Assembly (NCBI GenBank): GCA_026023565.1
Contig: JAPETS010000075.1
Span: forward strand, 1-61,981
Origin: Cirrosporium novae-zelandiae
Lineage: Eukaryota
Direction: 5' to 3'
DNA: 61,981 bases
Shown here: positions 1 to 61,981 of the stretch, piece by piece
Layout: every line of letters starts with the position of its first letter
How positions within the stretch are numbered: the stretch's first letter is position 1
Notes under the pieces: model-generated
What the model was told of the DNA's origin: nothing
Database searches by the model: none
Seen by the model: the letters and a program-made list of their open reading frames with translations, nothing else
Position numbers and translations under genes: made by a program

Positions 1-919
1 GTAAGATGTGTAAAAGAGACAGGGGGGGGGGAATAAAAAGAGCGAGAGTCAAAGGAACAGACCAAGCAGCCAACAAAAAAAGTTAACAAACCAACAAAGC
101 CAACCAAGTTTACTTTTGAAATTTGATTCCCGATGACTCCGGAAGGTACCACGGTTCAGTTTTTTTTTTCCTTTCAATACGTACAGTACCAAATGACAAG
201 AGGCCACAAGAACTTGTTGCCTTGGTGCCTACCTGAAAAGGGTTTAGGTGAATTTGAATTTTAAGCCGAGGGGATCCATGGGGAGGGGCTCGGGGGTGAC
301 GGGAAGTTATTGGGGGGCCTTTTGGGCTTTCTTAACCCCGTATTTCCGTATTTCGGGGGCCTGAAGTCTTGGAAACTCTCCATCAATACCATCAATGCGT
401 ACAATCAGCTCCTACCATTGGTGAACGTGTCTCTTTATGTCTCTCCGTGTCTTTATTTCTTTCATTCAAATCAATACACTCAAACATACTACGTACACTC
501 AAACACTATCCCAATTACATGATTTAGGGTTTAGGGCTCTGTCCACTCAAACCCCATTAAATTACCTAATCTAGTGTCTCTCCCTAGACCGACTCTCCTT
601 TTTAATAATTACTTTAATATCTCAATAATCTCACATTATTTAGAGGTTTACAACACTCTAAGTTCATATAATGTTGAACCTGATTTTGTCATCATAGAAT
701 TTCATATCATGGCGTTGACCTCATTCGATCATCATCAGAGGAACATCTTCCCGTTCCATTGCAAACTTTGAAATGCTCCACTCTAGGAATGATCTCTTCT
801 TTTCATCTCCTCATCTCTTTTTCCTGTAGGTCTTGGATACCTTCTAGAATCTATATATTTTCTTTCTATCCATCATCTTTTACTTTTCCTTTCCGTCTCG
901 GGATAAAATTAATTTGCCC

Positions 920-2778
920 ATGATGGAACACAAAGCGGGCAAAGATGCTTGCGCAAAAGCCATGGAACTCTACCTGGTGACAGACAATACCCCTGCCATT
1001 CTAGGTCAACGTCAATTAGTTAATGTTGTCACCAAGGCTCTCAAAGGAGGTGTGCATTTTCCAAATCTGTGACTTATTCCATCATGAACTTCTTTTGACC
1101 CCGCACCAGGAGTTACTTGCGTTCAACTCCGAGACAAAACCAGTGAAACAATTGACATGATTAGCATGGCAAAGAAGCTACATGCTGTGACGAAGCAATT
1201 CAATGTTCCTCTACTAATTAATGATCGGGTTGATGTTGCGCTGGCTGCTGGTGCAGATGGTGTTCATATTGGGCAAGATGATATAGGTCAGTGTTCTATT
1301 TCTTTCCACATGCATCATTCTCGAAGTTGTGTAGCTAATCTAATGCATTAAAAACAAACAGATCTCAAAACCGCCCGAAAGCTACTGGGTGACAAAGCAA
1401 TAATCGGAGTGACAGTATGCAGCAACGCTGAGGCTCAAAAAGCAGTCGAAGGAGGTGCTAATTACGTCGGAATTGGCACCATGTTCGCCACGCCAACGTC
1501 TGTCTCAATCTGTCCCTAAATCCAAACCCAAACCCCTTTCTAGCTAACCCCTCCAACACAGAAAGGAAAACACCAAATCCGTTATCGGCACCGCCGGTAC
1601 TAGAGATATCCTGACCTTCCTCGGTGAAGTAGGTCCAAAGCTGGCTACCGTAGCTATTGGGGGAATCAACGCTTCCAACATCCAACGAGTGATATATCAA
1701 TCCAAATCCCCATCCCAGGGCTTGGATGGCGTGGCGGTCGTGAGTGCCATTGTAGGAGCCAAAGATGCCGAGGCCGCCTCCGCAGAGCTGAAGAAGCTCC
1801 TCGAAACACCCCCTGCATTCATCCACTGGGACAGCTCTACCGCTACCACCAAAGACCTCCAGCAACTCCTGAACGCCATTCCCTCGATAGTGAAACGAGT
1901 GGTAGATACCACCCCACTAACCCACAACATGACCAACACAGTCGTCCAGAACTTTTCTGCCAACGTCGCTCTAGCCATGTACGTGCACACATACATGGAT
2001 TACCCCCACCCCCACCTTCACTCCACACTAACCTCCCTCCTTCCCCTACAGCGGCGCCAGCCCCATCATGTCCACAGCCCCCAACGAGGCTGCCGACCTG
2101 GCCGCTCTAAACGGCGGCCTCCTAATAAACATGGGCACCCTAACAACTACAACCCGAGCGGCCTACACCACAGCCCTAAAAGCCTACAACACGGCCGGCA
2201 ACCCCGTAGTCTTCGACCCCGTCGGTGCCGGCGCCACAACCCTACGCCGCACCACCGTGAAACACCTCATGTCCAGCGGCTACTTCACGGTCATCAAAGG
2301 CAATTCGAACGAAATCCTCACCGTCGCAGACCCCACCGAGCACCAAGCCCAACAACGCGGTGTCGACAGCACACCCCACGACCCAACCACAAACCTAAAC
2401 AAAACCGCCACCGTCATCAAATCCCTCGCCCAAAAAGAACGCACCACGATCCTCATGACCGGCGCCATCGACATCCTCAGCAACGGCACCCTAACCCTCG
2501 CCATAAAAAACGGTCATGAATATCTCGGTCTCATTACTGGTAGTGGCTGCGCGCTCGGAACCGTCATCGCTGCGTTTCTAGCCGTGTGTCCCGAGGACCC
2601 GCTCCTGGCCACCTTGGCGGCGGTTCTGCTTTTTGAAATCGCAGCTGAGAACGCTGTGGGCAGAGCGGATGTTATGGGACCAGGGACTTTTGTGCCAGCG
2701 TTTTTGGATTGCTTGTATGGCCTCACGAGGAAGGGGGTGAGGGGAGAGGATGCTAAGGTTGAGGTTTTGGATATGTGA
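920..2778 (+). CDS. THI6: Bifunctional thiamine-phosphate synthase / hydroxyethylthiazole kinase (5 exons)
   Basis: ATG at 920 (MMEHKAG..LYLVTD). ThiE motifs VQLRDK, LLINDRVDVALAAGADGVHIGQDD, VAIGGIN, GVAVVSAI; ThiM motifs HNMTNTVVQNFSANVALA, VFDPVGAGAT, ITGSGCALG. Introns about 1050-1109, 1287-1361, 1498-1561, 1979-2051. Confidence 0.95.
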
Positions 2779-2826
2779 AGGGGGTTGGAAGGTGAGGGGT
2801 GGCAGGAGGGAATTATATACACATGA

Positions 2827-2868
2827 GATGATGATGATGATTCATTTTATTGTCTGCATGTACGCTTC
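2827..2868 (-). mobile_element. Putative LINE/SINE 3' tail remnant, copy 1
   Basis: Minus strand reads GCGTACATGCAGAC-AATAAA-ATGAAT-(CAT)n; a near-identical motif occurs at 24433-24484 and partly at ~17000-17050. Confidence 0.4.
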
Positions 2869-3292
2869 TAACACGTGAAGATGAGTTCTTTACCATATAC
2901 ACGCACAACGCACGCCAGCACTTTAGGGGGTGAAATAGAATAAAGCAGAGTTTAGATATATTCCCATTTCTCGATTCTTTGAATCCTAGCCTTAAAAAAC
3001 TCTCCTGTCGATCTTCGACTAAAACGAGAACGGTATTACATATCTCCTTTTTTCTTTTCTTTTTTTTTTTTGATACTTGTATAGGACAGTAGGTAGATAA
3101 ATATATAGTTATATTCTATATATCTATAACCAGCACTCCAACCCCCTTCCTCATCCCCCTCCGGTTCATTCATTCACTCTTTTTTTTTAAAAAAAAAAAG
3201 AGGAAAAGAAAAGGGGTTATGGATTTATGGATTTATTATGGTGGAGGAGAGGGAGGAAGAGGTGGAAGAGGGAGGAGGGTATGGTTGGATAT

Positions 3293-3616
3293 GAATGGAT
3301 GGATGGATGGATGGATGAATAGATGGTCTACTAGTAGTAGTAGTGGTAGTAGTAGTAGTGAAAAGAGGATATCCATACACCCGTACACACGCACACGTTA
3401 GTACTTCTAGATTCAATAGAAACAAAAAAAAAAAACAAAAAACCTCCATTTAGAAATATCTCTTATTTCCTATTTCCTGATTCTTGATTCTCGATTTGGA
3501 TTTCTTGATCCCCCCCCCCTCTTCCCCCATACTTGACTTGAAAATTCTCCTTTTTTTAAAAAAAAAAAAATCTTTGATGGGGACGGGAATGGGAATGGGA
3601 ATGGGAATGGGAATGG
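3293..3616. repeat. Microsatellite cluster: (GATG)n, (TAG)n, (GGGAAT)n, A/T/C homopolymers
   Basis: Directly visible tandem repeats between the convergent THI6 and isochorismatase genes. Confidence 0.85.
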
Positions 3617-3903
3617 TTATACATATCTCCTCTCCTTCTTTTTCTTCGTGTTTAGGGTTATGCTTATGTGTAGAGGTGGTGGGGATTGGTTGTGTGTGTG
3701 TAATCCGTTATGTGTAGATGTAGTTGTAGATATTGTTGTTGTTGTCGTGTTTAGATGTAGCTATAGATGTGAACACACACACACGCACACACAATCCCCT
3801 AACCCGAGGAAATAGCCATTCCAACATTCATAATCCCCCCATCCCCACCTCACCACCTCAACCCATACCAACCCCTTCAATCCCATCTCCCACACCAAAA
3901 AAA

Positions 3904-5326
3904 TCACATCTTACACAAAGCCTGCAAGCTCTCCTTGGTAGATTCCTTAGTCTCCTTGACCAATTTTGCAATATCTCGGAATCTATAAATCCCCGACGAA
4001 GTGGATTTGGGGTTTGGTTAGCCTAGCTGTTTGGATTCGATGAAGATGGGGAGAGAGAAAAATAAAATAAAAAATTTAAAATAGGGAGAGAGAAAGAAGG
4101 GAAAAAAGGCTAGACGAAACCAACTCATCCAAAAAAGAAAAAGAAAAAGAAAAAGAAGAAAAAGGGGAAAGGGAGGAAGGAAGTCAGTCAAAAAAAAAAC
4201 ACTCACTCCTTAATATCTGCATCCCCCATAACCTCATACAAAAACCCCTCACTACTAACAACCCTCGCCCCCTCCCCCCTCAACCTCTCCAACGCAACCC
4301 CCCTCTCCTCCCCGTTACAACTACTAACCCCATCCGCAATCACATAAACCCTATGCCCCCTCCCCAAAAGATCCAAAGTCGTTTGCGTAACGCAAATGTG
4401 GGTTTCGATACCTACGATGGCGATGGTGGATTTGGGAGGGAGGAGGGAGAGGAGGAGCGGGGTGCACATGGAGAATAGGGTTTTGTCGGTGTGGATTTGG
4501 GTTGGGTAGGTGGTGTCGAGGTGGAGGTCAGCGCAGGTTGGACCGAGGCGGGAGCGGTTTTGGGTTGTGGCGTAGATGGGGATTTGGAGGATTTGGCCTA
4601 TGGGGAAAGGGGGGTGGGTTAGGGTGGTCGGGTGGGAAAGGAAAGAGGGGAACTTACTTGCTCGGAGAAGCTTTTGCGTCGTTGCGATCCTGGAGGAATT
4701 AGATGATGATGACGATAATAATGATGATAATGAAAATAAGCAACAAGTCATTTTGTCCGTCCCCATCCATCCGCCACCAGTGGCTTCTTTTTTTTTCTCA
4801 GAGAGAGCTAGCAGGTAGATAACAGATACATATATATATATATATATCCAAACCCACAGCAAACAAAGCACCCAACAACAGCAAAGAAAAAAAAGAAAAA
4901 AGAAAAGGGTTCCATATAACATACACCTTAGGAAACTCCCATATCGCCGGCCGGAATTTTTCTTGCAGGTCACAGATACTATATTTTTCAAAAACGGGTT
5001 AGTTTTTTTTTCTGTTTAATTGATTCTTTTTTTTCTCCTTGATTTGAAGTGATGGGGTTCAGGTGGTGAATGGTGGTTGGTGGTTGGTGGTGGTTGTGGT
5101 AAGGATTGTTGATATATAACGTACAAGAGTGCGAGATTAGCTAGATACACACGCACGCGGAGAGGGGTGAATATTAGCCAGCTTCTCTTTCTTTTTTTTT
5201 GTTTTTCTTTTTTAGTCTTAATTCGAATCCATGTAAATAGAAGGGGGAAGATAAATGGGTAGAGCAGGGTAGAGTAAGGGAGGTTGCGTTCGGGGAAGAT
5301 AACATACTCAAACGTCTAGTTGCCAT
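3904..5326 (-). CDS. Isochorismatase-family (YcaC/ISOC-like) cysteine hydrolase, about 6 exons
   Basis: Spliced product MATRRL/TNLALF/ICDLQEKFRPAIWEFPKV/IATTQKLLRAS/..TTQNRSRLGPT..DKTLFSM..VGIETHICVTQTTLDLL..ADGVSS..LYEVMGDA/FRDIAKLVKE..LCKM*. ATG at 5326 is followed by a GTATGT donor; TGA at 3904-3906. Confidence 0.9.
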
Positions 5327-6065
5327 TGCTCTATTTTTGCTATAGGTGTCAATTTAGGGGGCTTTCCAGGAAAAATGCTTGAGCTTGAATGTGCAACACA
5401 AGAACAGCAAGGTGATGAAGATGGTGATGGATCAATTGATGTGATAAACAGGAAGCCGGGGAAATAACTTGTTAGAGCGGGGTTAATTCCGCCGGGCCGT
5501 GGGGTCGGAGCCGGGGGGACTAGTGCAATTGTGAATTGTGGTGGTACGTGTGGTTACTCTACTTTGTATTGGGAATCTCGGAACCGGAACGCGGGGAGCC
5601 AACTACCCAGGTAGATAGTCTACCCAGATGCTGTAATTAGTATACCTTGAGCATACACTACTCTCACTACTAAAAGCACGCCCTGTGTACTAGTTCCCCG
5701 AGGTCTGCTTTAGTGATCTCATCCAGGTATAATTATCTAGATGCATATATACCCAAGGTAGTACAGTACATGCAACCCATAACAATGCAATCATCATCGA
5801 ATCTTGCTTTAATTGCTGATCCGAACTGCGAGCCTACAATACATGCAGACCAGCTGGCATAGTGTTTTGCTGCTATTTGCCTGCCTACGCATAAACATTT
5901 CATAACGTAGGCGCCTGTTTCGCCAAAATTTTCCCATAATTCCTTTCCCTTCAACCCCATTCACCCCAGAAGCAAATCATGTGGGTTGCTACCAAATCCT
6001 CCTCCGGGAAGTGAAATGAGGTAGGTAAACGCCCGGCTCCTGGAGATTCAATCCAAACGAACTAC

Positions 6066-7907
6066 TCATTCAGCCCATGCCGTGCTCGCAGCCTTCTTCT
6101 CCTGGCCAGGGTTCATCCAGCTAAAAGCAGAAGCTCCGCCGACAGGATTAGCAGATCGAGTTTTGCTGGTACTAATCTGCGACTCTTTCGACTGGGAAAC
6201 AGATTCTCCGGAAGAGGACCGGCCAGACGGATGTCTGTAAATCTGGTTTTCACCATCGCTGCCATGAAAGGTCTTTTGATTATTCTCAGGAAAACGCGAG
6301 TTGACACTATCGGGCGCAGTCTGCAAGTTTGAAATTGGTTTGGTGATACTCGATGACCCTGTCCTGGTAGGCTTAAGTACTTTCATGTTCCGAGTTCGAT
6401 TTGACCTTTCGAATCCGGATGACCCAGAAGGATCTTTCGCCGGGTTGGAGTCACGTCTCCACCAGATGTTGTTGCTGGATCCTTGACGACTAGACGGTCC
6501 GTATAGCTGTCGTCGCTCCGCCCGAGGTTTGTATCCCACGGGTGAAGGAGATCCAGGTTCACTTTCATGACCATCCTGAGACCGTTCTGCTGATAGCTTT
6601 TGTTGGCCATGGTTAAAATTCATGAGCACGGTTTTAAGGGCACGGATACCTGATGATGGCTCTATAGGCAGTTTCTCCATTTCAGAATCCACTTTGGCTG
6701 GGGATGAAGGAGACTTTTCAGTATCGGACATATCCACATTTCTAGCTTCAGTTACAGCAAGCTTCTTTGCTAGATTACTTTCCTCCGTCTGAAGAGGAAC
6801 CGTGGTGGTGAAGATATTCTTGAAAAGGGCATCATCGTCTGGGCGCACCAAAGGCATTGCCAATTTGTTGCTGTCATCATCGTAGAGCGTTAGTTTATCT
6901 TGCGAGAAGAGAATATCGGTATTATGTTCCCGAAGGACATCACTGCCGAGGAAAATCTGAATAGATTTATCTTCAGGATCTGAATGTTGAATAGTAAAGT
7001 TCACCGTCAGAGCAGGAACTTGTGGCTGTGCCGGGCTACTTGAACGAGATGAGGATTGCTGAACAGTAGCTTCCGGAAGATAAACTGCTAGCTTAATCTT
7101 CTCGACACCCCCCTCTCCTTTGACAACTTGATCTTTGACATTCAACTGGTCAATCAGGCGAGAATCCAATATTGAAGTGTAGGAACCCGTACAGCAAACA
7201 GCATATAGCAAGGTATCTTTTGAAAAGTGAGTGCTCAGCCAGCATTTGATAATGCATGGTGCGGGCCCGAGTATGAAAAATCCAGGTGGGGGGCCAAGGG
7301 GCACCAAAGGCGAACTGGTCCGTTGACTCAGAATCCGACTAGTTTCGTAGCCAATGCTGTTGGATCTAGCAGAGTAGGTTGACTGTCCTGCAGAGCTCTG
7401 CCTCCCATCGGATTTGTGAGAGAGTGATCGTTCGGTTAGGGGAAGGCTAAATGCGGAATTGGAGCGAAAAGGCAAAAAGTCACCAGAAGATCTAGTGAGA
7501 TGGCCATGCATAGCGGTTTCGTCAAATCGAACACTGTTTGCTCGAGATGCACCACGTCTTGGTTCATCGTCATTGTCAATGGTCGAACTTCCTAGTAAAC
7601 CTTGCTGTTCTTGATCAAAATTTTTAAAAGCTTCAGCAGCGGGATTATACCCTGGCTCTAAACCATGTTAGTTTCAATAGATACAATGACCAAAGGAACC
7701 ATGCTTGCCTGGTTGGGGGGTACCTCCTAGACCTGATGGAAATCCAGCGGAACCACCCCAAGGTCTCGCCCTAGTATCGTCGCCTTGCCGCCGTTCCAAC
7801 CGTGCTAGACGGTCCGAGTGCTCCGCCTGGATTGCGTATATATTCTTCATTTGAGATTGCAAGCGCCATATATCATCTTTGGAAGGGTAACTTGTTTGCG
7901 ACTCCAT
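6066..7907 (-). CDS. Uncharacterised fungal protein with N-terminal coiled coil and retropepsin-like domain (2 exons)
   Basis: ORF 7674-7907 (MESQ..HSDRLARLERRQ) joins the long downstream frame through an intron at ~7650-7710 (GTAAGC donor, CTAAC branch). Folded core LLYAVCCTGSYTSIL...IFLGSDVL lies amid Ser-rich disorder. Confidence 0.8.
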
Positions 7908-9209
7908 CCCCAGATTCCACTCCGGCCTTTCTTAGAGCCACCGAGATATCGGCCAAGTGTATGGTGGCATTAGACGGATATCGCCGACAGCTGCGAAGAG
8001 GGGGATACTGTAACAATATGACACTTTTTTAATAACGCTGGCCTTATTTTGCCTTTCTAGCGTAACAGGAAGGGTCTGATCGGTTCCAGTGTATCCTCCT
8101 CCCCACGCCGGACACACACGGCCGAGGCCGCGGATCGCCTAGAATGGCTGAGCTAGGGTTTGGGGGGGATCAAATGTAGATCAGTGGTATTGGAGAACAC
8201 TGTTGTGTATAAAATAAAGGACGACGGAGGTTCTTAGATAGGTACGGCGAAGGCGAAAAGTGTGAGCTAGGCGTAGGTCCAGAGAATAAATGCAAAGGTT
8301 TAGGTGATTGTATGAACGGCCAAGTGGATAATAAAGTCAGAGTGAATGACAAAGGTCAACTAATACGAGCTTTTCAGCTGGGTGGGAAGGGCGTAAAATA
8401 GTAGGAGAGTGGTATAGTAGGTGGTATAGTAGGTGGTATAATGGATGGGAGAATGTTCGCTTGAAATCTCTCTCCAGGTGAGACCAAGGAAAGTGGTTTG
8501 GTCTGGAATATTCGTTTTGACTCGGATAATAGCCAGAAAGGAGTGTATAAATTTATAGGATGCCTAGAGATCTCTAGGATTACAACAAGAAGAGACAATG
8601 GGGTGTTAATTGTAGATTTGTAGACGACAAGTTCAAGTTCTTAAAGGTTGAACGTAGGGGTTACTGTGCGGCATGCTATGAAATGTGATGCGAATGGACC
8701 ATTACACAATCCGAGACAATTTACTTCCTGCTATTGGAGGTTCGGTCTACTTAACACCTTATTAACACGGGGGGTCGGAGATAAAAGTATCATTGCAAAA
8801 CAAATCCTCAACCGAATATATTGCATAACCCCGGACTCTTGGCCACCCATTACCTTTAGTCTACATAACTACTCTTTCATCACTTCGCTGTGGAATTCTT
8901 TTCATCATACTTTTGGTCGATCCAAAGGCTGTACTGTACATGTACATAGTAAAACATTTTATAAGTCTTTTGATTGCCGACTGGGGTCTATCACCTAGCC
9001 GACGCCTATCAACAACGACCCCGCCAGAGATCACTTCCTCTAAGATGCATTCAAGAAACTATTCTACTTGATCATCAGAAGATCATCGCACGCGTGTCTA
9101 GCTAGAATATGTCCATCGAGATTCACCGCAATCCCTAAAGTCAAACATCTCCGAAGTTGAGCACCATTACGTGAGAAGCTAGGGGATTCATTCTCAATCG
9201 GCATGCTGT

Positions 9210-10382
9210 CTAATTGTAAGGGATTGTTGGAGCCGTCCGCCATTCTGGAAGCGGCATCTCTAGCTTATCCGGCATCTGATCTGGCCATTCTTTCTCAATT
9301 GACTTCATCAGCTCCTCGTAAAGGATCTTATATCCAGGTCCATCAAAATGAAGTCCTGGTAGAGTTTCCCTTAGCAAGGCTTCATCATATTTGGTGGAAA
9401 CGTGCGCTCACCGTCTAGAAGAAGCTCCCTGAGTACAGAATTTGGTGGGCACTCCTTGGATCCGACCAACGGCTCCCCTTCCTTCCATCCTGCTTTGGTC
9501 ATGAAGGCTGTCCAGGTATCAACCACTGGCACATTTAATTCCTTTGCTACCTTTCTAGTCATCTCTGCATATATTTTTGCGTTAGCTGCAGTGCGACGAA
9601 GCTCAGTATAACCTTTCTCGCGATCATTGATCTCTTGTTGATACTCGTCGATTGGTCCAGGCGTAATGAGAATGATTCGGGGTTCATGAGCTTTCACAAG
9701 AGGATGTTGTGCGATACTGATCAAATTATCACGATAGTGTTCTAGTGACACATACTGCCTGTCTTTTACGTCTGGTAAAACAGCATCATTGGCCCCGAAG
9801 AAAACGGTCTATGGATAATCTTAGCATGGCCTCTAGCCTCAAAGACGTTTGAACATGTTAGATGTTCCAGAACAGTAGAAATACAGCGGTCACCGTCTTG
9901 ACAAGCAAATCCATAGAAATCACATCTTGTATTACTCACCAAAAATCGTACTTTGCCTTGCTCGGGAGTGGGGAAGAATTTCGGAAGCGCAACCAAGGCC
10001 TGTGCAGAATTGTATCCGCTTCTTAGATCAGCTTAACGTATCTACAGGCGGAAAAAATCCAGGCTACCTGAATCCCCTGTTGACCACATCGAGACACCTA
10101 ATATAGGCTAACCAAGACGTTCAAAGTTAGCGATGTCGAATTATTCCGTAGGGAAAGACAGGACTAGTGTGGGGATGGAAAACGGGAAGAGAAGAGCCAA
10201 TAATATAAGTACCATATCGAAGAACACAGCCGAAAGGAAAACCCCGTTCAATGTTTTCAGAGAACTGGGTGATTGAATCCCCAAAGATTATGAACTGATC
10301 TAAAGGAGCCTGCTTGCACATTAACACAAGAACATATTGAAGAGAAGTAATGACTCAAGAAAAAGGCTCATTTTGATACCAT
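9210..10382 (-). CDS. IAH1: SGNH/GDSL esterase, isoamyl-acetate-hydrolysing esterase family (multi-exon)
   Basis: Blocks FGDSITQ, VVNRGFSGYNS, FFGANDA, LLDG/LHF. Probable start is a lone ATG at 10382 followed by an intron; TAG at 9210-9212. Confidence 0.88.
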
Positions 10383-10664
10383 TGTCAGGGTTGAATTGAA
10401 TTAAATCGCTGAAAAAGATGACCTCAAAGCACTCTGGGAAATATTATGTTGATCTAAAAGTAAAGAGACTCGAATGAAAGAGTAGATTATATATAAGCTT
10501 GAAAGTTTGCTGAGGTGAATGTGATTTTCTGGATAAGGTGGCCCCACCAGACAAACAATCAGTGAAATGTATGTAACATAGAGGAGAAATTCAGTTCATT
10601 GGCTAATGTTAGAGGGTAAATAACTTTTGGATGAAAATAGACATTTTGAATATGGAGAGATTAA

Positions 10665-10699
10665 GAGCCTCTTGAGAGCCTCTTGAGAGCCTCTTGAGA
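10665..10699. repeat. Three tandem copies of a 12-bp unit (AGAGCCTCTTGA)
   Basis: Directly visible upstream of IAH1. Confidence 0.8.
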
Positions 10700-12039
10700 A
10701 TGCCTTGCAAGGACTTAGTCTAACCTCGTCGGAATAATATTACTTTTGTAATGGTGACCTGTAAGGGACCCTCGGACCTTCAGCCCTGTGAACTGCAAGG
10801 GAACACAACAAGACAGGCAAGGGAACCTTTTGGACCCTGAACCTGAAAAAGGTTGTCCAAACCATCATGATTTTATAAACAATTTATATTTAATTATTTC
10901 CACGGTTGTTATCTTACATGGGAAGGGTGTCTGCAGATGGATGATCAAGGAAGATGCATGAAAAAACAATATGGAGATCCTTGGCAGAGAATTCGAATGA
11001 CTACTACTCGAGTATCTTTGTAGATCTATCATCCAACTACCCAAGTTATTGGTAGACAGTACTTGTCAGAGAATGACAATGATATCAAGGTATAACTGCT
11101 AAATGGCATGGCCTGGAGTTTAGTGGCAGAGGCTGGAGACTGTTTGTTTTGTCTAATCCATATTCGGTTAGATAGTTTGGTAAGTCAGTTGGACGCAATC
11201 AGATGAACAACCATCTCTGGGCACTGTGGGCACTGTGGACACTGTGGACACTTTCGGACTTTATGGTGGCATTTCTATCTACCTAGGCATTCTATTCTAT
11301 CCACACACCAGCTAGATCCCTACCAAAAAGAACCCTTAAATCCTCTTACGAAAATGAAATAAACTGAGCTTGAACTTTGCCTTTGACTGCCCACCCCCAT
11401 TATTGCACCATCGCACTATAATTCTACCATAATTCTACCATTATTAACCATTATTAACTACACCAACTACACCATCCACTATCACATTATCCACCCATCC
11501 ATCCATCCACCAGAAAACCTAATAGAGGAGAATCGCTGACCTTCAAAGCCCGTTCATTCCTTCTGACTGTGCTTTCGGTTTTCTGTCGTTCCCGCATATT
11601 TAACTCTCTTCTCCAGCTTTTTTCCAAACGTTAAAGATTCTTGCTGGTCTGATGATAACCCGGCCGGTGAAAAAAAATCGGAGGGGGCTAAGAAGGCTAT
11701 CTAACAACAGTACTTGGGTACGGGTACTCAATCAACTACCTGGCCTATATCTTGAACCAAACCCGACCAAATCAAATAACGCGGATCCCCAGAATCTTCC
11801 ATACAATCTCGTGGCCCTTCGTCCGTGAAAGATCCACACAATTTATTCATTCTTTCTTTTATCAACATCATTGTTCACTTCTTGATATTATTTCATGTCC
11901 TAACACTTCTTGGATCCCCAGGCTATTGTAGCCTACATCATGAACCAAGCTTTCTCTTCTCTTGCAGAGCTATACTAATATCAAGAGCCCGCCAGAACAT
12001 CACGTCATCTTCCAACATTCCTATAGTTCATTTACAAAC

Positions 12040-14868
12040 ATGCCTCGTTCCACCGTTTCATATCAAGATTATTCCGCCCTTGACAACGACGATGACGATG
12101 ATCTCCAAAACTCCACCAGCAGTTTTAATATCCCTCAATCCCCCCTTCTTGCCCGTCGCCTACGATCAACTCGAACAAGCGATGTCGATCTTCGAAGTCG
12201 TTTGCCCGCCAGATTAGCTTTGGACGAGAGCTCGAGTTTGCTAGCTAATTCTGATATCCATCGATCATATGCAAGCAACCCTCCAACGCCTAGACAGAGA
12301 TTCTCGAGACATCATAGCGTGACTGGCAGCTTGCTGGCAAAACATCATAGTCGATCCGCCTCTTGGAATATCGCCTCAGGGCTCAATGCATTAAATTCAC
12401 ATAGGAGGGTGGGCCCTAATCCGCAGAATATGACAGCGTCAAAGGCCTCGCTTTTTGTTGATGAGCGAGTGTGGTATGATCAATTTACCTCGACAGACTG
12501 GGTTCATGACAGTATAGCGGATGGGTTCCGCGTTTTGAAACTACGAAGTAGAAAGGATATCCGAGGAAAAATATTGTCGTGGTTCGATGGCGCTCAGGGG
12601 TGGATACTTTCCGCCATCATTGGATGTCTCACGGCACTACTTGCATACTTTGTAGATGTCACGGAAAATTCAATCTTTGATCTGAAGGAAGGGTACTGTA
12701 CATCGGGATGGTACTTTAGCAAGCGAAAATGTTGCTTTTCCATGTCAAGTTGTGATGCATGGCGTTCTTGGTCCGAGGTTTTTTCGGACTCGTCAGTTGA
12801 CAATGAGTGGATTGATTTTACTGCATTTGTCATTGGTGTTGTCGTACTTGCATTAGCATCTTCCGTGTTGACTCTTTTCACGAAGACGGTAGTTCCATCG
12901 AACGTTCCCTTGTCTACTCTCGATGAGAATTTAGGGGCTGAACGACGCCAAACAACAGAGGATACGGAAGAAGAACTGGACCAGAAGCCTCACAGTCCAA
13001 CTACGTCAACCGGATCAGGGAACAGACCTGATATGGTATATTTTTCTGCAGCTGGGAGTGGGGTTGCCGAAGTGAAGGTGATACTCAGTGGTTTTGTGCT
13101 ACATGGGTATCTAGGATTGAAAACACTTGTACTAAAGACCTTGGGCCTCACCTTGAGTGTAAGTTCTGGCCTGAGTGTCGGCAAAGAAGGGCCGTACGTA
13201 CACATTGCAACCTGCATCGGAAACATTGCCTGCAGGATATTCTCCAAATATCATCATAATGATGCGAAAAGACGAGAGGTACTCAGTGCAAGTGCTGCCA
13301 GCGGTGTGGCCGTTGCATTCGGTGCCCCTATTGGAGGTGTTCTATTCAGTTTGGAGGAAGTGAGGTATGGAAAGACTTGATTAACATGGCGTTCCCAGCT
13401 AATTTTATCTAGTTATTATTTCCCTCCTAAAACTCTCTTCCGGACATTCTTTTCTTGCATTGTAGGTCTGATCCGATATCTTTGAGGTGTACGCTAACAA
13501 TACTAGGCTGCCGCATTGTCCCTGAAATTTCTTAATCCCTATGGAACCGGAAAAATCGTCATGTTCGAGATCCGTTACCTCGGTGACTGGCAGTTTTTCG
13601 AGATGGTGGTTTTTGTTCTCCTGGGTGTTTTAGGGGGTGGGCTCGGGGCACTGTTCATCAAAGCATCAAAATTCTGGGCCCAAACCTTCCGACGCATTCC
13701 AATAATCAAACGATGGCCGCTCCTGGAAGTTTTCTTGGTGGCTCTAATCACTGGAATCGTAAGCTTTTGGAACCGATATACCAAGTTGGCTGTTGCGGAG
13801 CTTCTGTATGAACTTGCCGCCCCTTGCGATGCAACATCGAAAACCGGTCTTTGTCCAGCAGCCGAGGAGATTCCCCACATTATTCGATATCTTTGTGTCG
13901 CCTTTATCATTAAGAGCTTACTCACCACCATCACTTTCGGTATCAAGGTTCCAGCTGGTATTTACGTCCCGTCTATGGTCGTTGGAGGTTTGATGGGACG
14001 AATTGTTGGTCACATGGTTCAATATTTGGTCATCAAATATCCCGATGCGGGTATCTTTGGGGGATGTCCTGTCGGTGGGGGTCCTGAATCATGCATCACA
14101 CCTGGTGTGTATGCCCTTATTGCTGCTGGAGCCACAATGTGCGGTGTAACACGACTCTCCGTCACTCTGGCTGTTATTCTGTTTGAACTTACAGGCAGTT
14201 TAAATCACGTTCTCCCGTTCTCCATCGCCGTCCTCGTCTCCAAGTGGACAGCTGACGCCCTGGAACCCCTAAGTATCTATGACCTTCTTACTGACATGAA
14301 TGCTTATCCTTTCCTTGATAACCGTCGACATCCGGTCTTTGTTACCGAATTGAAGGATATCACTCCTCACCCGCGCCAAGAGCGTCTTATCGACATTTCC
14401 TCTTCCCCCTTGGTACATGCGCCAGAACTCCGCCAAAAACTTGAATATGTCCACATGGCAGGCGAACTCGATGGCGGCCTGCCTATCATCAGAAATGGCA
14501 TTCTGGTTGGCTTAATCCCGGCACCAGACCTGGAATTTGCCCTGGATAAATTAGATGACGAGGAAAACGCGCTCTGCCTCATGGCCCCTAACATCCCATT
14601 CCTAGGGCCCGACCATATGGAAGGAGGTGGAGCAGGCTCCCCTGAAGATGGCTCGAATTTGAGTGTGGATCAGACCGACTTTACCCCCTACATTGATCCC
14701 GCACCAGTCACATTGGACATCCACAGTCCGATGGACTTGGTGTACCAGTGTTTCGTAAAGTTGGGGCTGAGATATATTTGCGTATTAAACCAAGGGTTGT
14801 ATGCCGGCATGGTGCATAAGAAAAGATTTGTAAAGTATGTGAAGGAACTGGAGGCGGAAGAGATTTAA
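12040..14868 (+). CDS. CLC-family chloride channel / Cl-/H+ exchanger (3 exons)
   Basis: GSGVAE, GKEGP (gating Glu), FGAPIGGVLFSLEE, GIYVP, IYD and a C-terminal CBS-type region. First ATG at 12040; introns ~13365-13411 and 13462-13506. Confidence 0.95.
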
Positions 14869-15198
14869 CTCGGACAAAACGAGCCTCCCAATTTTTATTT
14901 CTATTTAATCCCCTAATGCCGGCATATATGGTGGATGTCTCTTTTTTTCAAGCACCTATGAGCGAGCGTGCATGTTTGGCGTTATGTGAGAGCATCATTT
15001 CTTTCTTGAGGGTGATGGGATGAACAGGCATAGCAAAGCGTTTCTTATGCATTTTCAGTATATTGAATAGCATTAGGAACATAGTGGGGGGCCATTTAAT
15101 ATTGAAGGTTGGGATTTTGTGGATGATGATAGGCTGTAAAAAACATAGATTTACATAAGACCATGTTCACGCGTGCATTTGAGTTGTTGACTACGCTG

Positions 15199-15272
15199 GT
15201 AGAGAGAGTAGAGAGTAGAGAGTAGAGAGTAGAGAGTAGAGAGTAGAGAGTAGAGAGTAGAGAGTAGAGAGT
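15199..15272. repeat. (TAGAGAG)n heptamer minisatellite, about 10 copies
   Basis: Directly visible. Confidence 0.95.
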
Positions 15273-15799
15273 GTATTGTAGATATGGAGGTTCGGGGGTA
15301 TGGGATCATTTACGAAACGGAGGTCAACTTCCACAAAGGCAAAAAAACTGCAAGGAGCTGTCCTTGGACCCTCCACGCCCTCCAACCAACAACAACATCT
15401 TATCAATGTGCACAAACTTCAAAAATCAACCGACCACTTCCCGTCTTCCAATTACTGTGTCAGGAATCTGCGTAATTGTGTCATCGATACTACAATCCCA
15501 ACTTCTCCTCTCTTGGCTTTTCTTGCTAGCACCCGTACAAGCAGCTCACAGATCCCAGGTTCAATCCCCAGCGTATAGCTACCATATCCTGATAAGCCTC
15601 CCACGTCGTTCGATAATGTACAAAACCCCCAAGCGCTCAAGACCAGTCTGAAGTCACGCCATCTCTCATTCGAGTCTTGAATCCAAGTCTCGCAATCAGC
15701 TGATCCATAAAGTCTATAAAGTCCATAAGGTCCATACGGTCCTCCCTCAAATCGACCATATCCACCAACATTCCATCCATCACTCTCAATGCGCCTATC

Positions 15800-16714
15800 A
15801 TGACCTCACACCAAAACTCCACGACCAGCATGCCTCCAACGCCTCCCATATCCCTCACCCTCATTGTAGCCATGACGCCCTCGCACGGCATCGGAATCAA
15901 CGGGGGTCTCCCCTGGCCGCGCCTCTCCAAAGAAATGTCCTACTTTGCGCGCATGACGAAGCACCTTCCACCTTCACCTTCCCTCCCACTCCAAGCACTA
16001 CAAGACCTCACCATGGACGACGACAACGACCCTATAATCGAAAAAAAAAGCAATGCCATAATCATGGGCCGCAAAACCTGGCACTCCATCCCCCCCAAAC
16101 TCCGCCCCCTAAAAGACCGTATCAACATAATAATCTCGCATAACACCTCCTCCGTAGCCATCCCCTCACGCCTCATGTCCTCCCTCCACCCACCATCCCC
16201 CTCCCCCTCCCCGCGGCCCGGCTACCTCGAATCCCGCTCAAATTCTTCTTCTCCGCTCCCCAGCGTAGCTTCCGAAACCATGCGTCCCATGGCCCTCGCC
16301 GTCACCAGTCTCGATCACGCTATCCGTCAGCTCCAGTCCGAGGAACTCCAGCCCTATTTCTCGGGCCGTGCGTTCGTTATTGGGGGTGCGGAGATTTATA
16401 ACCTTGCACTTAAGACTGGGGTTGCGGATAGGATTCTTGCTACGCGGATTTATAGTGATCCGGAGTTTGAGTGCGATACTTGGTTTCCGGTTAAGTTGCC
16501 GGTGGGGATGGGTATAGGTATGAGGAACGGGGAAGGGGGAGGAGGGGTTAGGAATGGGAACGGGGGAGGTGGTGGGAGTGGGAGTGGGGAATGGGTGCGG
16601 AAAAGTGCAGAGGAGTTGGATATGTGGGTTGGGGAGCCGGGGGTCGCACCCGTGGGCGTGCAGAGGGATGGAGAGGATGTGGAATGGGAGGTGCAGATGT
16701 TTGAGAGGGGGTGA
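15800..16714 (+). CDS. DFR1: Dihydrofolate reductase with low-complexity insertions
   Basis: LIVAMT..GIGINGGLPWP.L..EMSYFAR.T, IIMGRKTWHSIP..RPLKDRINIIIS, FVIGGAEIY, ECDTWFP. Confidence 0.95.
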   Translation: MTSHQNSTTSMPPTPPISLTLIVAMTPSHGIGINGGLPWPRLSKEMSYFARMTKHLPPSPSLPLQALQDLTMDDDNDPIIEKKSNAIIMGRKTWHSIPPKLRPLKDRINIIISHNTSSVAIPSRLMSSLHPPSPSPSPRPGYLESRSNSSSPLPSVASETMRPMALAVTSLDHAIRQLQSEELQPYFSGRAFVIGGAEIYNLALKTGVADRILATRIYSDPEFECDTWFPVKLPVGMGIGMRNGEGGGGVRNGNGGGGGSGSGEWVRKSAEELDMWVGEPGVAPVGVQRDGEDVEWEVQMFERG

Positions 16715-16997
16715 TAAAATTGAGTGAGTGGGTGAGCTGCGTCAAGCTTCTTTCCTTCCTTCTTCTAGGATAAGAGAGAGGGAAGGGGGGGTCGGGGAGA
16801 CCCAAAAAAAAAAAGTAAAAAAAAACGGGTTTCCTTTTCCGTAAGTCATGAAATTTATGAAATTTATGTGACAGGATATGATATGGATGGGATGTGATTT
16901 GATACCTCTAATATCTATCTAGGTACCTAACTAATTCATCTATCTATCTAAGCTACAACTGCCATTATTTGATTTGGATTTAGATTTGGACTTTTGC

Positions 16998-17050
16998 ATA
17001 ATAATAATAATAATAATAATAATGATTCATTTTATTGTTTTATTGTCTAT
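16998..17050 (-). repeat. (AAT)n tract abutting the dispersed ATGATTCATTTTATTGT motif, copy 3
   Basis: Shares GATTCATTTTATTGT with 2839-2853, and ATTCATTTTATTGT with 24442-24455. Confidence 0.45.
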
Positions 17051-20000
17051 ACATATCTGTTTCTCGCCTTTATTTTTGGACTTGTATTTTGAATTTTGTG
17101 TTTCGTATGAAGTAGGGAATAGGGAATAGAAACATTTATCTTTTTTTTTAATTATATCAATATCAATATTTATTGAATAGCAACTCCAAACACACCTCTT
17201 TCCCACTTTCCCACTTTGTTACTTTCTCCCTTCCCTACCTAAACCAACCAAGTTAAAAAGGGGGGAACGTGCGTGGGGATAGTCTCTCTATCCGCTATAA
17301 TTACTTGAATACTTAAGTACCTACCTACTTGAGTAGGTAACTTGAGCGGATATAACCTATAAATTAACCCGGTGTTAGGTACCTAGGTATATATTTATAC
17401 TCCTTGGGTTGGAATGTTGGATATTAGATCATCTATACTATTCCTATCCCATCTATTAACACTTTTTTCCTACTTTCCCCACCTTACCTAAGCTAAGCAC
17501 AAAAAAAGGAACGTGCGTATACGTGGGGATAGATCCCTAGTTATTCGGTATGTAGGTAGGTATAGTATATAGTATGGTAAGGTAAGTAGGTGGGACATGT
17601 AAACCTAATGGCGAATGGTTAAGGGGTAATAGGATGAAGAGGGATAGGATGTCGGGGGATTGAAGGTTTGGTTGGGTAGTGAAGTAAATAGGTAATGGGA
17701 TTGGATATTTATATCAGGTTGGACATTTGGAAAGGGATATTAGAATTCAATCACCTGGATCTCTGGATCTCTATATTATCCTATCCTATCCCATTCCATT
17801 CACTTACTTACTTGCCCTACCTACACCCCAGTACCAACCCCCCCCCCCAAAAAAAAGGCTATTCTCATTTACAAATCTAATCCCTGATATCCCCCCCTAT
17901 AGTACCCTACCCCTTATTCTATATCAATCAATTAATCTTTCATTATTATTATTATATCTTATATCTTATATATCTTATATTTTATATACCTATATACCTA
18001 GGTAGATATAGAATGAATGAAGAATAAATGAATGTAAATTGATATATGAGTATAAGGAGGAGGAGGAGGGAGGAGGAATGAGAGTGTGAGGGAGAGTGAG
18101 GGAGGGAGTGTGAAGAGGGAGGAAAAGGGGGGGGGGGATCAAAACTAAACTTCCCTCCTCCAAAAAAAAGAAAAAAAAAGATTTATTTTTTCCTTTTATA
18201 GGTCATGAAATCATAAAATCTTTTATGAAATCTATATGAAATTTATATGATGGGATAGGGATGTTATATACCTTCTAATATCTTACCTACCCACCCACCT
18301 ATATCCACCTAATTTAGTCCTAAACTTCCCAACTTCCCAACTTCCTAACTCCCAACTTCAAACCTCAAACTTTCAAACTCCAAGTCCCACTTACATTTAG
18401 ACTTAATATTTTTTAACTTTTTTATAAATTCAAGAAAGATTTTTGTATTTTTTTTTTTTTTTTCGTATGGAAAGGAAAAGATTAAAGTAAAAACATAAAA
18501 AAAATAAAGGTAGAGAGAGGATAAGGGATAGATAGGAGGAGGAGGGATGAGGGAATGGGAATAGGAATATCCCTCGAGCCCTCTCTCTCTCTATCCCTCT
18601 TTTTCTATCTCTCTATACCCATCCCACCTCTCCCTCTCCCTCTCCATCTCCCTCTCCCTCCATCCTTCTGCCCATCCACTTTCCTCTCTCTCCCTCTCCA
18701 TCTCCCTCCATCCTTCTGCCCATCCCTTTTCCTTTCCCTCTCTCCATCCTTCTTCAACTCCCATTATCCGTCCCTCTTCCCATCCCTTTTTCCATCCATC
18801 TTCCCATCCATTTTCCCATCCCCAGCTCCATCGCCAACTCCATATCCACCTCCATATCCAAGCTAAATTTGTATTGCCCATTTTATAGGAATAGAATAGA
18901 AAAGAGAAGATAAGATGGATGGATGGATATTGATTGGGGGGGTTGAGATTATGGGATTTGGATGTGGATGTAGGTGGATGTAAATATAAGTCGATATGAA
19001 TATAGGTGGATATAGATGTAGGTGGATATTTGGAGACTGTTGTTGGGGGTTCAAGGTTAATGGATGTGGATGGGAGATGGGAATGGGATGAGATGGGGAT
19101 GGGATGAAATGGGGTTTTTATAGAAATAAAATAGAAAGTTTTGTGATTATGGGATTTGGTGTACCGTAGTTGTGCTGTACATGTACATGTACTTTACCTA
19201 GGTAAATTAGGTATTTCAACTACTTTCACGACGTTTCTCTTTCTATCACTATTTCTATCTCTAGTATATTGAAGGTTTGAAGGTTCGGGGTTCGGGTTGA
19301 GGGTAACCCATAACCATATTTATGTTTCATTTATAATTTTGTAAGTAGATAGTAGGCGAATGAATATCTATGCATGCCGACGGTAAAACATGAATCATCG
19401 TCATAACCATAACCCATATCATGTCCATCATATCTAATTAACCTGTACTAGGCGAACGTGCGTGCGTGCGTGCGTGCGTGCGGACAATAACAACAACAAG
19501 CAACCAATCCCCCTACCACCAACAACTCTCCCCCATTCCCATTCCCATTATTCCCATACCAATTCCCATTCTGATTCCCCCTATTACCACCCCTATTCCC
19601 ATTATTCCTATTCCAATAACTATTATCGCTATCGCAACCCCCAATTCCATTGGCTTTGCCAAATCCAGACCAAAACTATGGAGGTGAAAATCAGGCAAGT
19701 TAAAATGCAAAAGGTTAGGGGTGTGAGCGTCATTTGTTTATTTTTTATTTTTATTGATATTGACACTAACACTCGCACCACTCGCACCACAACCTCTCTA
19801 ATTCTGTAAGCTCTCACAATCCAATCCGGAAAAAAACTCTGCCTCTTTTCTTTCGAGTGGGCCTAAGAGTGGGTGAGCCCTACTGTATCACGCAGGTATT
19901 GTATTTGTATTTGTATTATATTGTATATCTGGTGAATAGTGGGTAATTTGAGATGAGGAAGGTATCTTAGATTAGATATGAGCTTGGCTGTGACGTGACG

Positions 20001-22594
20001 TCTCCAAATCTGGTAGTACTTTCGGATGAGCTTTTCGTTTCTTTTCATTTCATCGAATTGGGTCGGGTCGAGTTGGGTGAGGAGGGGGTAGGGCAGGTTG
20101 GTAGGGCAGGTTGGTAGCTAGAGAACTAGAACTAGAGAAATATATACCTTGGCAGGCGATGTGCCACTATCTTCCCATGGTGAGGGTCCCTTGCAAATGT
20201 TTATGATTTGCTTTGGTCGGTCTGAGATATGACTAACTACCCTTCCAGCCCCCGGTCAGTAAAGACAATGTTTTTTTTTTGAAAGTATGGTGATCTTGTA
20301 GCTGTTTTTTGGGTTTCGAGAATTGGTGTCGGTCATTTGATATGTAGGAGCTTAGAGATTTTGATAGGGGGGTTGTTATACGTCAGGTTCGCCCCAGGGC
20401 TGGATTTTGCGTGTGTGTATGAATGATTGAGCTTGTGGTGGTGGGTCGCTATCTGTAGCATGATGCGGGGAGCTTGCTCTTCCTTCGAGCTCCGGCGATA
20501 GCGAAATAGCGTTTGGGGGAGATTTTCTGATCTGCATAGCAGCCGTGGACCTGCATGATGGTGTACTGTACATTTGATGTTCTTTTTGTTTTGTTTCACG
20601 GTGGTGGGTGGTGGCGTACTAAAGTTCTGGGGGTTCGTACAGAGAAAAGCTCATGGCGGATGTTTCGATAATGCTTTAGAGTTGTACGATCCTCAATATT
20701 AGAAGTGATTCGTCGGCTAGTTCGGGGGTTCTCGGCTGTAGAGGATATAATAGTAGGCTTGGGAATACCTTTGTGGACTTTGGCTTGCGTCGGGAGCGCC
20801 ATCGCGCAGCCGCATGGCAGATCTATCAACCCCGCTCCTATCCCAATAACCAGACATTCATTCTGGTACAAGGCTGATTCCTGCAGGGTCTAAAGCGACT
20901 GGAAGTAGCATATCAAACCCATTCGAAATAGCAAGGATCTCATGAAACACCTTACTCACACACCACTCGCCGAGATATCCGCAGAACCATTCCCAATCCC
21001 CCAGATCGTGTGGATTTAACCACACAAACGCTTCCTTCTCTTACCAGTCAGAAAATATGTTCCCGTCTGTCGTCTAACCTCGGCCATTTTGACCTCCGGC
21101 CGAATCTGGTCAATATAGGCGGTGTTGATTTAGGCGTATGAGAAGGCTGGGCTCGCAGCAGCTGCTGCTACTAGCTGTTCAACCGTGAAGTGCCAGGGGT
21201 CGATAGCTGGGAGAGGCCAGTTAATGCCTTGATTGAGAGGCAAGCGCCAGATGGGATTTCATACTAGTTTTAGGTGTAGGAGATTATGTTGCATGTGCCC
21301 TCGGTGTCGAATCTGTAAATATTGCCTAGTTGACATTTAAGACAAGTCATGGTCAGAGCATATAGAAGACGAAGCCATGATGTTTCAACGAAGGGCGAGA
21401 GGAGAGGAGAGAGGTAGCGACGTAGTGGGTCATTGATCACTAGCTAAGCTGGCCCGTAGTATGCTGAGTAACGATGAAATTTGTTGACTTTAATATTACA
21501 CTTCTTTTATAATTGTTATGGTACTGGTAGCCAAGTTAAACAACAACTCATTGGGATCCGCTCTAGTTGACGGATACCTCACTGTATGTCCATTTAGCTT
21601 GGATGGTAAGAGTGCTAGCTTGCCTCTAGTAATAATATGATATTGATAATACTGAAGTTCGTAAATGTTTTATATATTCGCCATCACGCTTTTTATCTAG
21701 AATGCCTGGATGTTCAGGTGTTAAGTTGGTGAGTTATGGGTCAGACTATAAGCAAACACAAACAAACAGATGCAAACACAAGCAAACACCGTAAATAATT
21801 TGGACATGAAGAAGTACAACAAACATAGCAAACAATGTGGTTTATAACATTATGTTTCCATCTTATTCTATAACCACAACGATAATAATAGCCATAAGAT
21901 AGAAAAATATCTGTCTCTATATACATGACACGAAAAAAGAGTATTATTCTACAATGGACTATGCTATAGATTAAGACCAATGTCAAAGCAGGAATATGCT
22001 TGTGGTTTGCCTTCTCCTTGAGTTTCCTCTCGGCTCTCATCCTTTCTTCTCTTTTCCAGGTCGGGTCCATACTGAAACCGCTTCCTTTACACTCATCATC
22101 ATTTGGGGCGCCTGACCCCACTGCTTTTGAATTTTTTTTTCTTTGGTACTGAGCGAGGGTTTGAGAGTGGAATTGAGTATAAGGTGTATGTTCTCGGTCT
22201 CGGTAGTGATGTAATGATGTATATATTATAAGATTCCTAAATCTTATTCACCTTTGCGGTTTAAAGCTCGTCGGGGCTTGCTATTGTTATTGGGAGTTTA
22301 ACTTTTGTTTCTTAATCTTTTTGGTGCTGGGAGGCGTGATAATGTATTCTATGTGGAATATGACAGAAATGTGATCGCTGACTAGTACCCAGAGTCTAAG
22401 GCAGGAGCATAGCACGCAGCACAGGACAGAGTAAGAGGTTCTAGCAGGCAGTTTCAAATAGTATATATATGGGTCTTGAGTCCCTCTTTTCTTTCCTCCC
22501 CATCATCATCATCATCTTCAGTCTTCCTCATTACAATCCCTCCCTACGAATCTTCATCACCTTAACCTAACCAAACAAAAGACAAATCATCAAA

Positions 22595-23008
22595 ATGCGT
22601 CCAACTGCTGCCACCGTCGCATCCGCTGCCCTCGTCTCTGCTGCTCTCGTCGCGGCCAACCCACAACCCGCACCCACCAACATCAAGAACGACGAACTCG
22701 TCGAAGCCCTATCTCTCCAGGGCAAGTTTATGGCCGGGGAGCGTGCTGCCGAGACTGTGGTGGCTGAGGCCCCCAATGTCAGGCAAGTGGATGCCGTTCC
22801 CACCACTCTCCTTGTTGCAACAAGGTCCAAGAATCCCAAGGGGTGGCCTAAATGCCCCCCTACCACACCTTGGGATGGTTACGGCACCAACCCCGCCGAT
22901 TACTGCGACTTGGCTGTTGAGGTCTCCCAGGAGGAGTTGAACCTCATAGCCAGGAATGATCCGCGCAATCAAGCGCCCCAGAATAAGAAGGGATGTCCTT
23001 TTTTGTAG
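22595..23008 (+). CDS. Small secreted protein, 137 aa, 3 Cys, no recognised family
   Basis: CAAAATG start context, hydrophobic signal peptide ending in VAA-NP, coding-like codon usage, TATATATA at ~22463 followed by a pyrimidine-rich leader. Confidence 0.75.
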   Translation: MRPTAATVASAALVSAALVAANPQPAPTNIKNDELVEALSLQGKFMAGERAAETVVAEAPNVRQVDAVPTTLLVATRSKNPKGWPKCPPTTPWDGYGTNPADYCDLAVEVSQEELNLIARNDPRNQAPQNKKGCPFL

Positions 23009-24432
23009 TAGAAAGGGTGGGGTGTGCTATTTTTTAGGGGATGCAGAAGTATATTTATTAGTATTCTTTTACATCCACATAGCTAACAGACTTAGGTTCC
23101 TGATAAAGATGTTGCAGAGCACTGAGGGGATGGTGGGTTCTGGGTCTAAAAGTGGTCAGAATTAGTTGTGGGCCTGAGTTACAGATTACTGTTATTGTTG
23201 TTACTGTTAGTGCAAGTTGGCCTTTCGAGCACCTTAAAACAAGGTAAAGGAGTATTGCCTTTGATATCTACATTAACGGCGAATCTACTTTAAAGTGCAC
23301 TGTTGCCTTATGGGATACAAGATTTTTCCAAGGATGGATCCTCAGGGCAAAGAGATTGGGGTAATTGGTCCACGTCTCGTTAAGGAAGTGTTAGTCAGCT
23401 TGATTTTTAGATTGATATTGTAGCTTGGGATAAAAAAAACTTGAAAGGCAGCTGTCTGTTCGTGCCACTGTAATCGTGTGATCCTGTAATAGTTTGAAGT
23501 TTGTTATTTCTTTTGTTGCAGCAGTAGCTGTGGTAGTAGTAATGGCTAAATTTATCTGTTTTCATATAGTTGCTATAAAATACAAGGCTGTCATTTTGTT
23601 AAAAAATTATTCCCTTCTTTCTCTTTTTTTCTTCTTCGTCTACTTTATTTCCCCCTCCTTTTATTATTTTTCCCTTTAAATTCATTCATTCTTTAACTAT
23701 ATAAAATATACACGATTCTTCCCCCCTCCTCCTTTCTACCTCTACACATACATCCCCACATCAGACCCCCCTTTCCTCAAAGTAAAGTAGAAATGACATC
23801 TCATTCCACACAAGCAAATACCGAATAATTACATAATTCAATCCACATCCGAGGTTTAGATTTAGGTGTCTTCGGCTTGTCTACTTAATACCTAATTTGA
23901 AAACGAATCAGAAAATCTCGCCCCCTGAGGCGTTAGTTGATATACCTTATTGCGCCTTTTGGCACAATGGATGGGGTTTGTGTTTCGGTGAGAGGGTGGC
24001 GAGGGAGTTTCATGTGGTTGGTTTTGTGCCAGTTGGTTGTCTGGATATCTAGCACTTTCTAAGAAATATAAAATGTGATAAGATGGGGCGAATGATGGAT
24101 AGATTCATTGACCGATCAGTAAGACATATATATACATGTAAACGAATGAATGAGAGAGAGAGAAAATAAAATAACGTCATTATCGGTTTCTAAGTTTCTA
24201 TATGAAACGTTAGATTGGTAGGTAGGCAAGTAGGAAGAAGGAAAGGGAAAGGATGAGAAGCCGAAAAAAAAATATATATCTCATATCGGCTATAAGCATT
24301 CTTACTCATACAACCTTCGTTTCCCAAGGAACCGAGAACCAAAAAAACTGTGGAGAGAAAAAAGCCGAGAGAGGGGATGGGGGGGGATGCTTTCCTCCTT
24401 GAAGATTAATTTTTCTCTTTTCCTTTTTTGAT

Positions 24433-24484
24433 ATGATGATAATTCATTTTATTGTCCGCATGTCGCTTTCGGGCTATGGCGGAC
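24433..24484 (-). mobile_element. Putative LINE/SINE 3' tail with stem-loop, copy 2
   Basis: GTCCGC (24454-59) pairs with GCGGAC (24479-84); on the minus strand this is followed by AATAAA and a CAT-repeat tail. Confidence 0.45.
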
Positions 24485-25437
24485 ATCCCCCCCCTTTTTT
24501 TGTTGATATTTCATTCCAATAATTTAGGATTTAAAACTCGGGATTCATAGCACAGGCGATATCATATCATATCTATCACGAGTATGTATGCATGTATGCA
24601 TGTCAATTGGGTTTTTGTAGGAGGCATCCAATCTAGGGTGAGAATTTGTGACGATGTAATTCGTCTGACTTTAGGTGCGTTCAGATTCAAGTCTCAATCA
24701 CGACCTCCCTCCTTCTTCTCCTTCCCAAACCATTCATCTTTAATCATCCCAACAAAGCAAAAAGAAAACGCTCCGAAAGGAACTCTAACAAACCAGACCA
24801 GACCAAGCCAAGGATTATTAGCTACATAATACAAACCCCTTTATACGCCCTCATATATCAACCTCGTTGCAGATTGTCTCGGATTCTTCAAGAGAAGTGG
24901 TTGACAAATATGAGACTATCTGGAAGAGAGATGGGTACAGCTGCATAGAACATTGTAGCAGTTAGTGGGATCGAGGAGAAGGGGAAAAAGAGGGGGAAAT
25001 AAGGAGAAGAGGAAGGAGAAGAGATGTAGAGAATGATTTTGTATCTCGGACACCGATGAATGGTTTCGCTTTTCATTTTCCTTTTCTCTTGTTTCGGGGA
25101 TGGGAAAAAAGATAGAATCGGTTTCGGTGTGATGGATTGAGATGAGAGGAGGTGAGAGGAGGTGAGCTGAAATGGGGGGGGGGGGATGGAATGGGCCCGT
25201 GTATAAAGAAGTCCTTAAGGTCCGTTGGTCTTCTTTTTTTCTTCACCATCATCCATCTATTCTAACTTCACATCTCAGGTTAGTCAACCCCTCAATCCGT
25301 CCATCAATCCTTTCTGCATGATCAAGCCCTAGCATTCATCACCCCACACCCACTCGTTCAACCAAAAGAAAGAAAGAGAATGAAAGAGAAATACTAACAC
25401 CATCACACTCCCAAACTTAGAAAACCACTCATCCAAG

Positions 25438-25704
25438 ATGCGTTTCTCCACCGCCCTCCTAACCGCCGCAACCCTTGCCGTCCACGCCACGGTAAGCGCA
25501 CTCCCACAGGCAACCACGGGCCTCACGGTCCACAGCCTCCACGAAGCAGGCGTACAAGGTGCGTCCGACAAGCAGGCAGCAGCCATCACGGATGCTCTGA
25601 GCAAGCTCGATATTCAGAAGCTTGTCCAGAGCAGTGGCAAGGATCCGGAGGCTGTGGCGGCTCAAATCGCGGGGGCACTCAAGGAGATGAATATTGAGTA
25701 CTAG
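25438..25704 (+). CDS. Small secreted protein, 88 aa, Cys-free, predicted helical
   Basis: Classic fungal signal peptide MRFSTALLTAATLAVHATVSA-LP; TATAAA at ~25202; GC-rich coding-like composition in an AT-rich context. Confidence 0.8.
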   Translation: MRFSTALLTAATLAVHATVSALPQATTGLTVHSLHEAGVQGASDKQAAAITDALSKLDIQKLVQSSGKDPEAVAAQIAGALKEMNIEY

Positions 25705-25750
25705 GGGCGGAGTGAGAGGGAGGGAAGAGGAGAGGGAAAGGAAAGGGTGA

Positions 25751-26365
25751 TTTATGGAGGAAATTATGGTGATCCGCAGAATACACGAATAAGCGGATCC
25801 CCTCCGGAATACACATAACAGCCTTTTCAACAAAGCTGTTTGAGAAAATTAACAAAAATGAAAAAAATGAAAAAAAAGCATAGAGACATGGTTTCTGGGC
25901 TCTGAGTTATGGGCTCTGGGTTACGGGTTCTGGGTTATGGGTTCTGGGTTATGGGTTCTGGGTTATGGATTCTGGATCACAAGTTTATGGAGGAAATTAT
26001 GGGGATTCGCAGAAATACACTCAAGCAGATCTCCCGGAAATACATACAGCTAGCTTTTCAACAAAGCAAAGCTTGCCTTGAAAAAAAAAATTATAGATTC
26101 TGGATTTATGGAGGAAAGTTATGGAGGTTAAATTATGGATTGGGATCCGCACAGAATATACACACACTCATAAGTGGATCTCCCGAAAATACATGCTTTT
26201 CAACAAAGCTGAGAAAATTAATAAAAAATATATAGAGTCATGGGTTCTGGGTTCTGGGCAATGGATTCTGGATGACGGGTTTATGGAGGAGGAAATTATG
26301 GGATTCATCATCTCCCGGGAATAAATTATAGCCTTTTCAACAAAGCTGCTGCTTGAGAGGGAATT
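25751..26365. repeat. Four degenerate tandem units (TTTATGGAGGAAATTATGG...CTTTTCAACAAAGC), two of the three gaps carrying GGGTT(C/A)T arrays
   Basis: Units start at ~25751, 25984, 26105 and 26280. Confidence 0.85.
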
Positions 26366-26613
26366 AATAATAATAAAAAAATTTATTTGGAGGGTGGGTA
26401 GTCTAAGAGGGTGACAGTGGGAGGAGGAGGGGGAGTGGTTAGGAGGAGTATGAACACCCGCCCCCCAAATAGCTAAACCAATCAATCACATTCATTCGTT
26501 GAATCAATAAATCATATTCACTTCATCTATCTTTCTTTTTTTTCTTTTAAAAAAATGCCTCCCATAACAATATCCCCCATGCATCTCATCTCATCCATCC
26601 CACCCCATCCTAC

Positions 26614-27554
26614 TCACTCATCCCCCTCCTCCTTATCTCCCCCCTCAAGCTCCTCAACCCCTCCCCCCACTAAACCCCCCACTTTAACCTTCAACCCCCT
26701 AACCACCTCTCCCACCACCCCACCACTACCCCCCTTCTCCTTCTTCTCAAGCGTATCCAACGGACCAAACAACCAAGCTTCTTTTAGAGATCGAGTTAGA
26801 ACTAGGATTTCTTGTGCTGAGCGGACCTATTTTGGGAGAGGGAGGGAGATTAGTAAGTGAACTCGGTGAGGGGGGAAAGGAAAAGGGGGAATGGGGGGGG
26901 GGGGATGTGGGGACATACCAAAGCGGCGGTTTCGACTTCTATTTGGTAGGATTCAATTGCTGTTGTTGTGCGGGTTGGGGGGGTTGAGGGGGTGCCGGTC
27001 TGGTGGGTTGTTAGAAGATTATATGGTGTAAATAAAGGTGGATATATGAATGTGAATGTGGTTTGGTAGCTTTCTTTTGTAGGTGATTGGGGAGGGGGGG
27101 GGGGATGGGGGGATGGTTATGCTTAGTACGACAGGATACAGGAATGTACATGTATAATGTAAAGAAGATATTGAAATGATGATTATTTGCCCTGTACTCC
27201 CATACTCTTTATAAGCAAATAGACACGACTCAAATGAAATCCAAATGAAATTTCAAAACAAAATAACCAACCACACATATCTCTATCTCTCTCCCTCCCC
27301 CAAAAATCAAAAAGCCCAAAAACTAAAAAACCAAAACCAAAAAGAAAAATACATACCGGAGCTAAGGCAACAATGCTTTCCATCTTCGTTAACAATTGAA
27401 ACAGGATCTTATCCAGTTGGGCTATATCATATCATGTCAGCTTTGCGGGGAGAAGGAAGGGGAGAAGGGGAAGGGAAGAGGGGAGGGGGGTGTACATACT
27501 TAGGAGAGCTCCTGAAGTTGGATTGTTGTGGATGTTGGTGGTATCTGTGGCCAT
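26614..27554 (-). CDS. MED22: Mediator subunit 22 (Srb6/SURF5 family), 4 short exons
   Basis: Spliced MATDTTNIHNNPTSGALL/TQLDKILFQLLTKMESIVALAP/TGTPSTPPTRTTTAIESYQIEVETAAL/VRSAQEILVLTRSLKEAWLFGPLDTL... All three donors are GTATGT. The motif AALVRSAQEILVLTRSLKEAWLFG is characteristic of Med22. Confidence 0.85.
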
Positions 27555-28152
27555 GGTTTTGTAGGGGGTGGTTGTGGTTTGTGGGTTGGGAATGGTTTGG
27601 GGATGGGGGTTATTTTATTTTATGTAATATGCAAAGAGAGATGTGAGGATGATGAGTTTTATAATTGAAGTTATGGTTATGGTTGGTTGGAATTGTTGTA
27701 ATCGAGCTTATATGGTTGTTGTTGGTGGTGGTTATTGGGATTATTTTTATGTAGAGGATGTGAAGATGATAGATGGAAGGTTTTTTTCCCCTTGGTTGGA
27801 GTTGTTTTGTCTCGAGTGTTATGATTGAGTTGATGGTTGTTGCTGTTGCTGCTGTTGTTGTTGGTTGTTCAGTATTAGTTTCTTGTTTTTCTTTATTTTT
27901 GCCACGGATGGTTTTTACATTGTTTTCATACATAACGTTTAGAAACAAAATTATTTAGTCTACAAGTCTTTAAAAAATATCAAAAGATATATATAATCGC
28001 AAGAGATGTTTTTTATTTGGACTAATTATTTTTTTCACCAAGACCTGGAGATTAATTCGCAAGTCTGTCATGTCAAACATGTATATGTGTGTGCTGGAGA
28101 AGCTACAATATCCCGACAGCTAAACTAACTATCAAGAGAGTCTTCTTATCAT

Positions 28153-29074
28153 CTAATAGCTCACATCATCACGTCCTGCAGCCTCACGCTTCTCCCGACC
28201 TTTCTGCTCCATTTTCTCGCTCTTGAACATGGATCCAGCTTTCTCCATCAATTTACCGGCAGTGGAGTCTACATGCTCTAAAGTTAGCCTGGCTTCTACT
28301 GTACCATAACGAAGAATATAAATGAGAAGAAAAAAATCTAGAGAAAACTAACCGTCCTTTCCACCAGCCCCATGGTTCTTATGGTGTCTTTCACTGTTAT
28401 CCCGGTCATACGTTTCAGTTTCGCCCCGGCCCATTCCATACTCGGTGGCATTGTTTCTCATCTCTGGATCTGTGTCCCGGTTTCCGAGAGAATCTCCAAT
28501 TCCATGACCACTACCCTTGTTGCCGTACTGGCGGCTACCCGAGTCACGGTCATAGGTTTCCATGTTACTGCGACCCATGCCATACTCTGTCGCATTGTTT
28601 CGGCCCATTGAATCGGGGTCACGGTTCCCTAGTCGATCACTACCAGCACTTCGTTTAGTAGTAGAGTCGTCATAGTTACGGCCAGTGCCGGCGCGATCAC
28701 CTGTCTCCATGTTGCTGTAGCCCATGCCATATTCAGTGGCTTGGTTGCGACCCATAGGATCGTTCTCACGGCTGCCAAGGTTGTCGCTGTACCCTGAGCT
28801 TGTGTTCCTGGTTGAGCCTCCATATCCGGAGTCGTTGCTAAGGCCCCCGGAGGTGTTGCGATCACGACCATAATCGGATGTGGTGTTTTGACCGTAGGAG
28901 TTGTCGTTGACGCCGCCCATTCGGTCGCTAATTCCATGTCCGTGGGAAGGGTTTGCGGGCTATTGTCTGGTTAGATGCGCCTGAGAAAAAATGGAGAGCA
29001 TATACATTGTAGTTGTTATTATCCTGTCCTCCATGCTCCCTGCGTTCATTTGAGAAGTCTTCAAGTCCAGACAT
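28153..29074 (-). CDS. Gly/Asn/Asp/Arg-rich hydrophilin (LEA/stress-protein-like) with three internal repeats (3 exons)
   Basis: ATG at 29074 (MSGLEDFSNERR), intron, repeat-bearing exon, intron, then final exon DSTAGKLMEKAGSMFKSEKMEQKGREKR; TAG at 28153-28155. Confidence 0.8.
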
Positions 29075-30414
29075 GATTGCTGTTTGAGGCGTTTATTTGA
29101 TTGATACTCGGGTCAAAGATATTATTTAGGATGGTTATCAAAAGTACGAAGAAGATGATGAGATTTCATACGGGAAACAATGACTTTATAAATACTAGGA
29201 AATAGGTTGTGTAGCTTGACTAAAGTCATACCTAACGCCTCAATTGCGTAGCTGTGCATCAAAGTGCCTAGAAAAATAAAGTTGGAAGTTGGAAAAGAAA
29301 ATATACCCAAGATTCATTAAACTTGGCTGGGTGACGAACAGAATTGTGAAAGTGAGACGATTGAACAAATTGTGAAATACCAATCCGGCTTATAGAGACA
29401 TGAAGGAGGATGATGATTGGGAGGGTTCCTGATCCAGACAATCATCAGTTTACCTAATTAGGTGTCGAGCTACTAATCCTCGTTGGACATCTTGAAATCT
29501 TGATCCAAATGGATTCCATGACAATGGCGTAGGGAATGCAGATTGACGTACTTTCAACCATCAACCGTCGTAATTAAAGCACGTTGGGAAAAGTTATGCT
29601 TTGTTGTATATATGCATCTATGTAGGTACAAACTAACTACTATTAGTAAAGAGTCAAAGGCGGGGTATGGACTAAAACTTCAATTCATCTGCGGGGTCAA
29701 ATGGCCAACCAAACTTCTTCTAACCGCTGGACTTTACCAACTGCAACACTGACCAATCTTCTCACTACTACCCTGACACGACCAAGTACTCAAGTCTTAA
29801 CTGGTTGCTATTCATAAACTGATACCTTGAATCACACCATCTACTTGTAGTATGCTCCTCTTCCCTGCTCCCAATCCCGTCGTAAAAAGAAATCCAAGCT
29901 TTGGGGGATTTTTAGAAACGTCATTCATAGGTATACGTAAAGCAACTATGCCCAGAATAGCCACATCTATTCATAGAGCAATGCCAGAACCACGAACCGG
30001 TAAAAGGCACCAGGTATTTCGGGAAGGTTGAGTAAAATCTTGATAGAGTTGGAAGACGTAAGTGCCAAGCTTTGAATCAGGTTCAAATTGTATGAACTTA
30101 TGTTTTCAGAATGTCTTGTATCCATCTACCATGGTAGAAGACGACAAATTAGAAAGTGATAGAGTTGCTAGCTTTGCAATGAGGAAAAATCTGCAGCTTC
30201 CCGTTCAGCAATATGATCTGCAATGGTACCGAGTCCAACTAGATTTTGCCTGAGTCAGGTATCCCCATCTTGAGTTTGAGAGTCGTATACAAATCGAAGC
30301 ACTCCAAGAGAATCCAAATCCGGGCTTGTATTATGTTAACCTATAATAATGTTCATGTATTTGGTGAGGGTATCAAATTGATCTAGGAGTAGACCAAGTC
30401 TGAATGCGTAGCGA

Positions 30415-31215
30415 CTAACGCACGTATTTGTTCAAGAAGCGCTTGTGAAATTCCGATCTTTGTAGGTCATTCACAAATTCCTTCTTCTTGTTTGATTCCG
30501 TGCCTCGAGCTTGATTCTTGAAAATAACATCATCATCCCATCTCCGTTTCACCGTAAAATCCCTGGGGTTGAGAAGAGGATTTCCCATAGCAATATCTTG
30601 TTCACGTTTCTCGGCCTCTGCTTCTGCTTTCTCGCGTTCTTCCTTTTCCCTCTGTTCGGCTCTCTCCCTCTTAATCTTCTCCAGCTCGCGCATTAATTCG
30701 GCCGTTTCATCTTCGTCGTCATCTTCATCGCTATCTTCTTCACTGCTGTCGCTATCGTCGCCATCGGAATCTGCATCTATATCTCTCGTCTCCTCGAGTA
30801 TTCTTCGTCGCTTTGCCTCTGGATCTTCATCCCCATCTTCGTTTTCTGCTGGTCGTTTCGGAGCTTCTATGGCTTTTGGAGCTTCCTCACCATTGCTTAT
30901 AGGCGGTCCACCATGAACTTTGGCATAATGAGCAGCTTCGGCCTCTAATAACTCTGCGCGAAGATCTCGACGACTAGTCTCAGATTGATTCCCTTGACCA
31001 GGTTGTCTAGTGATATCATATTAACAACAATCTCATGTAGGCAGTATTTCAGGCCATACCTGGTTTTCAAATGTGTGTATGCTGGTAGCATTCGCTGATG
31101 GTACGCTGGTCCTCGCTGAGCTTCTCTGCCCCGAGCCTAAGAAAAGTTAGTAGGAGTCATGGAATAACTGAAAAAAACTCACGGGGTCAAAGGTTGGCCT
31201 GTGAGCTGTGGTCAT
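30415..31215 (-). CDS. CWC15: Pre-mRNA splicing factor Cwc15
   Basis: [12 protein letters not shown]-terminus and [38 protein letters not shown]-terminus; two 5' introns. Confidence 0.95.
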
Positions 31216-31980
31216 CTTGGATGTTTATTTGATAGTTTATTAAGAAATGTGAGGGAGTTTTAAAGGGAGTGTTCAATGTAGAGGTAGTCGCGCGTATTGG
31301 ATATTTGGGGAGCTTGAGCTTCAAAGTCGGAGAAGTATCTCCTAGACTTGGCATAAAAGGACCGCCTTAGTAGTTAGGGATGTTATGTAAGGATCATGAT
31401 AGGTCAGATAACTATTTTCAGGCAGAATCAGGTATCAACTTCTTTGCTGAATCATACTTGGTACTGAGCCTCAAGACCTTATCATTGGGCCAATTGACCC
31501 CCAGTTTGACCCCCCTGTTAAGGCGGTCCTTTTGTGCCCAGTCACGGGACTCACAAATTCTTTTTTCTTTTTTTTTACTATTAGGCTTTAAAGAGGCCCT
31601 CAAATTATTTTGTTTGAAAACCCGAGGATGAATCGCATGTTTAAATGTGTATTCATATTCAAATACAACTCACCCTCGGCCACCGAAAAATTATTATAAC
31701 TGCTGTGTTGTTGTCTTTCCTGATAATTGTAGAGCTTTTTTGCGGAATATATAGCTGGTACCTCTTTCTCTACAAATCTACATCCTTTTTCCAACACAAA
31801 TAGTGAAGGTCCGAGTTTGGGACCAGGAGATGGCACTCCCATGCCAAGACTTTTACCAAGTTTGTTCTGTTTGATAAAACAAAAACCCCGAGCTTACATT
31901 AGTATGCCGCAACACAACTCTTGAATAAAGATGCTTAATGAAATAGCTTTTATCTAGTCGTTTAATCCTATATTTCAAAA

Positions 31981-32968
31981 ATGCCTAGAGAAGCCGAACC
32001 TTCTGCTAATGAACGGTCGTTTGTGCTTGCTGCTCTCCGCGAAAACGTTCGAATCGATGGTCGCCAATTCGACGCATTTCGCGACTTAGAGCTCAATTTT
32101 GGTGACAATGGAGTCGCTGATGTGAAGTTAGGAAAGACAAGGTGATTACTATTTTGTTATGACTATGATTAAATCTAAAGCTGAAGAATGCTACAGAGTC
32201 ATTGCGCGCATTTCAGCAGAAGTAACCCAACCGCTGTCAGATCGCAAATTCGATGGCATATTTACAATCACTACTGAACTAAGTCCTATCGCATTCCCCG
32301 CTTTCGAGACAGGAAGGTACGCTACCTTTACCAACCACCAGCTATATCCCTAGCGTCTGACACTGAAGAGTAGACAGACAGACCAAGAAGTGATACTTTC
32401 CCGCATACTTGAAAAAGCCATCCGTCGATCCAATGCACTCAATACCGAGTCTCTTTGTATTATAGCAGGTCAAAAATGCTGGAATGTTCGCGCCGATGTC
32501 CATGTCATTGATTACGATGGTGGACTGGTGGATGCAAGCTGCGTTGCGGTGATTGCTGCTCTAGAACATTTTAGACGTCCAGATGTTAGTGTGGATGGAG
32601 AGGAGGTGACCATACATCCGCCAGCGGAGAGAGTACCGGTTCCTCTAAGCATGATGCATCATCCTTTCTGTGTTACCTTTAGCTTCTTCGACGATGGAAA
32701 TATCATGGTGATGGATGGAACACTGCAAGAGGAGCAAATGAGAGAAGGCGAAATCATCATTACAATGAACAAATTCGGAGAGGTCTGCCAATTGATAAAG
32801 CTTGGTGGTATTCCAGTGGATGCTTTGGCTATACTAAACTGCACCAGGATTGGATTAGTCAAGGTTCAGGAACTTACCAAGTTGGTGATGAAGCGGCTTG
32901 ATGAGGATAGGAAAAGCAAAGATGTGGATGGCCTTATTGCAGAACTGACAGCTGAAAATGACAGGTGA
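31981..32968 (+). CDS. RRP45: Exosome complex subunit Rrp45 (RNase PH-like), 3 exons
   Basis: MPREAEPSANER..RIDGRQF, LGKT/RV, ESLCIIAGQKCWNVRADVHVIDYDGGLVDA, HFRRPDV. Confidence 0.93.
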
Positions 32969-33662
32969 TGAAATATATCCACTCGCAAATTTGCAAAGAC
33001 CCTTCTGAGCTGTTGGTGAAGCTATTTCTGATATTGCAGCATGCTGACTTTAGGAGCCAACTGTGCATACCCGAAGAAAGGCTCTCCATGTGAGCCGTGC
33101 GGGAAGATAGATCAGTGGCTGTAGAGGAGCTAGCAATGATTCGCTGGTCTAATCTGAATGGATTAAAGCGAAAAAATGAAATGGCGATCAAGCAGGGGGC
33201 AAATATAGATTAAGGAAAGACCACGATAAAGCTGTATGAAAAGTATATGCAGGGCTGGATTGAATGAAGAATACCACGAGACAGGAAAGCCTAAAGGGTT
33301 TGGGGGGGTTCTGAAAGTGTAATTTAATACTAATGGAGTAAAAATGCCAGGTACCGATTATCATTGGTGCGTACCCCCTCGTATATTCCTCGTATTTAAT
33401 ATGGACTCGTGGGGCTTAGAGATAGTAAATGCGCCTCGTGAAATAATATACGGTGATTCGGTTGACACACAAAATGATCAGACAAATAACCACCCAGGTA
33501 ATTAGACAAAGAAAAGAAGAAGAAGAAGCAACAAAAAAAAGAAAGGAGAAGATTGAATAGTTAAAAGAATTACTGCCTATTGCTGTGTGTGTACAATATT
33601 AGGAGGTGGTCGGAGATTTGAGGCTTGGCCTGTGCTTGGCTCTTTGATGTTCCTTGGTCCTG

Positions 33663-33766
33663 ACTGGTATTACTACTGTGGTAGCATTACATTCATTACA
33701 CGATTACTGGCATTACTGGCATTAACTTAACTGGTATTACTGGCATTAACTTAACTGGCATTACTC
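33663..33766. repeat. Degenerate ACTGG(C/T)ATT tandem repeats upstream of DRS2
   Basis: Directly visible, including two copies of TTACTGGCATTAACTTAACTGG. Confidence 0.75.
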
Positions 33767-34274
33767 GCAAGGTTCAACACAGCCCGGTTTGGCCCTCATA
33801 CACCAATACACACCCCCCCCCTCCCCATCCTCACATCCTCACATCCTCATACAAATCCTCGGTCCCTTCCTCTAAGCTTCGAACCTCCGAGAAGCCGCGC
33901 TCCGCCCCCCGTCATCTTTTGGCAAACCATACTCCTCCAATACTCCTCCCCCAAGTTAACGACACCATACATCCTATCTCGAAACGAACCCCCCCAAATC
34001 CCCATCCATTTGCGACTAACCAGGTCATTGATACACTCCTTCAACAACTTTCCAAAATAAACACCCCCATCCCTTTGCGCCGCCTGGCTCGCGGTCGTCT
34101 GTCCTGCTTACTCCAAATGTTAACGAAGTAACGACGATGCCTCTGTTTACCTCTCTTCATTATTCTTCATCCACTTATTGCTGAAACCTACGCATCGCCG
34201 TATTTCTTGGCACCTTATTAAGATAAGAGTACCTGCCACATCCTAGAGATCTCGCGAGGTCTCTTCCCACCACC

Positions 34275-37200
34275 ATGTCGTCACGAAACATCCATTCCTC
34301 CTACTCCCATGGCGGTTCCGATTATGAGAGATATTCTGATTATTCAGTGGATGAAGGTAGCGATGCCTATTACAATAATGGAGGAGATGTTAATTATGAA
34401 GCCCCAGAAGGACGGGCAATGGCCCGAAGTCGAAACAGTATTCTCAGCCTGGGTGGAGGCCTGTTGGGGAGGGCTAAGCATATGCTTAGAGGGGCCCCAG
34501 AATACACGGAAATGGATTTGCCGCTCACAGAGGCAGGAGCGAGAAGAACCGCAGCTGCCGACGGTTCACCCCAAGCTGGACGAAGTAAGAAATTCGACTT
34601 CAAGTTTGGCTTCTTATCAGAAAAACCAGATCCATCAACCTTGGGCCCCAGAGAAATATATCTCAACAACCCACCCGCAAACGCCACCAATAGATACGTA
34701 AACAATCACATCTCTACCACCAAATACAATCTCGCGACATTCTTTCCGAAATTCTTTTACGAACAATTCAGCAAATCCAACAACCTTTTCTTCCTGTTCA
34801 CAGCAATTTTGCAGCAAATACCCAATGTGACTCCCACCAATAGGTGGACGACCATCGTCCCTCTCATAGTCGTGTTATTTGTCTCGGCTTTTAAAGAGTT
34901 GGTTGAAGATAATAAACGGAGAAAACAAGATAGGGAATCCAATGGCGCAAAAACTCAGGTGCTTAGAGGGTCCAGTTTTGAAGACACCACTTGGGTAAAT
35001 ATTGTTGTGGGCGACATTGTTCGAGTACAATCAGAAGAGCCTATACCAGCCGATCTTGCATTGCTGGCAAGCTCTGAGCCTGAAGGCTTGTGCTATATCG
35101 AGACAGCAAATCTCGACGGAGAAACTAATCTCAAACTCAAACAGGCAATTCCCGAGACTTCAGAATTGGTCGATCCTCATGCGCTTAGTAGATTATCTGG
35201 AAGGATACGATCAGAGCAACCGAACAGCAGCCTTTATACTTATGAGGCGACATTGGCGATGCAGACCGGGGGAACAGAACGGACTCTACCTCTTGCACCA
35301 GATCAACTCCTTCTCCGAGGCGCTACTCTCCGCAACACACCCTGGGTTCACGGCGTGGTCGTCTTCACCGGACATGAGACAAAATTAATGAAGAATTCCA
35401 CAACAACTCCTATAAAGCGGACTGCCGTTGAGCGCTTAATGAATTGGCAGATTGTCATGCTCGTTGCAATCCTAATCGGAATCATCACAGTAGTCTCGAT
35501 CGGAGACCTCGTCATCCGCAAACAGTATAGCGATGAGCTTGGATACATGATCTTTGGCACCACAAACTTTCTCAAGCAGTTCTTTACTTCCATGGGGACG
35601 AACTGGATTCTGTTTTCAAATCTGGTTCCCATCTCCCTCTTCGTTACGATCGAAGTTGTCAAGTTCCAGCAAGGAGAACTGATTAGCGGCGACCTTGATA
35701 TGTATTATGAACCAACGGATACAGCCGCAAATTGCCGGACGTCATCTCTTGTGGAAGAACTTGGTCAAATAGCGTACATATTTTCTGACAAAACAGGAAC
35801 ACTGACTCGGAATATTATGGAATTCAAACAATGTTCCATCGCCGGTATCCCCTATTCCGAAGAAGTTCCAGAGGATCGTCGCCCAACTGAAGAGAATGGT
35901 GTTCTGGTCGATGGAGTCTATGATTTCAAAAGACTTCGACAAAATGTCAAAGATCATCCGTCTCGTCTTATAATGCACCATTTCTTGGCCCTCCTTGCGA
36001 CATGTCATACTGTTATCCCGGAAATCCGTGACGAAAAGCCTGGTGTTATCAAGTATCAAGCCGCTTCGCCCGATGAAGGTGCTCTCGTTGAAGGAGCTGT
36101 TGTATTAGGATACAAATTTATTGCCAGAAAGCCAAGATCCGTTATGATTGAGGTAGCTGGGCAGCAATATGAGTATGAGTTGTTAGCGGTTTGCGAGTTC
36201 AATTCAACACGAAAGCGAATGTCTACGATCTTCCGATGTCCGGACGGTGTGGTCAGATGCTATACTAAAGGAGCAGATACTGTGATAATGGAACGGCTGG
36301 GGCCGGACAATCCTATTATGGAGGCGACCCTTAAACATCTTGAGGATTATGCATCGGAAGGATTAAGAACACTCTGCCTAGCGATGCGTGAAATTCCAGA
36401 GGAGGAATTTCAAAGTTGGTGGAAGAAATTCGATGAAGCTGCCACTACTGTTGGCGGAAATCGTGCAGATGAACTGGACAAAGCCGCTGAGCTCATTGAG
36501 CATGATTTTACATTACTTGGTGCAACAGCCATTGAAGATAAACTGCAGGAGGGGGTACCCGATACAATCCACACGCTCCAGACTGCGGGTATAAAAGTAT
36601 GGGTCTTGACGGGAGATCGACAGGAAACAGCTATAAACATTGGCATGAGTTGCCGACTCCTTAGCGAAGAGTCAACCCTCTTGCTCATCAACGAGGAGGA
36701 TGCGAATGCCACAAGAGACAATATGTTGAAAAAGATACACGAAATCCAGACTGTCGATGATCCAGAGACACTGGCCTTGGTGATTGATGGGAAATCACTC
36801 ACGTTTGCTTTGGAAAAGAGTATGGAACAGATTTTCTTTGATCTAGCTGTCAAATGTAAATCCGTGATCTGCTGGTAAGTACAACTTCTCCCATGAACTT
36901 GAAAATAATACTTACCATGAGGTAGTCGAGTCTCTCCGTTACAGAAAGCTCTCGTCGTCAAGTTGGTGAAACGCCACACGAAATCTTTATTGCTTGCCAT
37001 AGGTGATGGAGCCAATGACGTATCCATGATTCAAGCAGCTCATGTGGGCGTTGGAATCTCGGGGATGGAAGGACTTCAAGCAGCACGTAGTGCTGATGTT
37101 GCTATTGGACAATTCCGGTTTCTCCGGAAACTGTTACTGGTACATGGCTCTTGGAGTTATAATCGTATCAGTATGCTTATTTTATATTCTTTCTATAAGA

Positions 37201-38128
37201 ATATTGTCTTGATTATGACACAGTTCTGGGTATGTTATTAATCTCAGCTACTAGCATAAGGATACTTCTAACAACAGGACAGTATGCATTACAGAATGGC
37301 TATTCCGGAGAACCTATCTTTGAGTCGTGGATTTTATCTTTCTTTAACGTCTTTTTCACCGTTGCTCCACCTTTCGTTATGGGCATATTCGACCAATTTG
37401 TCTCCGCTAGGCTTCTGGATCGTTATCCTCAACTATATACTTCGGGTATAAAGGGAGTCTTCTTCAGAATGCATTCGTTTTGGTTATGGATTTTCAACGG
37501 TCTAATTCAATCGGCCCTTCTCTATTACGCTTCCATAGCCATTTTCTGGTTTGACGTACCTCTAACAAAGGGTCAGCCTGGTGGTCACTGGGTCTGGGGA
37601 ACCGCACTATACTTTGCTATTCTCACAACTGTACTAGGTAAGGCAGCACTAATAACCAACATTTGGACCAAATATGCTGTCCTCGCGATACCTGGCTCTT
37701 GGCTCTTCTTCCTCGGCTTCCTCCCCGCTTATGCCATCCTCGGCCCTAAACTTATCGGCTGGTCGCCAGAGCTTATCGGTATCACCACACCTCTCTACAC
37801 CTCCCCACAATTCTGGCTCATGGGCATTGTCCTCCCCGCCTTCTGCCTTCTCCGTGACCTCGTTTGGAAATATGCCAAGCGCATGTATCTCCCACAGCCG
37901 TATCACCACGTGCAGGAAATTCAGAAATATAACGTTCAGGATTATCGGCCGCGGATGGAGCAATTCCAGAAGGCTGTGAGGAAAGTCAGGCAGGTGCAAA
38001 GGATGCGGAAGCAAAGGGGTTATGCGTTTAGTCAAGCGGACGAGAGTCAAAGTAGGGTACTGGCGGCTTATGATACTACGAAGCATAGGGGACGGTACGG
38101 GGAGATGACAAGTTCTAGGCCACAGTAA
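34275..38128 (+). CDS. DRS2: P4-ATPase aminophospholipid flippase (3 exons)
   Basis: [38 protein letters not shown] and the Drs2-type tail [10 protein letters not shown]. Introns 36875-36925 and 37230-37282. Confidence 0.96.
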
Positions 38129-40079
38129 TTGATGATTTTTATTCTCTTATTTTTTTCTAAGCCTTTTTCATTCAAGCAAAGGCCTTTGGGCTCTTTTTAC
38201 GAGAGAAGAGCCCTTGATTGGCTGATCAAGGGTTGGGGTTTGCCTTCTTTTTCAACCTTTTTCGAGGTTCGGTTGGCGTGGTATTGAAATGTCCTGTGTG
38301 CTCTTCTTTTTATCTTTTTTTGTTCGTTATATGGGACATTATAGCGCCGGCGTTATAAAACAAATTCTTTTTTTTGTGAGCTTGTGTTGTGTGATTTGAT
38401 TTGATTGTATCATTAGCACCTATTTTTTTTCTCTGGGAGGAAAGTGGGAAAGCGGGAGAAAGGAGAAAAGAAATGGAAAGAGCGTGGATGTAGACGGGAT
38501 ACGAAGACTGGAAGAGGGGAGGGGAAATGGAGATGGAATGCAGGGGTGGAGAGGAGAAAGAGGTGGTGGAAGGGGAGGAAAGGAGCCTTTTCTTTTTTCG
38601 AAACCTTTTTTGTGAACGAAAGAAATATATGTTTAGAGAGAAAAGAGAGAGAGAGAAAGAAAGTGAAACAAAAAGCAGCATAAGCAGCAGCTCAATGAAT
38701 AATAACGAACCTTTTGGATTTTGATTTTGATTTTTTTTTCTTGCAGATTTTTTTGTACTTTTTGTATTTTATATAGATTATAGGGTTAAGGATTTTTTTT
38801 TCCGTGGGGGGTTAGAGATGTGTGTTTTTTTTGGTGGGGGTACGATTTTGAAGGGGGTTAAGCGGATAGGGATAAGGGGGGATCTAAGTTTTTTCATTTC
38901 TTCATCTTTTTCTTTTTGTGGTTAGATACTTGGCTGGGGTTTGTTTAAGCGCCCAGCCAAGATACTGTACTCATAGCAATCAAGTATTAGAAAAGAAAAG
39001 AAAAGAAAAGAAAACACATTTTGGTAATTAACATGTAAATTGTATTTTTGTATTTTGCGTATGTGTATGTATGTATGTGTTTTGTTAAGTATAGTAAGTT
39101 ATTCTCTCCCAAGACTTCAGGGCTTCAGGATTCAGGGGGAAAGGGAAAGGGAGGTGGCCAATTAGGACGGTCAATTTCCCTTTTGCTGTTTATCATTCAT
39201 AGCTTATCATTGGTTCTCCTAGGTAACATACATGTACAGTACAAGTAACTCAAGACTTCAGGGGCGAATTCAATATACATGATTTAGCGTAGCGGTATCC
39301 ATCCAAACAACAAACAGTAGCTCTGCTTGTTTTTTCTCTTTCCCCCCTTGGGGCTAATCAGGTATTTTTTCTTTGTATTTTTTTCTTCTTCTCAGGTTCT
39401 TCTTGCTCGGCTCGGCTCGGCTCGGTTCAGCGCTACTTGGCTCCAAGTCCGTACATACCTTCCTCCTCTTTTTTGGGCTGAATGTTTTTTGATTCTATCC
39501 ACGTGCTTTGTTTTTTATCCAGTATCAATTCTGTCGGGGATCTCGAGGGTAGTTAGGTTATAGTGTCATATCCCTGTCTAGAGACGATAATCTGCTCTCT
39601 AAGTGGGATAATGTAGAGTGGAGATCAATTGTACGTGATTAGCTTCGCTCTGAAATGGACTAGGATCTTTCGCCGGTAGGACATGCAAAGAAACCACAGA
39701 TAAGACTGGTATAAGAGCAGTAAGAATGCATGATCTCCCGCTGGCAGGAAGGGAACATGCGTCTCTTGTTCTTCATTAGCGGCAAAAGGAGATTTTCGGT
39801 TGGAGGTTCCTACTCTCAAGAATATGGAACATCAGAGAGCTTAGATCGTAGTTTCGCCATAAAGACAGACCCATAGATTGATCCAGAAGTCGACGGAGTC
39901 TTTAACCTGAATGAACTGGAATGCTGACATGCACTCCGGAGAAAACAAACATAAACGAGGGTACAGACAGCGGTGACTAAAGTTTTATGAGCAACTGTCT
40001 GCATAATGATTTGGGGGTACCTCCCGGCTTTGTGAATAGTTATTGCTCCCTTTTTGGTCCTTACAATTTTTATTTATAT

Positions 40080-41423
40080 TCACAATGTGTCTAGTTGTTC
40101 CAAGAGCCTCAAGCTGAAGCCCTCATCAGGTGAGTTTGCATTCGTTCCGTTCTTGTTATTTCCCAAGGTAGTATTTGCGCGATCGAGCTTGAGTTCAGCT
40201 GCAAAGTACTTTTGAACGAAATGCAAAACCCAGGTAGCCTCTTCTATACGTTTTTGTTCTAGTAGAACTCGTGCGGTTTCTAAACACATCCATGTAAGAC
40301 CCATTCGGCGAGATGATGTATACTTGGTTAAATTCGTGTGTCCCGGCTCCATAGCAGCTACTTCCATAGCTTCTTCTAATTCATATAGTCGCTCAAGCGC
40401 TGGTGAGGGATCAGGTGATGTGGGATGATGAAGAGCTAGGTCTGCCCGAGTCCAGTAAATGTTACCAGTCCATGCCGGGACCATTCTAACAAATGTCTGG
40501 AAACTAGCAAATTCGATCTGTGCTTGCCCAGCTCTCGTAAGCTTAAAGGTTAACCAACGTCCGGCTTTCCCGCATATCTTAGGTGTATCGGAAGCATGGT
40601 CAAGCCTTTGTGCTATTCGCAAGAATGAGTTTACTGCAATATCAAGAGAGTCTTGGTACCTCCATATACTCTTAACCCAGCGAAATACTAACTGGCTTGG
40701 ATCCTTCAAGAGGTATCGCAGGTTGGCATGTTCTTTATTGCCTCCTCTTCTATTGAGTTGAAACTGTAGTACCTTAACCCAGTGCAGGATAGTGTGGTGA
40801 TGCTTGAGAGGAGTTAAATATGGGAGCACTAGATTCAAGAATTCTAGATCGTCCAGAGCTCCTTCAAGACTGATATCACTTGTCCGCAGCCATTGTGCAA
40901 TTCTTGTTCCTACTGGAGATTGCTGCAGCTTTTCTTGAACAGATGCAGCAGGCGAACTCAACAAGGCTTTCCAATCTGCCATCAGGCATACTTTAGCCAT
41001 CTCCAGGGTAGCTGTGCCGGCAGCCACCTCTCGATCGAAGTATCCCATAGGATCTGCCCATAGCTTTTGGGATTCGCTTAGGCTATTTCTCCTTCCAGAT
41101 GAATGCGGATGGTCCGGTTTGATAGCGAAAAGTGGATGGGTAAGAATTGAGGAGAAATGGTGATCCGTGGAAACGGATGAGGCCTTGCTGGATGGATGAT
41201 ACGATGTTTGGGAAGCTGAAGAGCCAATGACCGCTTTTGAGCCCGGTGATTCTTTGTGTGGATTTTCATCATTCCGAAATATAGGATGTTTGTCATCAAG
41301 TTCTTTACGAAACGACGAGGTAAGGATAGCTAGCAATTCCTGAGATTGGCCAACATTGAGAGGTAAAGGAGGATGGATTTTTGAAGACAGTGCCTTCCAT
41401 GCGAGAGTCGGTGATATTTTCAT
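40080..41423 (-). CDS. Uncharacterised 447-aa protein (helical, possibly mitochondrial)
   Basis: Long uninterrupted ATG-initiated ORF; the first ~25 residues are basic and free of acidic residues. No family recognised with certainty. Confidence 0.8.
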   Translation of the reverse strand: MKISPTLAWKALSSKIHPPLPLNVGQSQELLAILTSSFRKELDDKHPIFRNDENPHKESPGSKAVIGSSASQTSYHPSSKASSVSTDHHFSSILTHPLFAIKPDHPHSSGRRNSLSESQKLWADPMGYFDREVAAGTATLEMAKVCLMADWKALLSSPAASVQEKLQQSPVGTRIAQWLRTSDISLEGALDDLEFLNLVLPYLTPLKHHHTILHWVKVLQFQLNRRGGNKEHANLRYLLKDPSQLVFRWVKSIWRYQDSLDIAVNSFLRIAQRLDHASDTPKICGKAGRWLTFKLTRAGQAQIEFASFQTFVRMVPAWTGNIYWTRADLALHHPTSPDPSPALERLYELEEAMEVAAMEPGHTNLTKYTSSRRMGLTWMCLETARVLLEQKRIEEATWVLHFVQKYFAAELKLDRANTTLGNNKNGTNANSPDEGFSLRLLEQLDTL

Positions 41424-42337
41424 GATTATGAAATTGTGGGTGAATCAAGGAGAAGAAGTGAGATGAGGTTGAAGTAACAGTTTGGAGCTGGTCTGACCGA
41501 TCAGTAGATGAAGGCGGGGAAGACCGACCTGGGACTGGTAAGACTTAGTTTTCAGGCATCAACCGAAATACACATTCGTCAGGCATTGTCAGGCATCGAC
41601 ACAATCTGTAAAGTTTCTAACACAGGAAATTCTGTAAATTCTGTCATGGTAAAATATCCGTATTCAAATTACATGTTACCACCGTGGCTCTACGATATTC
41701 ACCACATGTAAAATATCAATTTTTAGCTGTCAAAGGTTGGTTTAAAGTTTGCCAAAATACGTAGGTAAATCGTGAATGATTGAAAAAAGAAATCATCCGG
41801 CCAATACCTGTTGTACAAACTGACTATTATATTACTACTACCATCGTCTTATCCAGGTTCTACCTTGAAATAACAGAATACGTAACAATCAGGTACGGAA
41901 CAGCTCTCGCTAACACGCGACTTAGTTGCTGGCGACGCCTCACAACTTGAACTTGAAGCTTCAACTGTCCACGCTTCGCCCTCCAAACGCCTTTCCTACT
42001 TCTCTACTTCCTTATTGCGCATTCCCTTCATCTTTTTCACCAACTTCCGTAAGGTCTGCCCCCCAGGCTCAAGTAAAACAAGGTACAATTTTCTGTACTT
42101 TGTATTACCGAGAAGCTACTTATTTAAACCGAACATTAACTTACTTCCAAAAACAGTGTCTTTGCCAAGACACAGCGGCTTCAAACCAGGTAGTCCAACC
42201 CTTTCAAAGACGATTCCTCAAAACTTCCGTCATCATCATTGTCCAACTCATTGGCACTTAATTCCCACCCCCTCCCCCAAATTTACGAATCAACCTCATT
42301 TCATAAGTTAGATCCGTCACATTGAACTTCAAATATC

Positions 42338-45300
42338 ATGGCCGAAGTGCAGGTAAGGCCATCTGGCCGTGGTCGAGGAGCTGGACGGGGCGGACGAGGA
42401 GGCTATAGCTCTAGAGGCGGACGAAGTGGGAACAGACAAACACACGATAAATTCGAGCATGCGCCTCCAACCTCATTGGAAGACCAAGGCGAGATTGGTC
42501 AACTGAAGAAGCAATATGGTTCCAAAGTTGGGACTGTGAAGGAACTCTTCCCAGACTGGACAGACGAGGATATTGTTTTTGCTCTTCAAGAAACTGATGG
42601 TGATCTTGAGATGACGATTGAGCGCATTACTGAAGGTATGTTCTTGCACTTGGTTCCAAATCCCATATCCTGTCTTCATCTTCTATTTTGTTCATGACAT
42701 TTAAAATTTAATCGAATGCTGACCCACTATCCTTGTAGGAGCCGTGTCGCAGTGGGGCGAAGTAAAGAAGAAACATTCTGACCGCAATCGCCCAAAACCT
42801 AAAGAAAACACGAGCTTATCCAATGACCCAAACACTAATACTTCCCGTGGGGACCGAACTCGTGGTGAAAGTGGACGAGGTGCTCGAGGCAGAGGCCGGT
42901 CAGACCGTGGCCGCGGTGCTGGACGTGGAGGGCGGGCTGGCTCACACGCAAATGGCAATCGCTCTTCGATTGTTGACAAGGGCTGGGCAGAGTCAACCAC
43001 GAATGGCACTACAACTACAACACACACTGATACTGCATGGGGAGACACTATAACGGCGCCAGCTACGGCCGGGACATTGGAACAAGCAGATGCTAGCCCT
43101 GCCGCACCAGATGCTGCCCCGGTTCCTGTGGAGACAACCACAGTTCCAGATCCAGCTCCAGCCCCAGCTGCCCCATCTGAGCCTGCAAAAAGCAGTGTTA
43201 TTACTGATAAAAAGAAGACTTGGGCAAGCATGTTTGCAAAGCCTGCACCAGTCCCTATTCCTAAAGTTCAGTCGAAGCCAGTCCAAGAGAAGCATGTTGC
43301 TCCTAAACCTCCACCTGAGGCACACGTCGTCGAAGAATCAACAGATGCTGGACTACCTCCACCAGTTGAGGATCACCATGAGACGCCGATCGAAGCAGAT
43401 GTCGTCAAAGAACCTACACCGGAAGTACTTGAACCACCTGCAATCGTTACTCCCGAAGCACCATCCGAGCCAACTCCTCCCAAGGCTGATCTAACAGAAA
43501 CGAATCTAGAACAAATTCCAAATACCGCAAATCCTCCTCCGACAGCCACCGCTGCAAGTACGGTAGCAAGCACAGAAGATCCACACAGCGCACTAAATAG
43601 CGTCCACCCCTCCGGAGCCCACGCTCCATTGACAGGATATGCCACAACCGCACTCAAAGCCACCGGAGTGCCTCCACGATCGACAAGCTTCCAGCGACGA
43701 GTTCTTGAACAACAGGAGGCAGTGGTGATGCCTGGAAATCACGCAATCGATACCACCGTACAATTCGGCTCGCTGGGCTTAGGAAGCTCCGACGACTTAG
43801 ATGTAGATGATGATAGGGAGGAAGCAGAGACACGGGCTCAACCACCTCAGCACTCTCCTGTTGCCCCACGAGCCTCTTTACCACCAGCCCCACTTCAAGC
43901 CATCCCACAACAACCAGCTGATGATATTCTACCTGCACCTCGACAAGCACCAGGCTTACCTCCTGCACCCCAGGAATCAATTGCTCCCGAGTCAACTCCT
44001 CAACCACCCGTTGCTCCGCAGTCGATGCAGCAGCAGCAAGCTGGTCAACCTCAGCCATATAACCAATTCGGGCGGTTTGGACCTCAACCAGGGCAAGAAG
44101 CTCCTGCATCGGCCCACAAGGCCTACGAGATCTTCGGTCAACCTACGTCCCAACCTCAAGTTCCAAACCAATACGAAGGCTATCCAACAACTACACAGGC
44201 ACCATCTCAGCCACAACAGCAAACGTCCCAAATTGGAGGTTTCTCGACCGCTACAAGTGATTACTCTTCCTATTATACCGCCGATCAGCAACGCAATACT
44301 TATCCGGGGTTCTATGGAACGTATGGTCAGCAGGGGCAAAATCCTCAAGAATCAGGACCACAGAGGACCGGAAGTGCCTTTGCCACATCAACTGCGGCTG
44401 AAGTGAATGCTCAATATGTCACTAGCCAAGGCCAGCAACCATCTCGATACGGCCAAATTGCCGATGCCCAAAACAGTGGTCATAACACGCCAACTCCAGG
44501 TCTGCCCGGGCAACAGCCAACCCAACCTCAGCAAATTCCACAAGGACAGGCCGGTGCTCATCCTAATTATCCATATGGCCACCCTTACTATCAAAGCCCT
44601 TATTATGCCGCTTATATGACACAAATGCAGCAACAACAGTTTACCCGCAACAGTAGAGGCATGTGGGATGATTCTCGTCGTTATGATGACCACTATAACA
44701 GTCAATATACATATGGAAACCAAGGTTATGGTGGCCCATATGCCGGTAAGGCAAGTATGTACGCCCAACCTCAACATGGATATGGCATGTCTCCGCAAAC
44801 TGCATATGAACACTCTGCATCTCCTGCTACAGCTGGGGCCTTTGCTGGTCAAGGTGTACCTGGCCGCGAAGTCAGCCAAGGAAGCATTGGTGGCTACGGT
44901 CGTGCTTCCTCTACACAACCCGAGAACCCACAACTTTCGGCTTCGAATGCATCTTTTGGAAACATGCCTGATGTCTTTGGACGATCACCATCATCCTTTG
45001 GTGCAAGTCAGCAACATGTCACCGGTGCCGCTGGTGGTGAAGAACCTGGAAAACCAGGACCATACGGCGCTGAAGTCAGCAAGACCGGTGGCCCCAGTCC
45101 ATCACTCGCGCAAGCGGGACGACCTGGTTCGGCGGCTAACGGCTTACCGGGCCAAGGATCATTACCACCCCCCTCTCAACCTACGGGACAAGCATTCGGC
45201 GGATATCCTAACCATTTGAATCAAATGCATGGCAACCAGGGCTCCCAGTATGGACTTGGGGGCATTGGAGGTCATCACCAAGGCGCAGCAGCAGGACAAG

Positions 45301-45398
45301 CTGGTCAGGGAAGCGGTTACGGTAGTTACGGCGCAGGTTTCGGTAGTTACGGCAGCTATGGCGGACGGGGAGGTTGGGGCGCAAATTATGGGCATTAA
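42338..45398 (+). CDS. DEF1: RNA polymerase II degradation factor Def1 (CUE domain, RGG boxes, Q/P/G-rich tail), 2 coding exons
   Basis: ELFPDWTDEDIVFALQETDGDLE..IERITEG/AVSQWGEVKKK; EQQEAVVMPG; intron ~42636-42738. Confidence 0.9.
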
Positions 45399-47471
45399 TT
45401 GATAATTGTTCGTGATTAGCTGCTACTGCACGCAAAGAGGTTTTCCACACATGATGGAATGATATGGATCAAAGGGAATGGTCATTTTTTCTTAATGCAC
45501 TATGCACACTGCACCCACAGGCTCTGGAGATGAAAGAATGAGTGTTCCATTTTAATTTCACTCGCTTTACAAGGGCTTTTAAAACTTACGTCAAATTCTT
45601 TTTATTATTTTGCGTGCCGAATTTCCCAGTTACGAAAATGCAAGGAAGGTGCAAGAATGAATATGATTTTCGGACGGGGTATTTTTTTTTTTTCAAATGC
45701 AAAAAAAACCAGTTGGCTTTTCTCATTTTCATTATGGGGCACTGAAGGGTGACAGGAAGGGAGGGCAAATGTGGCAAGCAACTTCTGAAGCAACACTTGA
45801 CTACTATTTTTTTTTTCCTTTCTACACTTGTATTGTAGTCTAGCTCTTCTTTCCATGTTATTTGGGAACGACGTGGAACGCGAAGACTGAACCATGAAGA
45901 AATGCAGAATTCAGAAGAGAATTGATGATACGTATCTATGGGGAAATTCATGTAGACTGTTTTATAAGGGCTCTGAGATATCCAAGACTTGATTAAAATG
46001 TAAATTATTGTAGCTAGACACCCTGGGAGTCTACTCGGGCTGAGCAAGCTTCCTGTTTCGGATTAGCGTGTTTTCTTTTCGGTAAAGCCTGAGCTTTTTC
46101 GCCTGGTAAACATATAAACTTGCCTTCCCTCGCTTCCCCTACGTCCATGATGTTGCTTTCGTTGTCTTTGTGAAATATGAACATCATGCAAGCTATTCGA
46201 TGGCCCCTCTGCTGGTTGTCTTTGTCTGTCTTGAATTGCTTGATCTTAAAATTTCTTACATTTCTGCTGTGGTTGTACTGCCTCCTTGCTGTGGACCCCC
46301 CTTATTTTCTCTGACATTTTTCCTCTCTACTTGTTTTATTCTTTAGTTTGTTCTCTCCTGCTATCACAATTCAGTTGCTACTTTCGGTGAGGGGAAGTAC
46401 TGCTAGTGGCATACAGAGCGAGCATACCAAGCACCCCTTTGTCGAAGAGTTTTGACGTATTCACACATCTATTATAGAAACCATCCATCACTATAAAATC
46501 CAAACTAATAACACCTTTGATATGAGATCCTACGAGATGGGAGAAATCCCATAACAACTGAAAAGCTGTGTGAGGAAGTCCAGGTATTTCAAGAATAGTA
46601 TCTTCCGATTTTGCTGCTACCCGGGTACTTTTACATAGCCTTGCAGCGAGTGGAATAGTACATAAATTTCATTAGGCTTCATGAAAGGTTTTCAACCTAT
46701 CGTTCAAGGGTTGAACACTTGAGAGTTATGTTAGATGTTTGCTAGTTTTGTTTCAACCCCTCCTCTTGCTTACCAGGTCTCATACTAATCTTTCAGTTCT
46801 GTAGTCTTTTTTATCTAATATATGCATGTAGATCCTCTTTAACAATAAGCAAGACAACTTCATGCAATTGTTTGAATCTTGCGGGGATAAGGGTACCCTA
46901 GTTGACTTGAGCATCCTGGCCGCTTAGCGCTTCCTGATGACGTTCTTATGCGACAATATTTGGACATCCTCCAGAATTGAAGGGCCATTTGGGGCGAAAG
47001 TACTAACTCGAGATGCTGTCACCGAGTTTGGATTCTTGGTCTCTGAACAGTTGGGTTTTGAACGCAGCTTGGAGAGACTCTTCGAAGATGTACAGTACAT
47101 GACGATGGCTACACCGGCATTGCAAACCCTACCTACGAAGATCATGTAGCCGAACGTTATAAGATGATCTCAAAGGCAGGTCATTCTAAAATTGAGAAAG
47201 GACCTCTTCAGTCATGGTGCCTCTTCCCTACAATTGTTGTGCATTCCAGGAATGGTTCCATTATAGTCCCAGGGCTGTTTCTAGGGATATAGGAGGAATG
47301 AGACTCTTGCATTTATGACTAGTTGCGCTTTAATTCTGCTAAGGAGTTGTTAGTGAGAGATATGTTGGATGTGGGAAGGATATTTAATATACTTACTACC
47401 TCTCTGCGTTTAGCCAATTGACCCATAGTAAGCAACAATGATATCTGGGGTTATTATTTCCAAGTGAGGCC

Positions 47472-47818
47472 CACGTGAGGCCGAAGCACGCCGGGGTAGT
47501 TGGGGGCCTTGAGCCTTGACCCCTGGGCCCAGTGGGGATTCGCTTAAGCTTTTTGGCGCAGAAACAAAGGCCAAAGGGTCCAAGAAAGAGGGAGGGAGGG
47601 ATGGGAGGGGCCAAAAGCTGTCCAACGTTGTTTGGTTCTTTGGGTCCAACGGGGTCATGATCTAAAACTCCGATGCCCCTCATAGGGCTGGCACCAACTG
47701 TACTGGCTGGAACGATCACTGAAGAAAAGAAAATCAGCTCATACAAGAAAGAGTACCCACCATACACTCCCTACTTACTACTCGCTCTACTCACTCTCTC
47801 TCCTCACTCTACTGACTC
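47472..47818 (+). promoter_or_regulatory. Candidate CACGTG (Cbf1-type E-box) and TGACTC (Gcn4/CpcA core) sites upstream of HOM6
   Basis: CACGTG at 47472-47477 and TGACTC at 47813-47818. Both fit an aspartate-family biosynthesis gene, but hexamers occur by chance. Confidence 0.3.
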
Positions 47819-47919
47819 TACTCACTGCTTGCTCATAACACAACCTCAATTACCCCTCTCTCAATCCTCCCAATCCTCCCAATTCTCCCAATTCTCCCAA
47901 TTCCTCTACCATCACCGTC

Positions 47920-49306
47920 ATGCCTGTCAGGAAGAATATCTATTTGGCCGTTCTAGGTGAGTTCTTCTGTTTTTATCCTCTTATCAAGATAATGACTCTG
48001 AACATATCAAACCTCAAGTTGGAGATAACAATTGATTTCATAATCTTCAAGAGATGGCATTCCTGTGAGAAGATGATAGCCTAACAATATTCCAGGTACC
48101 GGCGGCGTAGGCCAAACCTTTCTCGCCCAACTTCAATCCCTACCAAAACCTCCTCTTCTCATTTACCTTGCAACAGCACAAAACACCCTCTTCAGCGAGG
48201 ATTTTCGCCCTCTTGCCCTTTCAGACTGGTCATCTCAACTCGCTCGTTCTCAGCAGCCACGTCTCCCTCCTCACGATCTGGCCTCCTACTTGGCCCTCGC
48301 CCCCGGCCGCGTCGTCCTCATTGACAACACTGCCGCCCAAGAAGTTGCAGAAGCATACCCTGAGTTTTTGAAAAAGGGCATCAGTATCTGCACACCAAAC
48401 AAGAAAGCCTTCTCTGGAACATGGGCTCTTTGGAACGACATTTGGCACGCGGCAGCCAACTCTCTCCACACTCCTAACCCAACTGGTGGATTCTGCTATC
48501 ACGAATCCTCCGTCGGTGCTGGCCTCCCCATCATCTCCACTATCAATGATCTTGTTGCTACAGGCGATAAGGTCACGAAGATTGAGGGCATATTCTCAGG
48601 CACCATGTCCTTCCTCTTCAACAATTTCGCACCCGTATCCGGTGTCGGTGGTGGTAAATTCAGCGACGAAGTCAAGAAAGCTAAAAAGATGGGTTTCACG
48701 GAACCAGATCCCCGCGATGATCTCAACGGGCTAGACGTGGCGAGAAAAGTTACGATTCTGGCACGCCTTGCTGGTGTGAGAGTCGAGGGGCCAACTTCCT
48801 TCCCCGTACAAAGTCTAATTCCTGCACCACTGGCGAGCTGTAGATCGGGCGACGAATTCCTGGACAAGCTGCACGAGTATGACAGTGAGATGGAGAAAGT
48901 AAAGAAGGCGGCTGAGGCCGAGGGCAAGGTGGTACGATTTGTGGGGAGTGTAGATGTGGAGAAAGGGACACTGAAAGTTGGGTTGGAGAAGTTCGACAAG
49001 AGCTCGGCGATTGCGAATCTGAAGGGCAGTGATAATATTATCAGCTTCTATACCAGGAGGTATGGAGCGAATCCATTGATCGTACAAGGGGCCGGGTAAG
49101 TTAATTTCCTTTCCTTTCCTTTCCTATTGCCATCATTTGTTCCTGCTTTTCTCCCAGCTATAAACCATAGCAAAAGCAGGCAGTATCTGATATTCGAGCT
49201 ACGAACAAGTACTAATCTACATACCTATTCTCTCAGTGCTGGCGGCGAAGTCACAGCCATGGGCGTCCTCGGCGATCTCCTGAAAGTGATGCAGCGCCTC
49301 CATTAA
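47920..49306 (+). CDS. HOM6: Homoserine dehydrogenase (3 exons)
   Basis: YLAVL/GTGGVG Rossmann motif, TPNKKAFS, HESSVGAGLPII, GIFSGTMSF, TEPDPRDDLNGLDVARK, QGAG/AGGEVTAMGV. Confidence 0.96.
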
Positions 49307-50110
49307 AACCCGCTCATCCATCCTCCCTCCAACCCATAAAAACAAACAAAAACGTCAACGTCAACGTCGACGTCGACCATCACCACCACCAACCACACTA
49401 AAACTTCCATCCATCTATTCATCTACAACTTCTAAAAAACGTACAACCCCCTTGGAGCATCACGGCAATAACAATAACCAAAAAACCCCTGAGATTGACT
49501 ACTACTTCTACTACAAAAATACAAATAAAAAAACCAAGACTGGCTCTTGGGGACTCCTTACAAACCTACTGTTATCACTTAGACCCCCTCGGCCTTAAAT
49601 GCTGCTGTATACACTACATAAATCTCTTTCTCTCCCCCCATCTTTCGAAAGCGATTTTTTCACAAACCAAACTTATAGCACATCCGGAACAGAACAGAGC
49701 GAAAGCAAAGCAAAATAGCATACCCGCAATAGCTTTCTTGTTTTTTTTTTAAAAAAAAAACAAAAAACAATAAATAAAAAACAAATGAAACCAAAAAACA
49801 ACAAGTATCAAGTACACATTTTAAATTACTTTGTTTTATGGTTGATCGAGGTCTAATAGATAATGATTTGGGGAATTATTTATTTCATATTGTAAATCGA
49901 GTAAGTATAGCTCTAGCTCCAGTTCCCTAGACGGAGGCACACACACACCCACACACACCCGTGAGAGGATTTACATACATATAACCAATGAAATCATAGC
50001 CACCTAAAAAAAAAAGATATCATCTCACTGAGTCACTAACTCACCACCTAGATACTCACACATACACGCATTATTATAGACATATATATACCTCCCTTTC
50101 CCCACAACAA

Positions 50111-51713
50111 CTAACCAGCAAGTTCATGCCTCGGCACCCCCCCACCAGCCCCAGCCTTATCCCCCTCAAAATATCCATACTTCCCCCCATCTCCATCCTG
50201 CAATTCATGAACCCCTGCCCCGGCCTCCGGACCCGCCATTTCATGAACCGGATACGGCTGCTGCTGTCCCATCATCCCCAACCCATCACCACCCAGCCCC
50301 TTCCCCTGGTCCTTCGACCCAAGATCCGTCGTCGCCCATTTAGGATTCACGGCCGCGCCATCAACCCCGCCCACAGCGGCCTCGGCACCTTGCCCCGCTG
50401 CCCTCCGGCTCCTTCGTCGCCGTCGACAGAATCCGAGGACTCCTACTAGGGCCACAACGGCTACGGCTCCGATTACGGGTCCGGCTATCCAGGCTTTGGA
50501 ACTCCCCGAGGAGGAAGAAGAATTTGAAGAAGAGGCAGAGGAAGAAGAGGCAGAGGAAGAGGAAGATGATGATTTGGTCAAAACAGCACTGGAGAAGTTA
50601 GTGCTGCTGGTCGGGATAGCCGTGGTCGCGTTTTTGAGATAGCAGTTTTGGAAGCCGTCTGCGAGGGTGGAATCGTAGGCGATAGCGACGCAGGCGCTTG
50701 TTGTATTGCAGGTTTCGATACAATTCGAAATTGAGGTTGCGTGCACGGCGTTGAGGTCGTTGCCGGCGATGTTAGAGTTGCAGGTGACCAAGAATTCCGA
50801 CGACGAGGTCGCGGTGTATGTAGCGTTATTGGTACAGCTCTGGCCCACGGATGCAAGCTGTGCCACCGCCGTGTGGCAAACATAACCCGAATTTCGGTTC
50901 GTCATGGAGCCGACGGCGTTTTTCGGATAGCAGTTTGCGAAGCCCTGTTCCATATCTGGATTCCAGGAAACGGCATAGCACAACGGATGGCTCTCGGCGC
51001 ATAGCTGCATGCATTCTTGGAGGGAATCGGCATGGTATGGTGAGTAGTTTACGTTTGTGGGTTCGTAGTCGGAGTTTTCCATGTCCTTGCCGCAGTAGAT
51101 TTGGAAGGGGAGGTCTCCCGTGGCGGCGGTGGTGTTTTGGATCGATGAGTCTGTATATGGGCATGTGGTGTCGTAGGATTCTAGCTGCGTGGCATTGGCG
51201 ATGGCGCTGTGGGTTATATTTTCTGAAACGGTGTCGGCGGTTAGGGAGGAGTTTTTTAGGTAGCATTTTCCGTTAGGGATGTTGTAGGCGATTCCGTAGC
51301 AGAGGGGCTGGTAGGTAGAGCAGTAGTCCATGCAACGTTCCACAGAGTCTATGGATTCTGAGTACAGGTACAGGTCGTTGCCCGGGAGGTTGGTGTCGCA
51401 GTAGGTGGTGAAGGTGAGGCTGTCGGGCGACGTGTATGTTCCCGAGGGGCAGGTGTCATCTTCTCGGCGGAGGAGGGATGCTAAAAGTCGTGGTGTTAGT
51501 GTGTCTGGTTTGTTTGGATTGTATATATCTCCCGTTTGAGATGGCTGAATAGGGAAGGCTGTGATGGTTGGAAGAAACGACGAGAGATCTTGTACACTTA
51601 CCAGACCTACTTAAATCGGTATCAGAAACATCAATCTTATCAGCCAAGAAAAGATTCCAACAGCTCCCCAAGCTTGATAAAGCATAAAAAACAATGATCA
51701 AAGAGAGCCGCAT
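50111..51713 (-). CDS. Single-pass cell-surface protein with three PAN/apple-like Cys modules (2 exons)
   Basis: Signal peptide in exon 1; three repeats of C-x3-C...C.....CYLK/CYPK; Ser-rich stalk; TM segment WIAGPVIGAVAVVALVGVLGF; poly-Arg stop-transfer; short cytoplasmic tail. Confidence 0.85.
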
Positions 51714-52626
51714 ATTTGCTATTTGCCACTTGCCAGCAGCAGCAAGGGTGGGAGAGGAGGGGATTTCAAAATGACAATATTATTACTGGAGAGGAGAATT
51801 CAAGAAAATATATTTTAGAAAAGGAAAAAGGAAAACGGAAAAAATAAAGAATGTAATTAATTGCCTGATGGATCCGGTCAGTAGAAATGATAGTAACCGT
51901 GCTAGCTGAGGCTGGGGGCTGTCTATCCCCCCTCTTCCCATCCTTCGTGGGACAAACGATGCATGTCTCTCTAAATCAATCAAAAAAATCCTTGGCAGCG
52001 TGCATGGGGAGTGGGGTCCAAAGCAAAGAACACGTTCCGTTGACCACTAAACATGTCTTTTTTGTAGTGGAGTTAGGGGATAACTATCGAACAGCCTTAC
52101 GTGCTAGTTTATATTTATCGACCTTTTTTTTCGAGGGATATAGGTTACCACTGACCGCCCTGCTGTTGATGTTTTTTTTTCCGTTGCATTGGGATCATTA
52201 TCAACAACTAATTAAATGTGATGATAAATTATTATCGACTGATATGATAAAGCTTAGCTAGAAACTTTGATTGTTTTATTAGTCGCGCAATTTCCGAAAA
52301 GTTTACAAGTAGTCGAGTTGGGATTCCTCTCGGCAGCGTTGGCTGAGAATAATTAGATGATTGGTAGGAAGCTGGAGGGAATGGTGGACGAATGGTGGAC
52401 GAATGGTGGACGAATGATAAAGGAATGGAGGATGAAGGATGGAGATGCTTGTTGTTCTACTGTAGACTACGAGTAAGTATTGGTAATTAATTAGACTAAT
52501 CTATTCCTAATTTGTAATGTCTGAGTAATGAATTATACCCTGCACTCGCCTAAAGTCGGGTTTCTTGTGCAGTATTTTGTACAATCTTCTGTATTAATTA
52601 TACAAGTCCAAGGAATCACTTCATGC

Positions 52627-54386
52627 CTATTGTATTCCTTTTTCTATTCTCTTTTCCGTTCCGTCTATTTGACTACTTTCTTCCTTCTCCCTCTTTTCTT
52701 GTTCTTTGGCCTTCTTTTTTTCCTGTTCACCACTTCGTTCTGCCCTCCACTTAGGGCCCCATTTAACAAGTGCCATGAGAAGCGGTAAGAAAAGAATCCA
52801 AACCAATCCAACAAAAGTATAGGTCCAACCTCTTCCCATGGCATTTAGCATTGGATCTACTACCGCACTCGCTCCAGCACCAAGTAGACACCTTACCAGG
52901 TTAAATGCTGCCGATGCCGTCGCTGGGCTTTGACGGTGCGTGTCAATAAGCAAGATGTTTAATGTCGTCATTCCAGCAATCAGCGTATAGCCTGAAAGGA
53001 AGAGAAGGATGAGTGGTCCTGCCAGATTCGTCTCATAATCCATAACCCAGCCATATGCAATAATAATCAATGCCCCGATGAAGATGAGCGGTGCACCGAT
53101 TTCTATACGAGCTTTCTCGATTGGAAATTGGCTGAGATTGTGTTGTCTCTGGCCTTTGACCATGGAGATTCCAAGACGTTCAGCATGTCTCCGATAGTTC
53201 CAATCCAGCAATCTTCCATTGGTGAATGCCGCTATGGTACTTCCAGCGCTGAATGGAAGAAATGCCAATCCAATTTCAATGTTATTGAACCCATATGTTT
53301 CTTTCAGCTGGGATGGCATACCTGTGGTGACGCAGTAGTACCCTGCGTACATAACACCACCAAATAAAAGCAACGTCGCTGTATCCTTCTCACCAATCAA
53401 CACGAGGGTCTTGATTGGATTCGGAAACCGAATATGATTGTCTCGATCTAGAGCTTCACGTTGAGAATAATCAATCGCCTCTCCAGCTTCTTTTCGCTTC
53501 TTCTCGTCCCAATAATATATGAGAGAGTAGCTGTATTTTGGTGGAGGGATAGACCCATCACCCACGACCTTGCGGCATGTTTCGGGAAGGAAGGCCAAGA
53601 AGATCAGGAACAAGACGCCACCGAAGATAGCAAGAAACCAAAAGATAGATTTCCATCCGAGGTATTGACTGAGAAGACCACCAACAACAGGACTAAGAGA
53701 CGGTCCAAGAACAGATCCTATTGCTGTATACCCAATATATTTGCCTCGCTCGGCCGACGTAACAACATCAGCTATTACGCCTTGAGCTAGAGCAACCATA
53801 CCGCTGCTACCTGAGCTTTGCAAACAACGGAGTACCATTAGTGCGGGATAACTGGATTGCAAGGCTAGTGCAATGTTTGCCACGATATAAATAATGTAGC
53901 CGACCATATAAGCTGGCCTTCTCCCTGCATTGTCTGAGAAACCTCCAATGAATGTCGGAGCAATGGCTTGAAAGATCTAGATATCTATTAACTCACAAAA
54001 ATATGTCGAGGGGGCAGAGAAAATCTCACCATAAATGTTGTAATAGACAGATTGATCTTAGAATTGGTAACGTGCAGATCGTGAGCTAACGTGTTAAGTG
54101 CAGGATAATAGATATTGGAGGATAGTGGTGAGATGAAGCTCCCTAAGGATGCCATGAAGACAATAAACTTCTTCTCCCAGGGCCCAAACGCCGTGTGCCT
54201 TGGGGGTGTCGTTGATCTAGTGTCTGTCTTCTTGATCGTAGGATCAAGACCCGAAGAGGCTGCGGGTTGATGTTGCTGAATCTGATCTTGCACTGCATCA
54301 TGGGTGGTATTATCTAGTGAGAGACACTCGTTTGGTGCGGTGGTAGCTGGCTGTTGGGGTATCTGATTTTCCTCATCTGCAGCCAT
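52627..54386 (-). CDS. MFS drug:H+ antiporter (DHA1, Qdr-like), 2 exons
   Basis: SPLSSNIYYPAL, FSDNAGRRPAY (motif A), RCLQSSGSS, ERGKYIG, LPET; intron ~53978-54029. Confidence 0.93.
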
Positions 54387-55699
54387 GATAGCAAAAATCA
54401 ATTGAAAGACTTAAAGTAATGAAAGTGGTTAATGATCAAGGGCTTCGACGACAGCAGGAGCAAAAGTTGTGTTTTTATTCAATATACAACCTGCAGGTTG
54501 CGGACTTAACGGGATTAGGTGATGGACCATATTGGCGGACTTAGAACAAAGCCAAAAATCAACCCTGAAGCTGCATACCCGTAGATCTATCACGCTAAAT
54601 GGGAAATTGTGGATAGAAGAATTCATGGTAATGGGAAACGGATGATCCAAATAAAAGTTAGCAATCCCCTAAAAGCGAAGAAGCCAATAATGTGAAAAGG
54701 CTTTACTGTATATACACACAAAGTAGAAAGTATGTACTCGAGTATTACATCGTAAGGCTGAAGACGAGAAAAAAGGAGACCATCCATACCTGAAAGAGAC
54801 GCTAACCTATCATATTCATTATTTCGTGTGAAAAATATGCTATTTATACTACAGAATGCACGGAATATTCCGGAATATCAATATGTCCCTGCTGGAAACT
54901 CTATGTTTACCACCCATCTTCTCCAAACATTCAACATTATTCTCTAACGAAAGGAGTTATCTCATATTGATGGGGAAAGATACCAAATATGATTTGCAGT
55001 AGTGTCCTCTACATGTCCTCTACATGTCCTCTACCTAGTTAGAGTAATTATAGGCAAGCGACTATTTCCTATCTGAATTTCTCCAGCGAAGCTACATAAG
55101 CCCAAATGTACTCTTGATATCAGCTGAACAATTCACTATAATACATAACACAGTCTTTCAACTTGTTTTTATACCCTCGGGCAATATTTACATGACAGAC
55201 TATTCCTTTCGCTGCCTCATATGTGCTGCAATGCTTGACTTCGTTTATCCACGCGTATCTTGCAAATTGATACCTCCCCTCCCGACTAAACAACTACACA
55301 CCGGTCTATTTGAAGCTGGAAATTTAATGTTGACGTGTAGTTGACCTAAAAGTTTGTCTTCCGATAGAAAAACAGATTCTGATTAAAACCAAATGTGCCT
55401 AATGCACGATGGTCTTCAAGAAATAACGTTGTTGTTCGACCTAATTAATATTTATCGCTTTGGCATGAAATGTGGCCCGTGCTGTATGTGCGGAAAGGTT
55501 TGATCAATTTATTGTTATCATCAGACTTGAGGCAGGAATCGGATTTCGCATCTCGACTAGTGGTTTCGAGGAGTAGAGAAGCGGGTGAGACGGGAGCGAC
55601 TAAGCATGGAGGAAGCAGAAAGCCGGGTTCAGAGGAAAGATTACATTTCAAGGATATCCACTACCTCGCGAAACATCTCGAACAAGCAAAGCTTCAAAA

Positions 55700-56800
55700 A
55701 TAAGCTATGCCCGACGCTCTTGAAGCCATAAACGGATTTCCCAAATGAACAACAAGTGCTCTTCGAGAAGCGCACAGCTTTTTACATTCAACCAACGAAC
55801 CTGCTGCGGAAGTTTTTAGTCCTAAACTCTGCCTTGAAGAGTTGAGCCAAGATGTCTGCGATTGACTACTGACCAACAAAAAGGGTTGAGAGAGCTATGG
55901 ACGTTCAGCGGTCGGCCGACCGATGATGCATATCATTTTTCGATCTCCAGCGGTGGAGGAGGCTCGCCGTGAGCTTCTCCTAGGCGATTGCATACTCTTC
56001 GAAGACTACACCAATATACCGAGTAGTGAATGTGAAGAGGCCTAGGAGAGTCTGCGGAAGTCATAACTTGGTAGGAGGCAGCAAGTCGTATCCTCGATTT
56101 CGAAGCCTAGGAATGTAAATTAGATATTATTCGTGCTTGGACAAAAATATCATAAGATCGTGGGTGCCCCTATTAAGAATACCAACAACTGGATGCGGGC
56201 ACTGCGCATATGCTCCTGGTGGTCCAACACAACCTTTGGCCGGTTTCCTGTCTCCCCACATTAGCAACATATTCAACCGTTGCTCTTCAACCTGACAGAG
56301 TAGCACTTATTGTCTCCATAAGGGCCGCCGTCAACAACTACGGCAGTTGTCCTAGTGCCTTGGCTGTTGCGGCACATTGTCTACCTCCGAGTCGAGCCGT
56401 TCCAAGTTGCATTTTCTCAATAGAGCGTTGGCGAATAGGTCCTACAGTCGCACGAATGTTACCGATACTCTAGAGGCCAAATCAGAGTCTCGCCAGAATA
56501 GACAAGCAAACTGGAGTTATGCTGTCCATCCGTAAAGACATCGGAACAAACATATAGGCTAAGACGGGCCACGAGCTCTGCAAGCTTATCAATCAAGAAT
56601 CTGTTACTATCGGAGATATATTCTTCGTCACGTCCATTAGCCGCCTAGCAATCTTCGTGCATCATCAATGGGACCATCCTTACGCTTTTATCTGAAACCT
56701 CGCCTTCATCCTTATCGTCTTTATCTTCGCCTTTATATTCTTTGTCGTCCTCTATCAAACCTTACTTGAGAACGACCAGGTCGCTCCTCTAGACTGACTA
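55700..56800 (-). pseudogene. Heavily degraded coding relic, family uncertain
   Basis: Coding-like fragments across frames: acidic EDDKEYKGEDKDDKDEGE, LIDKLAELVAR, ARIQLLVF; many stops and frameshifts. Confidence 0.3.
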
Positions 56801-56996
56801 TTTTACGATGACCTGTTCGAGAATACTTGCGCATTAAATCGACAACACAATGCAAAATAAAATCAGTCACACTTTATTACATCGCTTACTCTTGCTTTGA
56901 ATAAAAAAGAAGAAATTGGCATTTTATTATCAGCAAAAACGTGCCTGACAAATAAAAACCATGAAACTTTTGGTGGATAACGATTTTGTTGCTACA

Positions 56997-58399
56997 TTAC
57001 GAGCCGGTTGGACCGCTTTTAGCCTCCGCTGCCTCTTTCTTCTGTATCCACGCCTTTATAGCTGCGTCTGTGACCAACGAACCTCCTCCGAAGGAATTGA
57101 ACTATAGCAGCTCAACTGAATTAGTTTATAAGCAAAGCAGACAAGTGTGTAAAGAGTATTTTGGCGCATACCGTGTTTAAGATGTTCAGTTTATTCGCGT
57201 CCTTGACAGTGCCTACTACATGCCCCGTGATAATTCCCCAACTCAAAACATTATCTCCCTGCTTAACATCGCCGAGACTGATGACCGTCTTACCTATTTT
57301 CTGGGAAATGTGTATTAACATGTCGTCTTGCACCATATAGACTAGTAACAAGAACTTCTTACTTTTGGATCCTCTGTAGTCTTATCAATGTTTGAAATCA
57401 TGAGCTTCAGTATATCGGTCACATCAATGAATCCGGTAGTCTGATCATCCGCGAATTTGCATATAGTGAGGTGGTTCGCATTAATGGCAACAGGCTTGCA
57501 TCCGGCAAGTGTTGCAGACTCCGCAGTTACGATTTTCCCTAAATCTATTTTCATCCCCCACTGCGTTTTCTTGGTTGACTTTGATTCGAAGAAGCATGCT
57601 ACTTGAATAGGATTCAACTCCTTAGAGGCATACCGCTGCTGCAATAGCATGTGGAATTCCAAGCTAATTTGTTGCAGTTTCTTAGAATCTTTGTCAAGAT
57701 CTTTGGTCGTCTGATTATTGTTATCGCCAAACAGGCGTAGGAATTTCTCTGCCATACTAGCCCATGCAGCTTTATTGGAGCCTTTAAACGGGGTTCCGAG
57801 AAAGATAGTACCACAAGTGTTGTTGACAACCTCTGGACCTTGCGCATCTGACCCATAATAGCTTGAGAGACCGTTGGCGCAAATTAGGCCTCCGAGGGAA
57901 TGAGCCACAAAAATAATCGGACGAGTCTCCTACCAGTGATTAAATTATTAGTAAGTATAATTTATAAGGTAGTCGGGCTCGGGAGCTGTACTGTATGAGT
58001 CTCTCGTCTGCGGTTTCCAAGTTTCAGAATCAAGGAGGTCGAATTCTTATCGATAGTTGTATGTGCAATCAATTCAGGAGTCACGATTGGGTAGAATGTT
58101 GCGAAGTCTGTGGGATATCCAAACGAAAAAATTCTGGACTCTGGCACGATGTTAGGAAGAAGGTCTTTTGGCCAGTAAATCCGTTCTCCATCGCCAGGAT
58201 CTACCCCCTCCCATGTTGTCTTTGGATGACCCCTAAGTCCATGAACGAAGACAATGCTAGGGATCGATTAAGATACGCAAATCTGAGCTGATTTGAGATG
58301 AACCTACTCCACTTTAGCCTCATCACCTGCATCCCAAAGTTTATTTAGGCCGTCTGGCACAATCTCGGGTGAAGGATCTGTAAGATTTTTAGATGCCAT
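56997..58399 (-). CDS. SesB-like (SERAC1/PGAP1-type) alpha/beta-hydrolase with C-terminal extension, 5 exons
   Basis: D/IVFVHGLRG, YWPKDLLP, RIFSFGY, RPIIFVAHSLGG, IFLGTPFKGS, CFFE, NHLTICKF. Frame is intact after splicing; ATG at 58399. The last acceptor is ambiguous (stop at 56997 or 57056). Confidence 0.85.
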
Positions 58400-58544
58400 A
58401 AAAATCTGGGGGATTTCTCATTAGGTAAAATTGGGAGGAGTAAAAGGCTGGGCGTGATAAAAATATAACTATGGTTACTGCAAAACACACTATAAAGTAA
58501 TGCAATACGTTAACAGGATATTTGATGCTATAATTTTCATTTAG

Positions 58545-60666
58545 GTTGCTATCAGAAATAGTAGACTATAGTCATGCCATTGATTTGGAGGAATTACAAC
58601 GTGAATATATTATTTCCTTATCAGCAAGGATTCTAAGTGACGAATCCAATGACGAGCTTCATGCAGCCACAAAAGGAATCGAGTCGCAATGTTTCCAATG
58701 GCATCTGATTATTCCCTAGGCTGTTCTCAGATAGTTACCGCTACAGCCCACCAAAAATATTAGTGCCTCTGGTAAGTTATAGGTTCATTGTAGTTTGCTC
58801 TAAATTTTTATCTTGAAGTTAATCTTGGCATAAATATAGAGGCGTTACTGGCGTTTGATGAAAAGATAGGTTCGTGTAACTATTCTTACTGTACAAAGAC
58901 TAACTATAAATAGCTTGCCTACGTTCCTTTAATCTTCCTAATATCGATGCTCGTCAGCAAGACATAGCGCCTTCTCATAAAGATACGTGTAACTGGCTAT
59001 TCAAAACTACCAAGTTCCAGCAGTGGCGGGATCGAAGTGACCTACCCTGCCAACCTACAATGGAGTGCTTTGGATCAAGGGCAAACTAGGAGCTGGGAGG
59101 TGGACGTTGATGAAACGTACTTTGGACCACTATCGGGAGATCTTCAAATGTTACGTTATTGCGGCATATTTCTTTATTACCCGGGGCGATAGTCTTGAGA
59201 AGACCCCTCTAGGAATGCTGCGCTGCTCGACTAGGATCCTATTATATACGAAAGTTTTATTTCAAGATTTCGCGATAAGCAGAAAAAGCATCAGACATGG
59301 GAGTGGCAGGAGAGAGAACTCGAAACATTCTACTCTCGGAAGCAAAGGCATACCAGTCTAAGCCTCTACTTCTTCTCATCGCCGCCTTGGATGAATGCTA
59401 TGAGCAGGAAGTGTAAAAGGTTGTAGGATTCCACGAATTGCTAAGCATCCCTGTTCTTGACCAAAATATCGCTATTGATATCTGTCTGTCTAGCCGTCAT
59501 TATCCATATACTAGTATGCAAAAGACTCTTGAACTGTTTGTGGAGGAGAGAGAAGAGCATAATGGAGACATTTTAAATACGTCCGGGACAAACTGATTAA
59601 AAGGGACCAGGGAAGCGAATATAGCATTCTTCAAAAGGCATCCGATATCTTTATGTGGGTTATACTTGTTGTCGCACTACTTAGCCGAGCATATGATAAC
59701 GGCAAAATTGAGGCCATGCACCAGACACTTCACGAGGCGCCACCTGGTCTCGAAGAGGTGTTTGGGGCACTTTTAGGCAAAGATAGCCTAGATAAGAATG
59801 AGACTATACTTATGCTCCAGTGGGTGTTGTTCAACAGACGATCGCTAAAGCCAGAAGAACTATATTTTGCTACGATAGCGGGAACAGATACACAGAAACT
59901 AGGAGCTTGGAAGCGATCAAAGATAACTAGTGATGATATTCGGCGACGCATTACCTGTTCCTCAAAAGGCCTTATCGAGATACGCAAGGGACAAGTAGAG
60001 ACCGTGCAATTCATCTACGAGTCTGTGAATGACTTCCTCATTCGAAATAGGAGGCTGGAGATGTTGGACCCTAAGCTCCAGTCGAATGTCATTGGCTATA
60101 GTCATGCCCATCTAAGGGCTTGCTGTATGTCGTACCTTATGATCAAAGAGCTGCCATTAGCAGAGAATAAGGGACATGCGAAGGAACTCGGCTTCAGCTA
60201 CCCGTTCTTATAGGATGCTGCAACATACGTTCTCGACCATACCGAAGAGGCGCAAGCAAGATGTATAGAACAGAAGGATTTTATTCAAGGACTACGACAG
60301 GTGCATGGAGAGTTTGAACGATTGAGACGCTTTTATAATGCCTTTGAAAAACATATTAATTTAGAGTGTGAAAAAGGCATAAAATTACTCGATATGCTGT
60401 CGCGTCACGGGTATTATAAACTTACCAAGACCATCCTGCTCGAGAATGAGGTCGATGTCAACGCCCAGGGTGGAACCTACAGCAACGCGCTACATGCAGC
60501 TTTAGTTAATGAAAATACCGAAATCGTAACGGTATTACTCGAGAACAACGCCAATATTAACGCTCAGGGCGGAATCTTCGGTAATGCGTTACAGGCGGCT
60601 TTCTGGGATAGCAGCAATGAAAACGTAGCAAGACTACTAGAGAAGGGGGCTAACATCGATAATTAA
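58545..60666 (+). pseudogene. Degenerate fungal NLR (NACHT + ankyrin repeats)
   Basis: TCNWLF..FQQW, degenerate Walker A LWIKGKLGAGRWTLMK, Walker B LLIAALDEC, ICLSSRHYP, IFMWVILVV, two NAQGG..NAL ankyrin repeats. Several frameshifts and in-frame stops (e.g. TAG at 60211). Confidence 0.88.
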
Positions 60667-60915
60667 TCTTCAAGGGCGTATCGTAGCTAACTGTCGGCGG
60701 AGTACCGTTTATAATTCGACTAAGGCCATCATTCTTATAATCACCACTTGCTTAGTCAAATACATTATCCTACATTGACTGAACTTGTGATTATATTTGC
60801 TACCACTTATTGCTCTTCACTACTCTACACTCTCCTTTGTGGATTTACGACCGCTTCTCTGCTTCTAGGATAATGATAAGCTACCGCAACCACGTGTTTG
60901 ACAATCGAACTATAT

Positions 60916-61700
60916 TCATTTTCTCAGGTCACGAATAACCTCGTCAGTCAGCTCATATTCCCCAGCCCAGCACTTCTTTATAACATCACCACCTAACACT
61001 TTACCTAGCGCAGAAACTGCCTCGTCTTGAACCACCTCACAATTTCTTGTTTGACCTTCCAAGGATCCAGCTGCAGAAAGGGCCAGATTACCTTTTATCA
61101 TGAAGTAGATAGTTAAACCCGAAGCGAATATATCAGTCTTCGGATTCGTGTTATTTGGATCCGATCGTGGGATCGATGACTTGACACCCTCAGCGGAATC
61201 GTCATTAAGGTAAATCGCACCATCAGGATACAGAGGTCTCCCTTGAAAATCGCAAAGTTTGATATTCAAATCCTTGCCGAGGAGTAGATTTCCGACACCA
61301 ATATATCATAATGAAGGACTCCTTTCGTGCAAAGATACGCAGCCGCCTCTACAACCTACAATGCCCCATTTCAATCTTTCCTACATCGGGAGTCACGGTT
61401 CTGCATTATGAAGATGATCAACTAGTGATGATCCATCGGGCATATATACTCAAGCCAGAGGACCCTCCCTATATTTCCCCTTAAACCCCACTATTTGACA
61501 ATATACTATCCCAAAAAAACACCAAAAAGGATTTATTCTTCAACGTCAAGACCGATTGATTCACTATTCTTACCTCATGATCCCGTAAATCTTTTCTTCT
61601 TTTTCAAAGTCAGGACCTAGCAGCTTCTCTGGGGGGGTATGTAGTAAACTAGTAGTTGAGAATATTTATTCGAGGAAGTTCATTCCTCGTCGACAAGACC
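60916..61700 (-). pseudogene. Protein kinase-like pseudogene
   Basis: Fragments IVGFKG, EYMPDG, NLLLGKDLNIKLCDFQG, TDIFASG, VIKKCWAGEY, interrupted by stops and frameshifts; no intact catalytic loop. Confidence 0.75.
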
Positions 61701-61981
61701 AATGCAACAACTCTTATGACTCCGCATGAATACCAAAACATGTGTATTCACGATACCGAGCCCCCGGAATTTTTATAGTTAGCTAGCCTTGGATTGAAGA
61801 AGTGTCTAGAATCGTTTGGCTTTCATCTATTGTTTTTGATAATTGTTTAATAATTGAGAACATCTAGGGGGATAGATCTAGGGGAAAGGGAATAGATCAG
61901 ACCATCAGAACCAACCCAACCCCCCCCCCCCCTCAATATAATATAATCTATTCCCTTCCCTTCCCTTCCCCTTCCCTAGTA

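Follow-up and report, generated by a model that had tools for sequence, protein, structure and literature searches.

We put at about 0.55 the probability that the locus described here is the remnant of a fungal amyloid-signalling NLR/effector pair, in which an orphaned but intact hydrolase stands beside its dead receptor. The locus lies in a 61,981-nucleotide stretch of Cirrosporium novae-zelandiae DNA (contig JAPETS010000075.1), referred to below as the window, and is made up of the following features.

56997-58399, minus strand: SesB-like hydrolase gene, intact, five exons, 385 aa; ATG at 58399-58397, stop at 56999-56997
58308-58399, minus strand: hydrolase exon 1; N-terminus aligning with homologues up to '..AKVDIVFVHGL'
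57992-58256, minus strand: hydrolase exon 2; first strands of the alpha/beta core, with the HGL..TW motif of the oxyanion region
57363-57929, minus strand: hydrolase exon 3; catalytic core with invariant Glu and His, AHSLGG nucleophile elbow at 57905-57888
57172-57300, minus strand: hydrolase exon 4; C-terminal amyloid-signalling-like motif (KIGKTVISLGDVKQGDNVLSWGIITGHVVGTVKDANKLNILNT)
56997-57101, minus strand: hydrolase exon 5; C-terminal end, short and conserved (..FNSFGGG..AAIKAWIQKK..)
58400-58912: region between the genes; GC 0.355, no recognisable NLR start codon or motif
58773-58912, plus strand: possible relic intron (gtaagt ... gactaac ... tag), abutting the first NLR-homologous codon; a tentative reading of the sequence
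58913-60666, plus strand: NACHT-ankyrin NLR pseudogene; four frameshifts, three premature stops
59080-59103, plus strand: degenerate Walker A, GKLGAGRW (GKPGAGKS in homologues)
60430-60660, plus strand: remaining ankyrin repeats, about 2.3 repeats of 33 residues; Pfam Ank_2, Ank and Ank_4
60667-60834, plus strand: relic of the NLR C-terminal end, containing stops

The hydrolase model is identical, letter for letter, to the public protein P0271 (385 aa), and its four introns, of 51, 62, 62 and 70 nt, all have GT..AG borders. It is colinear over its full length with stand-alone homologues; exon 2 follows P0128, P0131, P0134, P0140 and P0144, and the junction and end of exon 5 are matched by P0130, P0125 and P0278. 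All invariant columns of the family alignment are retained, the AHSLGG nucleophile elbow, the Glu and the His among them, so that the intact, stand-alone SesB-like hydrolase of the original prediction is borne out. The dN/dS check proposed with it gives 0.12-0.17 over 189 codons against the hydrolase of the related locus L001, a comparison in which dS is saturated. Judged by its sequence, the gene is an intact, constrained effector. Exon 3 has 2468 relatives at E<=1e-3. The invariant positions of its first alignment (A1) are H10, S11, G13, G14, E115 and H153, and AHSLGG, Glu115 and His153 are invariant in a second alignment (A2) too; the Ser of AHSLGG, Glu115 and His153 probably constitute the catalytic triad.

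The family profile matches the esterase BlEst2 (6wpx) at E 3e-5. An AF2 model of the homologue P0144 (pTM 0.76) has pLDDT above 90 in most of the hydrolase core, and its Foldseek matches are thioesterases, lipases and dehalogenases with probability 1.00. Through the alignment to the family of the P0144 model and the BlEst2 match, the window hydrolase is predicted to have the alpha/beta-hydrolase fold. The low pLDDT of the P0144 tail (34-55) fits a flexible appendage, albeit without proving it. With Pfam DUF676, exon 3 taken by itself reaches 13.4 bits (cut-off 20.3), whereas the homologues P0128 (25.7) and P0131 (26.0) exceed it. Twenty-five of the best 150 hydrolase relatives are longer than 700 aa, and the three of these long relatives that were scanned (P0149, P0170 and P0180) carry NACHT or NB-ARC after the hydrolase domain, in agreement with the earlier claim that SesB-like domains occur as NLR N-termini. 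On this comparison the hydrolase shares homology with the effector domains that form the N-termini of fungal NLRs. An NTPase lies at most 800 bp downstream, on the same strand as the hydrolase, in 34 of 80 retrieved loci.

The NLR presents a different picture from the open hydrolase model. On plus-strand pieces Pfam scores NPHP3_N/NACHT at 35.8 bits, above a cut-off of 24.8, and Ank_2 at 36.9 bits, above one of 27.3, and identity to P0001 is 76% over 216 aa. Alignment by tblastn with the closest homologues, P0003 and, for the 5' part, P0090, needs frames 2, 1, 3, 2 and 1; since the pieces abut or overlap, the frame breaks are not introns. The frameshifts lie near 59045, 59230, 59325 and 59575, and the premature stops at 59232-59234, 59414-59416 and 60211-60213. 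The Lys-Ser of Walker A has become Arg-Trp, and Walker B reads LLLIAALDEC, its first Asp having become Ala. Close homologues have a dozen or more ankyrin repeats as against about two in the window, and the residual stretch can be matched to the long arrays of P0001 and P0003 in nine registers or more. Residues 847-981 of P0003 match 60346-60810 by tblastn across four stops, and in a second alignment the match reaches 60834. RIP was considered as the cause of decay and rejected, the NLR having a TpA/ApT ratio of 0.94 and a (CpA+TpG)/(ApC+GpT) ratio of 1.17, with no RIP signature. The NLR is a pseudogene and the hydrolase beside it intact, and the original prediction of a decayed receptor next to an intact effector holds in this respect.

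The name line of P0271 labels the contig as coming from a metagenome-assembled genome, and the stretch is present in one data set, its probable source, without independent read support. It might accordingly be supposed that the NLR is really intact and that its frameshifts are assembly or sequencing errors. We give this almost no credence. A sequencing fault is unlikely: within about 530 bp there are four frameshifts, yet the reading frame is unbroken over the 1.16 kb of hydrolase coding sequence next to them and over the window's housekeeping ORFs, which reach 891 codons; the three stops are of the substitution type, and they are accompanied by altered Walker A and Walker B motifs and a collapsed ankyrin array.

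The link between the hydrolase and NLRs in general lies in its tail. The original prediction had drawn attention to this tail, which proves to hold a conserved C-terminal motif of about 40 residues, encoded by exon 4 (tail HMM score 79.8 bits), with a consensus approximating xIxxGDVxxxxxxxxxGxxxGHVVGTxKDA. Sixteen of 150 family representatives conserve it (i-E<=1e-5), and it is present in 21 hydrolases, named or unnamed, from several Pezizomycotina classes; at locus level it recurs in L001, L002 and L004. The N-termini of an NB-ARC-TPR NLR (L001) and a NACHT NLR (L002) match the window-type motif, and that of a NACHT-ANK NLR (L006) matches a variant. More broadly, in 10 of the 14 related metagenome loci compared, the hydrolase stands alone and is divergent to an NLR, or NLR start, which repeats the tail of that hydrolase at its N-terminus. 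The neighbours concerned are of NB-ARC-TPR type in L001, a NACHT-type start in L002, the motif only in L003, NACHT-ANK in L006 and L042, TPR type in L013, L015 and L020, ANK in L034 and an NTPase in L078. In six loci the own-locus score lies above every cross-locus score, for example 86 versus 45 in L003, 88 versus 42 in L034 and 62 versus 42 in L042. By sequence comparison, the paired architecture of these relatives is the nwd2/het-S type of arrangement. These observations support the view that the tail is the sort of motif by which effectors are coupled to NLRs.

As judged by Pfam models and a PDB profile search, the tail matches none of the classified families HRAM, sigma, PP and PUASM, although it may still prove HRAM-like. 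Pfam amyloid-motif models give no match at E<=10 to the tails of the window hydrolase and its relatives, and the sigma model PF17106 is positive on the control locus L064, where all three proteins score 53-66 bits. The window tail lacks the PP signature NxGxQxGxN and is not matched by PF17046, the Pfam model of PP (PMC12261475). The profile search of the PDB returned no HET-s entry and only a chance-level match to PHB depolymerase (E 0.095), and a relationship of the tail to HET-s was rejected on this outcome.

By analogy with known systems, a working pair of this kind would operate as follows. The effector would be the 385-aa predicted SesB-like serine hydrolase, a catalytic domain followed by a flexible tail bearing the motif, and its divergent NLR neighbour would repeat that motif in its first 30-60 residues. 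Ligand binding by the repeat domain would cause the NLR to oligomerise; the clustered N-terminal motifs would adopt a cross-beta fold and template the same fold in the effector tail; and the hydrolase, a member of a family linked to regulated cell death, would be switched on or relocated. For the window hydrolase itself, amyloid templating and a cell-death output are presumed from the same analogy. With the receptor dead, and lacking a recognisable start or motif, the hydrolase would therefore be an orphaned yet intact effector, which may be fired by a different NLR encoded at some other locus of the genome, or may be heading to decay.

Was the dead NLR the receptor of this hydrolase? The divergent upstream neighbour of the hydrolase is an NLR in the window as in its relatives, and the 984 bp that separate the beginning of exon 3 from the earliest NLR homology compare with 844-1566 bp in the relatives. 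The idea that a compressed intergenic region signals a 5' deletion was rejected because the spacing falls inside this range. The related pairs have in common that the adjacent NLR carries the tail motif N-terminally; in the window no such motif is detectable. By Smith-Waterman alignment the tail scores 21 against 58400-58912, as compared with a median of 22 for 226 control segments, 162 of which score at least as high; in the matrix of tails against NLR sides the window diagonal (39) is below the off-diagonal maximum (44), and the match is spurious. NLR N-termini have no significant match in this region either, and the frame upstream of the possible relic intron contains stops. The original prediction placed coding-like sequence about 150 bp from the hydrolase; this corresponds to a stop-free frame at 58534-58719, which has no ATG, no Pfam match and no significant likeness to NLR N-termini, and the first recognisable NLR homology, at 58913, is 514 bp from the hydrolase ATG.

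Individual candidates in this region fared no better. The segment NLGDFSLGKIGRSKRLGVIKI, just upstream of the hydrolase ATG, was rejected as an NLR-side motif, having no ATG, lying 4 bp from the hydrolase start and scoring below background. As an NLR start, MASDYSLGCSQIVTATAH (58698-58751) resembles the start of P0090 at 7 of 18 residues, which is not significant (E 3.2), nor is the likeness of 58549-58629, a candidate duplicated 5' exon, to the N-terminus of P0091 (E 0.25). Searching for homologues of the 44-aa pre-NACHT piece gave no match (one candidate), and the window shows no trace of an L001-type NB-ARC-TPR receptor.

It is possible, albeit less probable than a cognate pair, that the dead NACHT-ANK gene is the relic of some other signalling system, for instance a sigma-type ses locus, and that the true receptor has been lost or is encoded at another place in the genome. 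Genes for NLRs and effectors tend to cluster in the same genomic regions. Among the first 250 residues of 120 homologues of the dead NLR the window-type motif occurs in none (0/120), the best matches being to an internal stretch of the PNP_UDP domain. Of the retrieved loci, L064 alone contains a close relative of the dead NLR (50% identity); it is a sigma-type cluster of sesB-like, sesA and NLR genes whose products all match PF17106, whereas the window tail is not sigma. In the NLR relatives most similar over the pre-NACHT stretch the N-terminus is short, of sigma type or very short, with no large domain such as PNP_UDP; the possibility raised beforehand, that intact NLR relatives would carry an effector domain of their own of that size, is thus not realised among them. 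The partners of the two closest relatives of the hydrolase are NLRs of other kinds, NB-ARC-TPR in L001 and a NACHT of another sort in L002. It has been proposed that NLRs and effectors whose genes lie apart can signal to one another (PMC9815663). Against a foreign origin of the dead NLR, NLRs make up a small share of fungal genes, yet this one has the exact position, orientation and spacing of the cognate receptor in the ten paired loci, and the window is devoid of any SesA similarity and of any PF17106 sigma match. Furthermore, the N-terminal modules of fungal NLRs are reshuffled among NOD types, so that the NOD clade is uninformative about the lost N-terminus. The predicted two-component module therefore stands in part: related hydrolases do adjoin NLRs and have the paired architecture, while cognacy with this particular NLR, given an upstream region devoid of any recognisable motif and a nearest locus-level relative of sigma type, is a probable reading drawn from position.

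The reading of the locus as an orphaned pair finds its closest parallel in nwd2/het-S of Podospora anserina. According to PMC4344463, het-S and nwd2 are transcribed divergently, 0.6 kb separating their ORFs, and every wild het-s strain carries nwd2 as a pseudogene. As in that system, the window effector has a C-terminal templating motif (here putative) and is divergent from an NLR at an ORF-to-ORF distance of about 0.5-0.6 kb; as in het-s strains (PMC4344463), the NLR is a pseudogene and the motif-bearing partner persists. There are also differences. The window effector is a predicted serine hydrolase rather than a HeLo pore-former, and its NLR is NACHT-ANK rather than NACHT-WD. The window motif consists of one block of some 40 residues, without a match from Pfam HET-s models or the PDB profile search. 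Decay has proceeded via frameshifts and stops, in contrast to the transposon scar of nwd2, and no motif remains on the NLR side.

At Nectria haematococca's ses locus (sesA/sesB/het-eN, sigma motif), a SesB-like hydrolase likewise adjoins an NLR. In L064, its metagenomic counterpart, the NACHT-ANK receptor is the nearest locus-level relative of the window NLR, and the hydrolase tail and NLR N-terminus have one common motif. The window, by contrast, has no sesA and a tail unmatched by the sigma model, and its hydrolase is 34% identical to that of L064 as against 68% to that of L001. A lipase-type effector with a C-terminal motif (amyloid-signalling-like in the window) beside an NLR is also found in the PNT1/HELLP/SBP cluster of Chaetomium globosum and Podospora, in which SBP, a putative lipase with a C-terminal amyloid motif, is controlled by the adjacent NLR (PMC5485727). 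That cluster has the PP motif, of which the window tail bears neither the signature nor a model match.

An effector that stays intact and constrained next to a dead receptor might have become independent of NLRs, either as an ordinary esterase or lipase whose tail serves another role or, after receptor loss, as a prion-like or allorecognition element like [Het-s]; the Nectria sigma element does involve the SesB lipase locus (PMC5485727). We consider this improbable. The measured constraint is long-term, on saturated dS, and silent on the time since the NLR died; and in [Het-s] the killing domain of the effector is disabled, whereas here all catalytic residues are kept.

Taken alone, the window is a case of ordinary fungal NLR-locus turnover. 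Joined with the related loci, it admits a wider reading, to which we attach clearly less than even odds: the tail may represent an unclassified family of NLR-associated amyloid signalling motifs, specific to SesB-like hydrolases and widespread in Pezizomycotina, with an effector that outlived its receptor and is now fired in trans or exapted as a prion-like element, much as [Het-s] outlived nwd2. In supplement file 6 of PMC9815663, as far as its table of NLR/effector pairs goes, PP and sigma are the only classes linked to DUF676/PGAP1 effectors, and the present locus points to hydrolase-linked motifs beyond these two. If the tail is a new motif family, L001, L002, L003, L006 and others would be testable cognate pairs for cross-seeding specificity. 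Prion-like signal transduction in immunity has a model in those fungal NLR/effector pairs whose signalling works through amyloid templating. The locus would be a second natural example, after nwd2/het-s, of an effector keeping its (putative) templating tail past the death of the neighbouring receptor, and thus bears on how NLR/effector modules decay, are rewired and become exapted.

The window is fungal and carries spliced housekeeping genes with open frames of at most 891 codons (a thiamine-synthesis enzyme, CLC channel, DHFR, Cwc15, exosome subunit, P4-ATPase and homoserine dehydrogenase among others). The features at issue are as follows.

58399 (ATG) to 56999-56997 (stop), minus strand: hydrolase gene, five exons, 385 residues; four introns of 51, 62, 62 and 70 nt, canonical GT..AG
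58913-60666, plus strand: NACHT-ankyrin NLR similarity, with further relic to ~60834
Near 59045, 59230, 59325 and 59575, plus strand: four NLR frameshifts
59232-59234, 59414-59416 and 60211-60213, plus strand: three in-frame NLR stops

The hydrolase model agrees at every residue with P0271, a public protein listed at NCBI as a hypothetical protein from a metagenome-assembled Cirrosporium novae-zelandiae genome. It also keeps all invariant columns of the family alignments (the AHSLGG elbow, Glu115 and His153, exon 3 numbering), and the effector gene is thus intact, as the original prediction had it. At E<=1e-3, exon 3 (195 aa) has 2468 relatives; among the best 150 of these, 121 are of 500 aa or fewer and 25 exceed 700 aa. 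All three long relatives scanned (>700 aa) carry NACHT or NB-ARC plus TPR C-terminal of the hydrolase domain. Because the domain occupies this N-terminal position in NLRs, that of the window is, as predicted, of the SesB-like type that serves fungal NLRs as an effector domain. In Pfam the family falls under DUF676 / PGAP1 / Abhydrolase_6, homologues scoring above threshold and window exon 3 scanned alone below it, and the family profile matches the esterase BlEst2 (E 3e-5). An AF2 model of the homologue P0144 (mean pLDDT 79.3, pTM 0.76) has a confident alpha/beta core, with Foldseek matches to thioesterases, lipases and dehalogenases, and a tail (residues 293-368) at pLDDT 34-55. Between the window hydrolase and its closest locus, L001, dN/dS is 0.12-0.17, which shows long-term constraint only, since dS is saturated.

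The NLR, by contrast, is dead on its sequence, confirming the predicted decay of the receptor. Reading of its frame was guided by its closest homologues, P0003 (66-78%) and P0090 (70%, pre-NACHT stretch). Introns as the cause of the frame changes were ruled out, as the aligned pieces abut or overlap. Walker A reads GKLGAGRW against GKPGAGKS in homologues, the first Asp of Walker B is replaced by Ala, and about 2.3 ankyrin repeats are left, compared with a dozen or more in P0001-P0003. Four more stops lie at the C-terminal end; RIP indices of the NLR are unremarkable. Convergent to it is a kinase-like relic (60916-61305, minus strand, with 61223-61348), which scores 14.6 bits with Pfam Pkinase, below the cut-off of 31.7. 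Both its catalytic loop ('YIGVGNLLL') and its DFG motif ('DFQ') look degraded, and its frame seems to shift upstream. Some fungal NLRs have a kinase domain at their N-terminus, and a kinase-domain ORF likewise lies upstream of the hydrolase at locus L054.

Exon 4 encodes the tail, KIGKTVISLGDVKQGDNVLSWGIITGHVVGTVKDANKLNILNT. A profile made from nine tails gives 79.8 bits on the window, 76.1 on L001, 58.1 on L004 and 34.5 on L002, and matches 16 of 150 hydrolase family representatives at i-E<=1e-5. A wider search with the tail alignment found 21 proteins across Dothideo-, Sordario-, Leotio- and Orbiliomycetes, every one a hydrolase and some named 'SesB protein'. No Pfam model at E<=10, those for PP (PF17046), NACHT_sigma (PF17106) and HET-s included, matches the window tail or the other relatives' tails scanned, while PF17106, as positive control, recognises each of the three proteins from the sigma-type locus L064 at 53-66 bits. 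No HET-s entry was matched in a profile search of the PDB. In the neighbouring motif pairs of supplement file 6 of PMC9815663, hydrolase-linked motif ids (34/34 PF05057 and 53/55 PF07819 occurrences covered) all belong to PP or sigma clusters of its Figure E. The window motif appears to fall outside current public models; it may form a family of its own or be related to the HRAMs without having been recognised as such.

A metagenome scan for hydrolase relatives gave 80 loci, 34 of which have a same-strand NTPase <800 bp downstream and are fused NLRs. In 14 stand-alone loci checked for pairing, the start of the upstream divergent gene repeats the locus's own tail in ten, bearing out the proposed hydrolase-NLR linkage.

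Divergent partners in the ten loci, with tail/N-terminus scores (same-locus; best cross-locus)
L001: NB-ARC (43.7 bits) + TPR; motif pair by eye, ITFGDFKGGDNNISLGGYMMGHVVGTTKDA vs ITLGEWTHKGSSNFKGSFLGGHQVAHRKA
L002: NACHT-type start, contig end reached there (42; 36)
L003: motif alone, contig end reached there (86; 45)
L006: NPHP3_N + ANK
L042: NPHP3_N + ANK (62; 42)
L013: DUF7779 + TPR (66; 61)
L015, L020: DUF7779 + TPR
L034: ANK (88; 42)
L078: NTPase (71; 50)

In the six loci with scores listed the same-locus score exceeds all cross-locus scores; for L006, L015 and L020 the motif can be seen in the top same-locus alignment, but loci of the same motif type score equally high. Nothing clear on pairing was seen in L004 (518 upstream bases), L007 (948), L008 or L014. 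The related loci follow the logic of nwd2/het-S, but their effector is a hydrolase and their motifs are of several different types.

A second recurrent tail type, 'FNGPISGRYVIPGAHTTGGTVNFNF' (L013, L015, L020, L014 and P0195), is matched by N-termini of divergent TPR-type NLRs and resembles that of the NACHT-ANK protein P0071; the L014 tail, the only one of this type scanned, has no Pfam match. L014 (1-3015, minus), with its 'GHNV..GG..NFNF' type tail, also has a 1005-residue open frame upstream of the hydrolase, which matches nothing in Pfam at E<=1e-4. Three more distinct motif pairs occur in L034, L042 and L078 ('GGPIFMGDQNAG', 'FFGINHGSQLGQLI' and 'GGSVFQGNYVG'), which suggests that the motifs linked to hydrolases are far more diverse than PP and sigma alone; the two tails scanned, those of L034 and L078, match nothing in Pfam. 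L002 (1-2564), closest to the window by tail, looks damaged, its hydrolase split across two overlapping frames and its NLR bearing 'LWVHGIRKSTCSGFG' in place of Walker A; it may be another decaying pair, or a contig error.

The dead NLR is placed and oriented like the cognate receptors of the relatives, its spacing of 984 bp falls inside the range found at seven loci (844-1566 bp), and NACHT-ANK partners do accompany such hydrolases in L006, L042 and L064. It is, however, possible, albeit rather doubtful, that it is a non-cognate neighbour and not the hydrolase's own receptor. Nothing within 58400-58912 resembles the tail (best score 21; the 226 control segments have a median of 22, and 162 of them score as high or higher). 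The predicted coding-like lead-in to the NLR did not hold up: the stop-free frame at 58534-58719 lacks an ATG, and nothing significantly similar to it turned up. No window-type motif occurs in 120 homologues of the NLR, whose N-termini vary (sigma-type, very short, other motifs, SesA, HET, PNP_UDP, fused SesB-like domains). The closest relative with locus context, the L064 NLR (50%), sits in a canonical sigma sesB/sesA/NLR cluster; no sesA relic was found in the window. The eight closest homologues in the protein collection, P0001-P0008, all begin at a Met just after Walker A ('MKHTL..'), probably the gene callers' choice of the first ATG in the exon and not a real N-terminus, which limits statements on the ancestral N-terminus of the window NLR. 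With position and spacing weighed against the absent motif and the homologues' N-termini, we place the probability that the dead NLR is the cognate receptor at roughly 0.55. Of the proposed receptor/effector pair, the intact effector, the dead NLR and their arrangement stand, while the matching motif is absent from 58400-58912.

The closest known case is nwd2/het-s of Podospora: there the two ORFs are divergently transcribed and separated by 0.6 kb, and every wild het-s strain carries nwd2 as a pseudogene whilst its motif-bearing partner persists (PMC4344463). Known hydrolase-linked cases (PMC5485727 and PMC9815663) are the ses (sigma) and PNT1/HELLP/SBP (PP) clusters; the window locus differs from both, its motif matching neither sigma nor PP. 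L064 (1547-6000), a metagenome contig, holds a complete sigma-type cluster of sesB-like hydrolase, NACHT-ANK NLR and, on the opposite strand, sesA, all three products sharing PF17106 motifs. The original prediction read the locus well overall: the system is genuine and of a kind already known, and it stands out for an effector that is orphaned yet intact and for a tail motif not covered by current public models.
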